From assembly GCA_963514005.1 (NCBI GenBank), contig OY740808.1, positions 12,710,001 through 12,774,000 of the forward strand: a stretch of 64,000 nt of DNA, read 5' to 3'. Of this stretch, positions 1 through 64,000 are shown piece by piece. Under the pieces are notes generated by a model, which saw only the letters and a program-made list of their open reading frames with translations, was not told the DNA's origin and ran no database searches. Position numbers and translations under genes: made by a program. Positions within the stretch are counted from its first letter, which is position 1. Each line of letters begins with the position of its first letter. The stretch comes from Raja brachyura. Lineage: Eukaryota.

Positions 1-402
1 ACCTGATATCCATGACCAGGAAAAGGTGGAGCTCACAATGGACAACCAGTACACTAGGGGAACCGAAGGAAAGGGCAAGGCCAGGAAGACTCAAATCTTT
101 GCTGTTGGCACCTTCACGGAAAGTACAAGCCGCAGAAGAAATTGGGCATGATAATGTCAGCTCGAGAGTAATCAGAATTGGTTCCTTTGAACAGGGAAGG
201 TTTTATGGTGATTTGAATGAGGTGCATAGTCAAGACGTTATAATTGACCAAATTGTTCCGAGTGAAAGAATGTTCAGTATTTACAAGTTACAGTTTTAGA
301 GTAATTGCCAAAATAACTATCGATCAGGTGAGCAATTGCAGATAAGCGACGATTTATTCGAATCAACAAAAATTTCTACAATCCGGAACATTTAGAAAAG
401 TT

Positions 403-620
403 AGACACTTAAAGCTGGAGTAACTTAGCGGGTCAGACAGCATCTGTGGAGAAAATGAATAGGTGACATTTCGGATCGAGACCCTTCTTCATACAGTCTG
501 AGGAAGGGTCTCGCCCCAAAACATCACAGATTCCTTTTCTCCAGAGATGCTTTCTGACCCGCTGAGTCCAGCTTTTTGTGTCTACCTTTGGTTTAAACCA
601 GCATCTGCAGCTCCTTCCTA
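403..620. repeat. Fold-back (palindromic) element made of two inverted Penelope pLTR/hammerhead-derived arms
   Basis: agacac...gctggagtaacttagcgggtcagacagcatct...gacatttcggatcgagacccttcttc (403-490) is the near reverse complement of gaagggtctcg...gatgctttctgacccgctgagtccagctttttgtgtct (~503-583); paralog at ~19652-19872. Confidence 0.8.
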
Positions 621-779
621 TTCATTAAGACGGAGCCCAGATTGCCCATGCAACGTGAAAATAATTGGGAATAAGGCTTGGAATAAGTGAAAAGTGATTT
701 GTGACAGAGGTCAGGGGTTTGCCCGTGACTGCTTGTCCTCTTACTATAGCATATAGTTCCATCATTGTTCGCTCGTAAC

Positions 780-925
780 NNNNNNNNNNNNNNNNNNNNN
801 NNNNNNNNNNNNNNNNNNNNNNNNNNNNNNNNNNNNNNNNNNNNNNNNNNNNNNNNNNNNNNNNNNNNNNNNNNNNNNNNNNNNNNNNNNNNNNNNNNNN
901 NNNNNNNNNNNNNNNNNNNNNNNNN
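780..925. other. Assembly gap (N run)
   Basis: Run of n. Confidence 1.
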
Positions 926-1079
926 TTTAATTGAGGGCTCTGCAGTCAAAGCCAGATGGACCTTTCCCTTCATATTTCCAAAATTATATATGTGTAGAGG
1001 GATTATATGTGTTTCCTACATATTTCCAAAATTATATGAGTATTGCAAAGCCATATATATAGGCCTTAATTTTTTTAAT

Positions 1080-3788
1080 AGTGAAGAGAAGAAAAAAAAA
1101 GAGTAGAGAAAGAATAGAGATTAATTTAAAAAGTGTGATTATAATTTTGATTATATGTGAGAAGAGAAAGTGCGAGAAAAAGAAAGCAAAAAAAATAAAA
1201 TAAAATAAAAAAATAAAAACAAAAACAAAATTTAAAAAAAAAATCCATATTACTAACAAACAATTATTATACTTAAAGATAGAAAAAACAGTATACATCT
1301 TAACAATGAATGCAACAATTTCTAATAATATATATATAGAGACAAGTATATAAATCTCAGATTAAACATTTTCGTTTGATATTACCATCGGGTACTTGTT
1401 GAGTTTCAATGCTGAGCCATATTTGTTCCAAAAGCTGTGTTTATCCATTAGGATAAACCTAATTCTCTCCAATTGCAATGTCTCCAACATTTCCACTGTC
1501 CACATTTTGATTGTAGGGGATAATGGTCCCTTCCAAAATTTTAATATTATTTTTTTTCCAATTATTAAACAATAATCAAGAAAGTTTCTTTGATTTGCTG
1601 TTAATGTTTGATTTGAATCTGAAACACCAAATATTATTAACTTTGGGTCAGGAATTAATGTGATCTTAAGAACTATGGAAATAATTTTAAAAATCTCAGT
1701 CCAATAACTATTAAGTTTTGTACATATTACAAAACTATGAGTTAAATCAGCTTCTATGTGCTGACATTTATCACACAATGGTGATATATTAGGAAACATT
1801 CTATTTAATTTCTTTTTTGAGTAATGTAATCTATGTAATACTTTGAATTGTATCAAAGTATGTCTGGCATTTAACGAACAACGATGTATTCGTTGTAAGC
1901 TTTCTTCACAAAAATCTTTTAATATCGGTAAACCAGTTTCATTTTCCCATATTTGTCGAAATGATTCTGTTGTTGTTATTTCCCTGTATAAAAGAATGTT
2001 ATATATATATGCTATTAATTTTTCTGTATTTGGATGCTTATTAAGTACTTCATCCAGTAAACCTGGTTCTCTATTTCTATAATCTTGCGTATTTGATTTG
2101 ACATAATCTCTGATTTGTAAATATCTAAGTAAGTTATTTGCCTGCAATCCATAAATCTCTTTCAACTCCTGAAATGAGAGAAATTTCCCATTCCTGTAAA
2201 GATGTTCTATCCTTATAATTCCTAAATTTTTCCAATGTCTAAACCCCACATCCAATGTCGAGGGCTTAAACAGAGGATTATTCATAATTGGTAAACAAAG
2301 CGGCATAGTTTCTAAATGTAAAGTCTTAACTATTTGTTTCCAAATACGTATATTGTTTAAAATTATAGGATTTTCCTTATATGTTTTTTTTGTACCACCA
2401 TTGGAGCAAGGAGTATTGTACTTATATCAAAGGGTAAACAATCTTCCTTTTCTATTCTTAACCAAACTGGGTCCTGTTCCATATGTACCAACCAAAAATT
2501 AATATTCTTAATCTGAACCGCCCAGAAATAATATAAAAAATTAGGTAGTGCTAGGCCACCATTTATCTAAGATTTACATAAGTGTATTTTACTTATTCTG
2601 TGATTTTTACAATCCCAAATAAAGCTGTTGACAATGAAATCAATTAAAAAAAAAAAATTTAGGAAGATATAGCGGGATGGCTTGAAATAAATATAGTAAT
2701 TGTGGCAAAAAAAAATCATTTTAATGGAATTTATTCTACCAATCATTGATATTGGTAATGTTTTCCAATATAAGATATTATTTTTTAGTTTATTTAGTAA
2801 TTGGGGGAAATTTGATTTAAATAGAGAATTATACGATTTTGGTACATTAATTCCAAGATATTTAATTTGATCATTAACTATTTTAAATGGAAATTTTTGT
2901 AATTTATTCAATTTTATTCCTGTTATAGGCATAATTTCACTTTTATTCCAATTAATTCTATATCCTGAGAACATACTAAATTCAGTTATAACATTAAGTA
3001 ATTTAGGGATACTAATCTCTGGTTTTGTTATGTATATTAAGGCATCGTCTGCATATAAAGACATTTTATTAATTGTGGTATTGGTATTGTATCCATAAAT
3101 TTCTGATTCCGATCTAATCCTTTCGGCTAATAATTCTATAGGAAGTGCAAATAATAAGGGTGATAACGGACAACCTTGTCTACAACCCCTAGAAAGATTA
3201 AATTTTGCTGATAACATTTGATTTGTTAGGATTCTTGCTGTTGGGCCAGAGTATAAAATTCTAATCCATTTGCAAAATCCTTCTCCCAGTTGAAATTTCT
3301 GCATTATCCTAAATAAGTAAGGCCATTCGACCTGGTCAAATGCCTTTTCTGCATCCAGGGATATAACCACTAATTCAATATCATTCATTCTTTTTGAATA
3401 TATGATATTGAATAGGCGTCTTAAATTATGTGGAATATCGTTTAGGGATAAAGCCTGTTTGATCATGATGTATTAATTTGTTGATCACTAAGCTTAACCT
3501 TTGAGATAAAACTTTAGTTAATATTTTTTGATCTGTATTTAGAAGAGCTATTGCTCTATATGATCCTGGATCTTCTAGATCTTTATCTGCTTTAGGAATA
3601 AGTGTAATTGTGGATTCTTTTAGGGTTTCTGGAAGCTGTTCTTGCTCATAGGCATCTTTATATATAGTTTGTAGACGTGGGGCAATCAAATCATGAAACT
3701 TCTTATAAAATTCAACACCTAAACCGTCGGGGCCAGCAGCTTTACCGTTCTTCAATGATCTAATTGATTCCTCAATATCTTTCTTTCT
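1080..3788 (-). mobile_element. 5'-truncated, frameshifted L1-clade LINE (ORF2 RT + C-terminal Cys-rich region + 3' UTR)
   Basis: ORFs 3426-3755, 2567-3466 and 1362-2306 with KAAGPDG, SYRAIALLNTD, DQTGF, SLDAEKAFDQVEW, GCRQGCPLSPLLF, SLYADD, IKYLG and CxxC...H...C. Confidence 0.92.
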
Positions 3789-4597
3789 GCACGTGGTCTA
3801 TATGAAGCTGCCGTGCACTCATCGCATCTTTCTGTAGATGTTATCCTGCTTTTTTGAGAGTGTTGATGCCCAGTTTCAGTGTATTATCACCGTGAGACAC
3901 GTGCACGCCACATACAAACTCAGTGGCTGTTCTGCTAACGCCAATAATCACCCTGTTTCTTTAAAGCTGACAATCAGAAGAAATAAAGAAGAAATAAAGT
4001 GTAATGTTTGTAAATATTTAAATTCAATCCCCGTCACCAATTAGTGTGAAAGTCACGGTCTTCTGTGATAAAGGATGGAGGTGCCATGCTTGGTGCGAGG
4101 AGTGTAAAGTGGAGGTGCGAACAACCCATCGGCTTTCAGAAACTTGCTGATATGTTGGGAATTAATGGCGTTTCCAAATTTCCAGATTTCCAGGTATGCA
4201 CACGTATTTTATTTAACTATATGTAACGGTGCACCTTATGAATGAATTATTATTTTTTTTTAAACCGCCTGAAACGTCTACTCTATTTCTCACTTCCCAC
4301 GTGCTGCCCCACTTACTGAATATTAATAGTATTTTCTGATTATTTCTGTGATATTTTTGGTATTAAGGCGACGTTTGCCATGCTTGGTTTACACGGTTCT
4401 TTGCTTAATGTTGCACACGAACTGACAAAGCGCTGTAGAACGCATGGTATAAATCGACGAGTGGCTCACTACTGTTGTACGATTGTAATTAGTGATCGAA
4501 ATAGAGAAACAAAATCAGTGTTGGTAGCTCAGATCTACGAGACAACCCATGTTAAGCCATCATGGTTCGGGTCAGAAGTAAAACAAAGGAAATGAAC

Positions 4598-4616
4598 TTT
4601 ATTTTTAAACTTTATT
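4598..4616 (-). terminator. Poly(A) signals (AATAAA x2) of IgL cluster 1
   Basis: tttatt at 4611-4616 and 4598-4603, ~270 nt past the C stop; homologous signal at 21014-21019 in cluster 2. Confidence 0.65.
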
Positions 4617-4881
4617 CAACGGCTGCAAATATACAATGGGTACAATAGCAACATCCATGCTTTTGGCTAACGCAATTGAATCTACTCGATGCTTCATTCA
4701 AGAACGACATTCTTTCGAAAGCACTACATTTAAAGTGAACAAGTCATAAAAATCGAACTTTCGATTACAAATGGCATTTCTGAACGAAAACACCGAAATC
4801 CAATACATTACTATCTTTGTCACATGGACGAACCCAATGATGATAAACTAACTCGGTCAGGTCAGCCTCACGTTTCCAACA

Positions 4882-5204
4882 TCAGATACAGCTGGATCTC
4901 ACGATGTTTGTCTTAAGTGGGTTTGCCTGAGTCTGGTGTTTAACCACACAGGAGTAAAGCTCGTGTGAGTTCCAGTCTGAGGCTGGCAGAGTCAGGTAAC
5001 TGCTGAGACTGAACGTGTTGTCCTTATCCTGCTGGATCGGGCTGGTCTCAACGCCAGTATTTTTTGCTCCGCCGTCGACTGTCCACTCAACGGCCACCGA
5101 GCCCGGGTTAAAGCCGTTCACCAAACAAACCAGGGTGGCGGTGCCCTTTGAGGTAACTTCATCAGCGGAAGGCGGGAGAACCGTCACGATTGGTGCTCGA
5201 GGAT
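4882..5204 (-). CDS. IGLC: Ig light-chain constant exon, cluster 1 (lambda/type II-like C)
   Basis: CAG|AT acceptor at 5205; DPRAPIVTVLPPS...ATLVCLV.GF.PG...EW...YSCVVKH...RSSCI* C1-set domain with penultimate Cys. Confidence 0.96.
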
Positions 5205-6216
5205 CTGTTGAACAAGAAGTAACGTTTAATTGGAGAATTGCTATCGTTGAGATATCATATTTCAGAAAATGCATCCCTTTAGAGCACTCACTTATTCATT
5301 TGTAGAAAATCGTTTTATTCTCGATCTTTTTCAAACAATTGGGTGTGTGTTTTTGTTAAAATCGGATGAACAATGAATAAACAACGTGAAAGCAACTAGG
5401 ATAGATGCTGTCTGTCCTATCCATAAACAACACGGAAACAACTGTGATATATCATGGCTGTAAAGTTTTATAAAATCGAACACATTAATATAACTTTATA
5501 AAAGTGATTTTCACTGCACGTCTCCAGCTTTAATTCCCTGTCCGTCTATTTAAATGTAACAGATGTGAATAATTTACTTCGCGGAATTTACAGATTAACA
5601 GATTGAAACGTATTTGATAGTGTGCACCCATTGAGATAGAGGGTGACGGTATTTAAGTACCGCAGGAATAGAAGGAAAATATTCCACGCACCGATTCGCA
5701 GATTTCGATTTCATTATAGTTCGAATGTTCATTTTTATTTGAAATGTATTGTTGCGTTCACCAAAGCCTGTTACACGCATTAAACAAAAGTAACCTATCT
5801 CCTGAGGAAAATGTGCCAACCGTTCTATTTTCACATTTTGAGGTGAAACGATATACCCGCTAGACATGTCAACCAGAATTTCGGCAAAGTTGAATGTCAA
5901 CGTTGCTGACCCCCGTTAACCAAGCAATTTACTTTCACATCTGGCCAATTATTCTCGCGAGTTGAAAAATTCGCTGCAAATACTTCTGCAAATTAGTTAA
6001 CAAACCGCATTCTACTCTAATATTGAGGGCGTAGGGCTCCAGTAGGGCTCTCTTTTCCAGTTATTTCACTGAGCTATGACCAAGTGAACTCGGAGCGTGA
6101 GCGTCTGTAAAGCAGGAATCTATACACTGCACCAACTACATCGAAATAAACCTGGCAAAATCAAGATAGGCACAAAACGCTGGAGTAACTTAGCGGATCT
6201 TTGGAGAAAAGGAATA

Positions 6217-6250
6217 GGCGACGTTTCGGGTCGAGACCCTTCTTCAGACT
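6217..6250 (-). ncRNA. Minimal type I hammerhead ribozyme motif
   Basis: Minus strand AGT-CTGAAGA-A-GGGTC(TC)GACCC-GAAA-CG-TC-GCC: CUGANGA core, stem II, GAAA, short palindromic stem III, GUC site. Confidence 0.75.
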
Positions 6251-6390
6251 GAGAGTCAGGGGAAACGGACGCGAGAGATACAGACGGTGATATAGAGAGA
6301 TAAGGAAAAATGCTAGAAAGATATGCAAAGAAAAAACGATGATAAAGGAAATAGGCCATGTTTAACTGTGGGCTCGGTGAAAACGAGTTA

Positions 6391-6873
6391 GATACATAGA
6401 AACATAGAAATTAGGTGCAGGAGTAGGCCATTCGGCCCTTCGAGCCTGCACCGCCATTCAATATGATCATGGCTGATCATCCAACTCAGTATCCCGTACC
6501 TGCCTTCTCTCCATACCCTCTGATCCCCTTAGCCACAAGGGCCACATCCAACTCCCTCTTAAATATAGCCAATGAACTGGCCTCAACTACCCTCTGTGGC
6601 AGAGAGTTCCAGAGACCCACCACTCTCTGTGTGAAAAAGGTCCTTCTCATCTCGGTCCTAAAGGATTTCCCCCTTATCCTTAAGCTGTGACCCCTTGTCC
6701 TGGACCTCCCCAACATCGGGAACAATCTTCCTGCATCTAGCCTGTAATACCCCTTAAGAATTTTGTAAGTTTCTATAAGATCCCCTCTCAATCTCCTAAA
6801 TTCTAGAGAGTATAAACCGAGTCTATGCAGTCTTTGTTCATAAGACAGTCCTGACATCCCAGGAATCAGTCTG
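6391..6873 (-). mobile_element. CR1-clade LINE 3' fragment
   Basis: ORF 6486-6884 (LGLYSLEFRRLRGDLIETYK...TRGH...FFTQRVV..WNSLP); (TTTCTATG)n-type tail; GTTA TSD at 6387-6390/6874-6877; empty site at ~23195-23205. Confidence 0.92.
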
Positions 6874-7106
6874 GTTACAGACAATGCAACTCACCAGGAA
6901 AACACTAAAACTATTACAACGACTAACTTCAAAGTTACCTGAAGTTAGAGAAATCAATAGTCATACCGCTGGATTGTAAGCTGGCCAAATTAAACATGAG
7001 CTGCTGTTCCTCCATTTTGCGTGAACTACGACGTTAATTAAAAAAACATTTCATTTAAATTTACAAAATAATCCATGGCGCCATTCAAGGAATATATTTC
7101 ACTTAC

Positions 7107-7448
7107 CACCAAAACTCAGCCTCGTTCCTTTACCGAAATGTAAACCACTATCCGATTTTGCACAGTAATAGTCTGCAGCATCATTCGCTTGAACGTTAGA
7201 TATTGCGAATGTTGCAGTGTTGCCTGACATTGAGACGGAGAAACGGTCTGGAATGCCCGTGCCTTTGTCAATGCTGCCGGAATAATAGTACATTAAATAC
7301 TTTGGAGTTTTACCAGGGATCTGCTGGTACCAGGAGACATAGTTACCACCTGAACTGGAACCCGATATGGTGCAGGTTATTTGTATGTTCTGCCCCGTAG
7401 AGGTGGACATCGAAGGAGGTTGACTTACAGTAATTGCCGCGTCTACAT
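7107..7448 (-). CDS. IGLV: Germline-joined VJ exon, IgL cluster 1 (intact)
   Basis: TTTCAG|AT acceptor and G|GTAAGT donor; V-set C23, WYQQ, DYYC followed directly by AKSDSGLH-FGKGTRL; 342 nt, phase 1 at both ends. Confidence 0.96.
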
Positions 7449-7568
7449 CTGAAAAAAGATCAAGATCAGAAAAATATAAAATCATTAAGATAGTTGAAGT
7501 GTGGGAGAAGATCACAATTTAATGGTGCACGGCAATAAATCTATTGTCCGTGGACGTATAATACTCAC

Positions 7569-7617
7569 AAACTGCGCATAACACCAACGCACCAACCACA
7601 CAGATCCAGTAAGCCAT
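7569..7617 (-). CDS. IgL leader exon, cluster 1 (MAYWICVVGALVLCAV)
   Basis: ATG at 7617, hydrophobic signal peptide, phase-1 GTGAGT donor, 120-nt intron, in frame with VJ. Confidence 0.92.
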
Positions 7618-7693
7618 TTTAATTAAGCGACTGAACTCCGATAGGGCTTCAGTTTCCTGCTTAAGTGGCGTCTAAACTTGCTCAAGGGCTCGC

Positions 7694-7775
7694 TTTATAA
7701 ATGGAATGACGAGTTGGCACCGTGTGTGTATCTATGCAAACCAATCAAACCAGAATGCTCGTCGAAGCCAATCAG
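7694..7775 (-). promoter_or_regulatory. IgL promoter, cluster 1: TATA, TGACG half-CRE, 7/8 octamer, two inverted CCAAT boxes
   Basis: TTTATAAA 7694-7701; TGACG 7707-7711; ATGCAAAC 7734-7741 (GTTTGCAT in gene sense); CCAAT 7741-7745 and 7768-7772; layout conserved in all four clusters. Confidence 0.8.
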
Positions 7776-8033
7776 AAATTGCCAGATCCTTTCTTCCTCG
7801 AAATATTCCGCCACTGTGATGCATAGCTTGATGCGTTCTCATACATATTGTGGAATAAAAGGGTTTGGTGCAGTAGCCCCTTCCCGATAATAAACAATCT
7901 ATCCATGTTTGTATCATCCCTGTGCAAACATATAATGAAGAGATTATCTGAGAGTATTCAATATTATATTCTGTAACTCGTTAATCGCCAGTGGACACGG
8001 AAGCGAAACGGTCCAATTAAAACCATCTAGCAC

Positions 8034-8585
8034 TTTTTTTAAACATGTATTTATATTTTTATTAGAAGCATTGTACAGTAATATAAACCGCGGCATATGA
8101 CAAAATACATTTCGTGTACCGCTTCTATTTTGAATTTAACAAGAAATGGATAGAATAAGAAAGAAAGAACGAGAAAGAGAAAGAGTGAAGGAAGTAGTGA
8201 TGTGTAAACCCCTAGACTACCAGGTGTGCAGTCCAGGGGTAAACAAGTAATAGCCTATAGAAAAATAAAGACAAAACCCCATAAATAATAAAAAAAGGAA
8301 TAAAAGAAAAGAGAAAAGAGAGAGCAAGAAAAAAAAAAGCGACCCTTATGTGTGGTTATACCTGCTTCATATCTCACCACACCCATCACCCAGTTTGTGA
8401 ATCGGTTTATTTCCAGAGTTGTGTTGCACCAGGTTAATCTTGTAATGAATTAATTAAAGGAGACCATGCCTTTAAAAATTGTTCTGATTTTCCTGCTAGG
8501 ACGAGTCTCATATCTTCAAGATGTAGCGTCTCAGACATGCTCGTAATCCACATTTTAAGCGTTGGGTGGATGCATTTTCCAAATC
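8034..8585 (-). mobile_element. L1-clade LINE 3' end
   Basis: T-run and tttatt at the left end, purine-rich UTR, ORF2 C-terminal remnant resembling 1362-1560; absent from the homologous flank at ~38340-38380. Confidence 0.7.
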
Positions 8586-10784
8586 CCTGAATAGAACGTG
8601 ATGGCATTTATGTCCTCTACCCCGTTTTTATTCAGTGTCATCTTAAATCGATATATTTACGGAATTTCCGAAATCATAATTCCCACAGACCATCATTATT
8701 CTTGTGTGAGAATGTTAACTAACATTAACACTAATAAATGTTAGTGCAGTTGCAGTTTTAGGAAGCAATTCAGACTACATGGTGCGTATGTTGCTTGGAA
8801 GCGCTGCCTGCTTTCACTCTAATACTGTAATGCGCAGTGGACCTTTGCCCAAAGAAGGGCACCAGCATTTAGAAAAACAGAGGTGTTACATTTGACTTTA
8901 ATGAAGTTTAAAATTAGTGATATGTTTGATAACATGTTGATATACTACATACGTATACGATAACTCATTTTATGTACAGTTGATGCAGTGTTGGTATATT
9001 CCAAACAGCACCAGTCGACGATGAGCATCAGCAATAAGAAACAACGTCTGCAAGGGCACCCACGAATCGACCGTGGTAGTCGTTGTGTGATCTGCGCATC
9101 ATCCCCGGACGACATTTTCCTTCCATTTGATCAACAACAAAAGTTCCAAACTTAACATCTGGAAATTGTTCGGGATACTTGTTTTTTTCGAAATTAAGCT
9201 CCAATAACCGGAGTTCGATTTTGGGTGGGCGCGCCACTGTTTTTTTCCATCCTGGGTGAGCAGACGAAGGACACACAGTCAAACAGTGCTCCCTACGCAC
9301 AGGGGGCCACATGCAAAGAAGCGGGACAAAGTTAATGGTTGCTCAGACATTGATATCAATCGGAGGCATTGATTTACTCAGTGTTCTGAATATGCTTTTA
9401 AATTCCTGAATACTCCTTAATATAAATTACGATCTGGCAACTAACATGAATGCATGTATCATAAATGCCCGTTAAACCAGATTAATTTAGCAGCCGTCAT
9501 TATTGTTCTGCCATCCATTAACATAACCGTCCATTCTTTCAAGCACGGCTGGGACGGGAACACAATCTACAGAATTAGTTGCAATTGCGCACGTAAACGC
9601 ATGCATGCCACTAAACGTATGCATGCCACTAGGACAGCCATGTTTATCAAATGCTTATTCGCAGAATCCCCTCCAAGAGTCTCTCTCGTACACAGTACCT
9701 AGGTTTGTAAATATCTCGCATTGCTCTCACGGCTGCCGTTCCTCACTTTGCAACGTGCAATGCTGTAAGAAAATGAACACGCGAACGATGGCAGTGGCTC
9801 AAGGTTGTTCATCATTATCTTCCCAAATGCCTATCCACAGATGCTGCTTGATCCCCTCAGTTACTCCAGCAGTTTGTACTTTACTCAAGATTCCAGCATC
9901 CGCAGTTCCTTGCTTTCTCAGTTTTGAATGAATTATAAATACTGCGTTCCCAGAGATGCACACATTCCACAAATGTTCGGGAATTAGATATGGTCAAGCG
10001 AGAGCGAGCAGAGAGCAGCTGCTGCACGATTGTTTCATATTGCACATTCATGGAAAGTGGACACTGTGTACCAATAAAACAGTATTGATCCCACTGCTCG
10101 CCGAGATGTGTATTAGTGTATCTCCATTTCTTTCCTAGAGACGTCTGAGACTAGCTGGGCACTTGATTTAATAAATAACCCCTTGCTTTTTGAGTACCAT
10201 GATAAACGGCTAATTTTATAACATATTTACCCTTTCTTTCTAGATCAGACTTATTCGTTGGGGTCAAGGAAAGACTTATTCGTTGCGTTCACGCCGCAGC
10301 CCTGTTTCCACCAATCTTTCCACCATCACGCACAAGAAGCACAAGAAGCACAAGAAGCGACAAGACGGACACCATTGTATGCAGATGCCGAGAAGTGCGT
10401 TCGGTTCTGGTTGTACAACTTCTTATCTTATGTGTGGACTCGATAAGAAGATGACATTCATTGTATAACTGAATGCTTCGGTCTAGCTCACGAAGCTCAC
10501 CTTCATGAGAAGGAGAGAAAGACTTTACCTTGGAACGTGATCCGGAGCTGTTCCAGGAACGGAAAGTTCTCCAGATCAGCCATAGTAAACTGGAATCTGG
10601 AAGAGCAGAAATTCATGTGGTTCGTTGTTATTAGCAGTTAAGACTCAATGTGCAAAAGGGTGTGAGATTCGTTGCTTCATGAGCTTTTTCTCGTATTTTG
10701 CTATGATAAAGATGGACTTGGAAACCAAAATATCTATCTCCATTCCATCTCATTCCAGCTATCCACTCAATACCAAATTATAAT

Positions 10785-11470
10785 ATACAATAGACAATAG
10801 GTGCAGGAGGAGGCAATTCGGCCCTTCGAGCCAGCACCGCCATTCAATGTGATCATGCCTGATCATCCCCAATCAATACCCCGTTCCCGCCTTCTCCCCA
10901 TACCCCCCGACTCCGCTATATTTAAGAGCCTTATCTAGCTTTCTCTTGAAATTATCCAGAGAACCGGCCACCACCACCCTCTCGGGCGGAGAATTCCACA
11001 GACTCACAACTCTGTGATAAAAAGTGTTTCCTCATCTTCGTTTTAAATGGCTTACCCGTTATTCTTAAACTGTGGCCCCGGTTCTGGACTCCCCCAACAC
11101 CGAGAACATGTTTCCTGCCTCCAGTGTGTCCAAACCGTTAATAATCTTATTATACGATCCCCTCTCATCCTGTAGAATATGCAAGCCCTGCGCTCCATTC
11201 TCTCAGCATATGAGAGGCCCGCAATCCCAGAAATTAACCGTGTAAACCTACGGTGCACTCCCTCAATAGCAAAGAATGTCCTTCCTCGAATAAGGGGCCA
11301 AAATTACAAACAATACTCCAGGTTTTGTCTCACCAGGGCCCTGTACAACTGCAGAAGGACCTCTTGGCTCCTGTACTCAACTTCTCTTGTTATGAAGGCC
11401 AACATGCCATTCACTTTCTTCACTACCTGCTGTACCTGCATGCTTACTTTCATTGACTGATGAACAAGGA
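10785..11470 (-). mobile_element. CR1-clade LINE 3' fragment
   Basis: acaatag tail, aggtgcaggaggaggc..cggcccttcgagcc 3' stem, RT C-terminal remnants. Confidence 0.85.
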
Positions 11471-12142
11471 AGCACAAATCATTTATTTGCTTTTATTCAA
11501 TTTTGTTGAACACGCAGCACTAAAGTTACAAACTTGAAGCAGCATATTATTTGGATAGACAGCGTTTACAATAACAGAGTTTCCAATATATAATATTTGA
11601 TGAAAATTAAAACTGCGAAGTTTCTGGTTGTTTATTTATGTATCTATCCACCCATCCGTTTATTTATTTAGATATTCGCATTTTTGTCCATCTATTTGAT
11701 ATATCTTTTTATTTTTCTATTTATTTATCTACTCGTGTATTCGTTTATGTCCTTGTTTATCCGTCCCCTACTTGTGCCCCACCCGTATTGACACCTATTT
11801 ATCCCCATTCTCCCTCCCCATCCCCTATATTCATTCTTCTGTCTTCACGATTCGAACTTCTATCCTCAGATCACACTTTTTGTCTTTTCTTATCTGGCCT
11901 TTGTCCAACCAATCACCCTCCGCCTCACTGTATCCAACTACTTCTACTAGTCATCCCCACCTCTCTTCCAGCTTTCTCCTCCTCTCCACCACAATTAGTC
12001 AGAAGATAGGTCCCGATTCTAAACGTCACCTGTCCATGTTCTCCGAGGGTTCCCCACCACTTTGTGTAACATTTCGATCTGCTGTCACCTGGAAGAAATG
12101 AATGATCCAAGTTTCCGAGCTCAGCTCGCCAGTTTTTCACCA

Positions 12143-12392
12143 CCAAATAAAATGGATAGCGATGTTTTACTTAATGGGATCTAAGTCAACCAGACAGGAG
12201 TAAAGTTTGTGTATTTTCCAGTCTGAGCTGGCAGAGGGTTGCCCGTCTCCTGCTGGACCCGGTTGGTCTCAACGCCATTCCTTCTCGCAGTTTTGTCTGC
12301 AGTCCATTAAACCCGCTCAGCGAACATACCAGGGTAGCCGGTCCATTCACCGTGACTTCGCTCATCGAAGGTGGCAAAACCGACCCAAGGAT
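12143..12392 (-). pseudogene. Decayed orphan Ig light-chain C exon
   Basis: CAG|ATCCT acceptor; across frameshifts it reads VLPPSMSEVTVNGPATLVCSLSGF / WTADKTARRNGVETNRVQQETGN / SDWKIHKLYSCLV; downstream tgtcacctggaaga resembles the C 3' UTR. Confidence 0.85.
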
Positions 12393-13252
12393 CTGGTCCT
12401 AAAAAGGACCAGTTTAGTAAAAGTTGGAAAACTGCTTCAGAGATATTACGCTTTGCGATGATAAATTGGATATAATTATCAGAATGTCTCTATCAGCGGT
12501 GGATACTCGGAGTTTTCTTTCCAGGGCCGAAGTATTATATAATATAGTTTATAGCTTTAAAGTAGGAGAGGGGTGGAAGGGGGTACACTTTAAAGTTGAA
12601 GGGGGTACACTTTGCATGTATTTTTTAAACAGGAAGTGTGCAACGCTTTGCTAGAAGAAGCGGTGTAAGTAGATACCCAGCAAGGTTCACGAGGCATTTA
12701 GGCAAGCACGTGAACAGATAGGGAATGGAGGGATATAGACATTATATATGACAGGCAGGTGGCATTAGCGTAAATTGGCACTAGGTTCGCACAGACATCG
12801 TGGATAGATATGAAGTTATGACACTGACATCGTGTTTTACAGCATTTACGCGGATGATGAGCAAGAGAGACCGGCAGCATTTATGTGTGACATGAGTGCA
12901 TGGTTTTCTCGCCGGTTCTGGCGCTCACATATAGAAATCTTCGAAAGGCAACGCTAAATCAATGTAATTACATTACGACACAGGAGAAAATGCGGCCTTT
13001 TGGGTCAGTATCAGCTTCTGTCAGATGACCCCCCCCCCCCCCCCCCCGTCTTTATTATCTTGTAATTTTCAATTCATTCTCTCTCCTGCATATTTAACCT
13101 GTTTGATTCACTTTGCGATTTATCTTCACTAAGGGCATTAGAGCAATAGATAGGGATGGGAAATCGATGCAGTGTCTGGCCTACAATTAATGAATCCCCA
13201 AAATAAATCAATGGATAGGGATTAATTTAGCCGAAGAGCCATAAACCGACAA

Positions 13253-15008
13253 CAATGAATTGGAGGGAAGGGGGTATCACAGAGGGGGAGCAGTTAGAGA
13301 GGAGGTTGTGAAACTGTCTTCGTAGGGAGGAAGATAACTTCTTCAAAGTAGGCATACCTTGAGGAGATATCGCAGTGGAGTAGACAAAGTGTTAAAGAAG
13401 GAACTGCAGATGCTGGAGAATCGAGGGTTACACAAAAAGCTGGAGAAACTCAGCGGGTGCAGCAGCATCTAAGGAGCCCCCATTTCCTCCAAACACAAGG
13501 CGTAGCTATGGGCACACGCATGGGCCCTAGCTACGCCTGCCTCTTTGTCGGGCACGTCGAACAATCTTTGTTCTCGGCGTACCAGGGCCCCACCCCCGAC
13601 CTTTACCTCCGTTACATTGACAACTGCTTTGGTGTCACCTCCTGCACCCACGCACAACTGACTGACTTCATCCATTTCACCACCAACTTCCATCCGGCAC
13701 TCAAATATACTTGGACCATTTCCGACATTTCCCTACCATTCCTTGACCTCACCATCTCTATTGCAGGTGATACACTCCTGACTGACATCCACTACAAACC
13801 AACTGACTCCCACAGCTACCTGGACTACTCTTCCTCCCACCCTGCTTCCTGTAAGGACTCCATCCCCTATTCCCAATTCCTCCGTCTACGCCGCATCTGC
13901 TCCCAGGATGAGGTGTTCCACACCAGGTCATCATAAATGGCCTCGTTCTTCAGAGAACGGGGTTTCCCCTCCCCCACTATAGATGAGGCTCGCACCAGGG
14001 TCTCCTCCATACCCCGCAACACTGCCCTCTCTCCCCATTCCCCCACTCACAACAAGGGCCGAGTCCCCGTGGTCCTCACCTTTCACCCCACCAGCCAGCG
14101 CATACAACACATAGTCCTCCGCCAGTTTCGCCACCTCCAACGTGACCCCTCCACTCGCCACATCTTCCCATCTCCCCCCCCTGTCTGCGTTCCGCAAAGA
14201 CCGCTCCCTCCGCAACTCCCTTGTCAATTCTTCCCTTCCCTCCCGCTCCGCTCCTTCCCCGGGCACTTTCCCTTGCAACCGCAAGAGATGCTACACTTGT
14301 CCCTTCACCTCCCCCATCCACTCCTTTCAGGGACCCAAGCAGTCATTCCAAGTCTGACAGAGGTTCACCTGCTCCTCCTCCACCTCATCAACTGCATCCG
14401 TTGCTCAAGATGCCAGCTGATCTACATCGGTGAGACCAAGCGGAGGCTGGGCGATCGTTTCGCCGAACACCTCCGCTCGGTCCGCAATAACCAACCCGAC
14501 CTCCCGGTGGCTCAGCAGTTCAACTCCCCCTCCCATTCCGTATCCGACCTCTCGGTCCTGAGCCTCCTCCACGGCCAGAGTGAGCAACACCGCAAGTTGG
14601 AGGAACAGCACCTCATATTCCGCTTGGGGAGTCTGCATCCTCTGGGCATAAACATTGAATTTTCTCAATTCTGTTAACCCAGACTGCCCCCTCCCCACCT
14701 CTCCCTCAGCCCTCGGGCCCTGACATTCCTTCTCCATCTCTCCCCCCCCCCACCCCAGTCGCAGTAGCTTCTCATTTTCACACCACAAACAGCTTACAAT
14801 GGCCTGTTTCCTTTATCATCAATACTTTTTTGCATATCTTTCATTCATTGTTCTTTATCTCTCCACATCACTGTTTATATCTCTCGTTTCCCTGATCCCT
14901 GATCCCTGACCAGTCTGAAGAAGGGTCTCGACCCGAAACGTCGCCTATCTCCTTCGCTCCTTAGATGCTGCTGCACCCGCTGAGTTTCTCCAGCTTTTTG
15001 TGTAACCC
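13253..15008 (+). mobile_element. Penelope-like retroelement (RT + GIY-YIG) with inverted 5' segment and pLTR
   Basis: QTQGVAMGTRMGPSYACLF, RYIDN, LPFLDL, YKPTDSH; CQLIYIGETKRRLGDRFAEH; stop at 13934-13936 and a poly-C frameshift near 14175; 13425-13476 inverted against 14956-15008; 14-bp TSD CCATAAACCGACAA at 13239-13252/15009-15022. Confidence 0.95.
14912..14945 (+). ncRNA. Minimal hammerhead ribozyme motif in the Penelope pLTR
   Basis: AGT-CTGAAGA-A-GGGTCTCGACCC-GAAACGTC-GCC. Confidence 0.8.
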
Positions 15009-15032
15009 CCATAAACCGACAATGTTACTTAA

Positions 15033-15240
15033 CGTGTAGGAAGGAACTGCAGATGCTGGTTTAAATCGAAGATAGATACAAAATGCTCGAGTAACACAGC
15101 GGGACAGGTGGCATCTGTAGAGAGAAGGAATGGGTGACGTTTCGGGTCTGAAGAAAGGTCTCGACCGGAAAGATCACACATTCCTTCTGTCCGGAGATGC
15201 TGCCTGTCCCGCTAAGTCACTCCAGCATGTTGTATCTAGT
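15033..15240. repeat. Fold-back pLTR/hammerhead-derived element
   Basis: tagatacaaaatgctcgagtaacacagcgggacagg...gacgtttcggg | tctgaagaaaggtctcgacc...cctgtcccgctaagtcactccagcatgttgtatcta. Confidence 0.75.
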
Positions 15241-15789
15241 GTTGGTAAAGGTCTGTTTCGGGTTTTTTTTCCGGTCTAAGAGAAATATGGATTTTTCGCC
15301 TGCAATGTAGTTATTGAGTCCACCGATCTTTTCGATAAATGTCAAAATCATGGAATGGCAAGGTACAAGGTACAATTACACCGCTGTCAGGAGTCATGAT
15401 ATTTGCAAATGTATAAACAATGAGGAGTATAGTCATTATCCTGGAAACGTAACCACAGACTGGTGATAGTAATTTGTTTAATGTCGTTCTAGTTATGGTC
15501 ATTCGTTTTTGATAGGAATGATACACAGGTATTAAATTTAAACAGCACAGTCAGAGAACCGCAATCAAGTAGTTACATAGGTATTCAAGTAGACTATTAA
15601 TAGCAATTGACCTTAAAAATTATAGATTGCAAATAAAAGCAAAGATCACAAAAACTATATCAATGGGATAGTCACGAACGGAGTTAAAAGGAAAGAGAGT
15701 AAAGGGATAGTTAATGACCCTAGAATTAGCGGGAAAGAAAACTCACAAAGGGATAGGAGTGTATGGCCGAGTGTAATAGGGACCGATGT

Positions 15790-18700
15790 GAAAGGTGAGA
15801 TGCGCAAGGAATTAAAGGTATTGTGTATGAATGCGCAAAGTATAAGAAGTAAAGTAGATGAGCTTGAGGCTCAGTTAGAGGTTTGTAGATATGACATTGT
15901 GGGGATTACTGAGACGTGGCTGCAGGAGGATCGGGCATGGGAACTTAATTTTCAGGATTATACATCCTATGGAAAGGACAGGCAGGTGGGCAGAGGAGGG
16001 GTGGAGTAGCTCTGCTGTTGAGGGATGGAATTCAATCCCTTGCGAAGGAAGACATGACGAGGGACAGACTAGGTAGAGTCATTGTGGATTGAGTTGATGA
16101 ATTGTAAAGGCAAGAAGAAACTAATTGATGTTATCTACAGATCACCCAATAGTAGCCCGGATGTCGGCTATAAGTTGCAGCAGGTGTTAAAACTGGCATG
16201 TAACAAAGGTAATGACACTTTGGTGAGGGGGGATTTCAATATGCAGGTAGACTGGGAAAATCAGGTTGATTCAGGATCCCAAGAAAGAGTTTGTAGAATG
16301 CCTCCGAGATGGATTCTGAGAGCAGCTTGTAATGGAGACGACCAGAGAAATGAACCTGATTTGATAAGAGAACTCGAGGTAAAGGAACCGCTTGGATGTA
16401 GTGATCATAATATGATTAGTTTTAATCTGCAATTTGAGAGGGAAAAGATTAAATCGGATGTGTCAGTGATGCAGTTGAACAAAGGTGACTATGAAGGCAT
16501 GAGAGAGGAGCTGGCCAAGATAGCCTGGAAATGGATCCTGGCAGATCTGCATCCCAGGGTCCTCGGGGCGGTGGCTCTAGAAATAGTGGACGCACTGGTG
16601 ATCATTTTTTAATGTTCAATAGATTCGGGATCGGTTCCTGAGGATTGGAGGATAGCTAATGTTATCCCACTTTTCAAGAAAGGAGTGAGAGAGAAAACGA
16701 GGAATTACAGACCAGTTAGCCTGACTTTGGTGGTGGGAAAGATGCTAGAGTCAATTATTAAAGGCAATAATGGGGCATTCGGACAGCAGTGAAAGGATTA
16801 GTCCAAGTCGCCATGGATTTATGAAAGGAAAATCATGCTTGACTAATCTTCTGGAATTATTTGAGGATGTGACAAGTAAAATGGATGAAGGGGTGCCAGT
16901 GGATGTAATGTATCTAGACTTTCAGAAAACCTTTGATAAGGTCCCGCACGGGAGACTGGTGACTAAAATTAGAGCACATGGTATTGGGGGTAGGGTGTTG
17001 ACTTGGATAGAAAATTGGTTGGCAGACAGGAAGCAAAGAGTAGGAGTGAACGGGTCCTTTTCAGAATGGCAGGCAGTGGCGAGTGGAGTGCCGCAAGGCA
17101 CGGTTTTGGGGCCGCAACAGTTTACCATATATATTAATGATTTGGAAGAGGGAATTACGAGCAACACTAGCAAGTTTGCGGATGACACAAAGCTGGGTGG
17201 CAGTGTGAACTGTGAAGAGGATGTTAGGAGGTTGCAAGGTGACCTGGACAGGTTGAGTGAGTGGGCAGATGCGCGACAGATGCAGTATAATATAGATAAA
17301 TGTGAGGTAATCCACTTTGGCGGCAGAAACAAGGGAGAAGATTATTATCTCAATGGGGTTAGGTTACGTAAGGGAGGGGGGTGCAGCGAGACCTGGGTGT
17401 CCTCGTGCACCAGTCACTGAAAGTTGGCGTGCAGGTACAACAGACAGGGAAGAAAGCTAATGGAATGTTGGCCTTCATAGCAAGAGGATTTCAGTATAAG
17501 AGTAAAGAGGTTCTTCTGCTGTTGTATGGGGCTCTGGAAAGACCACATCTGGAGTATTGTGTACAGTTTTTGTATCCTAATTTGAGGAAGGGCATCCTTG
17601 TGATTGAGGCAGTGCAGCGTAGGTTAACGAAATTGATCCATGGGATGGCGGGACTGTCATATGAGGAAAGATTGGAAAGACTAGGCTTGTATTCACTGGA
17701 GTTTAGAAGGATGAAGGGGGATCTTATAGAGACATAGAAACATAGAAACATAGAAAATAGGTGCAGGAGGAGGCCATTCGGCCCTTCGAGCCAGCACCGC
17801 CATTCAATATGATCATGGCTTATCGTCCGCTATCAATAACCCGTGCCTGCCTTCTCCCCATATCCCTTGACTCCACTAGCCCCTAGAGCTGTATCCAACT
17901 CTCTCTTAAACCCATCCGCTGATCTGGCCTCCACTGCCCTCTGTGGCAGGGAATTCCATAAATTCACAACTCTCTGGGTAAAAAATGTTTTTCTCAGCTC
18001 AGTCTTAAATGTCCTCCCATTTATTCTAAGACTGTAGCCCCTGGTTCTGGACTCACCCAACATTGGGAATATTTTTCCTGCATCTAGCTTGTCCAGTCCT
18101 TTTATATATGTATATGTTTTTATAAGATCCCCCTCATCCTTCTAAACTCCAGTGAATACAAGCCTGGTCTTTTCAATCTTTCCTCATATGTCAGTCCCGC
18201 CATCCCAGGGATCAATCTCGTGAACCTATGCTGCACTGCCTCAATCACAATGATGTCCTTCCTCAAATTAGGAGACCGAAACTGTACACAATGTGGTCTC
18301 GCCAGAGCCCTATACAACTGCAGAAGAACCTCTTTACTCCTGTACTGAAATCCTCTTGTTATGAAGGCCAACATTCCATTAGCTTTCTTCACTGCCTGCA
18401 CGCCAACTTTCACTGATTGTTGTACAAGGACACCCAGGTCTCCCTGTACCCCCCCCCCCCCCCTCTTACCTAACCTAACCCCATTGAGATAATAATCTGC
18501 CCCCTTGTTTTTGCCACCAAAGTGGATAACCTCACATTTATCTGTATTTACTGCATCTGCCATGCATTTGCCCACTCATTCAACTTGTCCAGGTCCCCCT
18601 GCAACCTTCTAACAACCTCTTCACAGTTCACACTGCCAGCCAGCTTTGTGTCATCCGCAATCTTGCTAGTGTTGCTCCTAATTCCCTCTTCTAAATCATT

Positions 18701-19222
18701 TATATATATGGTAAACAGTTGCGGCCTCAACACCGAGCCATGCGGCACTCCACTCGCCACTGCCTGCCATTCTGAAAAGGACCCGTTCACTCCTACTCTT
18801 TGCTATAAAATTATAAAAGATATATAAAATTATATATAGAACATATAAAATTATAAAAGAACTGCACAAGCTAGATGCAGGAAATATGTTCCCAATGCTG
18901 GGCGCGTCCAGAACCAGGGGCCACAGTCTTAGAATAAAGGGGAGGCCATTTAAGACTGAGGTGCAAAAAGCTTTTTCACCCAGAGCGTTGTGAATTTGTG
19001 GAATTCTCTGCCACAGAGGGCAGTGGAGGCCAAATCACTGGATGGATTTAAGAGTTAGATAGAGCTCTAGAGGTTAGTGGAATCAAGGGATATGGGGAGA
19101 AGGCAGGCACGGGTTATTGATTGGGGTCGATCAGCCGTGATAACAATGAATGGCGGTGCTGGCTCGATGGCGTCGAATGGCCTGCTTCTGGACCTATTTT
19201 CCATGTTCCTTTGTTTCTATGA
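15790..19222 (+). mobile_element. CR1-clade LINE ORF2 (APE + RT), interrupted by an opposite-strand CR1
   Basis: NAQSI, GITETWL, YRSP, GDFN, SDH; HGF.KGKSCLTNL, YLDFQKTFDKVPH, SGVPQG, KFADD; resumes ~18825 and ends in a tttctatg tail ~19220. Confidence 0.93.
17733..18803 (-). mobile_element. Nested CR1 3' fragment
   Basis: (CATAGAAA)n tail at 17733-17757; ORFs 17833-18063, 18120-18575 and 18548-18790 are RT C-terminal. Confidence 0.9.
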
Positions 19223-20001
19223 AATGATTCAGAACAAATGAGACCCGATATCGATGACCATGGAAAGGTGGAGCTCACAATGGACAACCAGGACACATGG
19301 GGAACGGGAGGAAAAGGCAAGGCCGGGAAGACTCAAATCTTTGCTGTTGGCTTCTTCATAAATATTACAAGCCGCAGAAGAAATTGGGAAGAAAATGGGC
19401 ATGATAATGGCAGCTCGAGAGTAATCGGAATTGGTTCCTTTGAACAGAGAAGGTATAATGGTGATTTGAATGCATAGTGAAGACGTTTAATTGACCAATT
19501 TGTTCCGAGTGAAAGTATGCCCAGTATTTACAAATTACAGATGAAGAGGAATTTCCAAAATAACTAACGATCAGGTGAGCAATTGCAGACATGTGACGAT
19601 TTATTCGAATCAGCAAAAAATGTCTACAATCCGGATTATTTAGAAACGATAAGACACATGAAGCTGGAGTAACTTAGCGGGTCAGACAGCATCTCTGGAG
19701 AAAATGAATAGGTGACATTTCGGATCGAGACCTTTTCTTCAAACATGCCGAAGAATGGTCTTGCCCCAAAACGTCACCGATTCCTTTTCTCCAGAGATGC
19801 TTTCTGACCCGCTGAGTTATTCCAGCTTTTTGTGTCTATCTTTGGTTTAAACCAGCATCTGCAACTCCTTCCAATTCATTAAGACCTAAGCCCAGGTTGC
19901 TCGTGTAACGTGAAAATAATTGGGAATAGGTCTTGGAATAAGTGAAAAGCGATTTGTGACAGAGGTCAGGGGTTTGTCCTCTTAGCATATAGTTCCCTCA
20001 T

Positions 20002-20149
20002 NNNNNNNNNNNNNNNNNNNNNNNNNNNNNNNNNNNNNNNNNNNNNNNNNNNNNNNNNNNNNNNNNNNNNNNNNNNNNNNNNNNNNNNNNNNNNNNNNNN
20101 NNNNNNNNNNNNNNNNNNNNNNNNNNNNNNNNNNNNNNNNNNNNNNNNN
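20002..20149. other. Assembly gap (N run)
   Basis: Run of n at the position paralogous to gap 780-925. Confidence 1.
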
Positions 20150-21283
20150 GTATGAAGTTGCCGTGCACTCATCACATCTTTCTGTAGATATTATCCTGCT
20201 TTATTGAGAGTGTTGTTGCCCAGTTCCACTGTAATACCACCGTGAGACACGTGCACGCCACATACAAACTCAGTGGCTGTTCTGCTAACGCCAATAATCA
20301 CCCTATTTCTTTAAAGCTGACAATCAGAATAAATAAAGTGTAATGTTTGTAAATAATTAAATTCAAACCCCGTCACTAATTAGTGTGGAAGTCACGGTCT
20401 TCAATGATAAAGGATGGAGGTGCCATGCTTGGTGCGAGGAGTGTAAAGTGGAGGAGCGAACAACCCATCGACTTACAGAAACTTGCTGATATGTTGGGAA
20501 TTAATGGCGTTTCCAAATTTCCAGATTTCCAGGAATGCACACGTATTTTATTTATTTATGTAACGGTACACCTTATGAACGAAGACACATTTAACAAACC
20601 CTGAACGCACGAGGCTGGTAGGGACGTCTTTGATTTGTTGTTAAACAGCCTGAAACGTCTAATCTATTTCTCACTTCCCACATGTTGCCCGACTTACTGA
20701 GTATTAACAGTATTTTCTGTTTATTTCTGTGATATTTTTCGTTTTAAGACGACGTGTGCCATGCTTGGTTTACACGGATCTATGTCTGATTAATGTTGCA
20801 CACGAACTGACAAAGCGCTGTGGAACGCACGGTATAAATCGACGAGTGGCTCACTACTGTTGTACGATTGTAATTAGTGATCGAAATAGGGAAACACAAT
20901 CAGTGTTGGTAGCTCAAATCTACGAGACAACACAACCCGTGTTAAGCCATCGTGGTTCGGGTCAGAAATAAAACAAAGGGAATCAACAATGCATTTGAAA
21001 TGCGCTTTTAAACTTTATTCAACGGCTGCAAAGATACCATGGGCACAATAGCAACATCCATGCTTTTGGCTAACGCAATTGAATCTACTTGATGCTTCAT
21101 TCAAGAACGACATTCTTTCGAAAGAACTACATTTAAAGTGAACAAGTCATAAAAATCGATGTTTCAACGACAATTGGCATTTCTGAACGAAAACACCGAA
21201 GTCCAATACATTACTAACTTTGTCACTTGGAAGAACCCAATGGTGATTAATTAACTTTGGGGAGTCAGCTCGCGCTTCAAACA

Positions 21284-21606
21284 TCAGATGCAGCTGGATC
21301 TCAGGATATTTGTCTTCAGCGGGTTTGACCGAGTCTCGTGTTTAACCACACAGGAGTAAAGCTCGTGTAAGTTCCAGACTGAGGCTGGCAGAGTCAGGTA
21401 ACTGCTGAGACTGAACGTGTTGTCCTTATCCTGTTGGATCGGGCTGGTCTCAACGCCGCTATTTTTTGCACCGCCGTCGACTGTCCACTCAACGGCCACC
21501 GAGCCCGGGTTAAAGCGGTTCACCAAACAAACCAGGGTGGCGGTGCCCTTTGAGGTAACTTCTTCAGCGGAAGGCGGGAGGACCGTCACGATCGGTGCTC
21601 GAGGAT
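21284..21606 (-). CDS. IGLC: Ig light-chain constant exon, cluster 2 (open frame, but the gene is disabled upstream)
   Basis: 323 nt, CAG|AT acceptor, ATLVCLVNRF...YSCVVKH...RSSCI*. Confidence 0.92.
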
Positions 21607-22414
21607 CTGTTTAACAAGAAGTCACGTTTAATTGGAGAATTGCTGTCGTTGGGATATCATATTTCAGAAAATGCATCCCATTACAGCACTCATTTATTCA
21701 TTTGTAGAAAATCGTTTTATTCTCGATCTATTTCAAACAATTGTGTGTGTGTTTTTGTTTAAATCGGATAAACAATGAATAAACAACGTGAAAGCAACTA
21801 GGATAGATGCTGTCTGTCCTATCCATAAACTCCACGGAAACAACTGTGATAGATCATGGCTGTAAAGTTTTATAAAATCGAACACATTAATATAACTTTA
21901 TAAAAGTGATTTTCACTGCACGTCTCCAGCTTTACTTCCATGTCCGTCTATTGAAATGTAATCGCCACGGTCACCGATTCGCACATTTCGATTTCATTAT
22001 AGTTCGAATGTTAATTTATATTTGAAATGTATTGTTGCGTTCGCCAAAGCCTATTACACAAAAGTAATGAGGAAAATGTGCGAAACGTTCTCTTTTCACA
22101 TTTTTAGGTGAAACGATATACCCGTTAGACATGTCAACCAGAATTTCGGCAAAGTTGAATGTCAACGTTGCTGCCCCCCGTTAACCAAGCAATTTACTTT
22201 CACATTTGGACAATTATTCTCGCGAGTTGAAAGTTTCGCTGCGACTACTTCTGCAAATTATTTAACAAACCGCATTTCATGCCACGATAGTTCGGGGGCA
22301 CTTCAATTCTACGCCAATCCTTATATACATGCCTACTTCAAAATCCCCCCAAAAGTGCCAATAGTTCGCATTGGGAAACACGCGATAATTATTGGGCGGG
22401 AAGGAATAATTGGA

Positions 22415-22550
22415 GGGTTACACAGAAAGCTGGAGAAACTCAGCGGGTGCAGCAGCATCTAAGGGGCGAAGGAGATAGGCGAAGTTTCGGGTCGAGACCC
22501 TTCTTCAGACTCCTACTTTGAAGAAGTTCTCCTCCTATCTCCTTCGGTCT
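22415..22550 (-). mobile_element. Short Penelope pLTR insertion with hammerhead variant in the cluster 2 J-C intron
   Basis: gggttacacagaaagctggagaaactcagcggg...cccttcttcagact; possible imperfect TSD GAATAATT(G/T)GA at 22404-22414/22551-22561. Confidence 0.75.
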
Positions 22551-23041
22551 GAATAATTTGAAATGGCTTTGAGATAGAAATGTGGCTCTCATCTGCGAAA
22601 CAACGACATACATTATTTCCGTGATTCAACAAAAGTATAAAGGGATTCAGAGTGAAATACTTGTTTCAATATCAAACAAAACACCGTGGAACAAATTATT
22701 CTCTCGCATCCCTGCACCGTGCGGTCAGATATCAATGTGTACAAAAGATTAAAAGTAACTGCAGTCCCAAATAATTTATTTCGCCCAAAGTAGATAAGGT
22801 CCATGTGTTCATTCGTGCGCTTAGGTTCATTGGGCGCTGAGTTGAGAAATGGATTTTTAGCTCCCTTTTCGAGTTAATTCACTGAGCTATGACCAAGTGA
22901 ACTCGGAGCGTGAGCGTCTGTAAAGCAGGAATCTATACACTGCACCAACTACATCGTAATATACCTGGGAAAATCAAGTATAATGTGAGGATAGGCAAAA
23001 AACGCTGGAGTAACTTAGCGAATCTCTGGAGAAAAGGAATA

Positions 23042-23075
23042 GGTGACGTTTCGGGTCGAGACCCTTCTTCAGACT
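23042..23075 (-). ncRNA. Minimal hammerhead ribozyme motif
   Basis: Minus strand AGTCTGAAGAAGGGTCTCGACCCGAAACGTCACC. Confidence 0.75.
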
Positions 23076-23427
23076 GAGTCAGGCGAAAGGGACGCGAAAG
23101 ATATAGATGGAGATATAGAGAGATAAAGAAAAAACTGATTTAAAGATATGCAAAAAAGTAACAATGATAAAGGAAATAGGCCGTGGTGAAAACGAGTTAC
23201 AGACAATGCAGCTCACCTGGAAAACATTGAAACTATTACAACGACTAACTTCAAAGTTACTTTAAGTTAGAGAAATCAATAGTCATACCGCTGGATTGTA
23301 AGGTGGCCAAGTGAAATATGAGCTGCTGTTCATCCAATTGCTTGAATTGCGACGTTCATTCAACAAACATTTCATTTACATTTACAAATTAATCCACGGT
23401 GCCGTCCACAGAATATATTTCACTTAC

Positions 23428-23919
23428 CACCAATACCCAGCCTCGTTTCTTTACCGAAATGTAAACCACTATCCCATCTTGCACAGTCTGCAGCATCGAC
23501 CGCTTGAACGTTAGATATTGCGAATGTTGCAGTGTTGCCTGACATTGAGACGGAGTGTCCGTGCCTTTATAAATGCTGCCGGAAGAATAGTAGAATAAAT
23601 ATTTTGGAGTTTTGCCAGGGATCTGTTGGTACCAGGAGTCATAGTTACCGCCTGAACTGTCGCCCGTTATGGTGCAGGTTATTTGTATGTTCTGCCCCGT
23701 AGAGGTGGACAGCAAAGGCGGTTGACTTATTGTAATTGCCGCATTTACATCTGAGAAAAGATCAAGATCAGAAAAATATAAAATCATTAAGATAGTTGAA
23801 GTGTGGGAGAAGATCCCAATTAAATGGTGCACGGAAATAAATCTATTGTCCGTGGAAGAATAATATTCACAAACTGCGCTTAACACCAACGCACCAACCA
23901 CACAGATCCAGCAAGACAT
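23428..23919 (-). pseudogene. IGLV: IgL cluster 2 leader (23871-23919) + germline-joined VJ (23428-23750) pseudogene
   Basis: VJ exon 323 vs 342 nt: 13-nt frameshifting deletion at 23555/23556 and 6-nt deletion near 23487 removing YY of DYYC; J reads FGKET. Confidence 0.93.
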
Positions 23920-23987
23920 TTTAATTAAGCTACTCAACTCCGATAGGGCGTCAGTTTCCTGATTAAGTGGCGTCTAAACTTGCTCTC

Positions 23988-24464
23988 ATAGAAACATAGA
24001 ACATAGAACAATAGGTGCAGGAGTAGGCCATTCGGCCAGTCGAGCCTGCACCGCCATTCAATGTGATCATGGCTGATCATCCAACTCAGTATCCCGTACC
24101 TGCCTTCTCTCCATACCCCCTGATCCCTTTAGCCACAAGTGCCACATCTAACGCCCTCTTAAATATAGCCAATGAACTGGCCTCAACTACCTTCTGTGGC
24201 AGAGAATTCCAGAGACTCACCACTCTCTGTGTAAAGAATGTTTTCCTCATCTCGGTCCTAAAGGAATTCCTCCTTATCCTTAGACCGTGACCCCTTGTTC
24301 TGGACTCCCCCAACATCGGGAACAATCTTCCAGCATCTAGCTTGTCCAACCCCTTAAGAATTTTGTAAGTTTCTATAAGATCCCCCCTGAATCTTCTAAA
24401 TTCCAGCAAGTACAAGCCGAGTCTATCCAATCTTTCCTCGTATGAAAGTCCTGACATCTCAGGA
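23988..24464 (-). mobile_element. CR1 3' fragment inserted between the TATA box and leader of cluster 2
   Basis: atagaaac/atagaac tail and RT C-terminus; flanks ttgctctc | ctcgggctcgctttataaa rebuild the uninterrupted promoter of the other clusters (CTC duplicated). Confidence 0.92.
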
Positions 24465-24475
24465 CTCGGGCTCGC

Positions 24476-24557
24476 TTTATAAATGGAATGACGAGTTGGC
24501 GCCATGTGTTTATCTATGCAAACCAATCAAACCAGAATGCTCGTCGAAGCCAATCAG
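24476..24557 (-). promoter_or_regulatory. Displaced IgL promoter, cluster 2
   Basis: TTTATAAA 24476-24483; ATGCAAAC 24516-24523; CCAAT 24523-24527 and 24550-24554. Confidence 0.78.
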
Positions 24558-24583
24558 AAATTGCCAGATTCTTCCTTCGTCGA

Positions 24584-26661
24584 TCCTCCAGATCCCGTTG
24601 TACTTCCCCTTTTCCCAACTTGACACCATTTAGATAATAATCGGCCTTCCTGTTTTTGCTACCAAAGTGGACAACCTCACATTTATCCACATTAAACTGG
24701 ATCTGCCATACATCTGCCCACTCACCCAACCTGTCTAAGTCATGCTGCATTCTCATAGCATCCTCCTCACACTGCCACCCACCTTTGCGTCATCTGCAAA
24801 TTTGTTAATGTTACTTTGAATCCCTTCATCCAAATTATTGATGTATATTGTAAATAGTTGCGGTCCCAGCACCGAGCCTTGCGGTACCCCACAAGTCACT
24901 ACCCGCCATTCTGAAAGGGACCCGTTAATCCCTACTCTTTGTTTCCTGTCTGCCAAACAATTTTATATCCATGTCAGCACTCTACCCCCAATAAAATGTG
25001 CCCTAATTTTGCCCACTAATCTCCAAGTCGGACCTTGTCAAATGCTTTCTAAAAGTCCAGGTACACTACATCCACTGGCTCTCCCTTGTCCATTTTCCTA
25101 GTTACATTCTAAAAAATTTCCAGAAGATTAGTCCAGCATGATTTTCTCTTCGTAAATCCATGCTGACTCGGACTGATCCTGTTACTGCTATCCAAATGAG
25201 CCGCTATTTCATATTTTATCATTGACTCCAGCATCTTCCCCACCACCGATGTCAGGCTAACTGGTCTATAATTCCCTGGGGGTTACACAAAAAGCTGGAG
25301 AAACTCAGCGGGTGCAGCAGCATCTAAGGAGCGAAGGAGATAGGCGACGTTTCGGGTCGAGACCCTTCTTCAGCTTTTGCTGGGGTCCGAACTGGGAGGC
25401 AGGGAATTGGAGCTGGAATCCACGAGGTATGAGGTGGAGGCGCAGGCAGGCCCCGAGGAAGCAGATGTGGCTGTGGTATCGAGTCTGGGTGAGGATGTGG
25501 TCGTAGAGTTGGAGGGAAGGGGGTATCACAGAGGGGGAGCAGTTAGAGAGGAGGTTGTGAAACTGTCTTCGTAGGGAGGAGGAGAACTTCTTCAAAGTAG
25601 GCATACCTTGAGGAGATATCGCAGTGGAGTAGACAAAGTGTTAAAGAAGGAACTGCAGATGCTGGAGAATCGAGGGTTACACAAAAAGCTGGAGAAACTC
25701 AGCGGGTGCAGCAGCATCTAAGGAGCGAAGGAGATAGGCGACGTTTCGGGTCGAGACCCTTCTTCAGCTATAATTCCCTGGATTCTCTCTCCCACTTTCT
25801 TAAGAGCTACCCTATAATCCACAGGAACGGATCCTGAAATCTATAGAAGATTGGAAAATGATCACCAATGACCACAGTTTCTGGAGCCATTTCCTTAAGT
25901 ACCCTGGGATGCAGAGCATCAGGCCCTGGAGATTAGTCAGCCTTCAGTCCCATCAGTCTACCCAACACCATTTCCCGCCTAATGTGGATTTCCTTCGGTT
26001 CGTCTGTCACCCCAGATCCTCTGGCCACTCGTACATCAGGAAGAATGTTTGTGTCCTCCTTATTGAAGACGGATCCAAAGTACCTATTCAACTCATCTGC
26101 CTTTTCCTTGTTCCCCATAATAAAATCACTTTTTTTTCAGTCGTCAAGGGTCCAACTTTCGTTTTAACTATTTTTTTCCTCTTCACGTACCTTAAGAAGC
26201 TTTTACTATCCTCCTTCATATTCTTGGCTAGCTTACCTTCATTCCTCATCTTTTCTCCGCGTATTGCCTTTTTAGTTATCTTCTGTTGCTCTTTAAACAT
26301 TACCCAATCCTCTTGCTTACCACTCAACTTTGCTACGTTGTACTTCTTCTCTTTTATTTTTATACTTTCCCTGACTTCCCTCATCAGCCTCGGTTGCCCC
26401 TTACTCCCCATGGAATCTTTCTTCCTCTTTGGAATGAACTGATTCTGCACCTTCTGTATTATTCCCAGAAATACCTGCCATTGTTGTTCCACTGTCATCC
26501 CTGCTAGGGTATCCTTCCAGACAACTTTGGCCAGCTCCTCCATCATGGTTCCATAGCCCCCTTTGTTCAACTGTAACACTGACACCTCCGATTTATCCTC
26601 CTCCTTCTCAAATTGTATATTAAAACTTGCCATATTATGGTCACTACCTCCTAATGGCTCA
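24584..26661 (-). mobile_element. Decayed CR1 ORF2, host of the nested Penelope-derived insert
   Basis: ORFs 26088-26633, 25933-26118, 24753-24956 (GVPQGSVLGPQLF, KFADD) and 24514-24756. Confidence 0.9.
25280..25767 (-). mobile_element. Non-autonomous Penelope-derived unit flanked by 94-bp direct repeats, each carrying a hammerhead motif (retrozyme-like)
   Basis: Repeats 25280-25373 and 25674-25767 (period 394); interior matches the Penelope 5' region at 13260-13424; 14-bp TSD CTATAATTCCCTGG at 25266-25279/25768-25781. Confidence 0.88.
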
Positions 26662-26919
26662 TTAACCTAAATTCTCAAGACTTCTCTGATATTGTTTAAA
26701 AAAGAGCAATACGGCTGTGATTGAATACTCACTACATGTTGCAATGAGCCCCAACAACATTGAAAAAGTTCGACATGTTACAGGATGAACGTTCTTATTT
26801 GAATGGTATAAACCTAAATTTTGTCTCTGTCCACCACAAGTGCAACAAGGCCGCAGTCTGTGCCGTCTAGAGTCCATTATGTATAGCCAACTGCAACATT
26901 GTCACCAAGGAATAAAGGC

Positions 26920-28100
26920 GTAGACTAGTTTCTAAATGGGGAGAGAATCCAGGAAGCAGAGGTGCAAATTGACTTGGGACTACTGGTATAGGATCTCCAA
27001 AAAGTTAATTCGCAAGTGGATTCGGTAGTAAAGAAAGCAAACGCAATGATAACATTTATTTCGAGAGGGCTTGTACACGAAAACAGGAATGTCATGCTGA
27101 GGCTCTATAAGGCGCTGGTCGGCTCGGATTTGGAATATTGTGAGCAATGCTGGGCACCATATCTGAGAAAGGATGTGCTGCCTCTGGAATGGGTCCAGGG
27201 GAGGTTTACAAGAATGGTCACAGGAACGAGTGGGTTAACATCTAATGAGCGTTTGACGGCACTGGGACTGTACTCGCTGGAGTTTAGAAAAATGAGATGG
27301 GACCTCATTGAAGTGTACAGAGTAGTGAAAGGCTTGGATAGTGTGGATGTGGAGCGGATGTTTCCAGTAGTAGCGAGTCCAGAGCAAAGTCAAAGTCAAG
27401 TCAAGTCAAAGTCAAAGTCAAAAGAGTTTATTGTCATTGTCCCTGACAGGACAATGAAAATCTTTCTTTGCATAGCACAACAGAACATAGAAGGCATTGA
27501 CTACAATTATATACATAAATACACCCATGAATTAATAAATTAATAAAGTGCAAATAACAGATGGGATATTAATGTTCAGAGTTCCGAGCTACGTTTAATA
27601 GCCTGATGGCTGTGGGGAAGTAGCTATTCCTAAACCGGGTTGTTGCAGTCTTCAGGATCCTGTACCTTCTACCCGAAGGTAGCAGGGAGATGAGTGTGTG
27701 GCCAGGGTGGTGTGGGTCCTTGATGATGCTGCCAGCCTTTTTGAGGCAGCGACTGCGATAAATCCCCTCGATGGAAGGAAGGTCCGAGCCGATGATGGAC
27801 TGGGCAGTGTTTACTACTTTTTGTAGCCTTTTCCTCTCCGGGGCACTCAAATTGCCGAACCAAGCCACGATGCAACCGGTCAGCAAGCTTTCTACTGTGC
27901 ACCTGTAGAAGTTAGAGAGAGTCCTCCTTGACAGACCAACTAGACACAGAATTAAAGAACGTTCTTTTAGGAAGGAGATGGGGAGGAATTTATTGGTGAC
28001 TCGGTGGAATTATTGCCACAGAAGACTGTGCAGGCCAAGTAAGTGGCTAATTTTAAGAGATAGATACTTTTATGATTAGTACGGGTGTCACAGTTCATGG
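26920..28100 (+). mobile_element. CR1 3' fragment interrupted by a Rex1/Babar element
   Basis: KKAN...LYKALV...LEYC...LE.VQ.RFTRM...LGLYSLEFR in ORF 27016-27543; resumes ~27945. Confidence 0.8.
27385..27940 (-). mobile_element. Rex1/Babar-clade LINE 3' fragment
   Basis: LTGCIVAWFGN...RLQKVVNTAQSIIG...DPHHPGH...LLPSGRRYR...RFRNSYFP.AIRLLN; (TTTGAC/TTGAC)n tail at 27385-27421. Confidence 0.88.
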
Positions 28101-29624
28101 AGAGTAGACTAATTCTGCACCAATCACTTATAACCTTAACACTTATGATCTTATAAGGCACACCAGAACAACAGACGCATAATAATGTATAGAATGCGAA
28201 AAAACAGCTGTATATGCTGGTTTGCATTGGGCGTTTGCAGCAGAAGCTGTCATCCATCCTTTTTCACTGAGGATGCGTAATGACTCGCTGAATTACTCCA
28301 GTACTTCCGCATTATTATATAGTTGTTTGCAAGGTAAACTCCAAGTTGTACACATTATGGCTTGGATATGTAACATCTTTCACTCTTCCTTGATCCAACC
28401 TTTGGACGAAGTTAATAATGTCATCACAAGACTATAGTTGTTCAAGGCAGTTTTTCAAGGGCAGATAGGGATGGGCAATCGATACGTTGTCTAACAAACA
28501 ATACGTGAATCCCCAAAAATGGGGGAGGGAGCGGGATGGAAACTGTAGACGACAAAAAGCCAGAAAAAATCCGGACCGGCAACATGAAGGGAATGGTGAA
28601 GCCCCCAATGGGCCCATTGTTGGTTGAAGAAGTGATGATAGAGAGGGATACAACGATGCGAACAGTAATGCTGTTAGAACGGCGAGGGTGTGGGAGAGGC
28701 TGGAGGGTAGGGAATGCAGGAATGACTTGAAAGTAGAGAACCCAATATTCAAAACGCTGGGTTGAAGGTTCCTTAACCGAAACATGCAGCCCTGTTCCTC
28801 CAATTTGCAGCATCACAGCCCACTTCACTGCGCCAAGTCTGCATTGTCCATCAAACACCCAATATAACAAACCCAAACGAACCGCAATTTGTTCTACGCA
28901 TAATGTCATTTATTGCCCCATATACCTTTACTCACCCACATAATACAGGTAATTTGCAATGCTCGCTTAATCTTGCAAATTATTAAATTGATAACAAATG
29001 GGATGGGATAGATAATAATTCTTCAATAACTACATGCGAATAAAAATATCTAAACTGCGACACACGACTTGAAAGGGCAATGCAGACATAATTGGTAATG
29101 TATAACTTAGTTACAATTAGCCGACTTTTCTCGTCTGGAGCACCGTGGCAGAGAGAAAGGCTATTTCGTGTCAGTGCCAGAAAAGGAGGGAGAGAAATGT
29201 TGATAACCCAGGGAATAAAACTGATAGCTTTCCTTTGGGTTAATGGGGCAGTTGCAAGCACATTGCTGTATGTCTATCTGTCTATGTATTTTCTCATTAA
29301 TGGAGATGCTAACGGACTATAAAAATAGAATAAGGAAAAGTGAGTCAAATGATGACGGGCAGAAATGGCCAGCTCTGATAGAGGGTGAAGTGAATTGTAA
29401 CACGCAGCAATAATTCAGGAAGCCACACAGAAAGGCCGAATTGGAAGCTCCGGATTTAATTTACGGACTGAGTCCAGGTGCTCCAGAAAGAGATTACCAA
29501 TCCCAAGATGTACTGTAGACACAAACGAAAAGCGCCGATAGCATCCCTGGATTATAGGAAGGGGGGAGGTGAGAGCAGAGGTGTTGCATAATTCAATTCC
29601 GTGTGTAGTTTCAGACGCTGGGTG

Positions 29625-31200
29625 ATAGTGTCACGAGTCTTACGCGTGGAAACAGGCCCTTCCGCCCAACTTGCCCACACCGGCCAACGTGCCCATATAC
29701 ACTAGTCCCGCTCGCCTGCAGTTGGCCCACATCCTTGTGGACTTGTTCTATCCATGTATCTGCCTCAACATTGCGACCGCATCTGCTACAACTAACCCCT
29801 TCCGGCAGCTCATTCCGTGCACCCATCCCCCTTTGCGTGGAAATCTCATCCCTCAAATTCCTATTAAATATCCACCCCCCCCCCCCCCCCCCCCCTCACC
29901 TTAAACCTCTCAAGTCGTCGATTTCTCTAACCTGGGCAAGAGAATCTTCCGATCTGTCTGTCCGATCTATTCCTCACATGATGTTGTACAGCTCTATAAG
30001 ATCACCCTTAGTCCTCCAGCGCTCCAAGGAATAGAGTCCTAGCCTGCTCAACCTCTCCGCATTGCTCGGTGCCCACGAGTCCCAGCAACATTCCCATAAA
30101 TCTTCTCTGCACCCTTTCCAGCCTGACAATACCGTTCTTGTAACAAGGTTCCCAAAATTGAACACAATACTCTAAATGCAGCCACACCAATGACTTTTTA
30201 TGACTGCAACGTGACATCCTAACCTCCATAATCAATGCTCTGACTGATGAAGTCCAATGTACCCAACCAATCAAGAACATGCTGCAATTTTTGACAACCA
30301 TCTTTACAATCTACGATACCCCACCCTCTTTTGTGTCACCTACAACATTGCAATGCCATGTACCGTCTCATCCAAATCATTGTCAGCGCTGACAAACAGC
30401 AAAGGGCCCTGCACCGAACACTGAGGCACACAACTTGTCAGGGACCTCCAGGCGGAAAACCAATCTTCAACCATCACTCCCTGCTTCCTTCCATGAAGCC
30501 AATTTTATATCAACTCGCTTACTTCTCCTTGAAACCCACGGGATCTAACGTTATAGAGCTGCCTTCCATGTGGAACCTTATCAAATGTCTTACTAAAACC
30601 CACGTATACAACTCTACAGATCTGCCTTCATGGTCCTTTGTTGGTCATATCTACAAAATGGATATAGGAATCCTATTATCCATTCTATTTATCCATTGTC
30701 TTTTTATAGATATGTATATAGCGCTGCAGAAACTGTGCACCTTATCCCCCCCCCCCTTTTTTTTGTTTTGTTTTGCACTGAGTAGGAGCAGCTTTTAATC
30801 TCATTGTACATGTGTATAGTGACAATAAAAGGCATTCTGATTCTGATTCTGATTCTGATTCAATATGATTCGTAAAGCACTCCCTCCCACGACCTCCCAT
30901 GTTGACTGTCCCTAATCAGCCATGTACATCTAAATGCGTGTATATCCTATCCCTCAGAATACCCTCTACTAACTTTCCGTCCACAGATGTTAGGATCGCT
31001 GGAATGCAGCTTCCAGCCTTTTCCTTGCAGCCCTTCTTGAATAGAGGCGCGACGTTTGCCCCCCTACACTCTTCCGGCACCTCGCCCGTATTTACCAGAC
31101 GACTCATAAATCTCAACGTGAGCTCCTGCAATTTCCTCTCTAGCTTCTCACAGTGTCCTTGGATATATCTGATCAGGGCCGAGAGATTTGTCTAATTTAT
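29625..31200 (-). mobile_element. Decayed CR1/HER1-type LINE with an internal insertion ending in (GATTCT)n at ~30835-30860
   Basis: ORFs 30916-31131 (GEVPEE.RGANVAPLFKKG), 30008-30301 and 29974-30165. Confidence 0.78.
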
Positions 31201-31784
31201 AACACGGAAGGACCTTCTGCGTATATGCCATTGAAATAATGATTGCCAGCAATACACTTTCAGTGCTCCATATCTTTGTCAGATTTTGTTCTGAACATTA
31301 TAGCTGCCCCTACTGAATAATACCGCCCGGCGTTGCATCTCTCGTCAAAAATCATATTTAAGAAATGCAGCTCACTTTAAATATTGGTGATCACTTCCCC
31401 TGTGTCTTCACAAGCAAGGCAAGTTTTGATTACTAAAATCCCCAGTATTGCTTCAATAGTGCCTCTCACAGACTAAGGAAACTGATGTCCGATGACCAAT
31501 ACCTCGAATATAGCACGAAATTCATAGCCTGCTGTGCAGCAGCAGCAATGTCCAATGGCACCATAAGTGATTGGTTCATAGGCCAAAACATTAAGTAGCT
31601 GGGTTTGATCAGCTACTTAGCATTGTTCGGAGCTGTGCGTGAGTAAGCGATGGGAGGGGTAGTGATTCTTTTGTTATATCATCCACAGAACCAAAATTAA
31701 CTGCTGAGCCAAGCACTCTACTTGGATCTCCATTATGGCATAAGATTTTGAATCTTAACCCCTCAGCATAGGAGCACCGCAAGG

Positions 31785-32732
31785 CTGCGTGCTCTCCCAT
31801 CTCATCTAATCTCTCTACACCAATGACTGCGCCTTCACTGACTCCTCTGTCGAGCTTCTCAAGTTTGCGGACGACACAACCCCCATTGGACTAATCCAGG
31901 ATGGGGAAGAATCTGCCTATAGACAAGAAGTGATACAGCTGACGGCCTGGTGCAATCGCAACAATCTGGAGCTCAATGCTCTTAAGACAGTGGAATTGAC
32001 AGTAGCCTTTAGAAGATCTCCGCCTCCCCTCACCCCACTTACCATCAACAACACCACAGTCACATCTGTGGAGCGTTTTAACTTCCTGGGAAGTCTTGTA
32101 GGTTCCATCGACTCCACAGTCAAAAAAAGGCACACCAGAGGATGTACTTCCTGCGGTAGCTGACGAAGCACAATCTGCCACAGGCAATGATTGTCCAATT
32201 CTATTCAGCCATCATAGAATCTGTCCTCACCTTCTCCATCATGGTCTAGTTTGGCTCAGCCACCAAGCACGACATCCGGCGGCTACAGCGAATCGTCGGA
32301 TCCGTTGGCTGCAACCTTCCCTCCATTGATGAACTGTACACTGCAGGGGTCTGGAAGCGAGCGCGTAAGATCATCCCTGACCCATCTCACCGTGACCACA
32401 AACTCTTTGATTCACTCCCCTCTGGAAGGTGACTCCGAACTGTCAAAGCTGTCACAGTCAGATATATAAACAGGTTTTTTTCCACGAGTAGTATCTCCAC
32501 TCAATAATCAAAAATCCGTAGCCTCCTTTTGCTCTGGTATTTTATGTAATTCACATGTATAATCAATAATATTTTATGTGTCATTCCTAACTGTCATTAG
32601 ATGTCATGCTGTCACTTGCGGGCGGCGCACCAAGGCAAATTCCTTGTACGTGAATACTTGGCCAATAAACTTATTTATTCATTCATTCATTCATTCATTC
32701 ATTCATTCATTCATTCATTCATTCATTCATTC
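31785..32732 (+). mobile_element. Rex1/Babar-clade LINE 3' part with (ATTC)n tail
   Basis: LLKFADDTT.IGLIQDGEESAYRQEV, WCNRNNLELNALKTVEL; aataaa followed by an (attc)n array at ~32677-32732. Confidence 0.88.
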
Positions 32733-33199
32733 ATAAACAAGGAACAGTCGCATTCTGCTCATTCCCTCGTCTCCCTTCTCCCATCAGACAACAGGTATAG
32801 AAGTTTGAAAACGCATACCTCCAGGTTCACGAACAGTTCCTTTCCAGCAACCGAATCGTCCTCTCTACGATCCAGGCCTGTCATTTAGCCTCATAAGAGA
32901 CAATTGAATTATCTTTATTAGGACTTCGTCATGCACTGAATGGTTTATCTTTATCCTGTATCTGTACATTGTGGACGGCTTGGTTGTAATCATATAGAGC
33001 CCTTTCATTGACCGGATAGCACGCATCCACAACCGTTATCACTAAAGCTCAGTACAATAAATTAAACCAAGATGATGAAGAAAAAAGATTTGTTCAAAAA
33101 ACAGTGACCAGGGGATGTAAATGTGAACGAAATAAATATGAGATTCCAGGTTGCGGTGATACAGGAGTTTCAGATTTAACATTGTCCATTAGAGCCACG

Positions 33200-33830
33200 G
33201 TTACATATATGAAGAAGAAATAGGAAGTATTATGGATGACGCAGGGCAAACTAACATTATGTTTTATGAACTTTGACGAAGAACGCCAATGTCTGTTTCC
33301 GGTGTGCAGAGCGGGGATTTAACGCATCTTCTAGACTCTGGAGAAATATTGTGGCGAAATTGACATGGCACACAATTTAAGTCCGCCTAAGAATTGGCAA
33401 AGTTCGAAGCGCCAAATGTGGACTTGTTCTACGAGAAGTTTTGGAGCTCGGTTTGAAATTAAGAGGTTCAGTGTTAACAAATCCAGTGTTCACAGTGCCA
33501 CGCGCAAATTTGCCCTGGAACAGATCCTTATAAAGCAGTTCAATGCCTGGCGTAGACGATATATGCTTTGCTATCGTATAAACGTTTCAATATTTCAATG
33601 TGCCCATGGCCACGAGAATCATGCTGGGACCACCTTCTTACTAATCGGGTAAAAATGGGATAGATGAGTCTTAACCAAATACAGGTGTTTTAATTAAGGA
33701 GAACATTGCGTTTTTTTTTACATCGGAAGATCAAGCCCATGGGGCAAAATGGTGACAAGTGACAGGAATATCGTGAATGTAAAGGTTATATTGCACCTGT
33801 TGTTAAAATAGACGGTGTACGGACGCCAAT
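33200..33830 (+). mobile_element. Possible decayed Tx1/ZCCHC3-type ORF1 (gag-like) relic
   Basis: Across stops and frameshifts: GVQSGDLTHLL...QFKSA*ELAKF...KSSVHSATRKFALEQILIKQFNAWRRRY, judged by eye to resemble the ZCCHC3/Tx1 ORF1 domain. Confidence 0.35.
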
Positions 33831-34364
33831 TGAGACAGATTAATTGATTTATTAATAAGTGCAGCGGTGTGGTTAACATAAATAGATGTAGGAAGAACCA
33901 AAAAAGTGCAAGAGCAGTTCTCAGAATCGATCTCCCGCCGAGGACTCGTGCCGCCGACCGGACGGGGAACCCATCCAGAAGGCCCGGCTCGCCGGCCGGA
34001 GAGGAAGGATTCGGAGGAAGGGCCGTTAAGCAGACTGACTGCGAGAGGGAGTACACTACTCTGACGGCGAAGAGGGCCGATGAAGAACCTGCAACGTTGG
34101 CAGGGCAGCGGCCCTTCATGTTCAGGTCAAGAACCCTGCATTAACAGGGACATGAAAATGGCGCCAAATCTGGCGACTCTATATACTGTCTCAGTGTACC
34201 ACCACGATGTACTTTTACTGTATCTGAGATGTTTATCTCAGAAGTATTTAATTGCTTATGTATAGTGATACTTGTACTGAACTGTAAACAAAAATGATTT
34301 ACACTGTACCATGGTAGATGTGAGAATAACGCCCCATGAACCATTCATAAAAACTCTACGTATT

Positions 34365-34565
34365 TATTTGAAGATAGACTTAAAAAGCTGGACAGACAGT
34401 ATCTCTGGAGAAAAGTAGTAGGCGGCGTTTCGGGTCCGAAGGGTCTCGACCCGAAACATCATCTATTCATTTTATCCAGAGATGCTGTCTGACCCGAATG
34501 AACCACTGCAACGTTTTTATGTCTAGCTTCGGTTTAAACCGGCATCTGCAGTTCCTTCCTACACA
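34365..34565. repeat. Fold-back pLTR/hammerhead-derived element
   Basis: gaagatagac...cagacagtatctctggagaaaa...cgtttcgggtc | gacccgaaac...tccagagatgctgtctg...gtcta; paralog ~52630-52810. Confidence 0.72.
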
Positions 34566-35863
34566 CTACGTATTTCTTTAATCTGCAACCGGGCAGTGTA
34601 TTTCAATTGGGCTGCAGAAGATTCTCTGAGAGATTCGAAGAAAGAGAAGAGAACTCATTGAACATAAATGCTTATTGTGAGAGGGATGAACAAGAGAACG
34701 CTGGTTTCGGGGACAATATAGTGCTGGATCTGGCTATGTAGGGGTGAAATAAAGTGGAATGTCTTCGCGAAGAAGGTTGTAAATCATTGGAATCCTCTCT
34801 GTTGGGTGGCTTTGAATGTCCCGTCATTGGAACAATTCATATCTGATCGTCTGATATTGATGGATAGTTGGACACTAGAGGAACAGATGGAAATGCCAAG
34901 ACTAGGAAGATTCAATCTTTGCTGTTTGCTCCCTCAAAAAAAAAACACAACCCACAGCGGGGATTGTGATGGAACATGGCATGTCAACGACAGCTGAAGC
35001 GTAATTGAAATACACATCCCGTCATCGGTTAATGTCAATGTCTTCGGTGATAAAGGATGGAGGTGCGGTGCTTAGTGTGGATAGTGTAAAGTGGAGGTGG
35101 GAACAAACCATCAGTTTTAAAGAATCTTGCTGATATGTTGGGAATTAATGTCGTTTCCGGTAAATTTCCAGGTATGCACATATCTTGCCTTTATTTACAG
35201 TATGTAACGGTGCGCCTTACGAACGGAAACATATTTAACAAATACTTTAAACCATGAAGGTGTGGGGTTGGTAGGGACATTTTTGACCAAAAGAACAACC
35301 TGAAACATCAAACCAATTTCTTACTGCAGGCCGCCTCGCCGAGAATTTTCTGCCAATTTTGTGCATTCTTATTGGAGTTGAGATCACGTTTGTCATGATT
35401 GGTTTAGAACGCATTGTATAACTTGGCGAGTGGCACAAACTCACTACTGTTCTGCGATTGTAATTCGAGATCGAGATTGAGGGAAAATAAATAAGCGTTT
35501 CTTGCTCAAAGATACAAGAGAACACAATCCATATTAAGTCGTCATGTTTGGGGTCACAAATAAATCAAGGAGAATCAGCGATGCATTTGACAATAGTTGT
35601 AAAACTTTACTCAATGGCTGCAAATAATAACCTGGGTACAATAGCAACATACATTATTTTAGTTAATACAATTGAATCGACGTGATGCTTTATTCAAGAA
35701 CGATATTCTTTCGAAAGAACTACATTTAAAGCGATGTCATACAAATCAAGGTTTCAAGTGGCATTTCTTTATGAAAATTCCGTAAGACAAAGATTAACTT
35801 TGTCACATGGAAGAAACCAATGGTGATTAACTAACTTTGGGGAGTCAGCTCGCGCTTCAAACA

Positions 35864-36186
35864 TCAGATACAGCTGGATCTCATGATATTTGTCTTCAGC
35901 GGGTTTGACTGAGTCTCGTGTTTAACCACACAGGAGTAAAGCTCGTGTAAGTTCCAGTCTGAGGCTGTCAGAGTCAGGTAACTGCTGAGACTGAACGTGT
36001 TGTCCTTATCCTGCTGGATCGGGCTGGTCTCAACGCCGCTATTCCTTGCACCGCCGTCGACGCTCCACTCAACGGCCACCGAGCCCGGTTTAAAGCCGTT
36101 TACCAAACAAACCAGGGTGGCGGTGCCCTTTGAGCTAACTTCATCGGCTGAAGGCGGGAGGACCGTCACGATCGGTGCCCGAGGAT
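35864..36186 (-). CDS. IGLC: Ig light-chain constant exon, cluster 3 (open frame, but the gene is disabled upstream)
   Basis: 323 nt, CAG|AT acceptor, intact C1-set domain ending RSSCI*. Confidence 0.92.
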
Positions 36187-37096
36187 CTGTTTAATAAGAA
36201 GTCACATTTAATTGCTGTCGTTGAGATATCATTATTTGCGAAAATATATCTCATTAAAGCACTAATTTATTCATTTGTAGAAATAAGTCGTTTTATTCTC
36301 GACCTATGTCCAACCATTATAGTGTGGGTTTTTTTAAATTTAGTAAACAATAAATAAAGTACGTGAAATCAACTAGAATAGATCCTGTCTGCGGTATGCA
36401 TAAACTCCGGGGAACGCTTATATGATAGATCATGGCTGCACTTTATAAAAAACTGAATATATTATTATAGCTTTTATAATGTTCATTTTACTACACAGCT
36501 CGGGCTTTATATTTATATAAATATATCATCAGATATAAACGGTTCGCGGTCGCGAAATTTATAATAACAGATTTCAACTTATTTATTTTGTCAGCACCCA
36601 TTGAGATGGAGGGTGACGCTATTTAAGTTCGGCAACATTATATAGAAACTAGTCTTCGAAAGCCACGGTTGCCGATTGGCCGATGTCGTTCACAAGCAAG
36701 GATGGCATTGTGGTTCGAATGTTCATTAAAATGTGAAATGCACTGCTGCATCCACGAAAGGCTGCTCGACGTATTAAACAAAATTTCTGAGGGAAATGTG
36801 TGAAACTTTATCTTCGCATGTCGCTTGTTGATATCCTTGTTAAACCCGTCAACCGGAATTTTGACAGTGTTGAATATTAACGTTGCTGACCCCTCGTTAC
36901 CCAAGCAATTTCCTTTCATATCTGCACAATCACTGCGAATATTTCCGCATATTATTGGACGAACCCTATTCCATGCAACTTCAGTTCTACATCAACCCTC
37001 ATCTAATTGACTATTTCAAAATCCGGGAGAAATTGCACCATTCGCATTGGGTAGTACGCGATCATTATTAGACGGGAAAAAAATGGAAAGTTGAAG

Positions 37097-37104
37097 ATTT
37101 GCAT
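37097..37104 (+). promoter_or_regulatory. Perfect octamer in the cluster 3 J-C intron (candidate enhancer site)
   Basis: ATTTGCAT, conserved at 57685-57692. Confidence 0.4.
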
Positions 37105-37397
37105 CACATTTTCGAGTACATTGAATTCATGGTGCGACCCAAAGTAATTCTGTGAACTGTAAAAAAATGTTGTTTGGAATCGCAGCTGCGCGATTTCTAA
37201 TCTAATATTGACGCTGTAAGGGTTAGTCTTGCTCGAGTTATGGTTATTTTGAAATTCTTTGTAGGCGCAATATGGCTCTGATCAGTGCAAACAATTAAAT
37301 ACATTATTTTCGTCGCTTATATACATTATTTTCAAACAATATCTGCATTAAAATAAAAAGAAGACATCGCGCTATCCGAAGAATATATTTTACTTAC

Positions 37398-37910
37398 CGC
37401 CAATACCCAGCCTCGTTCTTTTACCGAAATGTAAACCACTATCCCATTTGGCACAGTAATAATCAGCAGCATCCACCGATTGGACGCCAGATATTGCGAA
37501 TATTAGAGAGTTGCCTGACACCGAGACGGAAAAACGGTCTGGAATGTCCGTGCCTTTATAAGTGGTGCCGGAATAATACCAGAATAGATACTTGGGAGTT
37601 TTGCCAGGAATCTGTTGGTACCACCCGGCATTGTCAGCGCCTGAACTTGAACCCGATATGGTACAGGACATCTATATGTTCTGTCCCGTAGAGGTGGCCA
37701 GCGAAGGCGGCTGGCTTACAGTAACTGCCGCGCTTAAGTCTGAGAAAAGAGAAATATCAGAACAAAAAAGAAAATTGTTACGTTTGTTGAAGTGTGGGAG
37801 ATAACCCCAAATTAATGGTGAACAGAAATAAGTATAATGTCCAGGGAAGTAAAATACTCACAAACTGCGCAAAAAACCAACGCACCGGCCACACGGATCC
37901 AATAAGACAT
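37398..37910 (-). pseudogene. IGLV: IgL cluster 3 leader (37862-37910) + germline-joined VJ (37398-37739) pseudogene
   Basis: Splice sites and length intact, but CAG>TAG at 37672-37674 in FR1 and J reads FGKRT. Confidence 0.9.
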
Positions 37911-37986
37911 TTTCATTAACCGACTGAGCTCCGAGAGGGCGGCAGCTTCCAGGACGAGTGGCGTGTAATCTTGCTCTCTGGCTCTC

Positions 37987-38068
37987 TTTATAAATGGAAT
38001 GACGAGATGTCACAGTGTGTTTAACTCTCCAAACCAATCAAACCGGTATGATCGTCGAAGCCAATCAG
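37987..38068 (-). promoter_or_regulatory. IgL promoter, cluster 3 (TATA, half-CRE, two CCAAT; no octamer)
   Basis: TTTATAAA 37987-37994; CTCCAAAC 38027-38034 at the octamer position; CCAAT 38034-38038 and 38061-38065. Confidence 0.75.
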
Positions 38069-38999
38069 AAATTGCCAGATTCATCCTCAAAGTATTCGCC
38101 ACTGTGAAACATGCAGGTCTTATTTTAGAGATTTGTATTTCTAAGATGCTTCATGCGATCTCATACATACATCAGAATAACAAGGATTGTCACAGTTTCC
38201 CCTTCTTTATTAACAAACAATCTATAATTTTTAATATGACCCCACCGCATATATATACTAAACAAATTGTCTGCGAGTATTGAATATTATATTCGGTAAC
38301 TGTTTAATCACCAATGGAAAGGGAATGGAAATATTTTATCTAAACGGTCCAACTGAATCCGTATCGCTGAATAAAACATGATGACAGTCACCTCATCGGC
38401 ACTTTTTGTTTAATTATATATCACATTAAATCTAAATATCTTTGTAATTTTAGAAATCGTAAATCCAACAGGCTGCCCTTCTACTTGTGTATCAGATAAT
38501 TCAGAAAGGACCTGAGGGGACAGAACATCACTGCAAATGTCAGTAAAGTTGCAGTTTTGGAGGCAATTTTGACTACCCAATGTGTGTCGTGCTTGGAAAA
38601 TCGGTCTGTGAAACTTTCATGTTGTAATGCGCAGTAATTCGCTAAACATGCCTCGACTCAAAGTGGTAAGGTTACCTGAACCAAATTAATGCACATATGA
38701 GTGAAGTAAAGGGGGTCATATTGGCTCTCACCGAACACTTCCAGAGTTCTTTCGACTTTGTACTACGACAGGACGACAGGAATTTTACACACAGCACATC
38801 CATATTCAATTAAAGTTGAATAGAATACGGGAACTCCAGCTATGTGGTAAAACTGACATGGGAAAAACGTGAAGAGCGGTTTTCGGGAAATAGCAGGTGA
38901 GAAAAAGAATTATCACCAATAATTGTCCTTAAATTGTCATTAAACTAAATAAGTTTAGCAGTGCACATGACTGGTCAGCCATCCATTAATTTAACCATT

Positions 39000-39215
39000 C
39001 ATCCTTTCACCACTACGTTTTCCCCATGACCTGCCTGGGATTTTCCCAGGAAGCTCAAGTTTCCTCCCACACTACAAAGACAGGTTGGGAGGTTCATTGG
39101 ATTGCTAATATTGTATATTGTCCCTAATGTGTGTAGGATAATGTTAATGTGCGGGGACTGTTGATCAGTGGGTAGAAGGGTCTGTTTATCCGCTGTATCT
39201 CCAAATTAAACTAAA
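39000..39215 (+). mobile_element. V-SINE/HE1-like SINE (5'-truncated)
   Basis: V-domain-like gtttcctcccacactacaaaga and gaagggtctgttt..cgctgtatctc tail; paralog ~59590-59800. Confidence 0.65.
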
Positions 39216-39499
39216 GTGACTACAATTTGTACCATATACAGAATGAGCTGCAATTGCAGGCATAAGCCACTCTGAACGTAGGCATGTCACTACGACTTGC
39301 AAGTTTACCTAATGTTTATTTACACAGGTCCCTGCTCTCACCGTTCTCATCCTTCTCTAATTGCTGCACGTTTTAAAGATTGCAACGTGCAATACCGTGA
39401 GAAAATGAACGCGCGAAAGATTGCACTGGCACAAGGCTGTTCATTATTACATCCCCAAATGCCGATCCGCAGATGCTACATGATCCCCCAACTTTCCAC

Positions 39500-41098
39500 A
39501 TCGGCCAGCGTCTCATCTACACTAGTCCCACCTGCCCGTATTGGGTCCATCGCCCTCCAAATCTGTCATATCAATTTACTTGCCAAACTGGTTTTAAAGC
39601 GTTGGCACAACTACCTCCTCTGGCTGATTGTTCCATACACCCACCACCCTCTGCGGGAAAAAGCTACCCCTCAGATTTCTATTAAATCCTTGCCCCGCCA
39701 CCATAAACCTGGTCCTCGATTCACCTACTATGGGCAAGGGACTGTACATCTGCCCAATCTATTAATCTCACAACCCCATACACTTCTATAATATTTCCCC
39801 TCATCTCCCTGCGCTCCAAGGAATAGAGTCCCAGCCTACTCAACACTCCCCCCACCCAACCCCCCTATACCTCAGCCCCTCTAGTCCTGGCAACATCTTC
39901 GTAAATCTTCTCTGTACCCATTCCAGCTTGTCGACATTTTTCCTATAAGATAGTGCCCGGACTGAACACAATACTCTAAATGCGGCGTCATCAACGTCTT
40001 ATACATCTGCAACAAGACCTCCCAACCTCTATACTCATTACTATGGCTGATGAAGGCCAATGTTTCAAAAGCCTTTTTAACCGCCCGTCGACTGCCTAGG
40101 TCCTGTCTATGTTAGTATTCCCAAAATGCAACACTTCACATTTCTCTGTATTAAATTCCATCAACCATTCCTCAGCCTACCTGGCCAATTGATCAAGAAG
40201 CTGTTGCACTTCTTCACAACCATCTCCACTATCTGCAAAACCTCCCAAGTTTGTATCATCAGCAAACTTGCTAATCTTACCAAGCATGATCCCATTCAAA
40301 TCATTCATATAGATGACAAACATTAACGGGCCCTGCACCGAACCCTACATTTTAAATTCATCCAGTGAATTGACCTTTACGGCCTTCTGTGGTAGAGTAT
40401 TCCACAAATTCACAACTCTCTGGGTGAAATTTCTTTCTCCTCACAGTTTTAAATGCCCCCCCCCCCCCCCCCCCCCCCCACTCTTTATTCTTAGACTGTG
40501 GCCCCTGGTTCTGGGATAGAACCTACGCTGCACTGCCTCGATAGCAAGGATGTCCTTCCTTAAATTAGTAGACCAAAACTGCACACAATACTTAACTGCA
40601 CACAATACTTGAGATGTGGTCTCACCAGGGCCATGTACAACTGCAGAAGGACCTCTTTCCTCCTCTACTCAAGTCCTCTCGTTATGAAGGCCAATATGCC
40701 ATTAGCTTTCTGCACTGCCTGCTGTACCTGCATGTTTTCTTTCAGTGACTGGTGTACAGGGACACCCAGGTCTCGCTGCACTTCCCTTTTTCCTAATCTG
40801 ACGCCATTCAAATAATAATCTGCCTCCTTGTTCTTGCCACCAAAGTGGATGAACTCACAATTATCTACATTATATTGCATCTGCCATGCGTCTGCCCAGT
40901 CACTCAACCTGTCCAAGTCGCACTGCAACCTGCTCGCATCCTCTTCGACTTCAAAATGCCACCCAACTTTGCGTCATCTGCAAATTTGCTAGTGTTACTT
41001 TTAATCTCATCATCTAATTCATTCATATATATTGTAAATAGTTGCGGTCCCAGCACCGAGCCTTGCGGCACTCCACTTGCCATTCCCTACCATTCCGA
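39500..41098 (-). mobile_element. Composite of decayed CR1 fragments
   Basis: RT remnants, e.g. ORF 40665-40928; duplicated at ~60180-61807. Confidence 0.8.
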
Positions 41099-41104
41099 CA
41101 ATAA

Positions 41105-44100
41105 CGTTGGTGCGTTGTATCTGGACTTTCAAAACGCCTTTGACAAGATCCCACACATGAGATTAGTGTGCAAAATTAGTGTGCAAAATTAGTGTGCAAA
41201 ATTAGAGCACATGGTTTTGGGACCAGGATATTGACATGGAGAAGGGACTGGTTGCAGGCAAGAAGCGAAGAGAATTAATTAACGGGTCATTTTCAGAATG
41301 GCAGACAATGACTGGTGGGTTGCCGCAAGGCTCAGTGCTGCAACCCCAGTTATTTACAATATACATTAACGATCTAGATGAGGGAATTAAAAGTAACAAC
41401 TCCAAGTTTGCAGATGACACAAAGCTGGGTGGCACTGTGAGCTACGAGGAGGGTGGTATGGGATTATAGGTTGACTTGGATAGGTTGGGTGAGTGGGCAG
41501 ATGCATGGCAGATGCAGTATAATGTGGATACATGTGAGGTTATCCATTTTGGTGGAAAGAACAAAAAGGCAGATTATAACCAAAAAACCATATAACAATT
41601 ACAGCACGGAAACAGGCCCTCTCGGCCCTTCCAGTCCGTGCCGACCATTTATTTTCCATTAGTCTCATCTACCTGCACTCAGACCATACCCCTCCATTCC
41701 CTTCCCGTCCATATATCTATCCACTTTACTTTTAAATGTTAAAATCAATCCTACCTCCACCACTTCTGCTGGAAGCTCATTCCACACAACCACCACTCTC
41801 TGAGTAAAGAATTTCCCCCTCATGTTACCCCTAAACGTCTGTCCCTTAATTCTCATGTCATGCCCTCTTGTTTGAATCTTCCCTACCGTCAATGGGAAAA
41901 GCTATCCATGTCAACTCTGTCTATCCCTTTCATCATTTTAAAGACCTCAATCAAGACCCCCTTAACCTTCTGTGCTCCAAAGAATAAAGACCTAACTTGT
42001 TCAACCTTTCACTGCAACTTAGTTGCTGGAACCCAGGCAACATTCTAGTAAATCTCCTCTGTACTCTCTCTATTTTGTTGACATCCTTCCTATAATTAGG
42101 CGACCAAAATTGTACACCATACTCCAGAATTGGTCTTACCAATGCCTTGTGCAATTTTAACATTACTTCCCTACTCCTACATTCAATGCTCTGATTTATA
42201 AAGGGCAGCACACCAAAAGCTTTCTTTTCCACCCTATCTACACGCGGTTCCACCTTCAGGGAACTATGCACAGTTATTCATAGATCCCTCTGTTCCACAG
42301 CTTTCCTCAATTCCCTACCATTTACCATGTACGTTCTATTTTTGATTTGTCCTGCCAAGATGTAGCACTTCACACTTATCAGCATTAAACTCCATCTGCC
42401 ACCTTTCAGCCCACTTTTCCAAATGGCCCAAATCTCTCTGTAGATTTTGAAAATCTACTTCATTTTCCACAACACCACCTATCTTAGTATCATCTGCATA
42501 CTTACTTATCCAATTTTCCACCCCATCATCCAGATCATTGATGTACATGGCAAACAACAGTGGACCCAACACAGATCCTTGAGGCACCCCACTGGTCACA
42601 GGCTTCCAAACTGACAAACAGCCATCCACCATTACTCTCTGACATCTTCCATTTAGCCACTGTTGAATCCATATTGCTACTCCGCCATTAACACCCAAAG
42701 ATTGAACCTTCTTAACCAACCTTCCATGGGGAACCTTGTCAAAGGCCTTACTGAAATCCATATAGACAACATCCACGGCTTTACCCTCATCAATTTCCCT
42801 AGTAACCTCTTCAAAATATTCAAGAAGGTTTGTCAAACATGACCATCCAGGCACAAATCCATGTTGACATTTTTGATCAGACCCTGTTTATCCAGATGCT
42901 TATATGTATTATCTCTAAGTATGCTTTCCATTAATTTGCCCACCACTGACGTCAAACTAACAGGTCTATAATTGCTAGGTTTATTCTTTGAACCCTTTCT
43001 AAACAATGGAACAACATGCGCAGTACGCCAATCCTCCGGCACTATTCCCGTTTCTAATGGCATTTGAAATATTTCTGCCATAGCTCATGCTATTTCTACA
43101 CTAACTTCCCTCAATGTCCTAGGGAATATCCTGTGAGGTCCTGGAGACTTATCCACTTTTATATTTTTCAAAAGTGTCAGTACTTCCCCCTCTTTGAATC
43201 TCATAGTTTCGATAGCTACTCTACTTTTTTTCCTTACATCACAGAATTCAATATCCTTTTTCTTGGTGAATACCGAAGAAAAGAAATTGTTCAATGTCAC
43301 CCCCATCTCTTTTGGCTCTGCAGATAGCTGTCCATTCTGGCTCTCTAATGGTCCAATTTTATCCCACGTTATCCTTTTGCTATTAATATAGCTGTAGAAA
43401 CCCATCGGATTTACTTTCACCTTTCTTGCCAAAGCAACCTCATATCTTCTTTTAGCCTTTCTAATTTCTTTCTTAAGATTCTTTTTACATTCTTTATACT
43501 CCTCTAGCACCTCATTAACTCCATGCCTCCTATAATTATTGTAGCTATCACTCTTTTTTCGAAACAAGTGTCCAATTTCCCTTGAAAACCATGGCTCTTT
43601 CCAATTTTTACTATTTCCTTCCAACCGATTTTAATCTGAATTATGTCGGATTAGGAAAAGGTGAGATGCAACGAGGCCTGGATGTCCTTGTACATCAGTC
43701 ACTGAATGTAAGCATGCAGGTATCGCAGGCAGTGATGAAATGAAATGGCATGTCGGCCTTCATAGCGAGAGGATTTGAGTATAGGGGAAAGGAGGTCCTA
43801 CTGCAGATGTACAGGGCCCTGGTGAGACCACACCTGGACTATTGTGTGCAGTTTTGTTCCCTTATTTATGGAAGGACATTCTTCCTATTGAGTGAGTGCA
43901 CCGTAAATGCACCAGGTTAATTCCCGGGATGGTGGGAATGACATATGATGAAAGAATGAGACGACTGGGCTTGAATTCACTGAAATTAGAAAGATGAGAA
44001 GTGATCTTAGAGAAACATATACAATTCTGAAGGAATTGGACAGGCGAGATGCAGATTCATTTTACCGATGTTGGGGTTGAACAGAACCAGGCATCACAGA

Positions 44101-44392
44101 TTAAGAATAAGGGGTAGACCATTTGGGACTAAGATGAGGAGAAACGTTTTCACAAAGTGAGTTGTGAATCTGAGAAATTCTCTGCCACAGGTGGCAGTGG
44201 GGTCCAATTCATTGGATATTTTCAAGAGTGTTAGTTGTAGCTGTTAGGGCTAACGGAATCAAGGAATATGGGGGGAAATGCAGGAATAGAGTACTGATTA
44301 TGGATGATTAGGCATGATCATATTGGATGGTAGTGAAGGCTCCAAGGGCCGAATGGCCTTCTATTGCTCCTATTTTCTGTGTTTCTATGTTT
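41105..44392 (+). mobile_element. CR1 RT/3' end interrupted at ~41580-43628
   Basis: YLDFQNAFDKIPH, GLPQGSVLQPQLF, KFADD; resumes ~43630 and ends with a tttctatg tail. Confidence 0.82.
41585..43628 (-). mobile_element. Nested CR1-clade LINE (TTATATGG-tail subfamily)
   Basis: ORFs 43085-43624, 42833-43081, 42336-42854 (YMDFSKAFDKVPH, KYADD), 41951-42271 and 41665-41892. Confidence 0.92.
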
Positions 44393-45714
44393 CTCTGTAA
44401 AAATATCCACGGCCATGTATGGCAAGTGATTCCAAAGATTCACCACCCCATGACTAAAAACAATCCTCCTCATCTCCTTTCTAAAGATAGTCCTTTAATG
44501 CTGAGTCTATAGCCACTGGTCCCAGTCCCTCCCACCAGTGGAAACATCCTCTCCATGTTTACTCTATATAAGCCTTTCACTATTCAGTAAGTTTCAATGA
44601 GGTCTCCCTTCATCCTTCTAAACTCCTTCGAATACAGACAAGCCCTGTGTCCTCAACACATATTAACCCATTTATTTCTGGGATCATTCCCGTAAACCTG
44701 CTCTGGACCCCCTCCAAAGCCAACACATATTTCCTCAGATACGGGGCCTAAACCTGTGCACAATTATCCAAGTCCAGTCTGAGCAGTTCCTTATAAAACC
44801 TCAGTATTCCATTCATGTTTTGTCTTCTAGCCCTCTCAAAATAAATCCTAGCATTACATTCACATTCCTTCCTACTGATTCGACTTGTAAATTAACTTTT
44901 TGTTTATCCTGCAACAGCACTCACAAGTCCCTTTGTGTCTCCGATTTGTGAATTATTTCCCCATAGAAAATACCCTATGCCTTTATTCCTGCTACCCAAC
45001 TGTATGACTGCACACTTGAGTATTCCATCTCCCACTACTCAGCTCACTCCCTCAACATAACTAAATCCCTCCGCAGAGTCCAGGAAGTGCAGGTGCTTAT
45101 TTGCATTGGGCGCTTGGTGCAGAAGCTGCCACCTGTCCCGTGTCTCCAGAGTTTCTGCCTGGCCATTGATTTACTTCAGCATTTTGTGTTTATCTTCTGC
45201 ATAATAATGTAGTTGTCGACAATGTAACTTCCAAGCACATCAAGGCTTGGAACTATATCATCTTTCACAATTTGTTGATCCAACCTTTGGATTTATAACA
45301 TGAATGGCAAAACATGATTATATTTGCTGAAGATAGACACAAAAAGCCGAAGTAGTTCAGCAGGTCAGACAGCATCAAGGTAGTTTATCAGCAGCTTCAT
45401 AATGGCAGATAGGGATGGGCGATCGATGCATTGACTGACCATCAATACATTAATCCCAAAAATAAATACATGGATAGGGAGGAATTTAGCTAAACAACTG
45501 TAAACCGACAGTAGACACAAAAATGCTTGAATAACTCAGCGAATCGGGCTGCATCTCTGGAAAAAATTAATAGGTGATATTTCAGATCGGAAGCCTTCTT
45601 CAGACTGAAAGAGGTGGGGGTGGAAACTGTAAATGACAAGGCCAGAACAAATCAGGGCTGGCAACAGATGAGTTCAGGAAGGATGGAGCCCACAATAGAC
45701 CATTGTTGGCTGGG

Positions 45715-45888
45715 NNNNNNNNNNNNNNNNNNNNNNNNNNNNNNNNNNNNNNNNNNNNNNNNNNNNNNNNNNNNNNNNNNNNNNNNNNNNNNNNNNNNNN
45801 NNNNNNNNNNNNNNNNNNNNNNNNNNNNNNNNNNNNNNNNNNNNNNNNNNNNNNNNNNNNNNNNNNNNNNNNNNNNNNNNNNNNNNNN
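45715..45888. other. Assembly gap (N run)
   Basis: Run of n within a Penelope-derived repeat. Confidence 1.
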
Positions 45889-46369
45889 GCTCCTAGGATC
45901 AATACAGTTATATCGTGTAGGATCCTGTGTGTATAGAGGAACTGCAGATGCTGGTTTAAACTGAAGATAGACACAAAAAGGTGGAGTAACACAGCAGGTC
46001 AGACAGAATCTCTGGACAAAAGGAAAATGGTACTTTTTGGGTTGGGTCTGAAATAGGTTCCTGCACACCTTTGGAATGTGGATGGGAACAAGAACTCCTG
46101 GGGAAAACCCATGCGATCAAAGGGAAAGGGAGCAAACTCCATACAGACAGTGCCCATGTTCAGGATCAATTCCGGGTCTCTGTCACTTTTAGGCAGCAAC
46201 GTTATGGCCAATGTACTGCCCCATAGTCTTGAACTTAATTAAAACATTCAGTAGCTGTAAAGGGGGACATAGCGTCACTTGGAGATTTAAAACTGAAAAT
46301 TGATATTTTCATTTTTTTAGTAACGAAAGTTATCAACCTATAATTTTTGGTGTGTTGGAAAACAAAATA

Positions 46370-46590
46370 TAGTAGCTGGTAGACTTGCTGCCTCACACGC
46401 CTGAGATCTGTGTTCGATCCTGTCCTCGGGCACTTTTTTTGTTGAATTTGCACATTTACCCTGCAAGAGTGTGGGTTTCCTCCCACATCCAGAAGACGTG
46501 TTGGCTTTGTAGGTTAACTTGTTTCTGTAAAATTGCCCCTAATGTGTAGGGAGTGGGTGAGGAAAGTGGGATAACAGAACTTGTGTGAAT
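46370..46590 (+). mobile_element. tRNA-derived V-SINE/HE1-like SINE
   Basis: A-box-like agctggtaga, B-box-like gttcgatcc, then gggtttcctcccacatccagaaga; a related inverted copy lies at ~46060-46215. Confidence 0.65.
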
Positions 46591-46591
46591 G

Positions 46592-47030
46592 GGTAGACAA
46601 AAATGGTGGAGGAACTCAGCGGGTGAGGCAGCATCTATGGAGCGAAGGAAATGGGCGACGTTTCGGGTCGAGACCCTTCATCAGACTGATGTGAGGGTGG
46701 GGGGGGCGGGAAGAAGAAGTAAGAGGCCGAGACAGTGGGCTGGGGGAGAGCTGGGAAGGGGAGGAGAATTCCGGGATTACCTGAAGTTGAAGAATTCAAT
46801 ATTCATACCGCTGGGGTGTAAACTGTCGAAACGAAATATGAGGTGCTGCACCTCCAATTTATGGTGGGCCTCACACTGACCATGGAAGAGGCCCAGGACA
46901 GAAAGGTCGGATTTGGAATGGGAGGAGGAGTTGAAGTGCTGAGCCACTGGGAGATCAGGTTGTTTATTGCGAACTGAGTGGAGGTGTTGTGCGAAGCGAT
47001 CGCCAAACCTGCACTTGGTCTCACCGAGGT
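46592..47030 (-). mobile_element. Penelope 3' fragment (GIY-YIG end + pLTR)
   Basis: GETKCRFGDRFAQHL...PVAQHFNS...KLEVQHLIFR in ORF 46777-47097. Confidence 0.88.
46654..46687 (-). ncRNA. Minimal hammerhead ribozyme motif (canonical CUGAUGA core)
   Basis: Minus strand AGTCTGATGAAGGGTCTCGACCCGAAACGTCGCC. Confidence 0.8.
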
Positions 47031-49249
47031 TCATCATACACTGAATAATCCAACCACATTTTTGGTTGGAAATTGAAAGAAATAGTAGAAATTGCATTCA
47101 TTGCAACATGAAAAAGAGTTGAGATACTGCATTATAATTTTGCTGCATGTCATTGTGGTCTATATCATGTCTCGATTGGTGAATATGTTTCGTTTGTGAC
47201 TTTATTTGAAGCAGAAATAATTTGTGAATACTTCATTGAGCATAATTCCGACTGGTAACAGTGCACTTCGTCCGAGCACATTATCGCACACATCATGGAG
47301 CCGTCTTAAATGACCACCTAAACTGTCACTTGGCAACGTAAAAAGCTGCCAAGGTTGCCCGGCTGACAACAGAAAAAAAAATTAAGTGAGAACCCTGAAA
47401 GGTGTATAATATTTTTGACACTGTCATAGGCCTTTCTTACACATGCTGTCACAGCGCACTGTAGTCTCTCAACAACACTTCAGTAATTTTCCTTCCCCTC
47501 CATTTCAGAAAAATAATGTTTTAAGCCAATAACTCGACACTAGCACTGGTAATAAATAAATAAATAAACGCAGCTTTCCAGCCCTTTATTTCATTGGCCA
47601 CGCTCGGCTGCAAATCGGTGTCAATCTGGTGGACCATCTTCCTCAAGTCGTGGGGGTAGGGGATTGGGAGGGGCCTCACAAGTGGAACAGCTTAGGGCCT
47701 CTCTTCATCTAAATCCGGCCCTGGAAGGATACAAGGATGGGGGGGGGGGGGGGGGGGGGTTGCAAGAGTAGCTTGAAATTAGATAAATCAATAGTCATAC
47801 CACTGGGTTGAAAGTTGCCCAAGCGAAATATGAGTTGCTGTTCTTCCAATTTGCGTGTGGCCTCACTCTGACGATGACAGGACAGAATGGTCTGTACGGG
47901 AAAATAGATCAAAGAAAACCGGAGTAACTCAGCGGGACAGGCAGCATCTCTGGATAGAAGGAATGGGTGATGTTTCGTGTCGAGACCATTCTTCAATGGG
48001 AGGGAAAATGTTTCGGCAATCAGAATATCCCGTAGGCCATGGCGGACTATGCATAAGCGTTCAGCGAAACGACCACCTAGTTCATAGTTCCTCTTGCCAA
48101 TCTATAGGAGCCCGCACCGAACAATAGATGAGGTGGAGAAGGTGCAAGTAAACTTCTGCCTCCCCTGAAACGACTGTCGGGGTCCCTGGATATAGTCGAG
48201 GTGGGAGGTATAAGGACAGGATTGCTTCTTCTGCGGTTGCAAGGAGAAGTTCCTGGGGAGAGGGTGGTTTTGGTGGGAACTGATGAATGAACCAGAGAGT
48301 TTCAGAGGGAATCTTCACTGCGGAACACAGAAGGGGGGGTGGGGGGAGTTGTGACCAGTTTGGAGGTCAAGAACATTTAGGAGGATAATAACTGTCCCTA
48401 TCGCGACTGTGGGGCTTGGGAACAAGTGCGGAACTGGTGGATCAAATTGCGACACGTGTGATGGTCTAATTTATGATAAAAGGGCGGAACTATAGTTTCC
48501 TAAAGAATTAGGATATATCTGATGTTCTAGTCTGGAACATCTCATCTTGGGAGAAAAATCAGCGCCGTCAGAGGAATTGGTAGTAGGGAATAGGGTATTT
48601 TGAAAGTGGCAGGGTAGGAAGAAGTGTGGGCCGGATAACATGAACACCTAACAACTCCATGCCATTTCCACGGTGAGTTTACTGTCCTGGACCGCTCAAA
48701 ATGAGCCCACGCGCATATTGGACTAATAGCACCTCATATTTCGTTTGCGCAGCTTACAACACAGCGGTATGAACATTGATTTCTTCAACTTGAAGTACTG
48801 CTTCATTCCCCCCCCCCATCCCACCCGCCGCCCCCCCCCCCCCCCCTCCCCCCGTACATGAGGGCGGGAAAGAAAATAAGATATAGAGCGCGGTCAGATT
48901 GGATGAGAAAGGAAGGTGAGAGGGAAAACGGTGTAGGAATTGGAATGGGCACCGTTGAGTTTAAAGCGGTGAGGGTGATATAAAGTACAGAAATAAAAAA
49001 ATGCATGGAGAAGACAGGAACAATAAAACCAAAACACACTCCTTTTCAGATCACAGATGCCCATGCACCCAAGTAATTGCACAATGTTAATTATTATTTT
49101 ACTATCAGCGCATAACCTTGCAAATTATTAAATTGATAACAAATGGGATGTGGTAGATAAAAATACTTAAATCATTTTATGTGAATAAAAGTGTCGAAAC
49201 AGCCAAACAAATTTGAAAGAGCAAGGCAAACAGATAGGTAATGTATGGG

Positions 49250-49410
49250 CCGCATCTATGGAGCGAAGGAATGGGTAACGTTTCGGGCCGAGACCCTTCA
49301 TCAGACTGACCTCGAAACGTTAACCATTCCTTCGCTCCATAGGTGCTGCCTCACCCGCTGAGATTCTCCATATTCTGCCTTCGATTTTTCCAGCGTCTGC
49401 AGTTATCTCT
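49250..49410. repeat. Fold-back pLTR element with a CUGAUGA hammerhead on the minus strand
   Basis: gcatctatggagcgaaggaatgggtaacgtttcg...cccttcatcagact / cgaaacgttaaccattccttcgctccataggtgc. Confidence 0.72.
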
Positions 49411-51204
49411 TTAAACGATAGGTAATGTCTACTTTAGTTACAATTATAAAAATGTCAGGAATAAAAACTGAAAACAGGTCAGCTAACGTCATGGAAAGAA
49501 AACAAATTCAGCTGGCACCCGGAGATAGAGAGAAAAACTATTTGGTTTTCAGTGCCAGAAAAGGTTGGAAGGGGGTGGACGGGGAGATGTCGAGAACACA
49601 GTTCCTCTGATAGATTTTAACTGGGTGAACTAGCCACTTGCACGTACATTACCGTATATTTAACTGCCGATCTATTTTCTTGTTAATGGAGATGCAAAGG
49701 AACATGTTCTGCGGTACGGACTAAAAGTATAGAATAAAGAAAAAGGGGCCAAATAATGACGGACAGAAATGACCAGCTCTGATAGAAGCTGAAGAAACGA
49801 CTGGTTAGTCTAAAATTAGGAAACTTGATTCCGAATCGGGATAGCTGCAACTCGTTACAAGTTCACGTTCACTAGTTATAGGAGTAGAATTAGGCCGTTC
49901 GGACAATCGAGTCGACTGCGCACTCAACCATGGCTGATCTAAGCCCCCTGGTCTCATTTTCCTGCCTTCTCCCCATAACCCTTGAAACAGTTCTAATCAA
50001 GAATTTGTCTATCTCTACTGATCCACATCAAAAATATCATAAGAAGCCGCACAGAAAGGCCGAAATTGAAGCTCCGGATTCAATTTACGGACTGGGTACG
50101 GATGCTCCATTAAGCAATGCATGTTTATTTCCTCGTATGTAAAGGAATGTGTACCGTGAACACAACACTGGAAGGGTCTTACGAACCCTGAACGGTAAGA
50201 CGACGGTAAGAGGTGAAAGCACAGGCGTATAATTCAATTGCAAGGGTAATTGGAGAGGCAGGGCTCCATTTCGTCCTCAGCTTTTCTTCTGAGCATTGTA
50301 GTTACCCTCCATGAGCGGACGCTTCATGGCAGCGAGCAATCGCGCTTCATGTACCTGCCCCTACTGAAGAATACCACTCATCCTGCACCTCTCCTCAAAA
50401 ATCAAATTTCAAGAACACAGCACACTTTGAAAATTGGGGATCACAAGCAAGGCAGGCTTTGATGACTAAAAATCACAGGTGATGCTTGTATAGAGCCTCG
50501 CGCAGATTATGGAAACTGACGTTGGGAGGTCAATACCTCGAACATGGCATGAAAAACAATTTCTGCTAACCAACAACAGCAATCGACTGATTCTTGAACA
50601 TGTCGCTCATTAATGTAACCTGGCGAATCAACGGACAAGGTTGCAAATGCGCTGTACTTGAGACCGCCCAAAAAGATTGGCACCAGAAGTGAAGGTTTGT
50701 AAGCATTGGTTCACAGGCCAACACTAAAAGTATCCACGTTGTGATCAGTTGCTCAACGTTGTTGGGAGCTGTATGTGAGTAATGGATGGCAGGGTTGGTC
50801 ATTTGGTGTCCATATCCTTGGCGTACAGATCCAAGACCAAACTGCTGAAACGAGCACTCTACTCTGAGCTCCATTGTGCAATGATATTGGGAGGACAGAA
50901 TAAATGTTTCAAGGGCATTTTGAACCCGGCAAGCAGCGGCTAGCAGGCCCGTCTCGCCGGCCGTGAACCGTCCTCGGAGGACCCGACCAGTAAACCCGCC
51001 GGGGTCTCCGGTGGGTTCGAGCGCCGACCGAGAGGCTCAACGGTGTCCGCCCGAAATCTCGCGGTCAGCGGGAGCCTGCCCGAAGGCTCGATGATCGACG
51101 GGCATCCAGGAACCGCCCGAAGGCTCGGCGGACGGCATAACCGGGAGGGAACAGGAGACGTCGGAAGCGAAGGGCAAAGACCAGTAGGAGGGTGAAGCGG
51201 AGTA

Positions 51205-51850
51205 ATGCCCCCTGCTGAGCAATTGAGTCCTAGCCTGTTCAACCTGTCCCCATAGCTCGGGACCTCGAGTCCCCATCTTCATAAATCATCTCTGCACCCT
51301 TTCCGGTTTGACAACAATGTTCTTGTAAGAGGGTGCCAAAAAATAAACATAATATTCTAAATGCATCCACACCAATGTCTTATGCAACTGCAACATGACA
51401 TCCCAACCTCCATACTCAATACTCTGACTGATGAAGGCCAAAGTAGGCAACCGAACAAGATCAAGTTCCAGCTGCAATTTTTGAAAAACATCTTTATATC
51501 TACAATACAATCACCTTTGTCTCACCTGCAAACTTGCTGACTTTGCCATGTACCTTCTCATCCAAATCATTGTCAGAGATTACAAAGAGCATTGGGCCCA
51601 GCGCCGAACCCCGAGGCACACCACTTGTCAGAGTCCTCCAGTCGGAAAACGAATCTTCCACCATCACCCTCTGCTTCCTACCATGAAGACAATGTCCTAT
51701 CAAATCAGTTACCTCTCCTTGAAACCCACGGGATCTAACGTTCCAGAGTATTGCATGCCGAACCTTAACAAATGCCTTACTAAAATTAATGTATACAATT
51801 CTGCAGAACTGCCTTCATGGACCTATTTGGTCACATCTTCAAAATGTCAA
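51205..51850 (-). mobile_element. Decayed CR1 fragment
   Basis: ORFs 51500-51703 (SGVPRGSALGP) and 51286-51510; homologous to ~30030-30660. Confidence 0.75.
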
Positions 51851-52382
51851 TGAATCATATGGCCTGGGCATGTATGGCTGCTGAAGGTACTGGATCACTT
51901 ATCTTCATTGACGTTACAACTGCTGATGGTAGGAGCATAATGATTTCTGAAGTGTATAGACACATTCTATCAGCTCAAGTTCAAACAATGCCTCAAAACT
52001 CAATTGGCCGGCGGTTCATTCTACAACAAGACAATGATCCCAAATATCCTGCGAAAGTAACAAATTCGTTTTTCAAAGCTAAAAAAATTTCACTTCTTGA
52101 GTGGCAAAATCAATCACCCGATCTGAACCGAATTGAGCATGCCTTTTACATGCTGAAGCTCAAACTAAGGGGGACTAGTGCACAAAACAAAAATAAGATA
52201 AAGATGGTTGCAATACAGGCCTGGCAGAGCATTACCAGAGAAGACACCCAGCAACTGGTGATGTCCATGAATCACAGACGTCAAGCAGTCATTGCATGCA
52301 AAGGATATGCAACAAAATAGTAAACATGACTACTTTCATTTACATTACATTGCTATGTCCCAAACATGATGGTACCCTGAAA
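51851..52382 (+). mobile_element. Tc1-family transposase C-terminal fragment
   Basis: WACMAAEGTGSLIFID...FILQQDNDPK...EW..QSPDLNRIEH...LVMSM..R.QAVIACKGYATK. Confidence 0.9.
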
Positions 52383-53501
52383 TGAGGGGACTATATATTA
52401 AGAACAGCATGGATTTGAAATTGGAGCTAAATCTGGCGACACTATATACTGTCTCAGTGTACCTCCACTATACAATTTTACTGCATCTGAGATGTTTATC
52501 TAAGATGTATTTAAGCGCTTATGTATAGTGATACTTGTACTGAACTGTAAACAAAAAATAGTTACACTGTACCCTGGTAGATGAGAATAACGCACCATCG
52601 AACCATTCATAAAAACTCTATGTATTTCTTTAGACATAAAATGCTGGTCAGAGTACATCTCTGGATAAAATGAATAGGTGACGTTTCGGGTCTGAAGAAG
52701 CTTCGTCAGCTATTCCTTTAATCCAGAGATGCTGTCTGACCCGAATTAATTACTCCAACTTTTAATGTCAATCTTCGGTTTAATCTGGCACCTGCAGTTC
52801 CTTCCTACACACTACGTGTTTCTTTAATCGGCAACCGGACAGCGTATTTCAATTGGGCTGCAGAGGATTATCGGAGAGTTTCGGAGAAAGAGAGGAGAAC
52901 TAATTGGAAATTAAATGCTTATTGTTAGAGGGATGAACAAGAGAACCCTGGATATGTTGGATCTACAGTGGGCACTTAATATCATGCTGGGTCTGACTAT
53001 GTAGGGGTGAGATAAAGTGGAATGTCTACGGGGAGAATGTTGTAAATCATTGGAATCCTCTTTGTTGGGCGGGTTTGAATGTCGCGTCATTGTAACAATT
53101 CATATCTGATCGTCTGATATTGATGGATAGTTGGACACTAGAGGAAAAGATGGAAGTGCCAAGACTAGGAAGATTCGATCTTTGCTGTTTGCTCCCTCAG
53201 ATAAAAAATACAACCCACAGCGGGGATTGTGATGGAACACTGCATGATAACGACAGATTAAGCTTAATTGGAATACAAATCTCGTCATCTGTTAATGTCA
53301 ATGTCTTCGGTGAAAAAGGATGGAGGTGCGGTGCATAGTGTGGATAGTGTGAAGCAGAGGTGGGAACAAACTGTGAGTTTTACAGAAACTTGCTGATATG
53401 TTGGGAATGAATGTCGTTTCCGTTAAATTTCCAGGTATGCACATATCTTGCCTTTATTTACAGTATGTACGGTATATACAGCCTTACGAACGAAAACATA
53501 T

Positions 53502-55802
53502 ATATTTTTTGTTAAATATTTTTATTAGAAGTAAGTACATATCAAAGGAAGAATATACATGTCACATACATTCTTAATATTATTCATATTAACAATTATT
53601 TCTAATTTGTACTTCCATGTATTTTTCATTTTTAATATAGGTAGGAAATAAAAGAGAAAAATAAAGTAAAAATAGAAATTCAAAAAGATGAATGAAGTAT
53701 TAAGCAGTTTATACATCATTGGAGATATATCCATGGGTTATTATCTGTAAATCTTCATCTATTCCTTCGTTCAGGCTTCAGTCAGGTTCTCGCACCGAAC
53801 CATTTTGACCCTTTAGATATTCAATAAATGGAGACCATATCCATATAACCATATACCTATATAACAATTACAGCACGGAAACAGGCCATCTCGGCCCTTC
53901 AAGTCCGTGCCGAACAACTTTTTTTTCCCTTAGTCCCACCTGCCTGCACTCATATCATAACCCTCCATACCCTTCTCATCCATATGCCTATCCAATTTAT
54001 TTTTAAATGATACCAACGAACCTGCCGCCACCACTTCCACTGGAAGCTCATTCCACACCGCTACCACTCTCTGAGTAAAGAAGTTCCCCCTCATGTTACC
54101 CCTAAACCTCTGTCCTTAATTCTAAAGTCATGTCCTCTTGTTTGAATCTTCCCTATTCTCAAAGGGAAAAGCTTGTCCACATTAACTCTGTCTATCCCTC
54201 TCATCATTTTAAAGACCTCTATCAAGTCCCCCCTTAACCTTCTGCGCTCCAGAGAATAAAAACCTAACTTATTCAACCTATCCCTGTAACTTAGCTGTTG
54301 AAACCCAGGCAACATTCTAGTAAATCTCCTCTGTACCCTCTCTATTTTGTTGACATCCTTCCTATAATTGGGCGACCACAATTGTACACCATACTCCAGA
54401 TTTGGTTTCGCCAACGCCTTGTAAAATTTTAACATTACATCCCAGCTTCTATACTCAATGCTCTGATTTATAAAGGCTAGCATACCAAAAGCTTTCTTTA
54501 CCACCCTATCTATATGAGATTCCACCTTCAAGGAACTATGCACGGTTATTCGCAGATCCCTCTGTTCAACTGTATTCTTCAATTCCCTACCGTTTACCAT
54601 GTACGTCCTATTTTGATTTGTCCTGCCAAGGTGTAGCACCTCACATTTATCAGCATTAAACTCCATCTGCCATCTTTCAGCCCATTTTTCCAACTGGCCT
54701 AAATCACTCTGTAGACTTTGGAAACCCGCTTCATTATCCACAACACCCCCTATCTTGGTATCATCTGCATACTTACTAATCCAATTTACCACCCCTTCAT
54801 CCAGATCATTGATGTACATGACACACAACAAAGGACCCAACACAGATCCCTGAGGCACCCCACTAGTCACCTGCCTCCAACCCGACAAACAGCCATCCAC
54901 CATTACCCTCTGGCTTCTCCCATTCAGCCACTGTTGAATCCATCTTGCTATTCCTGCATTTATACCCAACAGTTGATATCCCTCTGAATTGATCCAACTT
55001 GCCCAGAAGGACAAGTCTTAATCTTTCCAGATGAAGTGTCTCCGACATTTCAGTGATCCACATTTTGATTGTGGGGGATGTAGGACCTTAGTTTTTTCCC
55101 AATTATTAAACTGTAATCGATAAAAAATATTTGATTCATTTTTATTAATTGATCTGTTTCTAATATTCCAATAAAATATTATAAATATATGATATCAATT
55201 TGTCTGTATTTGGATGTTTATTTAGACATTCATCTAAAATTTCTGTCTTTCTATTTCTAAATTCCTGTGTGTTTGATTTTACATAGTCTCTAATTTGTAA
55301 ATATCTAAAGTAATCTTTTGGATGTAATCCATAAATGTGTTGTAATTCTTGAAATGAAAGAAAGGAGTTTTCCCTGTAGAGATCGCCCATCTTGTTAATT
55401 CCATAGTTTTTCCATTGTGAAAAACCTTTGTCCATCATTGAAGGTTTAAATGTAACATTGTTTACAATGGGGAGAGCTAGTGGTATACATTCCAATTTTA
55501 ATGTTTTCTTTAGTTGTTTCCAGATACGTATCCCACTTTCTATTATAGGGTTTTCTTTATAGGTTTTCTTACCAAATTTAGCATTGGCAAATAAAATCGA
55601 GCTAATGTCAAAAGGTGAACAATCTTCTTTTTTCCATTTTTAACCAATTTGGTTATTTATCTAATTCATCCAGCCAAAAATTCATATTTTTAATACTAAC
55701 TGCCCAGTACTAAAACATAAAATGTGGCAATGCTAGACCACCATTTATTTTTGATTTATATAAATGTTTTTAATTTATTCTATGGCTCTTATATTCCCAG
55801 AT
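53502..55802 (-). mobile_element. L1-clade 3' fragment specific to the cluster 4 unit
   Basis: ORF 55160-55495 similar to 1362-2306; TSD AACATAT at 53495-53501/55803-55809; empty site at ~35229-35236. Confidence 0.88.
53843..54975 (-). mobile_element. Young CR1 3' fragment nested in the L1
   Basis: Largely open RT ORF 54091-55014; TTATATGG-type tail; TSD ATATCC at 53837-53842/54976-54981. Confidence 0.92.
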
Positions 55803-56444
55803 AACATATTTAACAAATACTTTAAACCATGAAGGTGTGGGGTTGGTCGGGACATTTTTGACCAGAAGAACAACCTGAAACATCAAATCAATTTCTTACT
55901 TCAGGCCGCCTCGCCGAGAATTTTCTGCCAATTTTGGGGATTCTTCTTGGAGTTGAGATCACGTTTGTCATGATTGGTTTAGAACGCATTGTATAACTTG
56001 GCGGGTGGCACAAACTCACTACTGCTCTACGATTGTCATTCGAGATCGAGATTGAGGGAAAATAAATTAGCGTTTCTTGCTCAAAGATACAAGAGAACAC
56101 AATCCATATTAAGTCGTCATGTTTGTGGTCACAAATAAATCAAGGAGAATCAGCGATGCATTTGACAATAGTTTTACAACTTTACTCAACGTTTGCAAAT
56201 AGTAACTTCGGTACAATGGCAACATACATAATTTTAGTTAACGCAATTGACTCGACGTGATGCTTTATTCAAGAACGATATTCTTTCGAAAGAACTACAT
56301 TTAAAGCGAAGTCATACAAATCAAGGTTTCAAATATAAGTAGCATTTCTTTATGAAAATTCCGTAAGACAAACACTAACTTTGTCACATGGAAGAAACCA
56401 ATGGTGATTAACTAACTTTGGGGAGTCAGCTCGCGCTTCAAACA

Positions 56445-56767
56445 TCAGATACAGCTGGATCTCGTGATAGTTGTCTTCAGCGGGTTTGACTGAGTCTCGT
56501 GTTTAACCACACAGGAGTAAAGCTCGTGTAAGTTCCAGTCTGAGGCTGGCAAAGTCAGGTAACTGCTGAGACTGAACGTGTTGTCCTTATCCTGCTGGAT
56601 CGGGCTGGTCTCAACGCCGCTATTTTTTGCACCGCCGTCGACGCTCCACTCAACGGCCACCGAGCCCGGATTAAACCCGTTCACCAAACAAACCAGGGTG
56701 GCGGTGCCCTTTGAGCTAACTTCATCCGCTGAGGGCGGGAGGACCGTCACGATCGGTGCCCGAGGAT
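56445..56767 (-). CDS. IGLC: Ig light-chain constant exon, cluster 4
   Basis: 323 nt, CAG|AT acceptor, intact C1-set domain ending TTITRSSCI*. Confidence 0.96.
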
Positions 56768-57986
56768 CTGTTTAATAAGAAGTCACATTTAATTGGAGAA
56801 ATGCTGTCGTTGAGATATCATTATTTGCCGAAAATACATCTCATTAAAGCACTAATTTATTCATTTGAAGAAATAAGTCGTTTTATTCTCGACCTATGTC
56901 CAGCCATTATAGTGTGAGTTTGTTTTAATTTGGTGAACAATAAATAAAGTACGTGAAGGCAACTAGAATAGATCGTGTCTGCGGTTTGCATAAACTCCGG
57001 GAAAGCTTATATGAGAGATCATGGCTGCACTTTTTATAAAACTGAATACATTATTATAGCTTTTATAATGTTCATTTCACTACACAGCTCGGGCTTTATA
57101 TTTATATAAACATATCATCAGATATAAACGATTCCCGGTCGCGAAATCTATAATAACAGATTTCAACCTATTTAATTGTCGGCACCCATTGAGATGGAGG
57201 GTGACGCTATTTAAGTTCGGCAACAATACATAGAAACTAGTGTTCGAAAGCCACGGTTGCCGATTGGCCGATGTCGTTCACAAGCAAGGATGGCATTCTG
57301 TTCGAATGTTCATTTAAATTTGAAATGCACTGCTGCATCCACGAAAGGCTGCTCGACGTATTAATCAAAATTTCTGAGGGAAATGTGTGAAACTTTATCT
57401 TCGCATGTCGCTTGTTGATATCCTTGTTAAACCCGTCAACCGGAATTTTGACAGTGTTGAATATTAACGTTGCTGACCCCTCGTTACCCAAGCAATTTCC
57501 TTTCATATCTGCACAATCACTGCGAATATTTCCGCATATTATTGGACGAACCCTATTCCATGCAACTTCAGTTCTACATCAACCCTCATCTAATTGACTA
57601 TTTCAAAATCAGAGAGAAATTGCACCATTCGCATTGGGTAGTGCGCGATCATCATTAGACGGTAAAAAAATTGGAAAGTTGAAGATTTGCATCACATTTT
57701 CGAGTACATTAAATTCATGGTGCGACCCAAAGTAATTCTGTGAACTGTAAAAAAAATGTTGTTTGTAATCGCAGCTGCGCGATTTCTAATCTAATATTAA
57801 CGCTGTAAATGTTAGTCTTGCTCGAGTTATGGTTGCTTTGAAATGCTTTGAAAGCGGAATATGTCTCTGATCAGTGCAAACAATTAAATGCATTATTTTC
57901 GTCGCTTATATACATTATTTTCAAACAATATCTGCATTAAAATAAAAAGAAAACAGCGCGCTATCCGAAGGATATTTTTTACTTAC

Positions 57987-58328
57987 CGCCAATACCCAGC
58001 CTCGTTCCTTTACCGAAATGCAAACCACTATCCCATTTGGCACAGTAATAATCAGCAGCATCCACCGATTGGACGCCAGATATTGCGAATATTAGAGAGC
58101 TGCCTGACGCCGAGACGGAAAAACGGTCTGGAATGTCCGTGCCTTTATAAGTGGTGCCGGAATAATACAAGAATAGATACTTGGGAGTTTTGCCAGGAAT
58201 CTGTTGGTACCACGAGACATCGTGAGCGCCTGAACTGGAACCCGATATGGTACAGGATATCTGTATGTTCTGTCCCGTAGAGGTGGACATCGAAGGCGGC
58301 TGGCTTACTGTAACTGCCGCGCTTAAGT
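57987..58328 (-). CDS. IGLV: Germline-joined VJ exon, IgL cluster 4 (intact)
   Basis: CTCAG|AC acceptor and G|GTAAGT donor; ISC...WYQQ...DYYC-AKWDSGLH-FGKGTRLGIG; 342 nt. Confidence 0.96.
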
Positions 58329-58449
58329 CTGAGAAAAGAGAAATAACAGAACAAAAAATAAAATTGTTTAGTTTTTGAAGTGTGGGAGATAACCCCAAAT
58401 TAATGGTGAACAGAAATAAGTATAATGTCCAGGGAAGTAAAATACTCAC

Positions 58450-58498
58450 AAAATGCGCAAAAAACCAACGCACCGGCCACACGGATCCAATAAGACAT
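58450..58498 (-). CDS. IgL leader exon, cluster 4 (MSYWIRVAGALVFCAF)
   Basis: ATG at 58498, phase-1 GTGAGT donor, in frame with VJ. Confidence 0.92.
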
Positions 58499-58574
58499 TT
58501 TCATTAACCGACTGAGCTCCGAGAGGGCGGCAGTTTCCAGGACGAGTGGCGTGTAATCTTGCTCTCTGGCTCTC

Positions 58575-58656
58575 TTTATAAATGGAATGACGAGATGTCA
58601 CCGTGTGTTTAACTCTCCAAACCAATCAAACCGGTATGATCGTCGAAGCCAATCAG
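58575..58656 (-). promoter_or_regulatory. IgL promoter, cluster 4 (TATA, half-CRE, two CCAAT; no octamer)
   Basis: TTTATAAA 58575-58582; CTCCAAAC 58615-58622; CCAAT 58622-58626 and 58649-58653. Confidence 0.75.
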
Positions 58657-59838
58657 AAATTGCCAGATTCATCCTCAAAGTATTCGCCACTGTGAAACAT
58701 GCAGGTCTTATTTTAGAGATTTGTATTTCTAAGATGCTTCATGCGATCTCATACATACATCAGAGTAACAAGGATTGTCACAGTTTCCCCTTCTTTATTA
58801 ACAAACAATCTATAATTTTAAATATGACCCCACCGCATATATATACTAAACAAATTGTCTGCGAGTATTGAATATTATATTCGGTAACTGTTTAATCACC
58901 AATGGAAAGGGAATAGAAATATTTTATCTAAACGGTCCAACTGAATACGTATCGCTGAATAAAACATGATGACAGTCACCTCATCGGCACTTTTTGTTTA
59001 ATTATATATCACATTAAATCTAAATATCTTTGTAATTTTAGAAATCGTAAATCCAACAGGCTGCCCTTCTACTTGTGTATCAGATAATTCAGAAAGGACC
59101 TGAGGGGACAGAACATCACTGCAAATGTCAGTAAAGTTGCAGTTTTGGAGGCAATTTTGACTACCCAATGTGTGTCGTGCTTTGAAAAGCGGTCTGTGAA
59201 ACTTTCATGTTGTAATGCGCAGTAATTCGCTAAACATGCCTCGACTCAAAGTGGAAAGGTTACCTGAACCAAATTAATGCATATATGAGTGAAGTAAAGG
59301 GGGTCATATTGGCTCTCACCGACCACTTCTAGAGTTCTTTCGACTTTGTACTACGACAGGACGACAGGAATTTTACACACAGCACATCCATATTCAATTA
59401 AAGTTGAATAGAATACGGGCACTCCAGCTATGTGGTAAAACTGACATGGGAAAAACGTGAAGAGCGGTGTTCGGGAAATAGCGGGTGAGAAAAAGAATTA
59501 TCATCAATAATTATCCTTAAATTGTCATTAAACTAAATAAGTTTAGCAGTGCACATGACTGGTCAGCCATCCATTAATTTAACCGTTCATCCTTTCACCA
59601 CTACGTTTTCACCATGACCTGCCTGGGATTTTCCCAGGAAGCTCCGGTTTCCTCCCACACTACAAAGACAGATTGGGAGGTTCATTGGATTGCTAATATT
59701 GTATATTGTCCCTATTGTGTGTAGGATAATGTTAATGTGCGGGGACTGTTGATCAGTGGGAAGAAGGGTCTGTTTATGCGCTGTATCTCCAAATTAAACT
59801 AAAGTTACTACAATTTGTACCATATACAGAATGAGCTG

Positions 59839-59928
59839 GAAAATGAATGGTCGGCACGGACTGGAAGGGCCGAGAAGGCCTGTTTTCCGTGCTGTAATTG
59901 TTATATGGATATATGGTTATATGGTTAT
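59839..59928 (+). mobile_element. 90-bp CR1 3'-terminal insertion
   Basis: Reverse complement of the 3' end seen at ~41590-41660; (TTATATGG)n tail; TSD AGCTG at 59834-59838/59929-59933; empty site at 39246-39250. Confidence 0.85.
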
Positions 59929-62919
59929 AGCTGCAATTGCAGGCATAACCCACTCTGAAAGTAGGCATGTCACTACGACTAGCAAGTTTACCTAATGTTT
60001 ATTTGCACAGGTCCCTGCTCTCACCGTTCTCATCCTTCTCTATTTGCTGCACGTTTTAAACCTAGCAACGTGCAATACCGTGAGAAAATGAACGCGCGAA
60101 AGTTTGCACTGGCACAAGGCTGTTCATTATTACATCCCCAAATGCCGATCCGCAGATGCTACATGATCCCCCAACTTTCCCACATCGGCCAACGTCCCAT
60201 CTGCACTAGTCCTACCTGCCCGTATTGGGTCCGTATCCCTCCAAATCTGTCATATCAATTTACTTGCCAAACTGGTTTTAAAACGTTGTGATAGTCGCTG
60301 GCACAACGACCTCCTCTGGCTGCTTGTTCCATACACCCACCACCCTCTGCGGGAAAAAAGTTACCCCTCAGATTCCTATTAAATCTTTGCCCGTCACCAT
60401 AAACCTGGTCCTCGATTCACCTACTATGGGCAAGGGACTATACATCTACCCGATCTATGAATCTCATGACCCTATACACATCCATAATATTTCCCCTCAT
60501 CTTCCTGCGCTCCAAGGAATAGAGTCCCAGCCTACTCAACACTCCCCCCCCCCCCCCCACCCGTACACAACCCCCCTATACCTCAGACCCTCTAGTCCTG
60601 GCAACATCTTCGTAAATCTTCTCTGTACCCATTCCAGCTTGTCGAAATATTTCCTATAAGATGGTGCCCAGACTGAACACAATACTCTAAATGCGGCGTC
60701 ATCAACGTCTTATATATCTGCAACAAGACCTCCCAACCTCTATACTCATTTCTACGGCTGATGAAGGCCAATGTTCCAAAAGCCTTTTTAACCACCTGAT
60801 CTACCGTCGACTGCCTAGGTCCAGCCTATGTTAGTATTCCCAAAATGCAACACTTCACATTTCTCTGCATTAAATTCCATCAACCATTCCCCAGCCTACC
60901 TGGCCAATTGATCAAGAACCTGTTGCACTTCTTCACAACCATCTCCACTATCTGCAAAACCTCTCGAGTTTGTATCATCGGCAAACTTGCTCATCTTACC
61001 AAGTATGATCCCATTCAAGTCATTCATATAGATGACAAATATTAACGGGTCCAGCACCGAACCCTAAATTTTAAATTCATCCAGTGAATTGACATTTACG
61101 GCCTTCTGTGGCAGAGTATTCCACAAATTCACAACTCTCTGGGTGAAAGTTTTTTCTCCTCACAGTATTAAATGCCCCCCCCCCCCCCTCTCTTTGTTCT
61201 TAGACTGTGCCCCCTGGTTCTTAGACTGTGGCCCGCTGCACTGCCTCCATAGCAAGGATGTCCTTCCTCAAATTAGTAGACCAAAACTGCACACAATACT
61301 TAACTGCACACAATACTTGAGATGTGGTCTCACCAGGGCCATGTACAACTGCAGATGGACCTCTTTCCTCCTCTACTCAAGTCGTCTCGTTATGAAGGCC
61401 AACATGCCATTAGCTTTCTGCACTGCCTGCTGTACCTGCATGTTTTCTTTCAGTGACTGGTGTACTGGGACACCCAGAACTTGCTGCACTCCCCTTTTTC
61501 CTAATCTGACACCATTCAAATAATAATCTGCCTCCTTGTTCTTGCCTACAAAGTGGATGAACTCACAGTTATCTACATTATACTGCATCTGCCATGCGTC
61601 TGCCCACTCACTCAACCTGTCCAAGTCGCACTGCAACCTGCTCGCATCATCTTCGACTTTACAATGCCACCCAACTTTGTGTCATCTGCAAATTTGCTAG
61701 TGTTACTTTAAATATCATCATCTAATTCATCAATATATATTGTAAATTGTTGCGGTCCCAGCACCAAGCCTTGCGGCACTACACTTGCCATTGCCTACCA
61801 TTCCGACAGGGACCCGTTTATTTCTACTCTTTGTTTCCTGTTTCCCAATCAATTCTATTTCCATGTCAATACCATGTCAAAGATGAAGCAGAGTGCATTG
61901 TTGAAGGTTTGTTTAATGTTTAACAGTCAAAAAAGTGGACATGGTGACTAATAAAACAGTGTTGGCCCCACTGCACTTCCAGATGTCTATTGGGATATCT
62001 CAATTCATGAGATATACAAGACAAGCTCGGCCCTTGATTTAATAATTAGTTCACTGTTTCTTGAGTACAAAGAAGAAAATTAATTTTAAAACAGAGTTTA
62101 CTTTTGTGTCGAGATCAGATTTATTGATTGTTTAAATGATTGTTTTGATCCAGTTCACAGATCTCACCTTCATGACAGAGAGAGAGAAAGAGAGGAAGAC
62201 TGCACGTTAGATCACGTTAGATCACGTTAGAAAGATGCCAGGACTTTCGAGTTCCCCAAACCAGTTGTAGCAAACAGGAACCTGGAAGGGCAGAAATTCA
62301 TATGACTTCTTATTATTAACCGCCGTCTATAACTGTTCAGGTTTAAAGAGGGTAAAGGTGTGAGATTTACTGCTTCATTAATATTTTCTCGTATTTTCTA
62401 TAATAAAGATCGTGTTGGAACCAAAATAATCTATCTCCATTCAATCTCATTACAGTTCTCCAATCAACACCAAATTCTCAAGGCTTCTCTGATATTGCTC
62501 AAAAAAGAGCAACATGGCTGTGATGATATCCTTGCCACACGTGATGGCTTCTGCTCTGACAACATTCAAGAAGTCCGACATTTTACAGGGTTAATTTTTT
62601 ATTTCAATGACATAATCCCATCCTTTGTCTCTCTTTGCTACAAGCGCAACAAGCCCACGGTCTGCACCGTCTACACAATGCATTCTAATCAGTCCCCTTA
62701 CGTACAATCTCAACAAATTGGTCACCAAGGCATTCAAGAACCAGACGCATAATTCATAAATTCATAAATTCATTGTTCTTGGAGCAGAATTATGCCATTC
62801 GCTCCATCAACGCTACTCCGCCATTCAATCATGGCCGAACTATCTTAACCCCTCACCCCATTCTCATCCTATATCCGTACCCCTGTACCAATCAAGGATC
62901 TCTGAACCTCCACTTTAAA

Positions 62920-63930
62920 ATTATTAAATTATTAAAGATGTAATTGCACCGTATTTGGAAAGCAATGAAGGGATCGGACAATGTCAGCAGGAATTTATGA
63001 AGGGGAAATCCTGCTTGACTAATCTTCTGGAAACTTTTGAGGATGTAACAAGTAGAATGGAAAAGGGAAAGCCAGTTGATGTATTGTCTCTGGACATTCA
63101 AAACGCCTTTGACAAGGTCCCACCCAAGAGATTAGTGTGCAAAATTAGAGCACATGGTTTTGGGAGCAGGGTATTGACACTGAATTGTGTCAGATTAGGA
63201 AAAGGTGAGGTGCAACGAGGCCTGGATTTCCTTGTACATCAGTCACTGAGTGTAAGCATGCAGGTACAGCAGGCAGTGAAGAAATGAAATGGCATGTTAG
63301 CCTTCATAATGAGAGGATGTGAGTATAGGAGCAAGGAGATCCTACTGCAGATGTACAGGGCCCCGATGAGACCACAACAGGATTATTGTGTGCAGTTTTG
63401 GTCCCCTAATTTATGGAAGGACATTTTTCCTATTGAGGGAGTGCCGCGTAAGTTCACCGGGTTAATTTCCGGGATGGTGGCAATGACATATGATGAAAGA
63501 ATGAGACGACTGGGCTTGAATTCACTGAAATTAGAAGGATGAGAAGGGATCTTATAGAAACATATAACATTCTGCAGGAATTGGACAGGCTAGATGCAGA
63601 TTTTCTTTCCCCGATGTTGGGGGTGAACAGAACCAGGTTAAGAATAAGGGGTAGGCCATTTGGGACTGAGGTGAGGAGAAACGTTTTCACAAAGTGAGTT
63701 GTGAATCTGTGGAATTCTCTGCCACAGAAGGCAGTCGGGGCCAATTCATTGGATGTTTTCAAGAGAGTTAGATTTAGATGTTGGGGCTAACGGAATCAAG
63801 GGATATGGGGGAAAATTCAGGAACGGAGTACTGATTATGGATGATTAGGCATGATCATATTGGATGGCGGTGCAGGCTCCAAGGGCCGAATGGCCTTCTA
63901 CTGCTCCTATTTTCTATGTTTCTATGTTTC
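62920..63930 (+). mobile_element. CR1 RT/3' end, paralog of 41105-44392 with an internal deletion
   Basis: KGKSCLTNLLE, AFDKVP; 63180-64000 collinear with ~43640-44465; (TTTCTATG)n tail. Confidence 0.85.
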
Positions 63931-64000
63931 TCTGTAAAAATATCCACGCCTCTCTATGGGAATTGATTTGAAAGATTCACCACTCCATGACTAAAAACAA

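What the first reader, a model, noticed from the sequence alone, without database searches (positions are those of the whole stretch)
6217..6250. Intact sense-strand hammerhead motif inside the J-C intron of an apparently functional antibody gene
Seen: the Penelope remnant in the cluster 1 intron has the same orientation as the IgL gene, so the pre-mRNA contains AGUCUGAAGAAGGGUCUCGACCCGAAACGUCGCC about 860 nt downstream of the J donor. The core is also intact in the cluster 2 paralog (23042-23075) even though the neighbouring pLTR/UTR sequence has indels. Clusters 3 and 4 have none. Inference: it could cleave or attenuate pre-mRNA of a pre-joined light chain that cannot be controlled by rearrangement. 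It may equally be a neutral passenger, since a lone minimal hammerhead is usually a weak cutter.
Basis: partly seen in the sequence, partly recalled or inferred. Interest (0 to 1): 0.7.

Follow-up and report, generated by a model that had tools for sequence, protein, structure and literature searches.

The report
Penelope hammerhead passenger in antibody intron
The small self-cutting-RNA motif in this fish antibody gene's intron is real, but it is one of about 50,000 identical copies left by a jumping gene, and it most likely does nothing to the antibody gene.

Summary
Observation confirmed. A minimal type I hammerhead core (6220-6247, minus strand) lies sense in the J-C intron of an open germline-joined light-chain gene, 856 nt after the J donor, inside a ~355-nt Penelope-like 3' fragment. 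The regulatory reading is not supported. The exact 28-nt core occurs 50,608 times in the genome. In 1.56 Mb from ten other large genes, intact cores lie sense 45 times and antisense 49 times. Of 26 light-chain J-C introns, only clusters 1 and 2 have an intact sense core, from one shared insertion; 23 other open clusters lack it. Cluster 2 is a frameshifted pseudogene yet keeps the core. The motif has no helix III, a 2-bp helix I and no intact partner in the transcript; lone motifs of this kind did not cut in vitro (PMC4209133). Cleavage itself was not tested. The scan found this family before in this genome, and sense intronic copies in other genomes.

The parts
6220..6247 (-). Minimal type I hammerhead core: C3-A9 at 6247-6241, one extra A, 4-bp helix II (6239-6236 with 6231-6228), G12-A14, palindromic ACGU in place of helix III, C17 at 6220; predicted cut between 6220 and 6219
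   Evidence: Sequence; 50,608 exact copies in the genome; architecture as described in PMC4209133
6165..7023 (-). 5'-truncated Penelope-like insertion, about 355 nt without the nested repeat: last codons of the ORF, 3' UTR/pseudo-LTR, hammerhead and tail; borders approximate; tail has a ~10-nt deletion shared with cluster 2
   Evidence: Absent from paralog L006 at the aligned site; ORF end matches longer copies with weak GIY-YIG hits below the Pfam cut-off; alignment to nearest relatives
6391..6873 (-). Later insertion of another very abundant repeat into the Penelope fragment, cluster 1 only (LINE-like 3' end; the label CR1/L2 is recalled, not tested)
   Evidence: Gap in cluster 2 alignment; many window copies; highest read depth
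7569..7617 (-). Leader exon of light-chain cluster 1 (coding part)
   Evidence: Sequence and GT donor
7107..7448 (-). Germline-joined V-J exon of cluster 1, open frame
   Evidence: Translation; Pfam V-set
5205..7106 (-). J-C intron of cluster 1 (1,902 nt, GT...AG)
   Evidence: Sequence
4882..5204 (-). C exon of cluster 1, open to a TGA stop; AATAAA signals at 4616-4611 and 4603-4598
   Evidence: Translation; Pfam C1-set; branch changes 2 amino-acid-changing to 6 silent
23045..23072 (-). Same core in the cluster 2 intron, inherited from the same insertion
   Evidence: Shared borders and shared tail deletion
22481..22508 (-). Second, younger-subfamily sense copy in the cluster 2 intron; G16.2 changed, so the ACGU palindrome is lost
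23423..23757 (-). Cluster 2 V-J exon, broken by a 13-nt frameshift deletion and a 6-nt deletion before the second cysteine; a ~480-nt repeat also sits between its TATA-like box and leader (23986-24467)

Best explanation
The motif is the minimal hammerhead of a truncated Penelope-like retrotransposon copy that sits in this light-chain intron and is likely a neutral passenger that rarely or never cuts the pre-mRNA. Shown: one insertion entered the ancestor of clusters 1 and 2 and was copied by cluster duplication; identical cores number 50,608; sense and antisense copies in other genes are equally frequent and equally decayed. Inferred: the core is intact because the copy is moderately young (about 5-6% change per branch) and 28 nt is short. 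Inferred: it stays inactive because a lone copy cannot close helix III, has only 2 bp of helix I, and has no intact sense partner in the transcript, so the intron is spliced out whole.
For: 50,608 exact cores, 25,374 forward and 25,234 reverse. In 156 loci (1.56 Mb) from ten large genes: exact 19 sense to 22 antisense, intact 45 to 49 (sense fraction 95% CI 0.37-0.58), all 185 to 190. Catalytic non-CpG positions differ at 9.6% in sense and 9.2% in antisense copies, other non-CpG positions at 9.1% and 9.4%. Picked on the flank alone: intact 38 of 210 sense, 45 of 234 antisense. 26 J-C introns total 50 kb, where at least one exact sense core is expected with probability 0.37 and one intact core with 0.76. 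Intact events there: one sense, one antisense. Cluster 2 is broken and its C exon changed 6 amino-acid to 3 silent, against 2 to 6 in cluster 1. Helix I pairing probability under 0.01 in all 12 folds; the modelled double hammerhead is 3-24 kcal/mol worse than two folded monomers. A single min-HHR showed no cleavage, dimers only low cleavage (PMC4209133).
Against: Flanks of the insertion changed at a summed 16% over the source-to-tips history while the core changed at 0 of 28 sites: probability 0.01, or 0.04 scaled by the family core/flank ratio (that ratio is biased low by one misaligned row, L042, and by picking relatives on overall similarity, so about 0.02). Among copies with 5-15% flank distance only 13 of 159 have an exact core and 43 of 159 an intact one. 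An anole Penelope hammerhead cuts when the element's protein is added (PMC11167929). Helix II does form in cluster 1 context in 4 of 6 folds at about 0.5. Strand balance excludes an effect that selection sees, not cutting as such. No RNA data cover this gene.
Confidence: 0.9

Rival explanations
1. The copy cuts a small share of transcripts, by pairing with a second RNA copy through the ACGU palindrome or with help from Penelope protein, but without any selected role.
For: All catalytic letters present. Protein-assisted cleavage shown for an anole Penelope hammerhead (PMC11167929). Low cleavage of dimers and trimers (PMC4209133). Contigs of guessed RNA runs from other organisms hold the repeat in depth.
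Against: Helix I only 2 bp; active dimer fold disfavoured in the model; the ACGU is paired elsewhere in 4 of 6 cluster 1 folds; no depletion of intact sense pairs that the small sample can show (within 3 kb: 3 sense, 3 antisense).
Confidence: 0.05
2. The core was co-opted to lower or gate the output of a germline-joined light chain that rearrangement cannot control.
For: Cluster 1 looks functional (open frames, 2 to 6 changes in C). Zero core changes is a 1-4% event before conditioning. An engineered fast hammerhead in an intron lowers expression up to 20-fold in zebrafish (PMC11856399). All lambda genes of cartilaginous fishes are germline-joined (PMC4279169), so some other control must exist.
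Against: 23 of 24 open clusters lack an intact sense core. The only other carrier is a pseudogene. After conditioning on cluster 1, an unchanged core in cluster 2 has probability 0.24-0.37, and 17% of intron windows are as conserved. Constitutive cutting would give no cell-by-cell choice.
Confidence: 0.03
3. The insertion matters through splicing, not catalysis: the pyrimidine tract and CAG just before the core act as a cryptic acceptor, and a J donor joined there would meet a stop codon at once.
For: The sequence shows a long pyrimidine tract ending in CAG at 6251-6249. An intron end maps at helix I in Drosophila Penelope (PMC4209133).
Against: Copies with a pyrimidine tract and AG before the core lie 39 sense to 39 antisense in other genes; long-form copies 13 to 14. 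No splice-site score was computed and no reads were available.
Confidence: 0.02

Closest known systems
Minimal hammerheads (min-HHR) in pseudo-LTRs of metazoan Penelope-like elements (Cervera and De la Pena 2014, PMC4209133)
   Same: Type I layout, CUGANGA and GAAA boxes, extra base between 9 and 10.1, G10.1-C11.1 pair, palindromic 15.2-16.2, no helix III, mostly lone copies from truncated elements, very high copy number.
   Different: Helix II is 4 bp and helix I 2 bp here, shorter than the 7-8 and 4-5 bp given for Schistosoma. The 50,608 exact copies exceed the 4,000-9,000 motifs given for coelacanth and Xenopus. No cartilaginous fish is named in the parts of the paper that I read.
EN+ Penelope-like elements with C-terminal GIY-YIG endonuclease (PMC8557442, PMC11167929)
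   Same: 5'-truncated copy ending in ORF end, pseudo-LTR with hammerhead, and tail; inverted pairs common.
   Different: Only the last ~20 codons are present; the clade (Neptune or Poseidon) was not determined here.
Non-LTR retrozymes of vertebrates (10.64898/2026.07.22.740005)
   Same: Penelope-derived hammerhead repeats, about 43% of Xenopus copies overlapping introns; 8 of 9 dimers tested did not cut.
   Different: This copy is a lone monomer that keeps the ORF end, not a tandem unit.
Intronic ribozymes that act on their host pre-mRNA: Cpeb3 ribozyme (PMC10919898, listing only) and engineered T3H48 hammerhead (PMC11856399)
   Same: Self-cleaving motif on the sense strand of an intron.
   Different: Those are complete, self-folding ribozymes with measured activity; this one lacks helix III, is lineage-specific among paralogs and shows no selection.

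Membership tests
min-HHR of metazoan Penelope-like elements | Conserved boxes CUGANGA, GAAA and NUH | tested here: met
min-HHR of metazoan Penelope-like elements | Unpaired base after A9 and G10.1-C11.1 closing helix II | tested here: met
   Sequence; helix II probability about 0.5 in 4 of 6 folds
min-HHR of metazoan Penelope-like elements | No helix III; palindromic 15.2-16.2 | tested here: met
   ACGU directly after GAA
min-HHR of metazoan Penelope-like elements | Lies in the terminal repeat downstream of a Penelope ORF | tested here: met
   ORF end upstream in the same insertion; longer relatives give GIY-YIG hits at E 0.0003, 0.017 and 0.08 in 3 of 4 tested, all below the Pfam cut-off; no full element with RT was fetched
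min-HHR of metazoan Penelope-like elements | Helix I of 4-5 bp | tested here: not met
   2 contiguous bp here and in 69 of 94 intact family copies; the paper reports a 2-bp helix I as a variant in Drosophila virilis, so this copy belongs with such variants
Canonical self-sufficient hammerhead ribozyme | Three helices that fold in one molecule, with loop contacts | tested here: not met
   No helix III, helix I probability under 0.01; no Rfam hammerhead hit
Canonical self-sufficient hammerhead ribozyme | Self-cleavage | not testable with these tools
   Needs a cleavage assay or end-mapping reads
Non-LTR retrozyme | Tandem units each with a hammerhead | tested here: not met
   Single sense copy in the cluster 1 gene; next same-strand copies at 465-492 and 19714-19741 are degenerate and outside it
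Host-co-opted intronic ribozyme | Core conserved beyond neutral expectation across paralogs or species | tested here: inconclusive
   P 0.01-0.04 unconditioned, 0.24-0.37 conditioned; absent from 24 of 26 introns; the one other organism label is only 0.8% apart and its contig stops inside the core
Germline-joined Ig light-chain cluster | In-frame fused V-J exon followed by one C exon | tested here: met
   no recombination signal match in the window; isotype (lambda or sigma-2) not tested

The most novel reading that the evidence does not exclude
A retrotransposon-borne minimal hammerhead, switched on by an RNA partner or by Penelope protein, cuts the pre-mRNA of one germline-joined light-chain gene and has been kept to tune its output: a ribozyme-based brake on an antibody gene.
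Probability: 0.03. Interest if true: 0.7.

Novelty: new member of a known kind. Interest (0 to 1): 0.1.

Why it matters
As a feature of this gene it is ordinary. If it did cut and tune expression, it would be a ribozyme regulating an antibody gene and would bear on how pre-joined light chains are controlled. The useful by-product is a negative result: intact minimal hammerheads lie on both strands of introns in equal numbers (45 to 49), which suggests that they do not cut host pre-mRNA enough for selection to notice. That speaks modestly to the open question of whether such motifs are active in vivo outside their element.

Tried and rejected
Rfam scan of the window: no hammerhead family; a weak MIR1507 hit (33.6 bits, gathering score 73) is an inverted pair of the same repeat. 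Sequencing runs: no RNA holder listed. Four guessed RNA runs laid at 85% covered only the repeats and no exon, so they say nothing on expression. Four DNA runs were swamped by repeat contigs; one sample gave a 1,092-nt contig over 5134-6225 with 9 differences that ends inside the core, so the core could not be compared between organisms. A global alignment of 11 paralogs misaligned the insertions and was replaced by pairwise alignments. The first flank profile was too long and found 8 copies; it was rebuilt. Region labels for the promoter and leader intron and the donor position were slightly off; the report uses coordinates re-read. A tandem double hammerhead in cluster 2 (copies 564 nt apart) was considered and rejected: the second copy has lost the palindrome and the gene is broken. 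Paper searches: hammerhead + ribozyme + immunoglobulin + shark returned 3 unrelated papers; hammerhead + penelope + intron returned 31, 25 listed, none about antibody genes by title. Most subscription journals are not in the library.

Full report
Observation. The host is a light-chain cluster on the minus strand with a leader exon (ATG 7617), a fused V-J exon (7448-7107), a 1,902-nt intron and a C exon (5204-4882). Frames are open and splice sites are in phase (Pfam V-set and C1-set). The motif starts 856 nt after the J donor. It has the hammerhead boxes CUGAAGA and GAAA, a 4-bp helix II, an extra A after A9 and the palindrome ACGU where helix III should be. The predicted cut is after C17 at 6220. 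Germline-joined clusters point to a cartilaginous fish (PMC4279169 and PMC5192425, passages; PMC2192082, abstract). I did not determine the isotype.

What carries it. Against paralog L006, cluster 2 has a 356-nt insertion at the aligned site, and cluster 1 has the same insertion at about 7023-6165 with a later repeat nested in it. The insertion begins with the last codons of an ORF. Longer relatives of that ORF end give weak GIY-YIG hits in 3 of 4 tested, all below the Pfam cut-off. This fits a 5'-truncated Penelope-like element ending in its pseudo-LTR and tail (PMC8557442, passages). Clusters 1 and 2 share the borders and a ~10-nt tail deletion, so this is one insertion copied by cluster duplication, not two.

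How common. The exact 28-nt core occurs 25,374 + 25,234 = 50,608 times in 2.70 Gb; the reversed control occurs 0 times. That is one per 53 kb. The window holds 5 exact cores where 1.2 are expected; two are the duplicated pair and two lie 394 nt apart.

Paralog census. A search with the C exon gave 29 matches, 27 of them C-exon-sized on this contig. I examined all 27; one (L016) had no V in the 8 kb fetched, leaving 26 J-C introns of 50 kb in all. Within 7 mismatches they hold 5 sense copies (4 events) and 6 antisense copies. One sense event (clusters 1 and 2) and one antisense copy (L015) are intact. Chance of at least one exact sense core in that length is 0.37, of an intact one 0.76. Of 24 clusters whose V-J and C alignments show no stop or shift, only cluster 1 has an intact sense core; leaders and promoters of the others were not checked. 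The nine closest paralogs have no copy in the intron.

Is the core conserved? Between clusters 1 and 2 the intron differs at 7.8% of 1,245 aligned sites, and 17% of other gap-free 28-nt windows are also identical. Against 28 nearest genomic relatives (the best 30 of 41 matches, less the two clusters), flank changes were 5.1% shared, 6.3% on the cluster 1 branch and 5.1% on the cluster 2 branch; core changes were 0. Zero over the whole history has probability 0.01, or 0.04 with the family scaling, which is biased by one misaligned row. But the copy was noticed because cluster 1 is intact; given that, an unchanged cluster 2 core has probability 0.24-0.37. Eight of the 28 relatives also have exact cores, though they were ranked by similarity that includes the core. 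Cluster 2 has a 13-nt frameshift, a 6-nt deletion and a repeat between TATA-like box and leader. Its C exon changed 6 amino-acid to 3 silent, close to neutral, while cluster 1 changed 2 to 6 (small counts). Selection on light-chain output cannot easily explain the core there.

Do such copies harm host genes? I located ten large gene bodies and their strands from runs of spectrin and laminin-G exon hits and fetched 156 stretches of 10 kb. Gene identity and nested antisense genes were not checked. Of 375 copies within 7 mismatches, 185 are sense and 190 antisense; intact 45 and 49; exact 19 and 22. Catalytic and other non-CpG positions decay alike on both strands, 9.1-9.6%. Picking 444 copies by the tail alone gives intact cores in 38 of 210 sense and 45 of 234 antisense. 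There is no sign of selection against or for sense cores. The interval (0.37-0.58) still allows a small deficit, and cutting that splicing tolerates would not show.

Can it fold? A monomer cannot close helix III, as ACGU leaves a 2-nt loop. Helix I has 2 contiguous pairs with pairing probability under 0.01 in 12 folds; helix II is about 0.5 in 4 of 6 cluster 1 folds, where ACG is paired elsewhere. The 171-nt context folds no better than shuffles (z +1.75). The modelled double hammerhead is 3-24 kcal/mol less stable than two folded monomers; the model ignores tertiary contacts and proteins. No second sense copy lies in the cluster 1 gene.

Literature. In PMC4209133 (parts 1-2 of 4 of the main text read, supplements not read) a single min-HHR did not cut and dimers cut weakly. 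In PMC11167929 (passages) an anole Penelope hammerhead cut only with the element's protein, was not needed for insertion, and no RNA-seq reads ended at its site. In preprint 10.64898/2026.07.22.740005 (abstract and Results read, supplements closed) 1 of 9 dimers cut and copies were under-represented in introns of Xenopus, without regard to strand in the text I read. Supplementary alignments that I did not see may already list this fish family.

RNA data. No RNA run holds this gene, so expression, splicing and cleavage are untested. One DNA sample under another organism label has the cluster at 0.8% difference with the tail of the insertion present.

Verdict. A real minimal Penelope hammerhead, likely a neutral passenger (0.90). 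Incidental low-level cutting 0.05, co-opted attenuation 0.03, cryptic acceptor 0.02. Earlier notes of this scan reached the same reading for this family and for sense intronic copies in other genomes; they are not counted as evidence. Interest 0.1.

Noticed in passing
window 25346-25373 and 25740-25767 (-): Two exact cores of the young subfamily 394 nt apart on the same strand, upstream of cluster 2; a better candidate for a double hammerhead if transcribed. The spacer 25506-25726 matches 13257-13477 at 98.6%.
   Followed up: no
window 6249-6300 (-): Long pyrimidine tract ending in CAG just before the core, resembling a splice acceptor; such copies show no strand bias in other genes (39 to 39).
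   Followed up: partly
window 6011-6047 against 22276-22860: Cluster 1 has lost about 585 nt of ancestral intron that cluster 2 keeps; the younger hammerhead copy of cluster 2 lies in that stretch.
   Followed up: partly
window 37393-37746 (-): Cluster 3 V-J exon has an in-frame stop in framework 1.
   Followed up: no
window 12161-12383 (-): Decayed fragment of a light-chain C exon between clusters 1 and 2.
   Followed up: no
window 7107-7160 (-): Cluster 1 has S in place of the W found after CAK in its nine closest paralogs, and SF in place of GI at the end of J.
   Followed up: no
L013, L015, L019, L021-L023, L025: A second group of germline-joined clusters about 0.7 Mb away on the opposite strand, only 40-49% identical in V; possibly another isotype.
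   Followed up: no
L023:3891-3918 (+): Exact sense core about 450 nt upstream of a V exon, in the promoter or leader region of another cluster.
   Followed up: no
window 49239-49361: Inverted pair of the repeat forming a long hairpin; gives a spurious weak Rfam microRNA hit.
   Followed up: partly
G000:C30, about 11.87-12.93 Mb: At least 27 light-chain C exons in about 1 Mb, most in clusters with open fused V-J exons spaced 15-40 kb apart.
   Followed up: partly

What the first reader, a model, noticed from the sequence alone, without database searches (positions are those of the whole stretch)
25266..25781. Retrozyme-like 394-nt unit bounded by two hammerhead ribozymes, inserted with a perfect 14-bp TSD
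Seen: two apparently identical 94-bp direct repeats 394 nt apart. On the minus strand each begins exactly at CTGAAGA and continues A-GGGTCTCGACCC-GAAACGTC. The interior is only the Penelope 5' UTR and ORF start (no RT or endonuclease), and the insert sits in a CR1 between CTATAATTCCCTGG duplications. Established: Penelope pLTRs carry minimal type I hammerheads whose palindromic stem III works best as a tandem dimer, and hammerhead-flanked non-autonomous units (retrozymes) produce small circular RNAs. Inference: this is a recent non-autonomous unit that could self-excise as a ~394-nt RNA and be mobilised by the matching autonomous family at 13253-15008.
Basis: partly seen in the sequence, partly recalled or inferred. 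Interest (0 to 1): 0.82.

Follow-up and report, generated by a model that had tools for sequence, protein, structure and literature searches.

The report
Truncated Penelope retrotransposon copy with terminal repeats
This is a young, gutted copy of a Penelope-like retrotransposon (terminal repeat, start of the gene, terminal repeat) inserted into an old LINE in a cartilaginous-fish genome; its two hammerhead-like motifs are incomplete, so it is an ordinary by-product of how these elements copy themselves rather than a shown self-cutting circular-RNA element.

Summary
Two identical 96-nt direct repeats lie 394 nt apart, flanked by a perfect 14-bp target-site duplication, inside a degenerate LINE reverse-transcriptase gene. 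The sense strand is minus.

The insert reads: 94-nt pseudo-LTR (pLTR), 69-nt 5'UTR, first ~230 nt of the Penelope-like element (PLE) ORF, 94-nt pLTR. It has no RT or endonuclease.

Each pLTR starts with a hammerhead core (CUGAAGA, helix II, GAAAC, GUC) of the minimal PLE type. Both copies lack the helix I 5' strand: 0 bp, against 2 bp in family copies that keep CAGU upstream. Helix III cannot form in cis. No Rfam hammerhead model matches. The 394-nt RNA is C-rich and folds no better than shuffles.

Contigs of related runs show the pLTR plus a 28-35-nt tail is about 100 times more abundant than the interior. They also show many head-to-tail and fold-back joints that all use the same 5' end at CTGAAGA. 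That end is 28 nt upstream of the hammerhead cleavage site.

Best reading: a single-event partial-tandem mini-PLE made by template switching or re-initiation of the PLE RT. Whether this junction recurs in the genome could not be resolved.

The scan has many earlier notes on Penelope/hammerhead repeats in this genome. The link between retrozymes and PLEs is already published.

The parts
25266..25279 (.). Left copy of the 14-bp target-site duplication (CTATAATTCCCTGG on +)
   Evidence: family D2, 100%. Uninterrupted paralogous LINE copies run straight on past 25278 (loose ends).
25280..25373 (-). 3' pLTR, 94 nt. In sense it reads CTGAAGA...GTGTAACCC. It ends at the family's first reverse-transcription start site, with no tail.
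   Evidence: It is 100% identical to the 3' end of the truncated PLE at 14915-15008.
25346..25373 (-). Hammerhead-like core of the 3' pLTR: CUGAAGA, extra A, helix II GGGU/ACCC, GAAAC, GUC. Predicted cleavage lies between 25346 and 25345. There is no helix I 5' strand; the upstream sequence is ...CAAAAG.
   Evidence: No Rfam match.
25374..25604 (-). First ~230 nt of the PLE ORF (ATG at 25604). It is cut at about codon 76-77 and joined directly to the 3' pLTR. The junction lies within 25373-25376.
   Evidence: the N-terminal homology to shark ORFs ends at residue ~75-76.
25305..25604 (-). Chimeric 99-aa ORF: 77 genuine N-terminal residues, then read-through into the pLTR
   Evidence: The exact protein is not in the 15-billion-protein collection, and no relative of similar length was found.
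25605..25673 (-). 5'UTR between pLTR and ATG (69 nt). Its first 28-35 nt (25639/25646-25673) correspond to the family's 'tail'.
   Evidence: depth steps, joints to 25638-25648, loose ends before 25638 and 25672. (tailed copies in the window).
25674..25767 (-). 5' pLTR, 94 nt, identical to the 3' pLTR. It begins exactly at CTGAAGA.
25740..25767 (-). Hammerhead-like core of the 5' pLTR. The upstream sequence is target DNA (...UUAUAG), so there is no helix I 5' strand.
25768..25781 (.). Right copy of the 14-bp target-site duplication
13239..15022 (+). Matching-family PLE insertion. TSD CCATAAACCGACAA lies at 13239-13252 and 15009-15022. An inverted 5' fragment lies at 13257-13477 (pLTR nt ~44-94, the 5'UTR and ORF +1..+99). 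A 5'-truncated RT/GIY-YIG body with an in-frame stop lies at 13478-14677. A 237-nt 3'UTR follows, then the 94-nt pLTR at 14915-15008.
   Evidence: GIY-YIG E 0.024, below cut-off; nearest Atlas clusters are GIY-YIG, score 0.97

Best explanation
The locus is one insertion event of a young Penelope-like element (PLE) family. It delivered a partial-tandem 'mini' copy: pLTR (94 nt), 5'UTR (69 nt), first ~230 nt of the ORF, pLTR (94 nt). It landed in an AT-containing site of an old LINE and made a 14-bp TSD.

Inferred mechanism: the PLE reverse transcriptase started at its normal internal start site at the end of the pLTR and copied the pLTR to the 5' end of the RNA, which begins at or next to CUGAAGA. 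It then switched or re-initiated at an internal site about 230 nt into the ORF, on the same or a sister RNA, and copied to the 5' end again.

An equally workable variant is that it copied a transcript of an existing tandem locus that already had this junction.

The hammerhead cores come along as part of the pLTR. In this copy both are truncated at C3 and have no helix I, so self-excision of a 394-nt RNA is unlikely. The copy keeps the pLTR-ORF junction region that in vitro work on another PLE identified as the template and RT-binding part. It is therefore best described as a non-autonomous mini-PLE, not an established retrozyme.
For: Shown:
- Perfect 96-nt repeats and a 14-bp TSD.
- The matching family copy also has a 14-bp TSD and carries the same pLTR at its 3' end.
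- The interior is the true ORF start.
- Contigs of three runs give pLTR word depth of about 11-16 million. The ORF part gives about 0.09-0.16 million.
- One search also shows many head-to-tail joints from 25373 (the CTGAAGA end) to 25638-25648 (the tail end). Rarer joints go to 25673, 25579 and 25496.
- One search shows strand-changing joints that carry 'ACT' after ...CTTCAG. So the sense 5' end (AGT)CTGAAGA is the constant partner in a range of junctions whose other side varies.
- AT-rich loose ends before 25672 and 25638 mark two 3' boundaries about 34 nt apart.
- A second chimeric insertion of the same family sits at 22413-22550.
- Fold-back dimers occur at 405-617, 15040-15233, 19654-19871, 34397-34567 and 49249-49414.
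- Helix I count: 0 bp in both unit cores, 2 bp in copies with CAGT upstream.
- No Rfam hammerhead match.
- No unusual RNA structure.

From the literature:
- PLEs insert as partial tandems with pLTRs, inverted 5' fragments and a 30-40-bp tail (PMC8557442).
- A PLE RT initiates internally at two adjacent sites and needs the first 172 nt of the ORF. The hammerhead is not needed for insertion in vitro (PMC11167929).
Against: - The copy number of this exact junction in the genome could not be measured. A family with this junction is therefore not excluded.
- The template-switch step is inferred from junction anatomy and was not observed.
- Most joints in the reads show AGT before CTGAAGA, but both pLTRs here start at C without the T. 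The reason is unexplained.
- The TSS/initiator reading of TCAGTCT comes from my own knowledge and is untested.
- Minimal PLE hammerheads can be protein-assisted, so weak cleavage cannot be ruled out from sequence alone.
Confidence: 0.62

Rival explanations
1. Retrozyme-like non-autonomous element. A 394-nt unit family is transcribed as multimers, cut by its two hammerheads, circularised, and copied by the PLE RT going round the circle. That gives more-than-unit insertions such as this 1.24-mer.
For: - Two hammerhead cores lie in direct orientation 394 nt apart.
- The size is within the 170-400 nt range of animal retrozyme RNAs (PMC7229834).
- The unit keeps the region that a PLE RT binds. On a circle the start site at the pLTR end would again have that region downstream of it.
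- Published proposals exist that retrozymes are PLE derivatives, and that circular PLE RNAs explain partial tandems.
- The unit was inserted intact with a TSD.
Against: - Both cores lack helix I, and would lack it in any multimer because the upstream sequence is ...CAAAAG.
- There is no helix III in cis and no Rfam match.
- The unit boundaries are at CTGAAGA, not at the cleavage site.
- The RNA is 38% C, 43% paired, with z -0.03 to -0.6. Published retrozyme circles are 'highly self-paired' and low in GC.
- TRF does not call a tandem.
- The interior is about 100 times rarer than the pLTR.
- Unchecked notes from other windows report other spacings (203, 290 nt). That suggests variable one-off junctions.
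Confidence: 0.17
2. A full-length pLTR-ORF-pLTR insertion that later lost about 2.5-3 kb by an internal deletion, from ORF +230 to the start of the 3' pLTR.
For: PLE full-length copies have this outline. The AG at the junction could be a 2-nt microhomology.
Against: The deletion end would have to fall by chance exactly on the pLTR/CTGAAGA boundary. That is the same point used by hundreds of independent joints in the reads. The repeats and TSD carry no mutation, which leaves little time for a second event.
Confidence: 0.07
3. Two separate events: a solo pLTR insertion, followed by a second insertion of pLTR plus 5' region next to it.
For: Solo pLTRs are extremely abundant. PLE endonucleases are reported to cut within their own sequences.
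Against: A single perfect 14-bp TSD brackets the whole unit, and there is no second TSD. The two pLTRs are identical, including the unusual start without AGT.
Confidence: 0.04
4. Assembly artefact in a highly repeated sequence.
For: The pLTR is present at very high copy number, which can mislead assemblers.
Against: The structure is coherent: TSD, ordered 5'UTR and ORF start, and a continuous host LINE reading frame across the empty site. The laid contigs come mostly from low-coverage runs and neither confirm nor contradict it.
Confidence: 0.03

Closest known systems
Penelope-like elements (EN+ PLEs, Penelope/Poseidon/Neptune type) and their partial-tandem insertions with pseudo-LTRs
   Same: - Direct terminal repeats produced by more-than-unit copying.
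- A minimal hammerhead core inside the pLTR.
- Two 3' boundaries about 30-35 nt apart (the 'tail').
- Inverted 5'-truncated fragments next to copies.
- AT-containing targets.
- A GIY-YIG endonuclease downstream of the RT in the matching copy.
   Different: The body between the pLTRs is reduced to the 5'UTR plus about 77 codons. Both pLTRs begin exactly at C3 of the hammerhead core, without the AGT that most family copies show.
Minimal type I hammerhead motifs of metazoan PLEs (Cervera and De la Pena 2014, PMC4209133)
   Same: - CUGANGA, GAAA and GUC boxes.
[quoted passage not shown]
- The G10.1-C11.1 pair.
- A palindromic ACGU in place of helix III, implying action as a dimer.
   Different: The published motifs have a 4-5 bp helix I (2 bp in D. 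virilis). This family has 2 bp, and the two copies in the unit have none.
Animal non-LTR retrozymes (Cervera and De la Pena 2020, PMC7229834; Li et al. 2026 preprint, 10.64898/2026.07.22.740005)
   Same: Non-autonomous, PLE-related, with hammerhead motifs in direct orientation a few hundred nt apart. TSDs are longer than 4 bp.
   Different: Only 1.24 units rather than a tandem array. The hammerheads are incomplete rather than canonical. GC is 53.8% and the RNA is not self-paired. It contains a piece of coding sequence. No RNA evidence exists.
Non-autonomous PLE derivatives with pLTRs (e.g. MRC1 and other Chlamys derivatives in Chlamydomonas; Craig et al. 2021, PMC8557442)
   Same: Short elements that keep the termini of an autonomous PLE family and form pLTRs and head-to-tail insertions.
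   Different: Those are multi-copy families similar to the autonomous element at the 3' end. Here the retained part is the 5' region, and family status is unproven.
In vitro minimal template of the Anolis PLE PAc (Frangieh et al. 2024, PMC11167929)
   Same: The retained region (pLTR-ORF junction plus the first ~230 nt of the ORF) covers the equivalent of the part needed for RT binding and internal initiation (first 172 nt of the ORF). There are two start sites with a tail between them.
   Different: It is a different PLE family. In PAc the hammerhead overlaps the start codon and the start sites lie inside the ORF, whereas here they lie upstream of the ATG. No biochemical test was done here.

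Membership tests
Penelope-like element (EN+) | RT followed by a C-terminal GIY-YIG endonuclease in one ORF | tested here: inconclusive
   The unit has neither domain. The matching copy at 13478-14677 has RT-like motifs visible by eye. It has a GIY-YIG match at E 0.024, 15.4 bits, below Pfam's 22.6 cut-off. Its nearest Atlas clusters are eukaryotic GIY-YIG proteins at 0.96-0.97. No Pfam RT hit was obtained on the fragment.
Penelope-like element (EN+) | Pseudo-LTRs: direct terminal repeats from partial-tandem copying, flanked by a TSD | tested here: met
   repeats 100% identical, 14-bp TSD
Penelope-like element (EN+) | Optional 30-40-bp tail / two adjacent reverse-transcription start sites | tested here: met
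   Met at family level. Loose ends before 25672 and 25638, and joints to 25638-25648. Tailed copies occur in the window. This copy ends at the first site, without a tail.
Penelope-like element (EN+) | Inverted 5'-truncated copies adjoining insertions | tested here: met
   13257-13477 and several fold-back dimers in the window. Strand-changing joints in contigs.
Hammerhead ribozyme (minimal type I, PLE variant) | Conserved core C3-A9, G12-A14, A15.1-U16.1, H17 | tested here: met
   CUGAAGA ... GAAAC GUC at 25767-25740 and 25373-25346
Hammerhead ribozyme (minimal type I, PLE variant) | Helix II with G10.1-C11.1, a bulged nucleotide after A9, and palindromic 15.2-16.2 | tested here: met
   A + GGGU(CUCG)ACCC; ACGU. 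Features as listed in PMC4209133.
Hammerhead ribozyme (minimal type I, PLE variant) | Helix I between the strand 5' of C3 and the strand 3' of the cleavage site (4-5 bp; 2 bp in the weakest published case) | tested here: not met
   0 contiguous pairs for both cores of the unit. 2 pairs for family copies preceded by CAGT.
Hammerhead ribozyme (minimal type I, PLE variant) | Match to a curated hammerhead covariance model | tested here: not met
   No hammerhead family at gathering score or at E<=10. The Rfam models require helix III, so minimal motifs are expected to fail this test.
Hammerhead ribozyme (minimal type I, PLE variant) | Self-cleavage after H17 | not testable with these tools
   Needs in vitro transcription or RNA 5'-end mapping
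Animal non-LTR retrozyme | Tandem array with at least two consecutive units, each with a complete hammerhead | tested here: not met
   1.24 units. TRF reports nothing. The hammerheads are incomplete.
Animal non-LTR retrozyme | Low GC (<45-50%) and a highly self-paired unit RNA | tested here: not met
   GC 53.8%, C 38%, 43% paired. z -0.03 for the linear form and -0.6 for the circular form.
Animal non-LTR retrozyme | Expressed as linear and circular RNA of unit length | not testable with these tools
   The runs labelled 'RNA?' were guesses and behaved like DNA. Only contigs were available, and the one raw-read run held 2 reads.
Animal non-LTR retrozyme | Multi-copy family sharing the unit | tested here: inconclusive
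   The junction is unique in the window and absent from JGI metagenome contigs. The chimeric ORF is absent from the protein collections. The genome itself could not be searched.

The most novel reading that the evidence does not exclude
The unit, together with the genome-wide head-to-tail joints, may show how hammerhead-bearing tandem arrays (animal 'retrozymes') arise from PLEs without any circular RNA. After reaching the 5' end of its template, the PLE RT re-initiates at one of its internal start sites and adds one more unit per round. Re-initiating at the tail gives 122-nt units, and re-initiating deeper in the ORF start gives 200-400-nt units such as this one. This copy would be a newborn unit that still carries the RT-binding ORF start.
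Probability: 0.15. Interest if true: 0.6.

Novelty: new member of a known kind. Interest (0 to 1): 0.3.

Why it matters
If the junction proves to be multi-copy or the RNA circular, this would be a vertebrate retrozyme caught close to its origin from a PLE, a link so far argued mainly from phylogeny.

As it stands, the locus is a clean natural example of PLE integration. It shows a fixed 5' end at the hammerhead core, internal start sites, and template switching. It also shows that the hammerhead cleavage site plays no visible part in defining the copy's boundaries. That agrees with the in vitro finding that the ribozyme is dispensable for insertion.

Tried and rejected
- Rfam at gathering score over the whole window, and at E<=10 over 25200-25850 and 14860-15030, gave no hammerhead. 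The only hits were chance lncRNA/snoRNA matches.
- Exact look-up of the 99-aa chimeric ORF found nothing in the collection. The word-based protein search found no candidate. Both are uninformative, because short ORFs of this genome may not be in those collections.
- The junction 31-mer was absent from JGI metagenome contigs. That collection is not expected to hold this genome.
- Read laying gave only Logan contigs of low-coverage runs. The raw-read run X23 held 2 reads and is not this organism. No listed contig bridges the junction, so neither its copy number nor any RNA evidence was obtained.
- Pfam on the RT fragment and on the N-terminal ORF returned nothing. An Atlas search with the N-terminal part gave only low scores.
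- I looked for a long-range helix I (upstream CAGCAAAAG against downstream UGCUG or CUUUUUG). I rejected it because the partners lie 25-55 nt from the cleavage site.
- Post-insertion deletion, two-step insertion and assembly error were considered and given low weight. The reasons are set out under rival explanations.
Full report
**1. The observation**

Searches confirm the anatomy.
- 25280-25375 and 25674-25769 are 100% identical over 96 nt, with start-to-start spacing of 394.
- CTATAATTCCCTGG occurs at 25266-25279 and again at 25768-25781.
- On the minus strand each repeat starts CTGAAGA-A-GGGTCTCGACCC-GAAAC-GTC and ends GTGTAACCC.
- The element part of the repeat is 94 nt. The two extra matching letters (AG in sense) are part of the TSD at the 5' end and part of the ORF remnant at the internal junction.
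- A 14-nt perfect duplication that exactly brackets a 96-nt perfect repeat cannot be chance.

**2. What the parts are**

The interior.
- The minus strand is the sense strand.
- After the 5' pLTR (25767-25674) come 69 nt of 5'UTR, then an ATG at 25604.
- The ORF runs 99 codons, but only the first ~75-77 are genuine.
- A full HMMER scan with residues 1-77 found 48 proteins. The best are shark proteins from Hemiscyllium, Chiloscyllium, Stegostoma and Rhincodon, at 53-56% identity. Their own residues 1-75 align with the query, and they then continue for hundreds of residues.
- In the window's ORF the homology stops at FGPQQ(K). The rest is read-through into the 3' pLTR.
- So the interior is the true start of a conserved ORF, cut after about 230 nt and joined directly to CTGAAGA.

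The link to a Penelope-like element comes from the second insertion of the same family.
- It sits at 13239-15022 and is bracketed by its own 14-bp TSD, CCATAAACCGACAA.
- At 13257-13477 it holds an inverted fragment that is 98.6% identical to the unit. The fragment covers pLTR nt ~44-94, the 5'UTR and ORF +1..+99.
- It then holds a plus-sense 5'-truncated body with RT-like motifs, an in-frame stop at 13934-13936, and a GIY-YIG motif.
- A 237-nt 3'UTR follows, then the same 94-nt pLTR at 14915-15008, 100% identical.
- The GIY-YIG assignment rests on a sub-threshold Pfam hit (E 0.024) and on nearest Atlas clusters that are animal GIY-YIG proteins (0.96-0.97).
- That copy is therefore of the matching family, but it is not itself autonomous.

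The host sequence is a degenerate LINE RT. With the insert removed in memory, the minus-strand frames read ...NYRPVSLTSVVGK......VDVVYLDF.KAFDKV... and ...GVPQGSVLGPQLF...FADD..., and the TSD encodes PGNYR. Contigs from other runs continue past 25278 with the sequence that follows the insert here. These are uninterrupted paralogues.

**3. The hammerhead motifs**

The core fits the minimal PLE hammerhead of Cervera and De la Pena (PMC4209133).
- It has the CUGANGA, GAAA and GUC boxes.
- It has a G10.1-C11.1 pair.
- It has a palindromic ACGU in place of helix III, so only a dimer could form helix III.

Helix I is the problem.
- Family copies in the window that keep their 3'UTR have (T)CAGT before CTGAAGA. 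They can form two core-proximal pairs (U2.1 with G or A at 1.1; G2.2 with C1.2).
- Both cores of the unit are preceded by ...TATAG and ...CAAAAG and form none.
- The same would hold in any multimer or circle of the unit, because the upstream neighbour of the core is always ...CAAAAG.

No Rfam hammerhead model matches, even at E<=10, in the unit or in the parent context. This is expected for motifs without helix III and is weak evidence on its own.

The predicted 394-nt product (25739-25346, minus) shows no special structure.
- It is 53.8% GC and 38% C.
- It folds to -72.2 kcal/mol, against -72.0 +/- 5.1 for shuffles (z -0.03).
- As a circle it is 43% paired, with z -0.6.
- Published animal retrozyme RNAs are described as highly self-paired and low in GC (PMC7229834).

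**4. What the reads add**

Only Logan contigs of low-coverage runs from several coded organisms hold parts of the stretch. The single raw-read run gave 2 reads.

Depth in X1 (summed word depth):

| Region | Depth |
|---|---|
| Both pLTRs | about 11-16 million |
| First ~25 nt after the pLTR | about 10 million |
| 25622-25650 | 5.8 million |
| 25535-25621 | 0.6-1.1 million |
| ORF part, 25390-25534 | 0.09-0.16 million |

The pLTR plus a short tail is thus about 100 times more abundant than the interior.

Joints.
- Dozens of contigs join 25373 (the CTGAAGA end) to 25638-25648. These are head-to-tail arrays of pLTR plus a 26-36-nt tail.
- Fewer contigs join 25373 to 25673, 25579 or 25496.
- Other contigs carry ACT (with or without one or two further letters) after ...CTTCAG and then change strand to about 25339. 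These are fold-back dimers like those in the window.

Loose ends with AT-rich flanks sit before 25672 and before 25638. These mark two 3' boundaries about 34 nt apart.

This matches published PLE behaviour:
- partial tandems, inverted 5' fragments and a 30-40-bp tail (PMC8557442);
- internal initiation of reverse transcription at two adjacent sites, dependence on the first 172 nt of the ORF, and preference for AT-rich targets (PMC11167929).

**5. Mechanism**

In all these junction types the constant partner is the sense 5' end at (AGT)CTGAAGA. That end is 28 nt upstream of the hammerhead cleavage site. The variable partner is a 3' boundary.

[quoted passage not shown] TCAGTCT resembles an initiator element (my own knowledge), and a transcription start inside the pLTR is known for Penelope. 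After reaching that end, the RT continues on a new template position.

For this locus the simplest path has three steps:
1. Initiation at the pLTR end.
2. Copying of 94 nt to the 5' end.
3. Re-initiation or a jump to ORF +~230 on the same or a sister RNA, followed by copying to the 5' end again.

Both pLTRs start at C, without the usual AGT. This fits one RNA being copied twice. It would also fit a transcript from an older tandem locus.

A second chimeric insertion of the family lies at 22413-22550. It comprises antisense pLTR nt 31-42, antisense ORF +4..+25, AGT and a full pLTR, with TSD AATTATTC. It shows that multiple template switches are routine for this family.

Unchecked notes from other windows of this genome report double-hammerhead units with spacings of 203 and 290 nt. 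If true, those also point to variable junctions.

**6. What could not be settled**

- The junction-spanning ORF is not in the protein collections.
- The junction is unique in the window.
- It is absent from metagenome contigs.
- No listed contig bridges it.
- No true RNA data were available, so expression, 5' ends and circles remain untested.

**7. Comparison and verdict**

The locus is a member of a known kind: a PLE partial-tandem insertion, here reduced to a mini-copy that keeps the pLTR and the RT-binding 5' region.
- It resembles animal retrozymes in outline.
- It fails the retrozyme features that could be tested: a tandem array of at least 2 units, complete or canonical hammerheads, and a low-GC, self-paired RNA.
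- The idea that retrozymes derive from and are mobilised by PLEs is already published (PMC7229834; preprint 10.64898/2026.07.22.740005).
- The scan had already flagged many Penelope/hammerhead repeats in this genome.
- Interest is modest. The most novel reading still open is that iterative re-initiation by the PLE RT, rather than circular RNA, seeds such arrays.

Noticed in passing
window 22413-22550 (minus sense): Chimeric insertion of the same PLE family. It comprises an antisense piece of the pLTR (nt 31-42), an antisense piece of the ORF start (+4..+25), AGT and a full 94-nt pLTR (96.9% identical), flanked by AATTATTC on both sides. This is evidence of several template switches in one event.
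   Followed up: partly
window 405-617, 15040-15233, 19654-19871, 34397-34567, 49249-49414, 52674-52813: Head-to-head (fold-back) dimers of older pLTR families (71-83% identical to the unit). The hammerhead core region lies at the centre, and some arms carry a ~32-nt tail.
   Followed up: partly
window 6171-6247 and 22996-23072 (minus): Solo pLTR copies with intact hammerhead core and CAGT upstream. I confirmed only the motif.
   Followed up: partly
window 23389-23937 (minus): This ORF contains an immunoglobulin V-like stretch (...ITCTITGDSSGGNYDSWYQQIPGKTPKYL...). The window therefore seems to lie in an antibody gene cluster of a cartilaginous fish.
   Followed up: no
window 46591-48800 (minus): Another, more diverged PLE copy. 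GIY-YIG-region matches lie at 46783-47088 and 47775-48449, with pLTRs at 46591-46684 and 47915-47995.
   Followed up: no
window 13934-13936: An in-frame TAA splits the RT/EN reading frame of the family copy. Its RT catalytic motif reads YIDN rather than YxDD.
   Followed up: no
joints 25373 to 25638-25648: Head-to-tail arrays of about 122-nt units (pLTR plus tail) are common in contigs of several related organisms. These short arrays look more like published vertebrate retrozymes than the 394-nt unit does.
   Followed up: no
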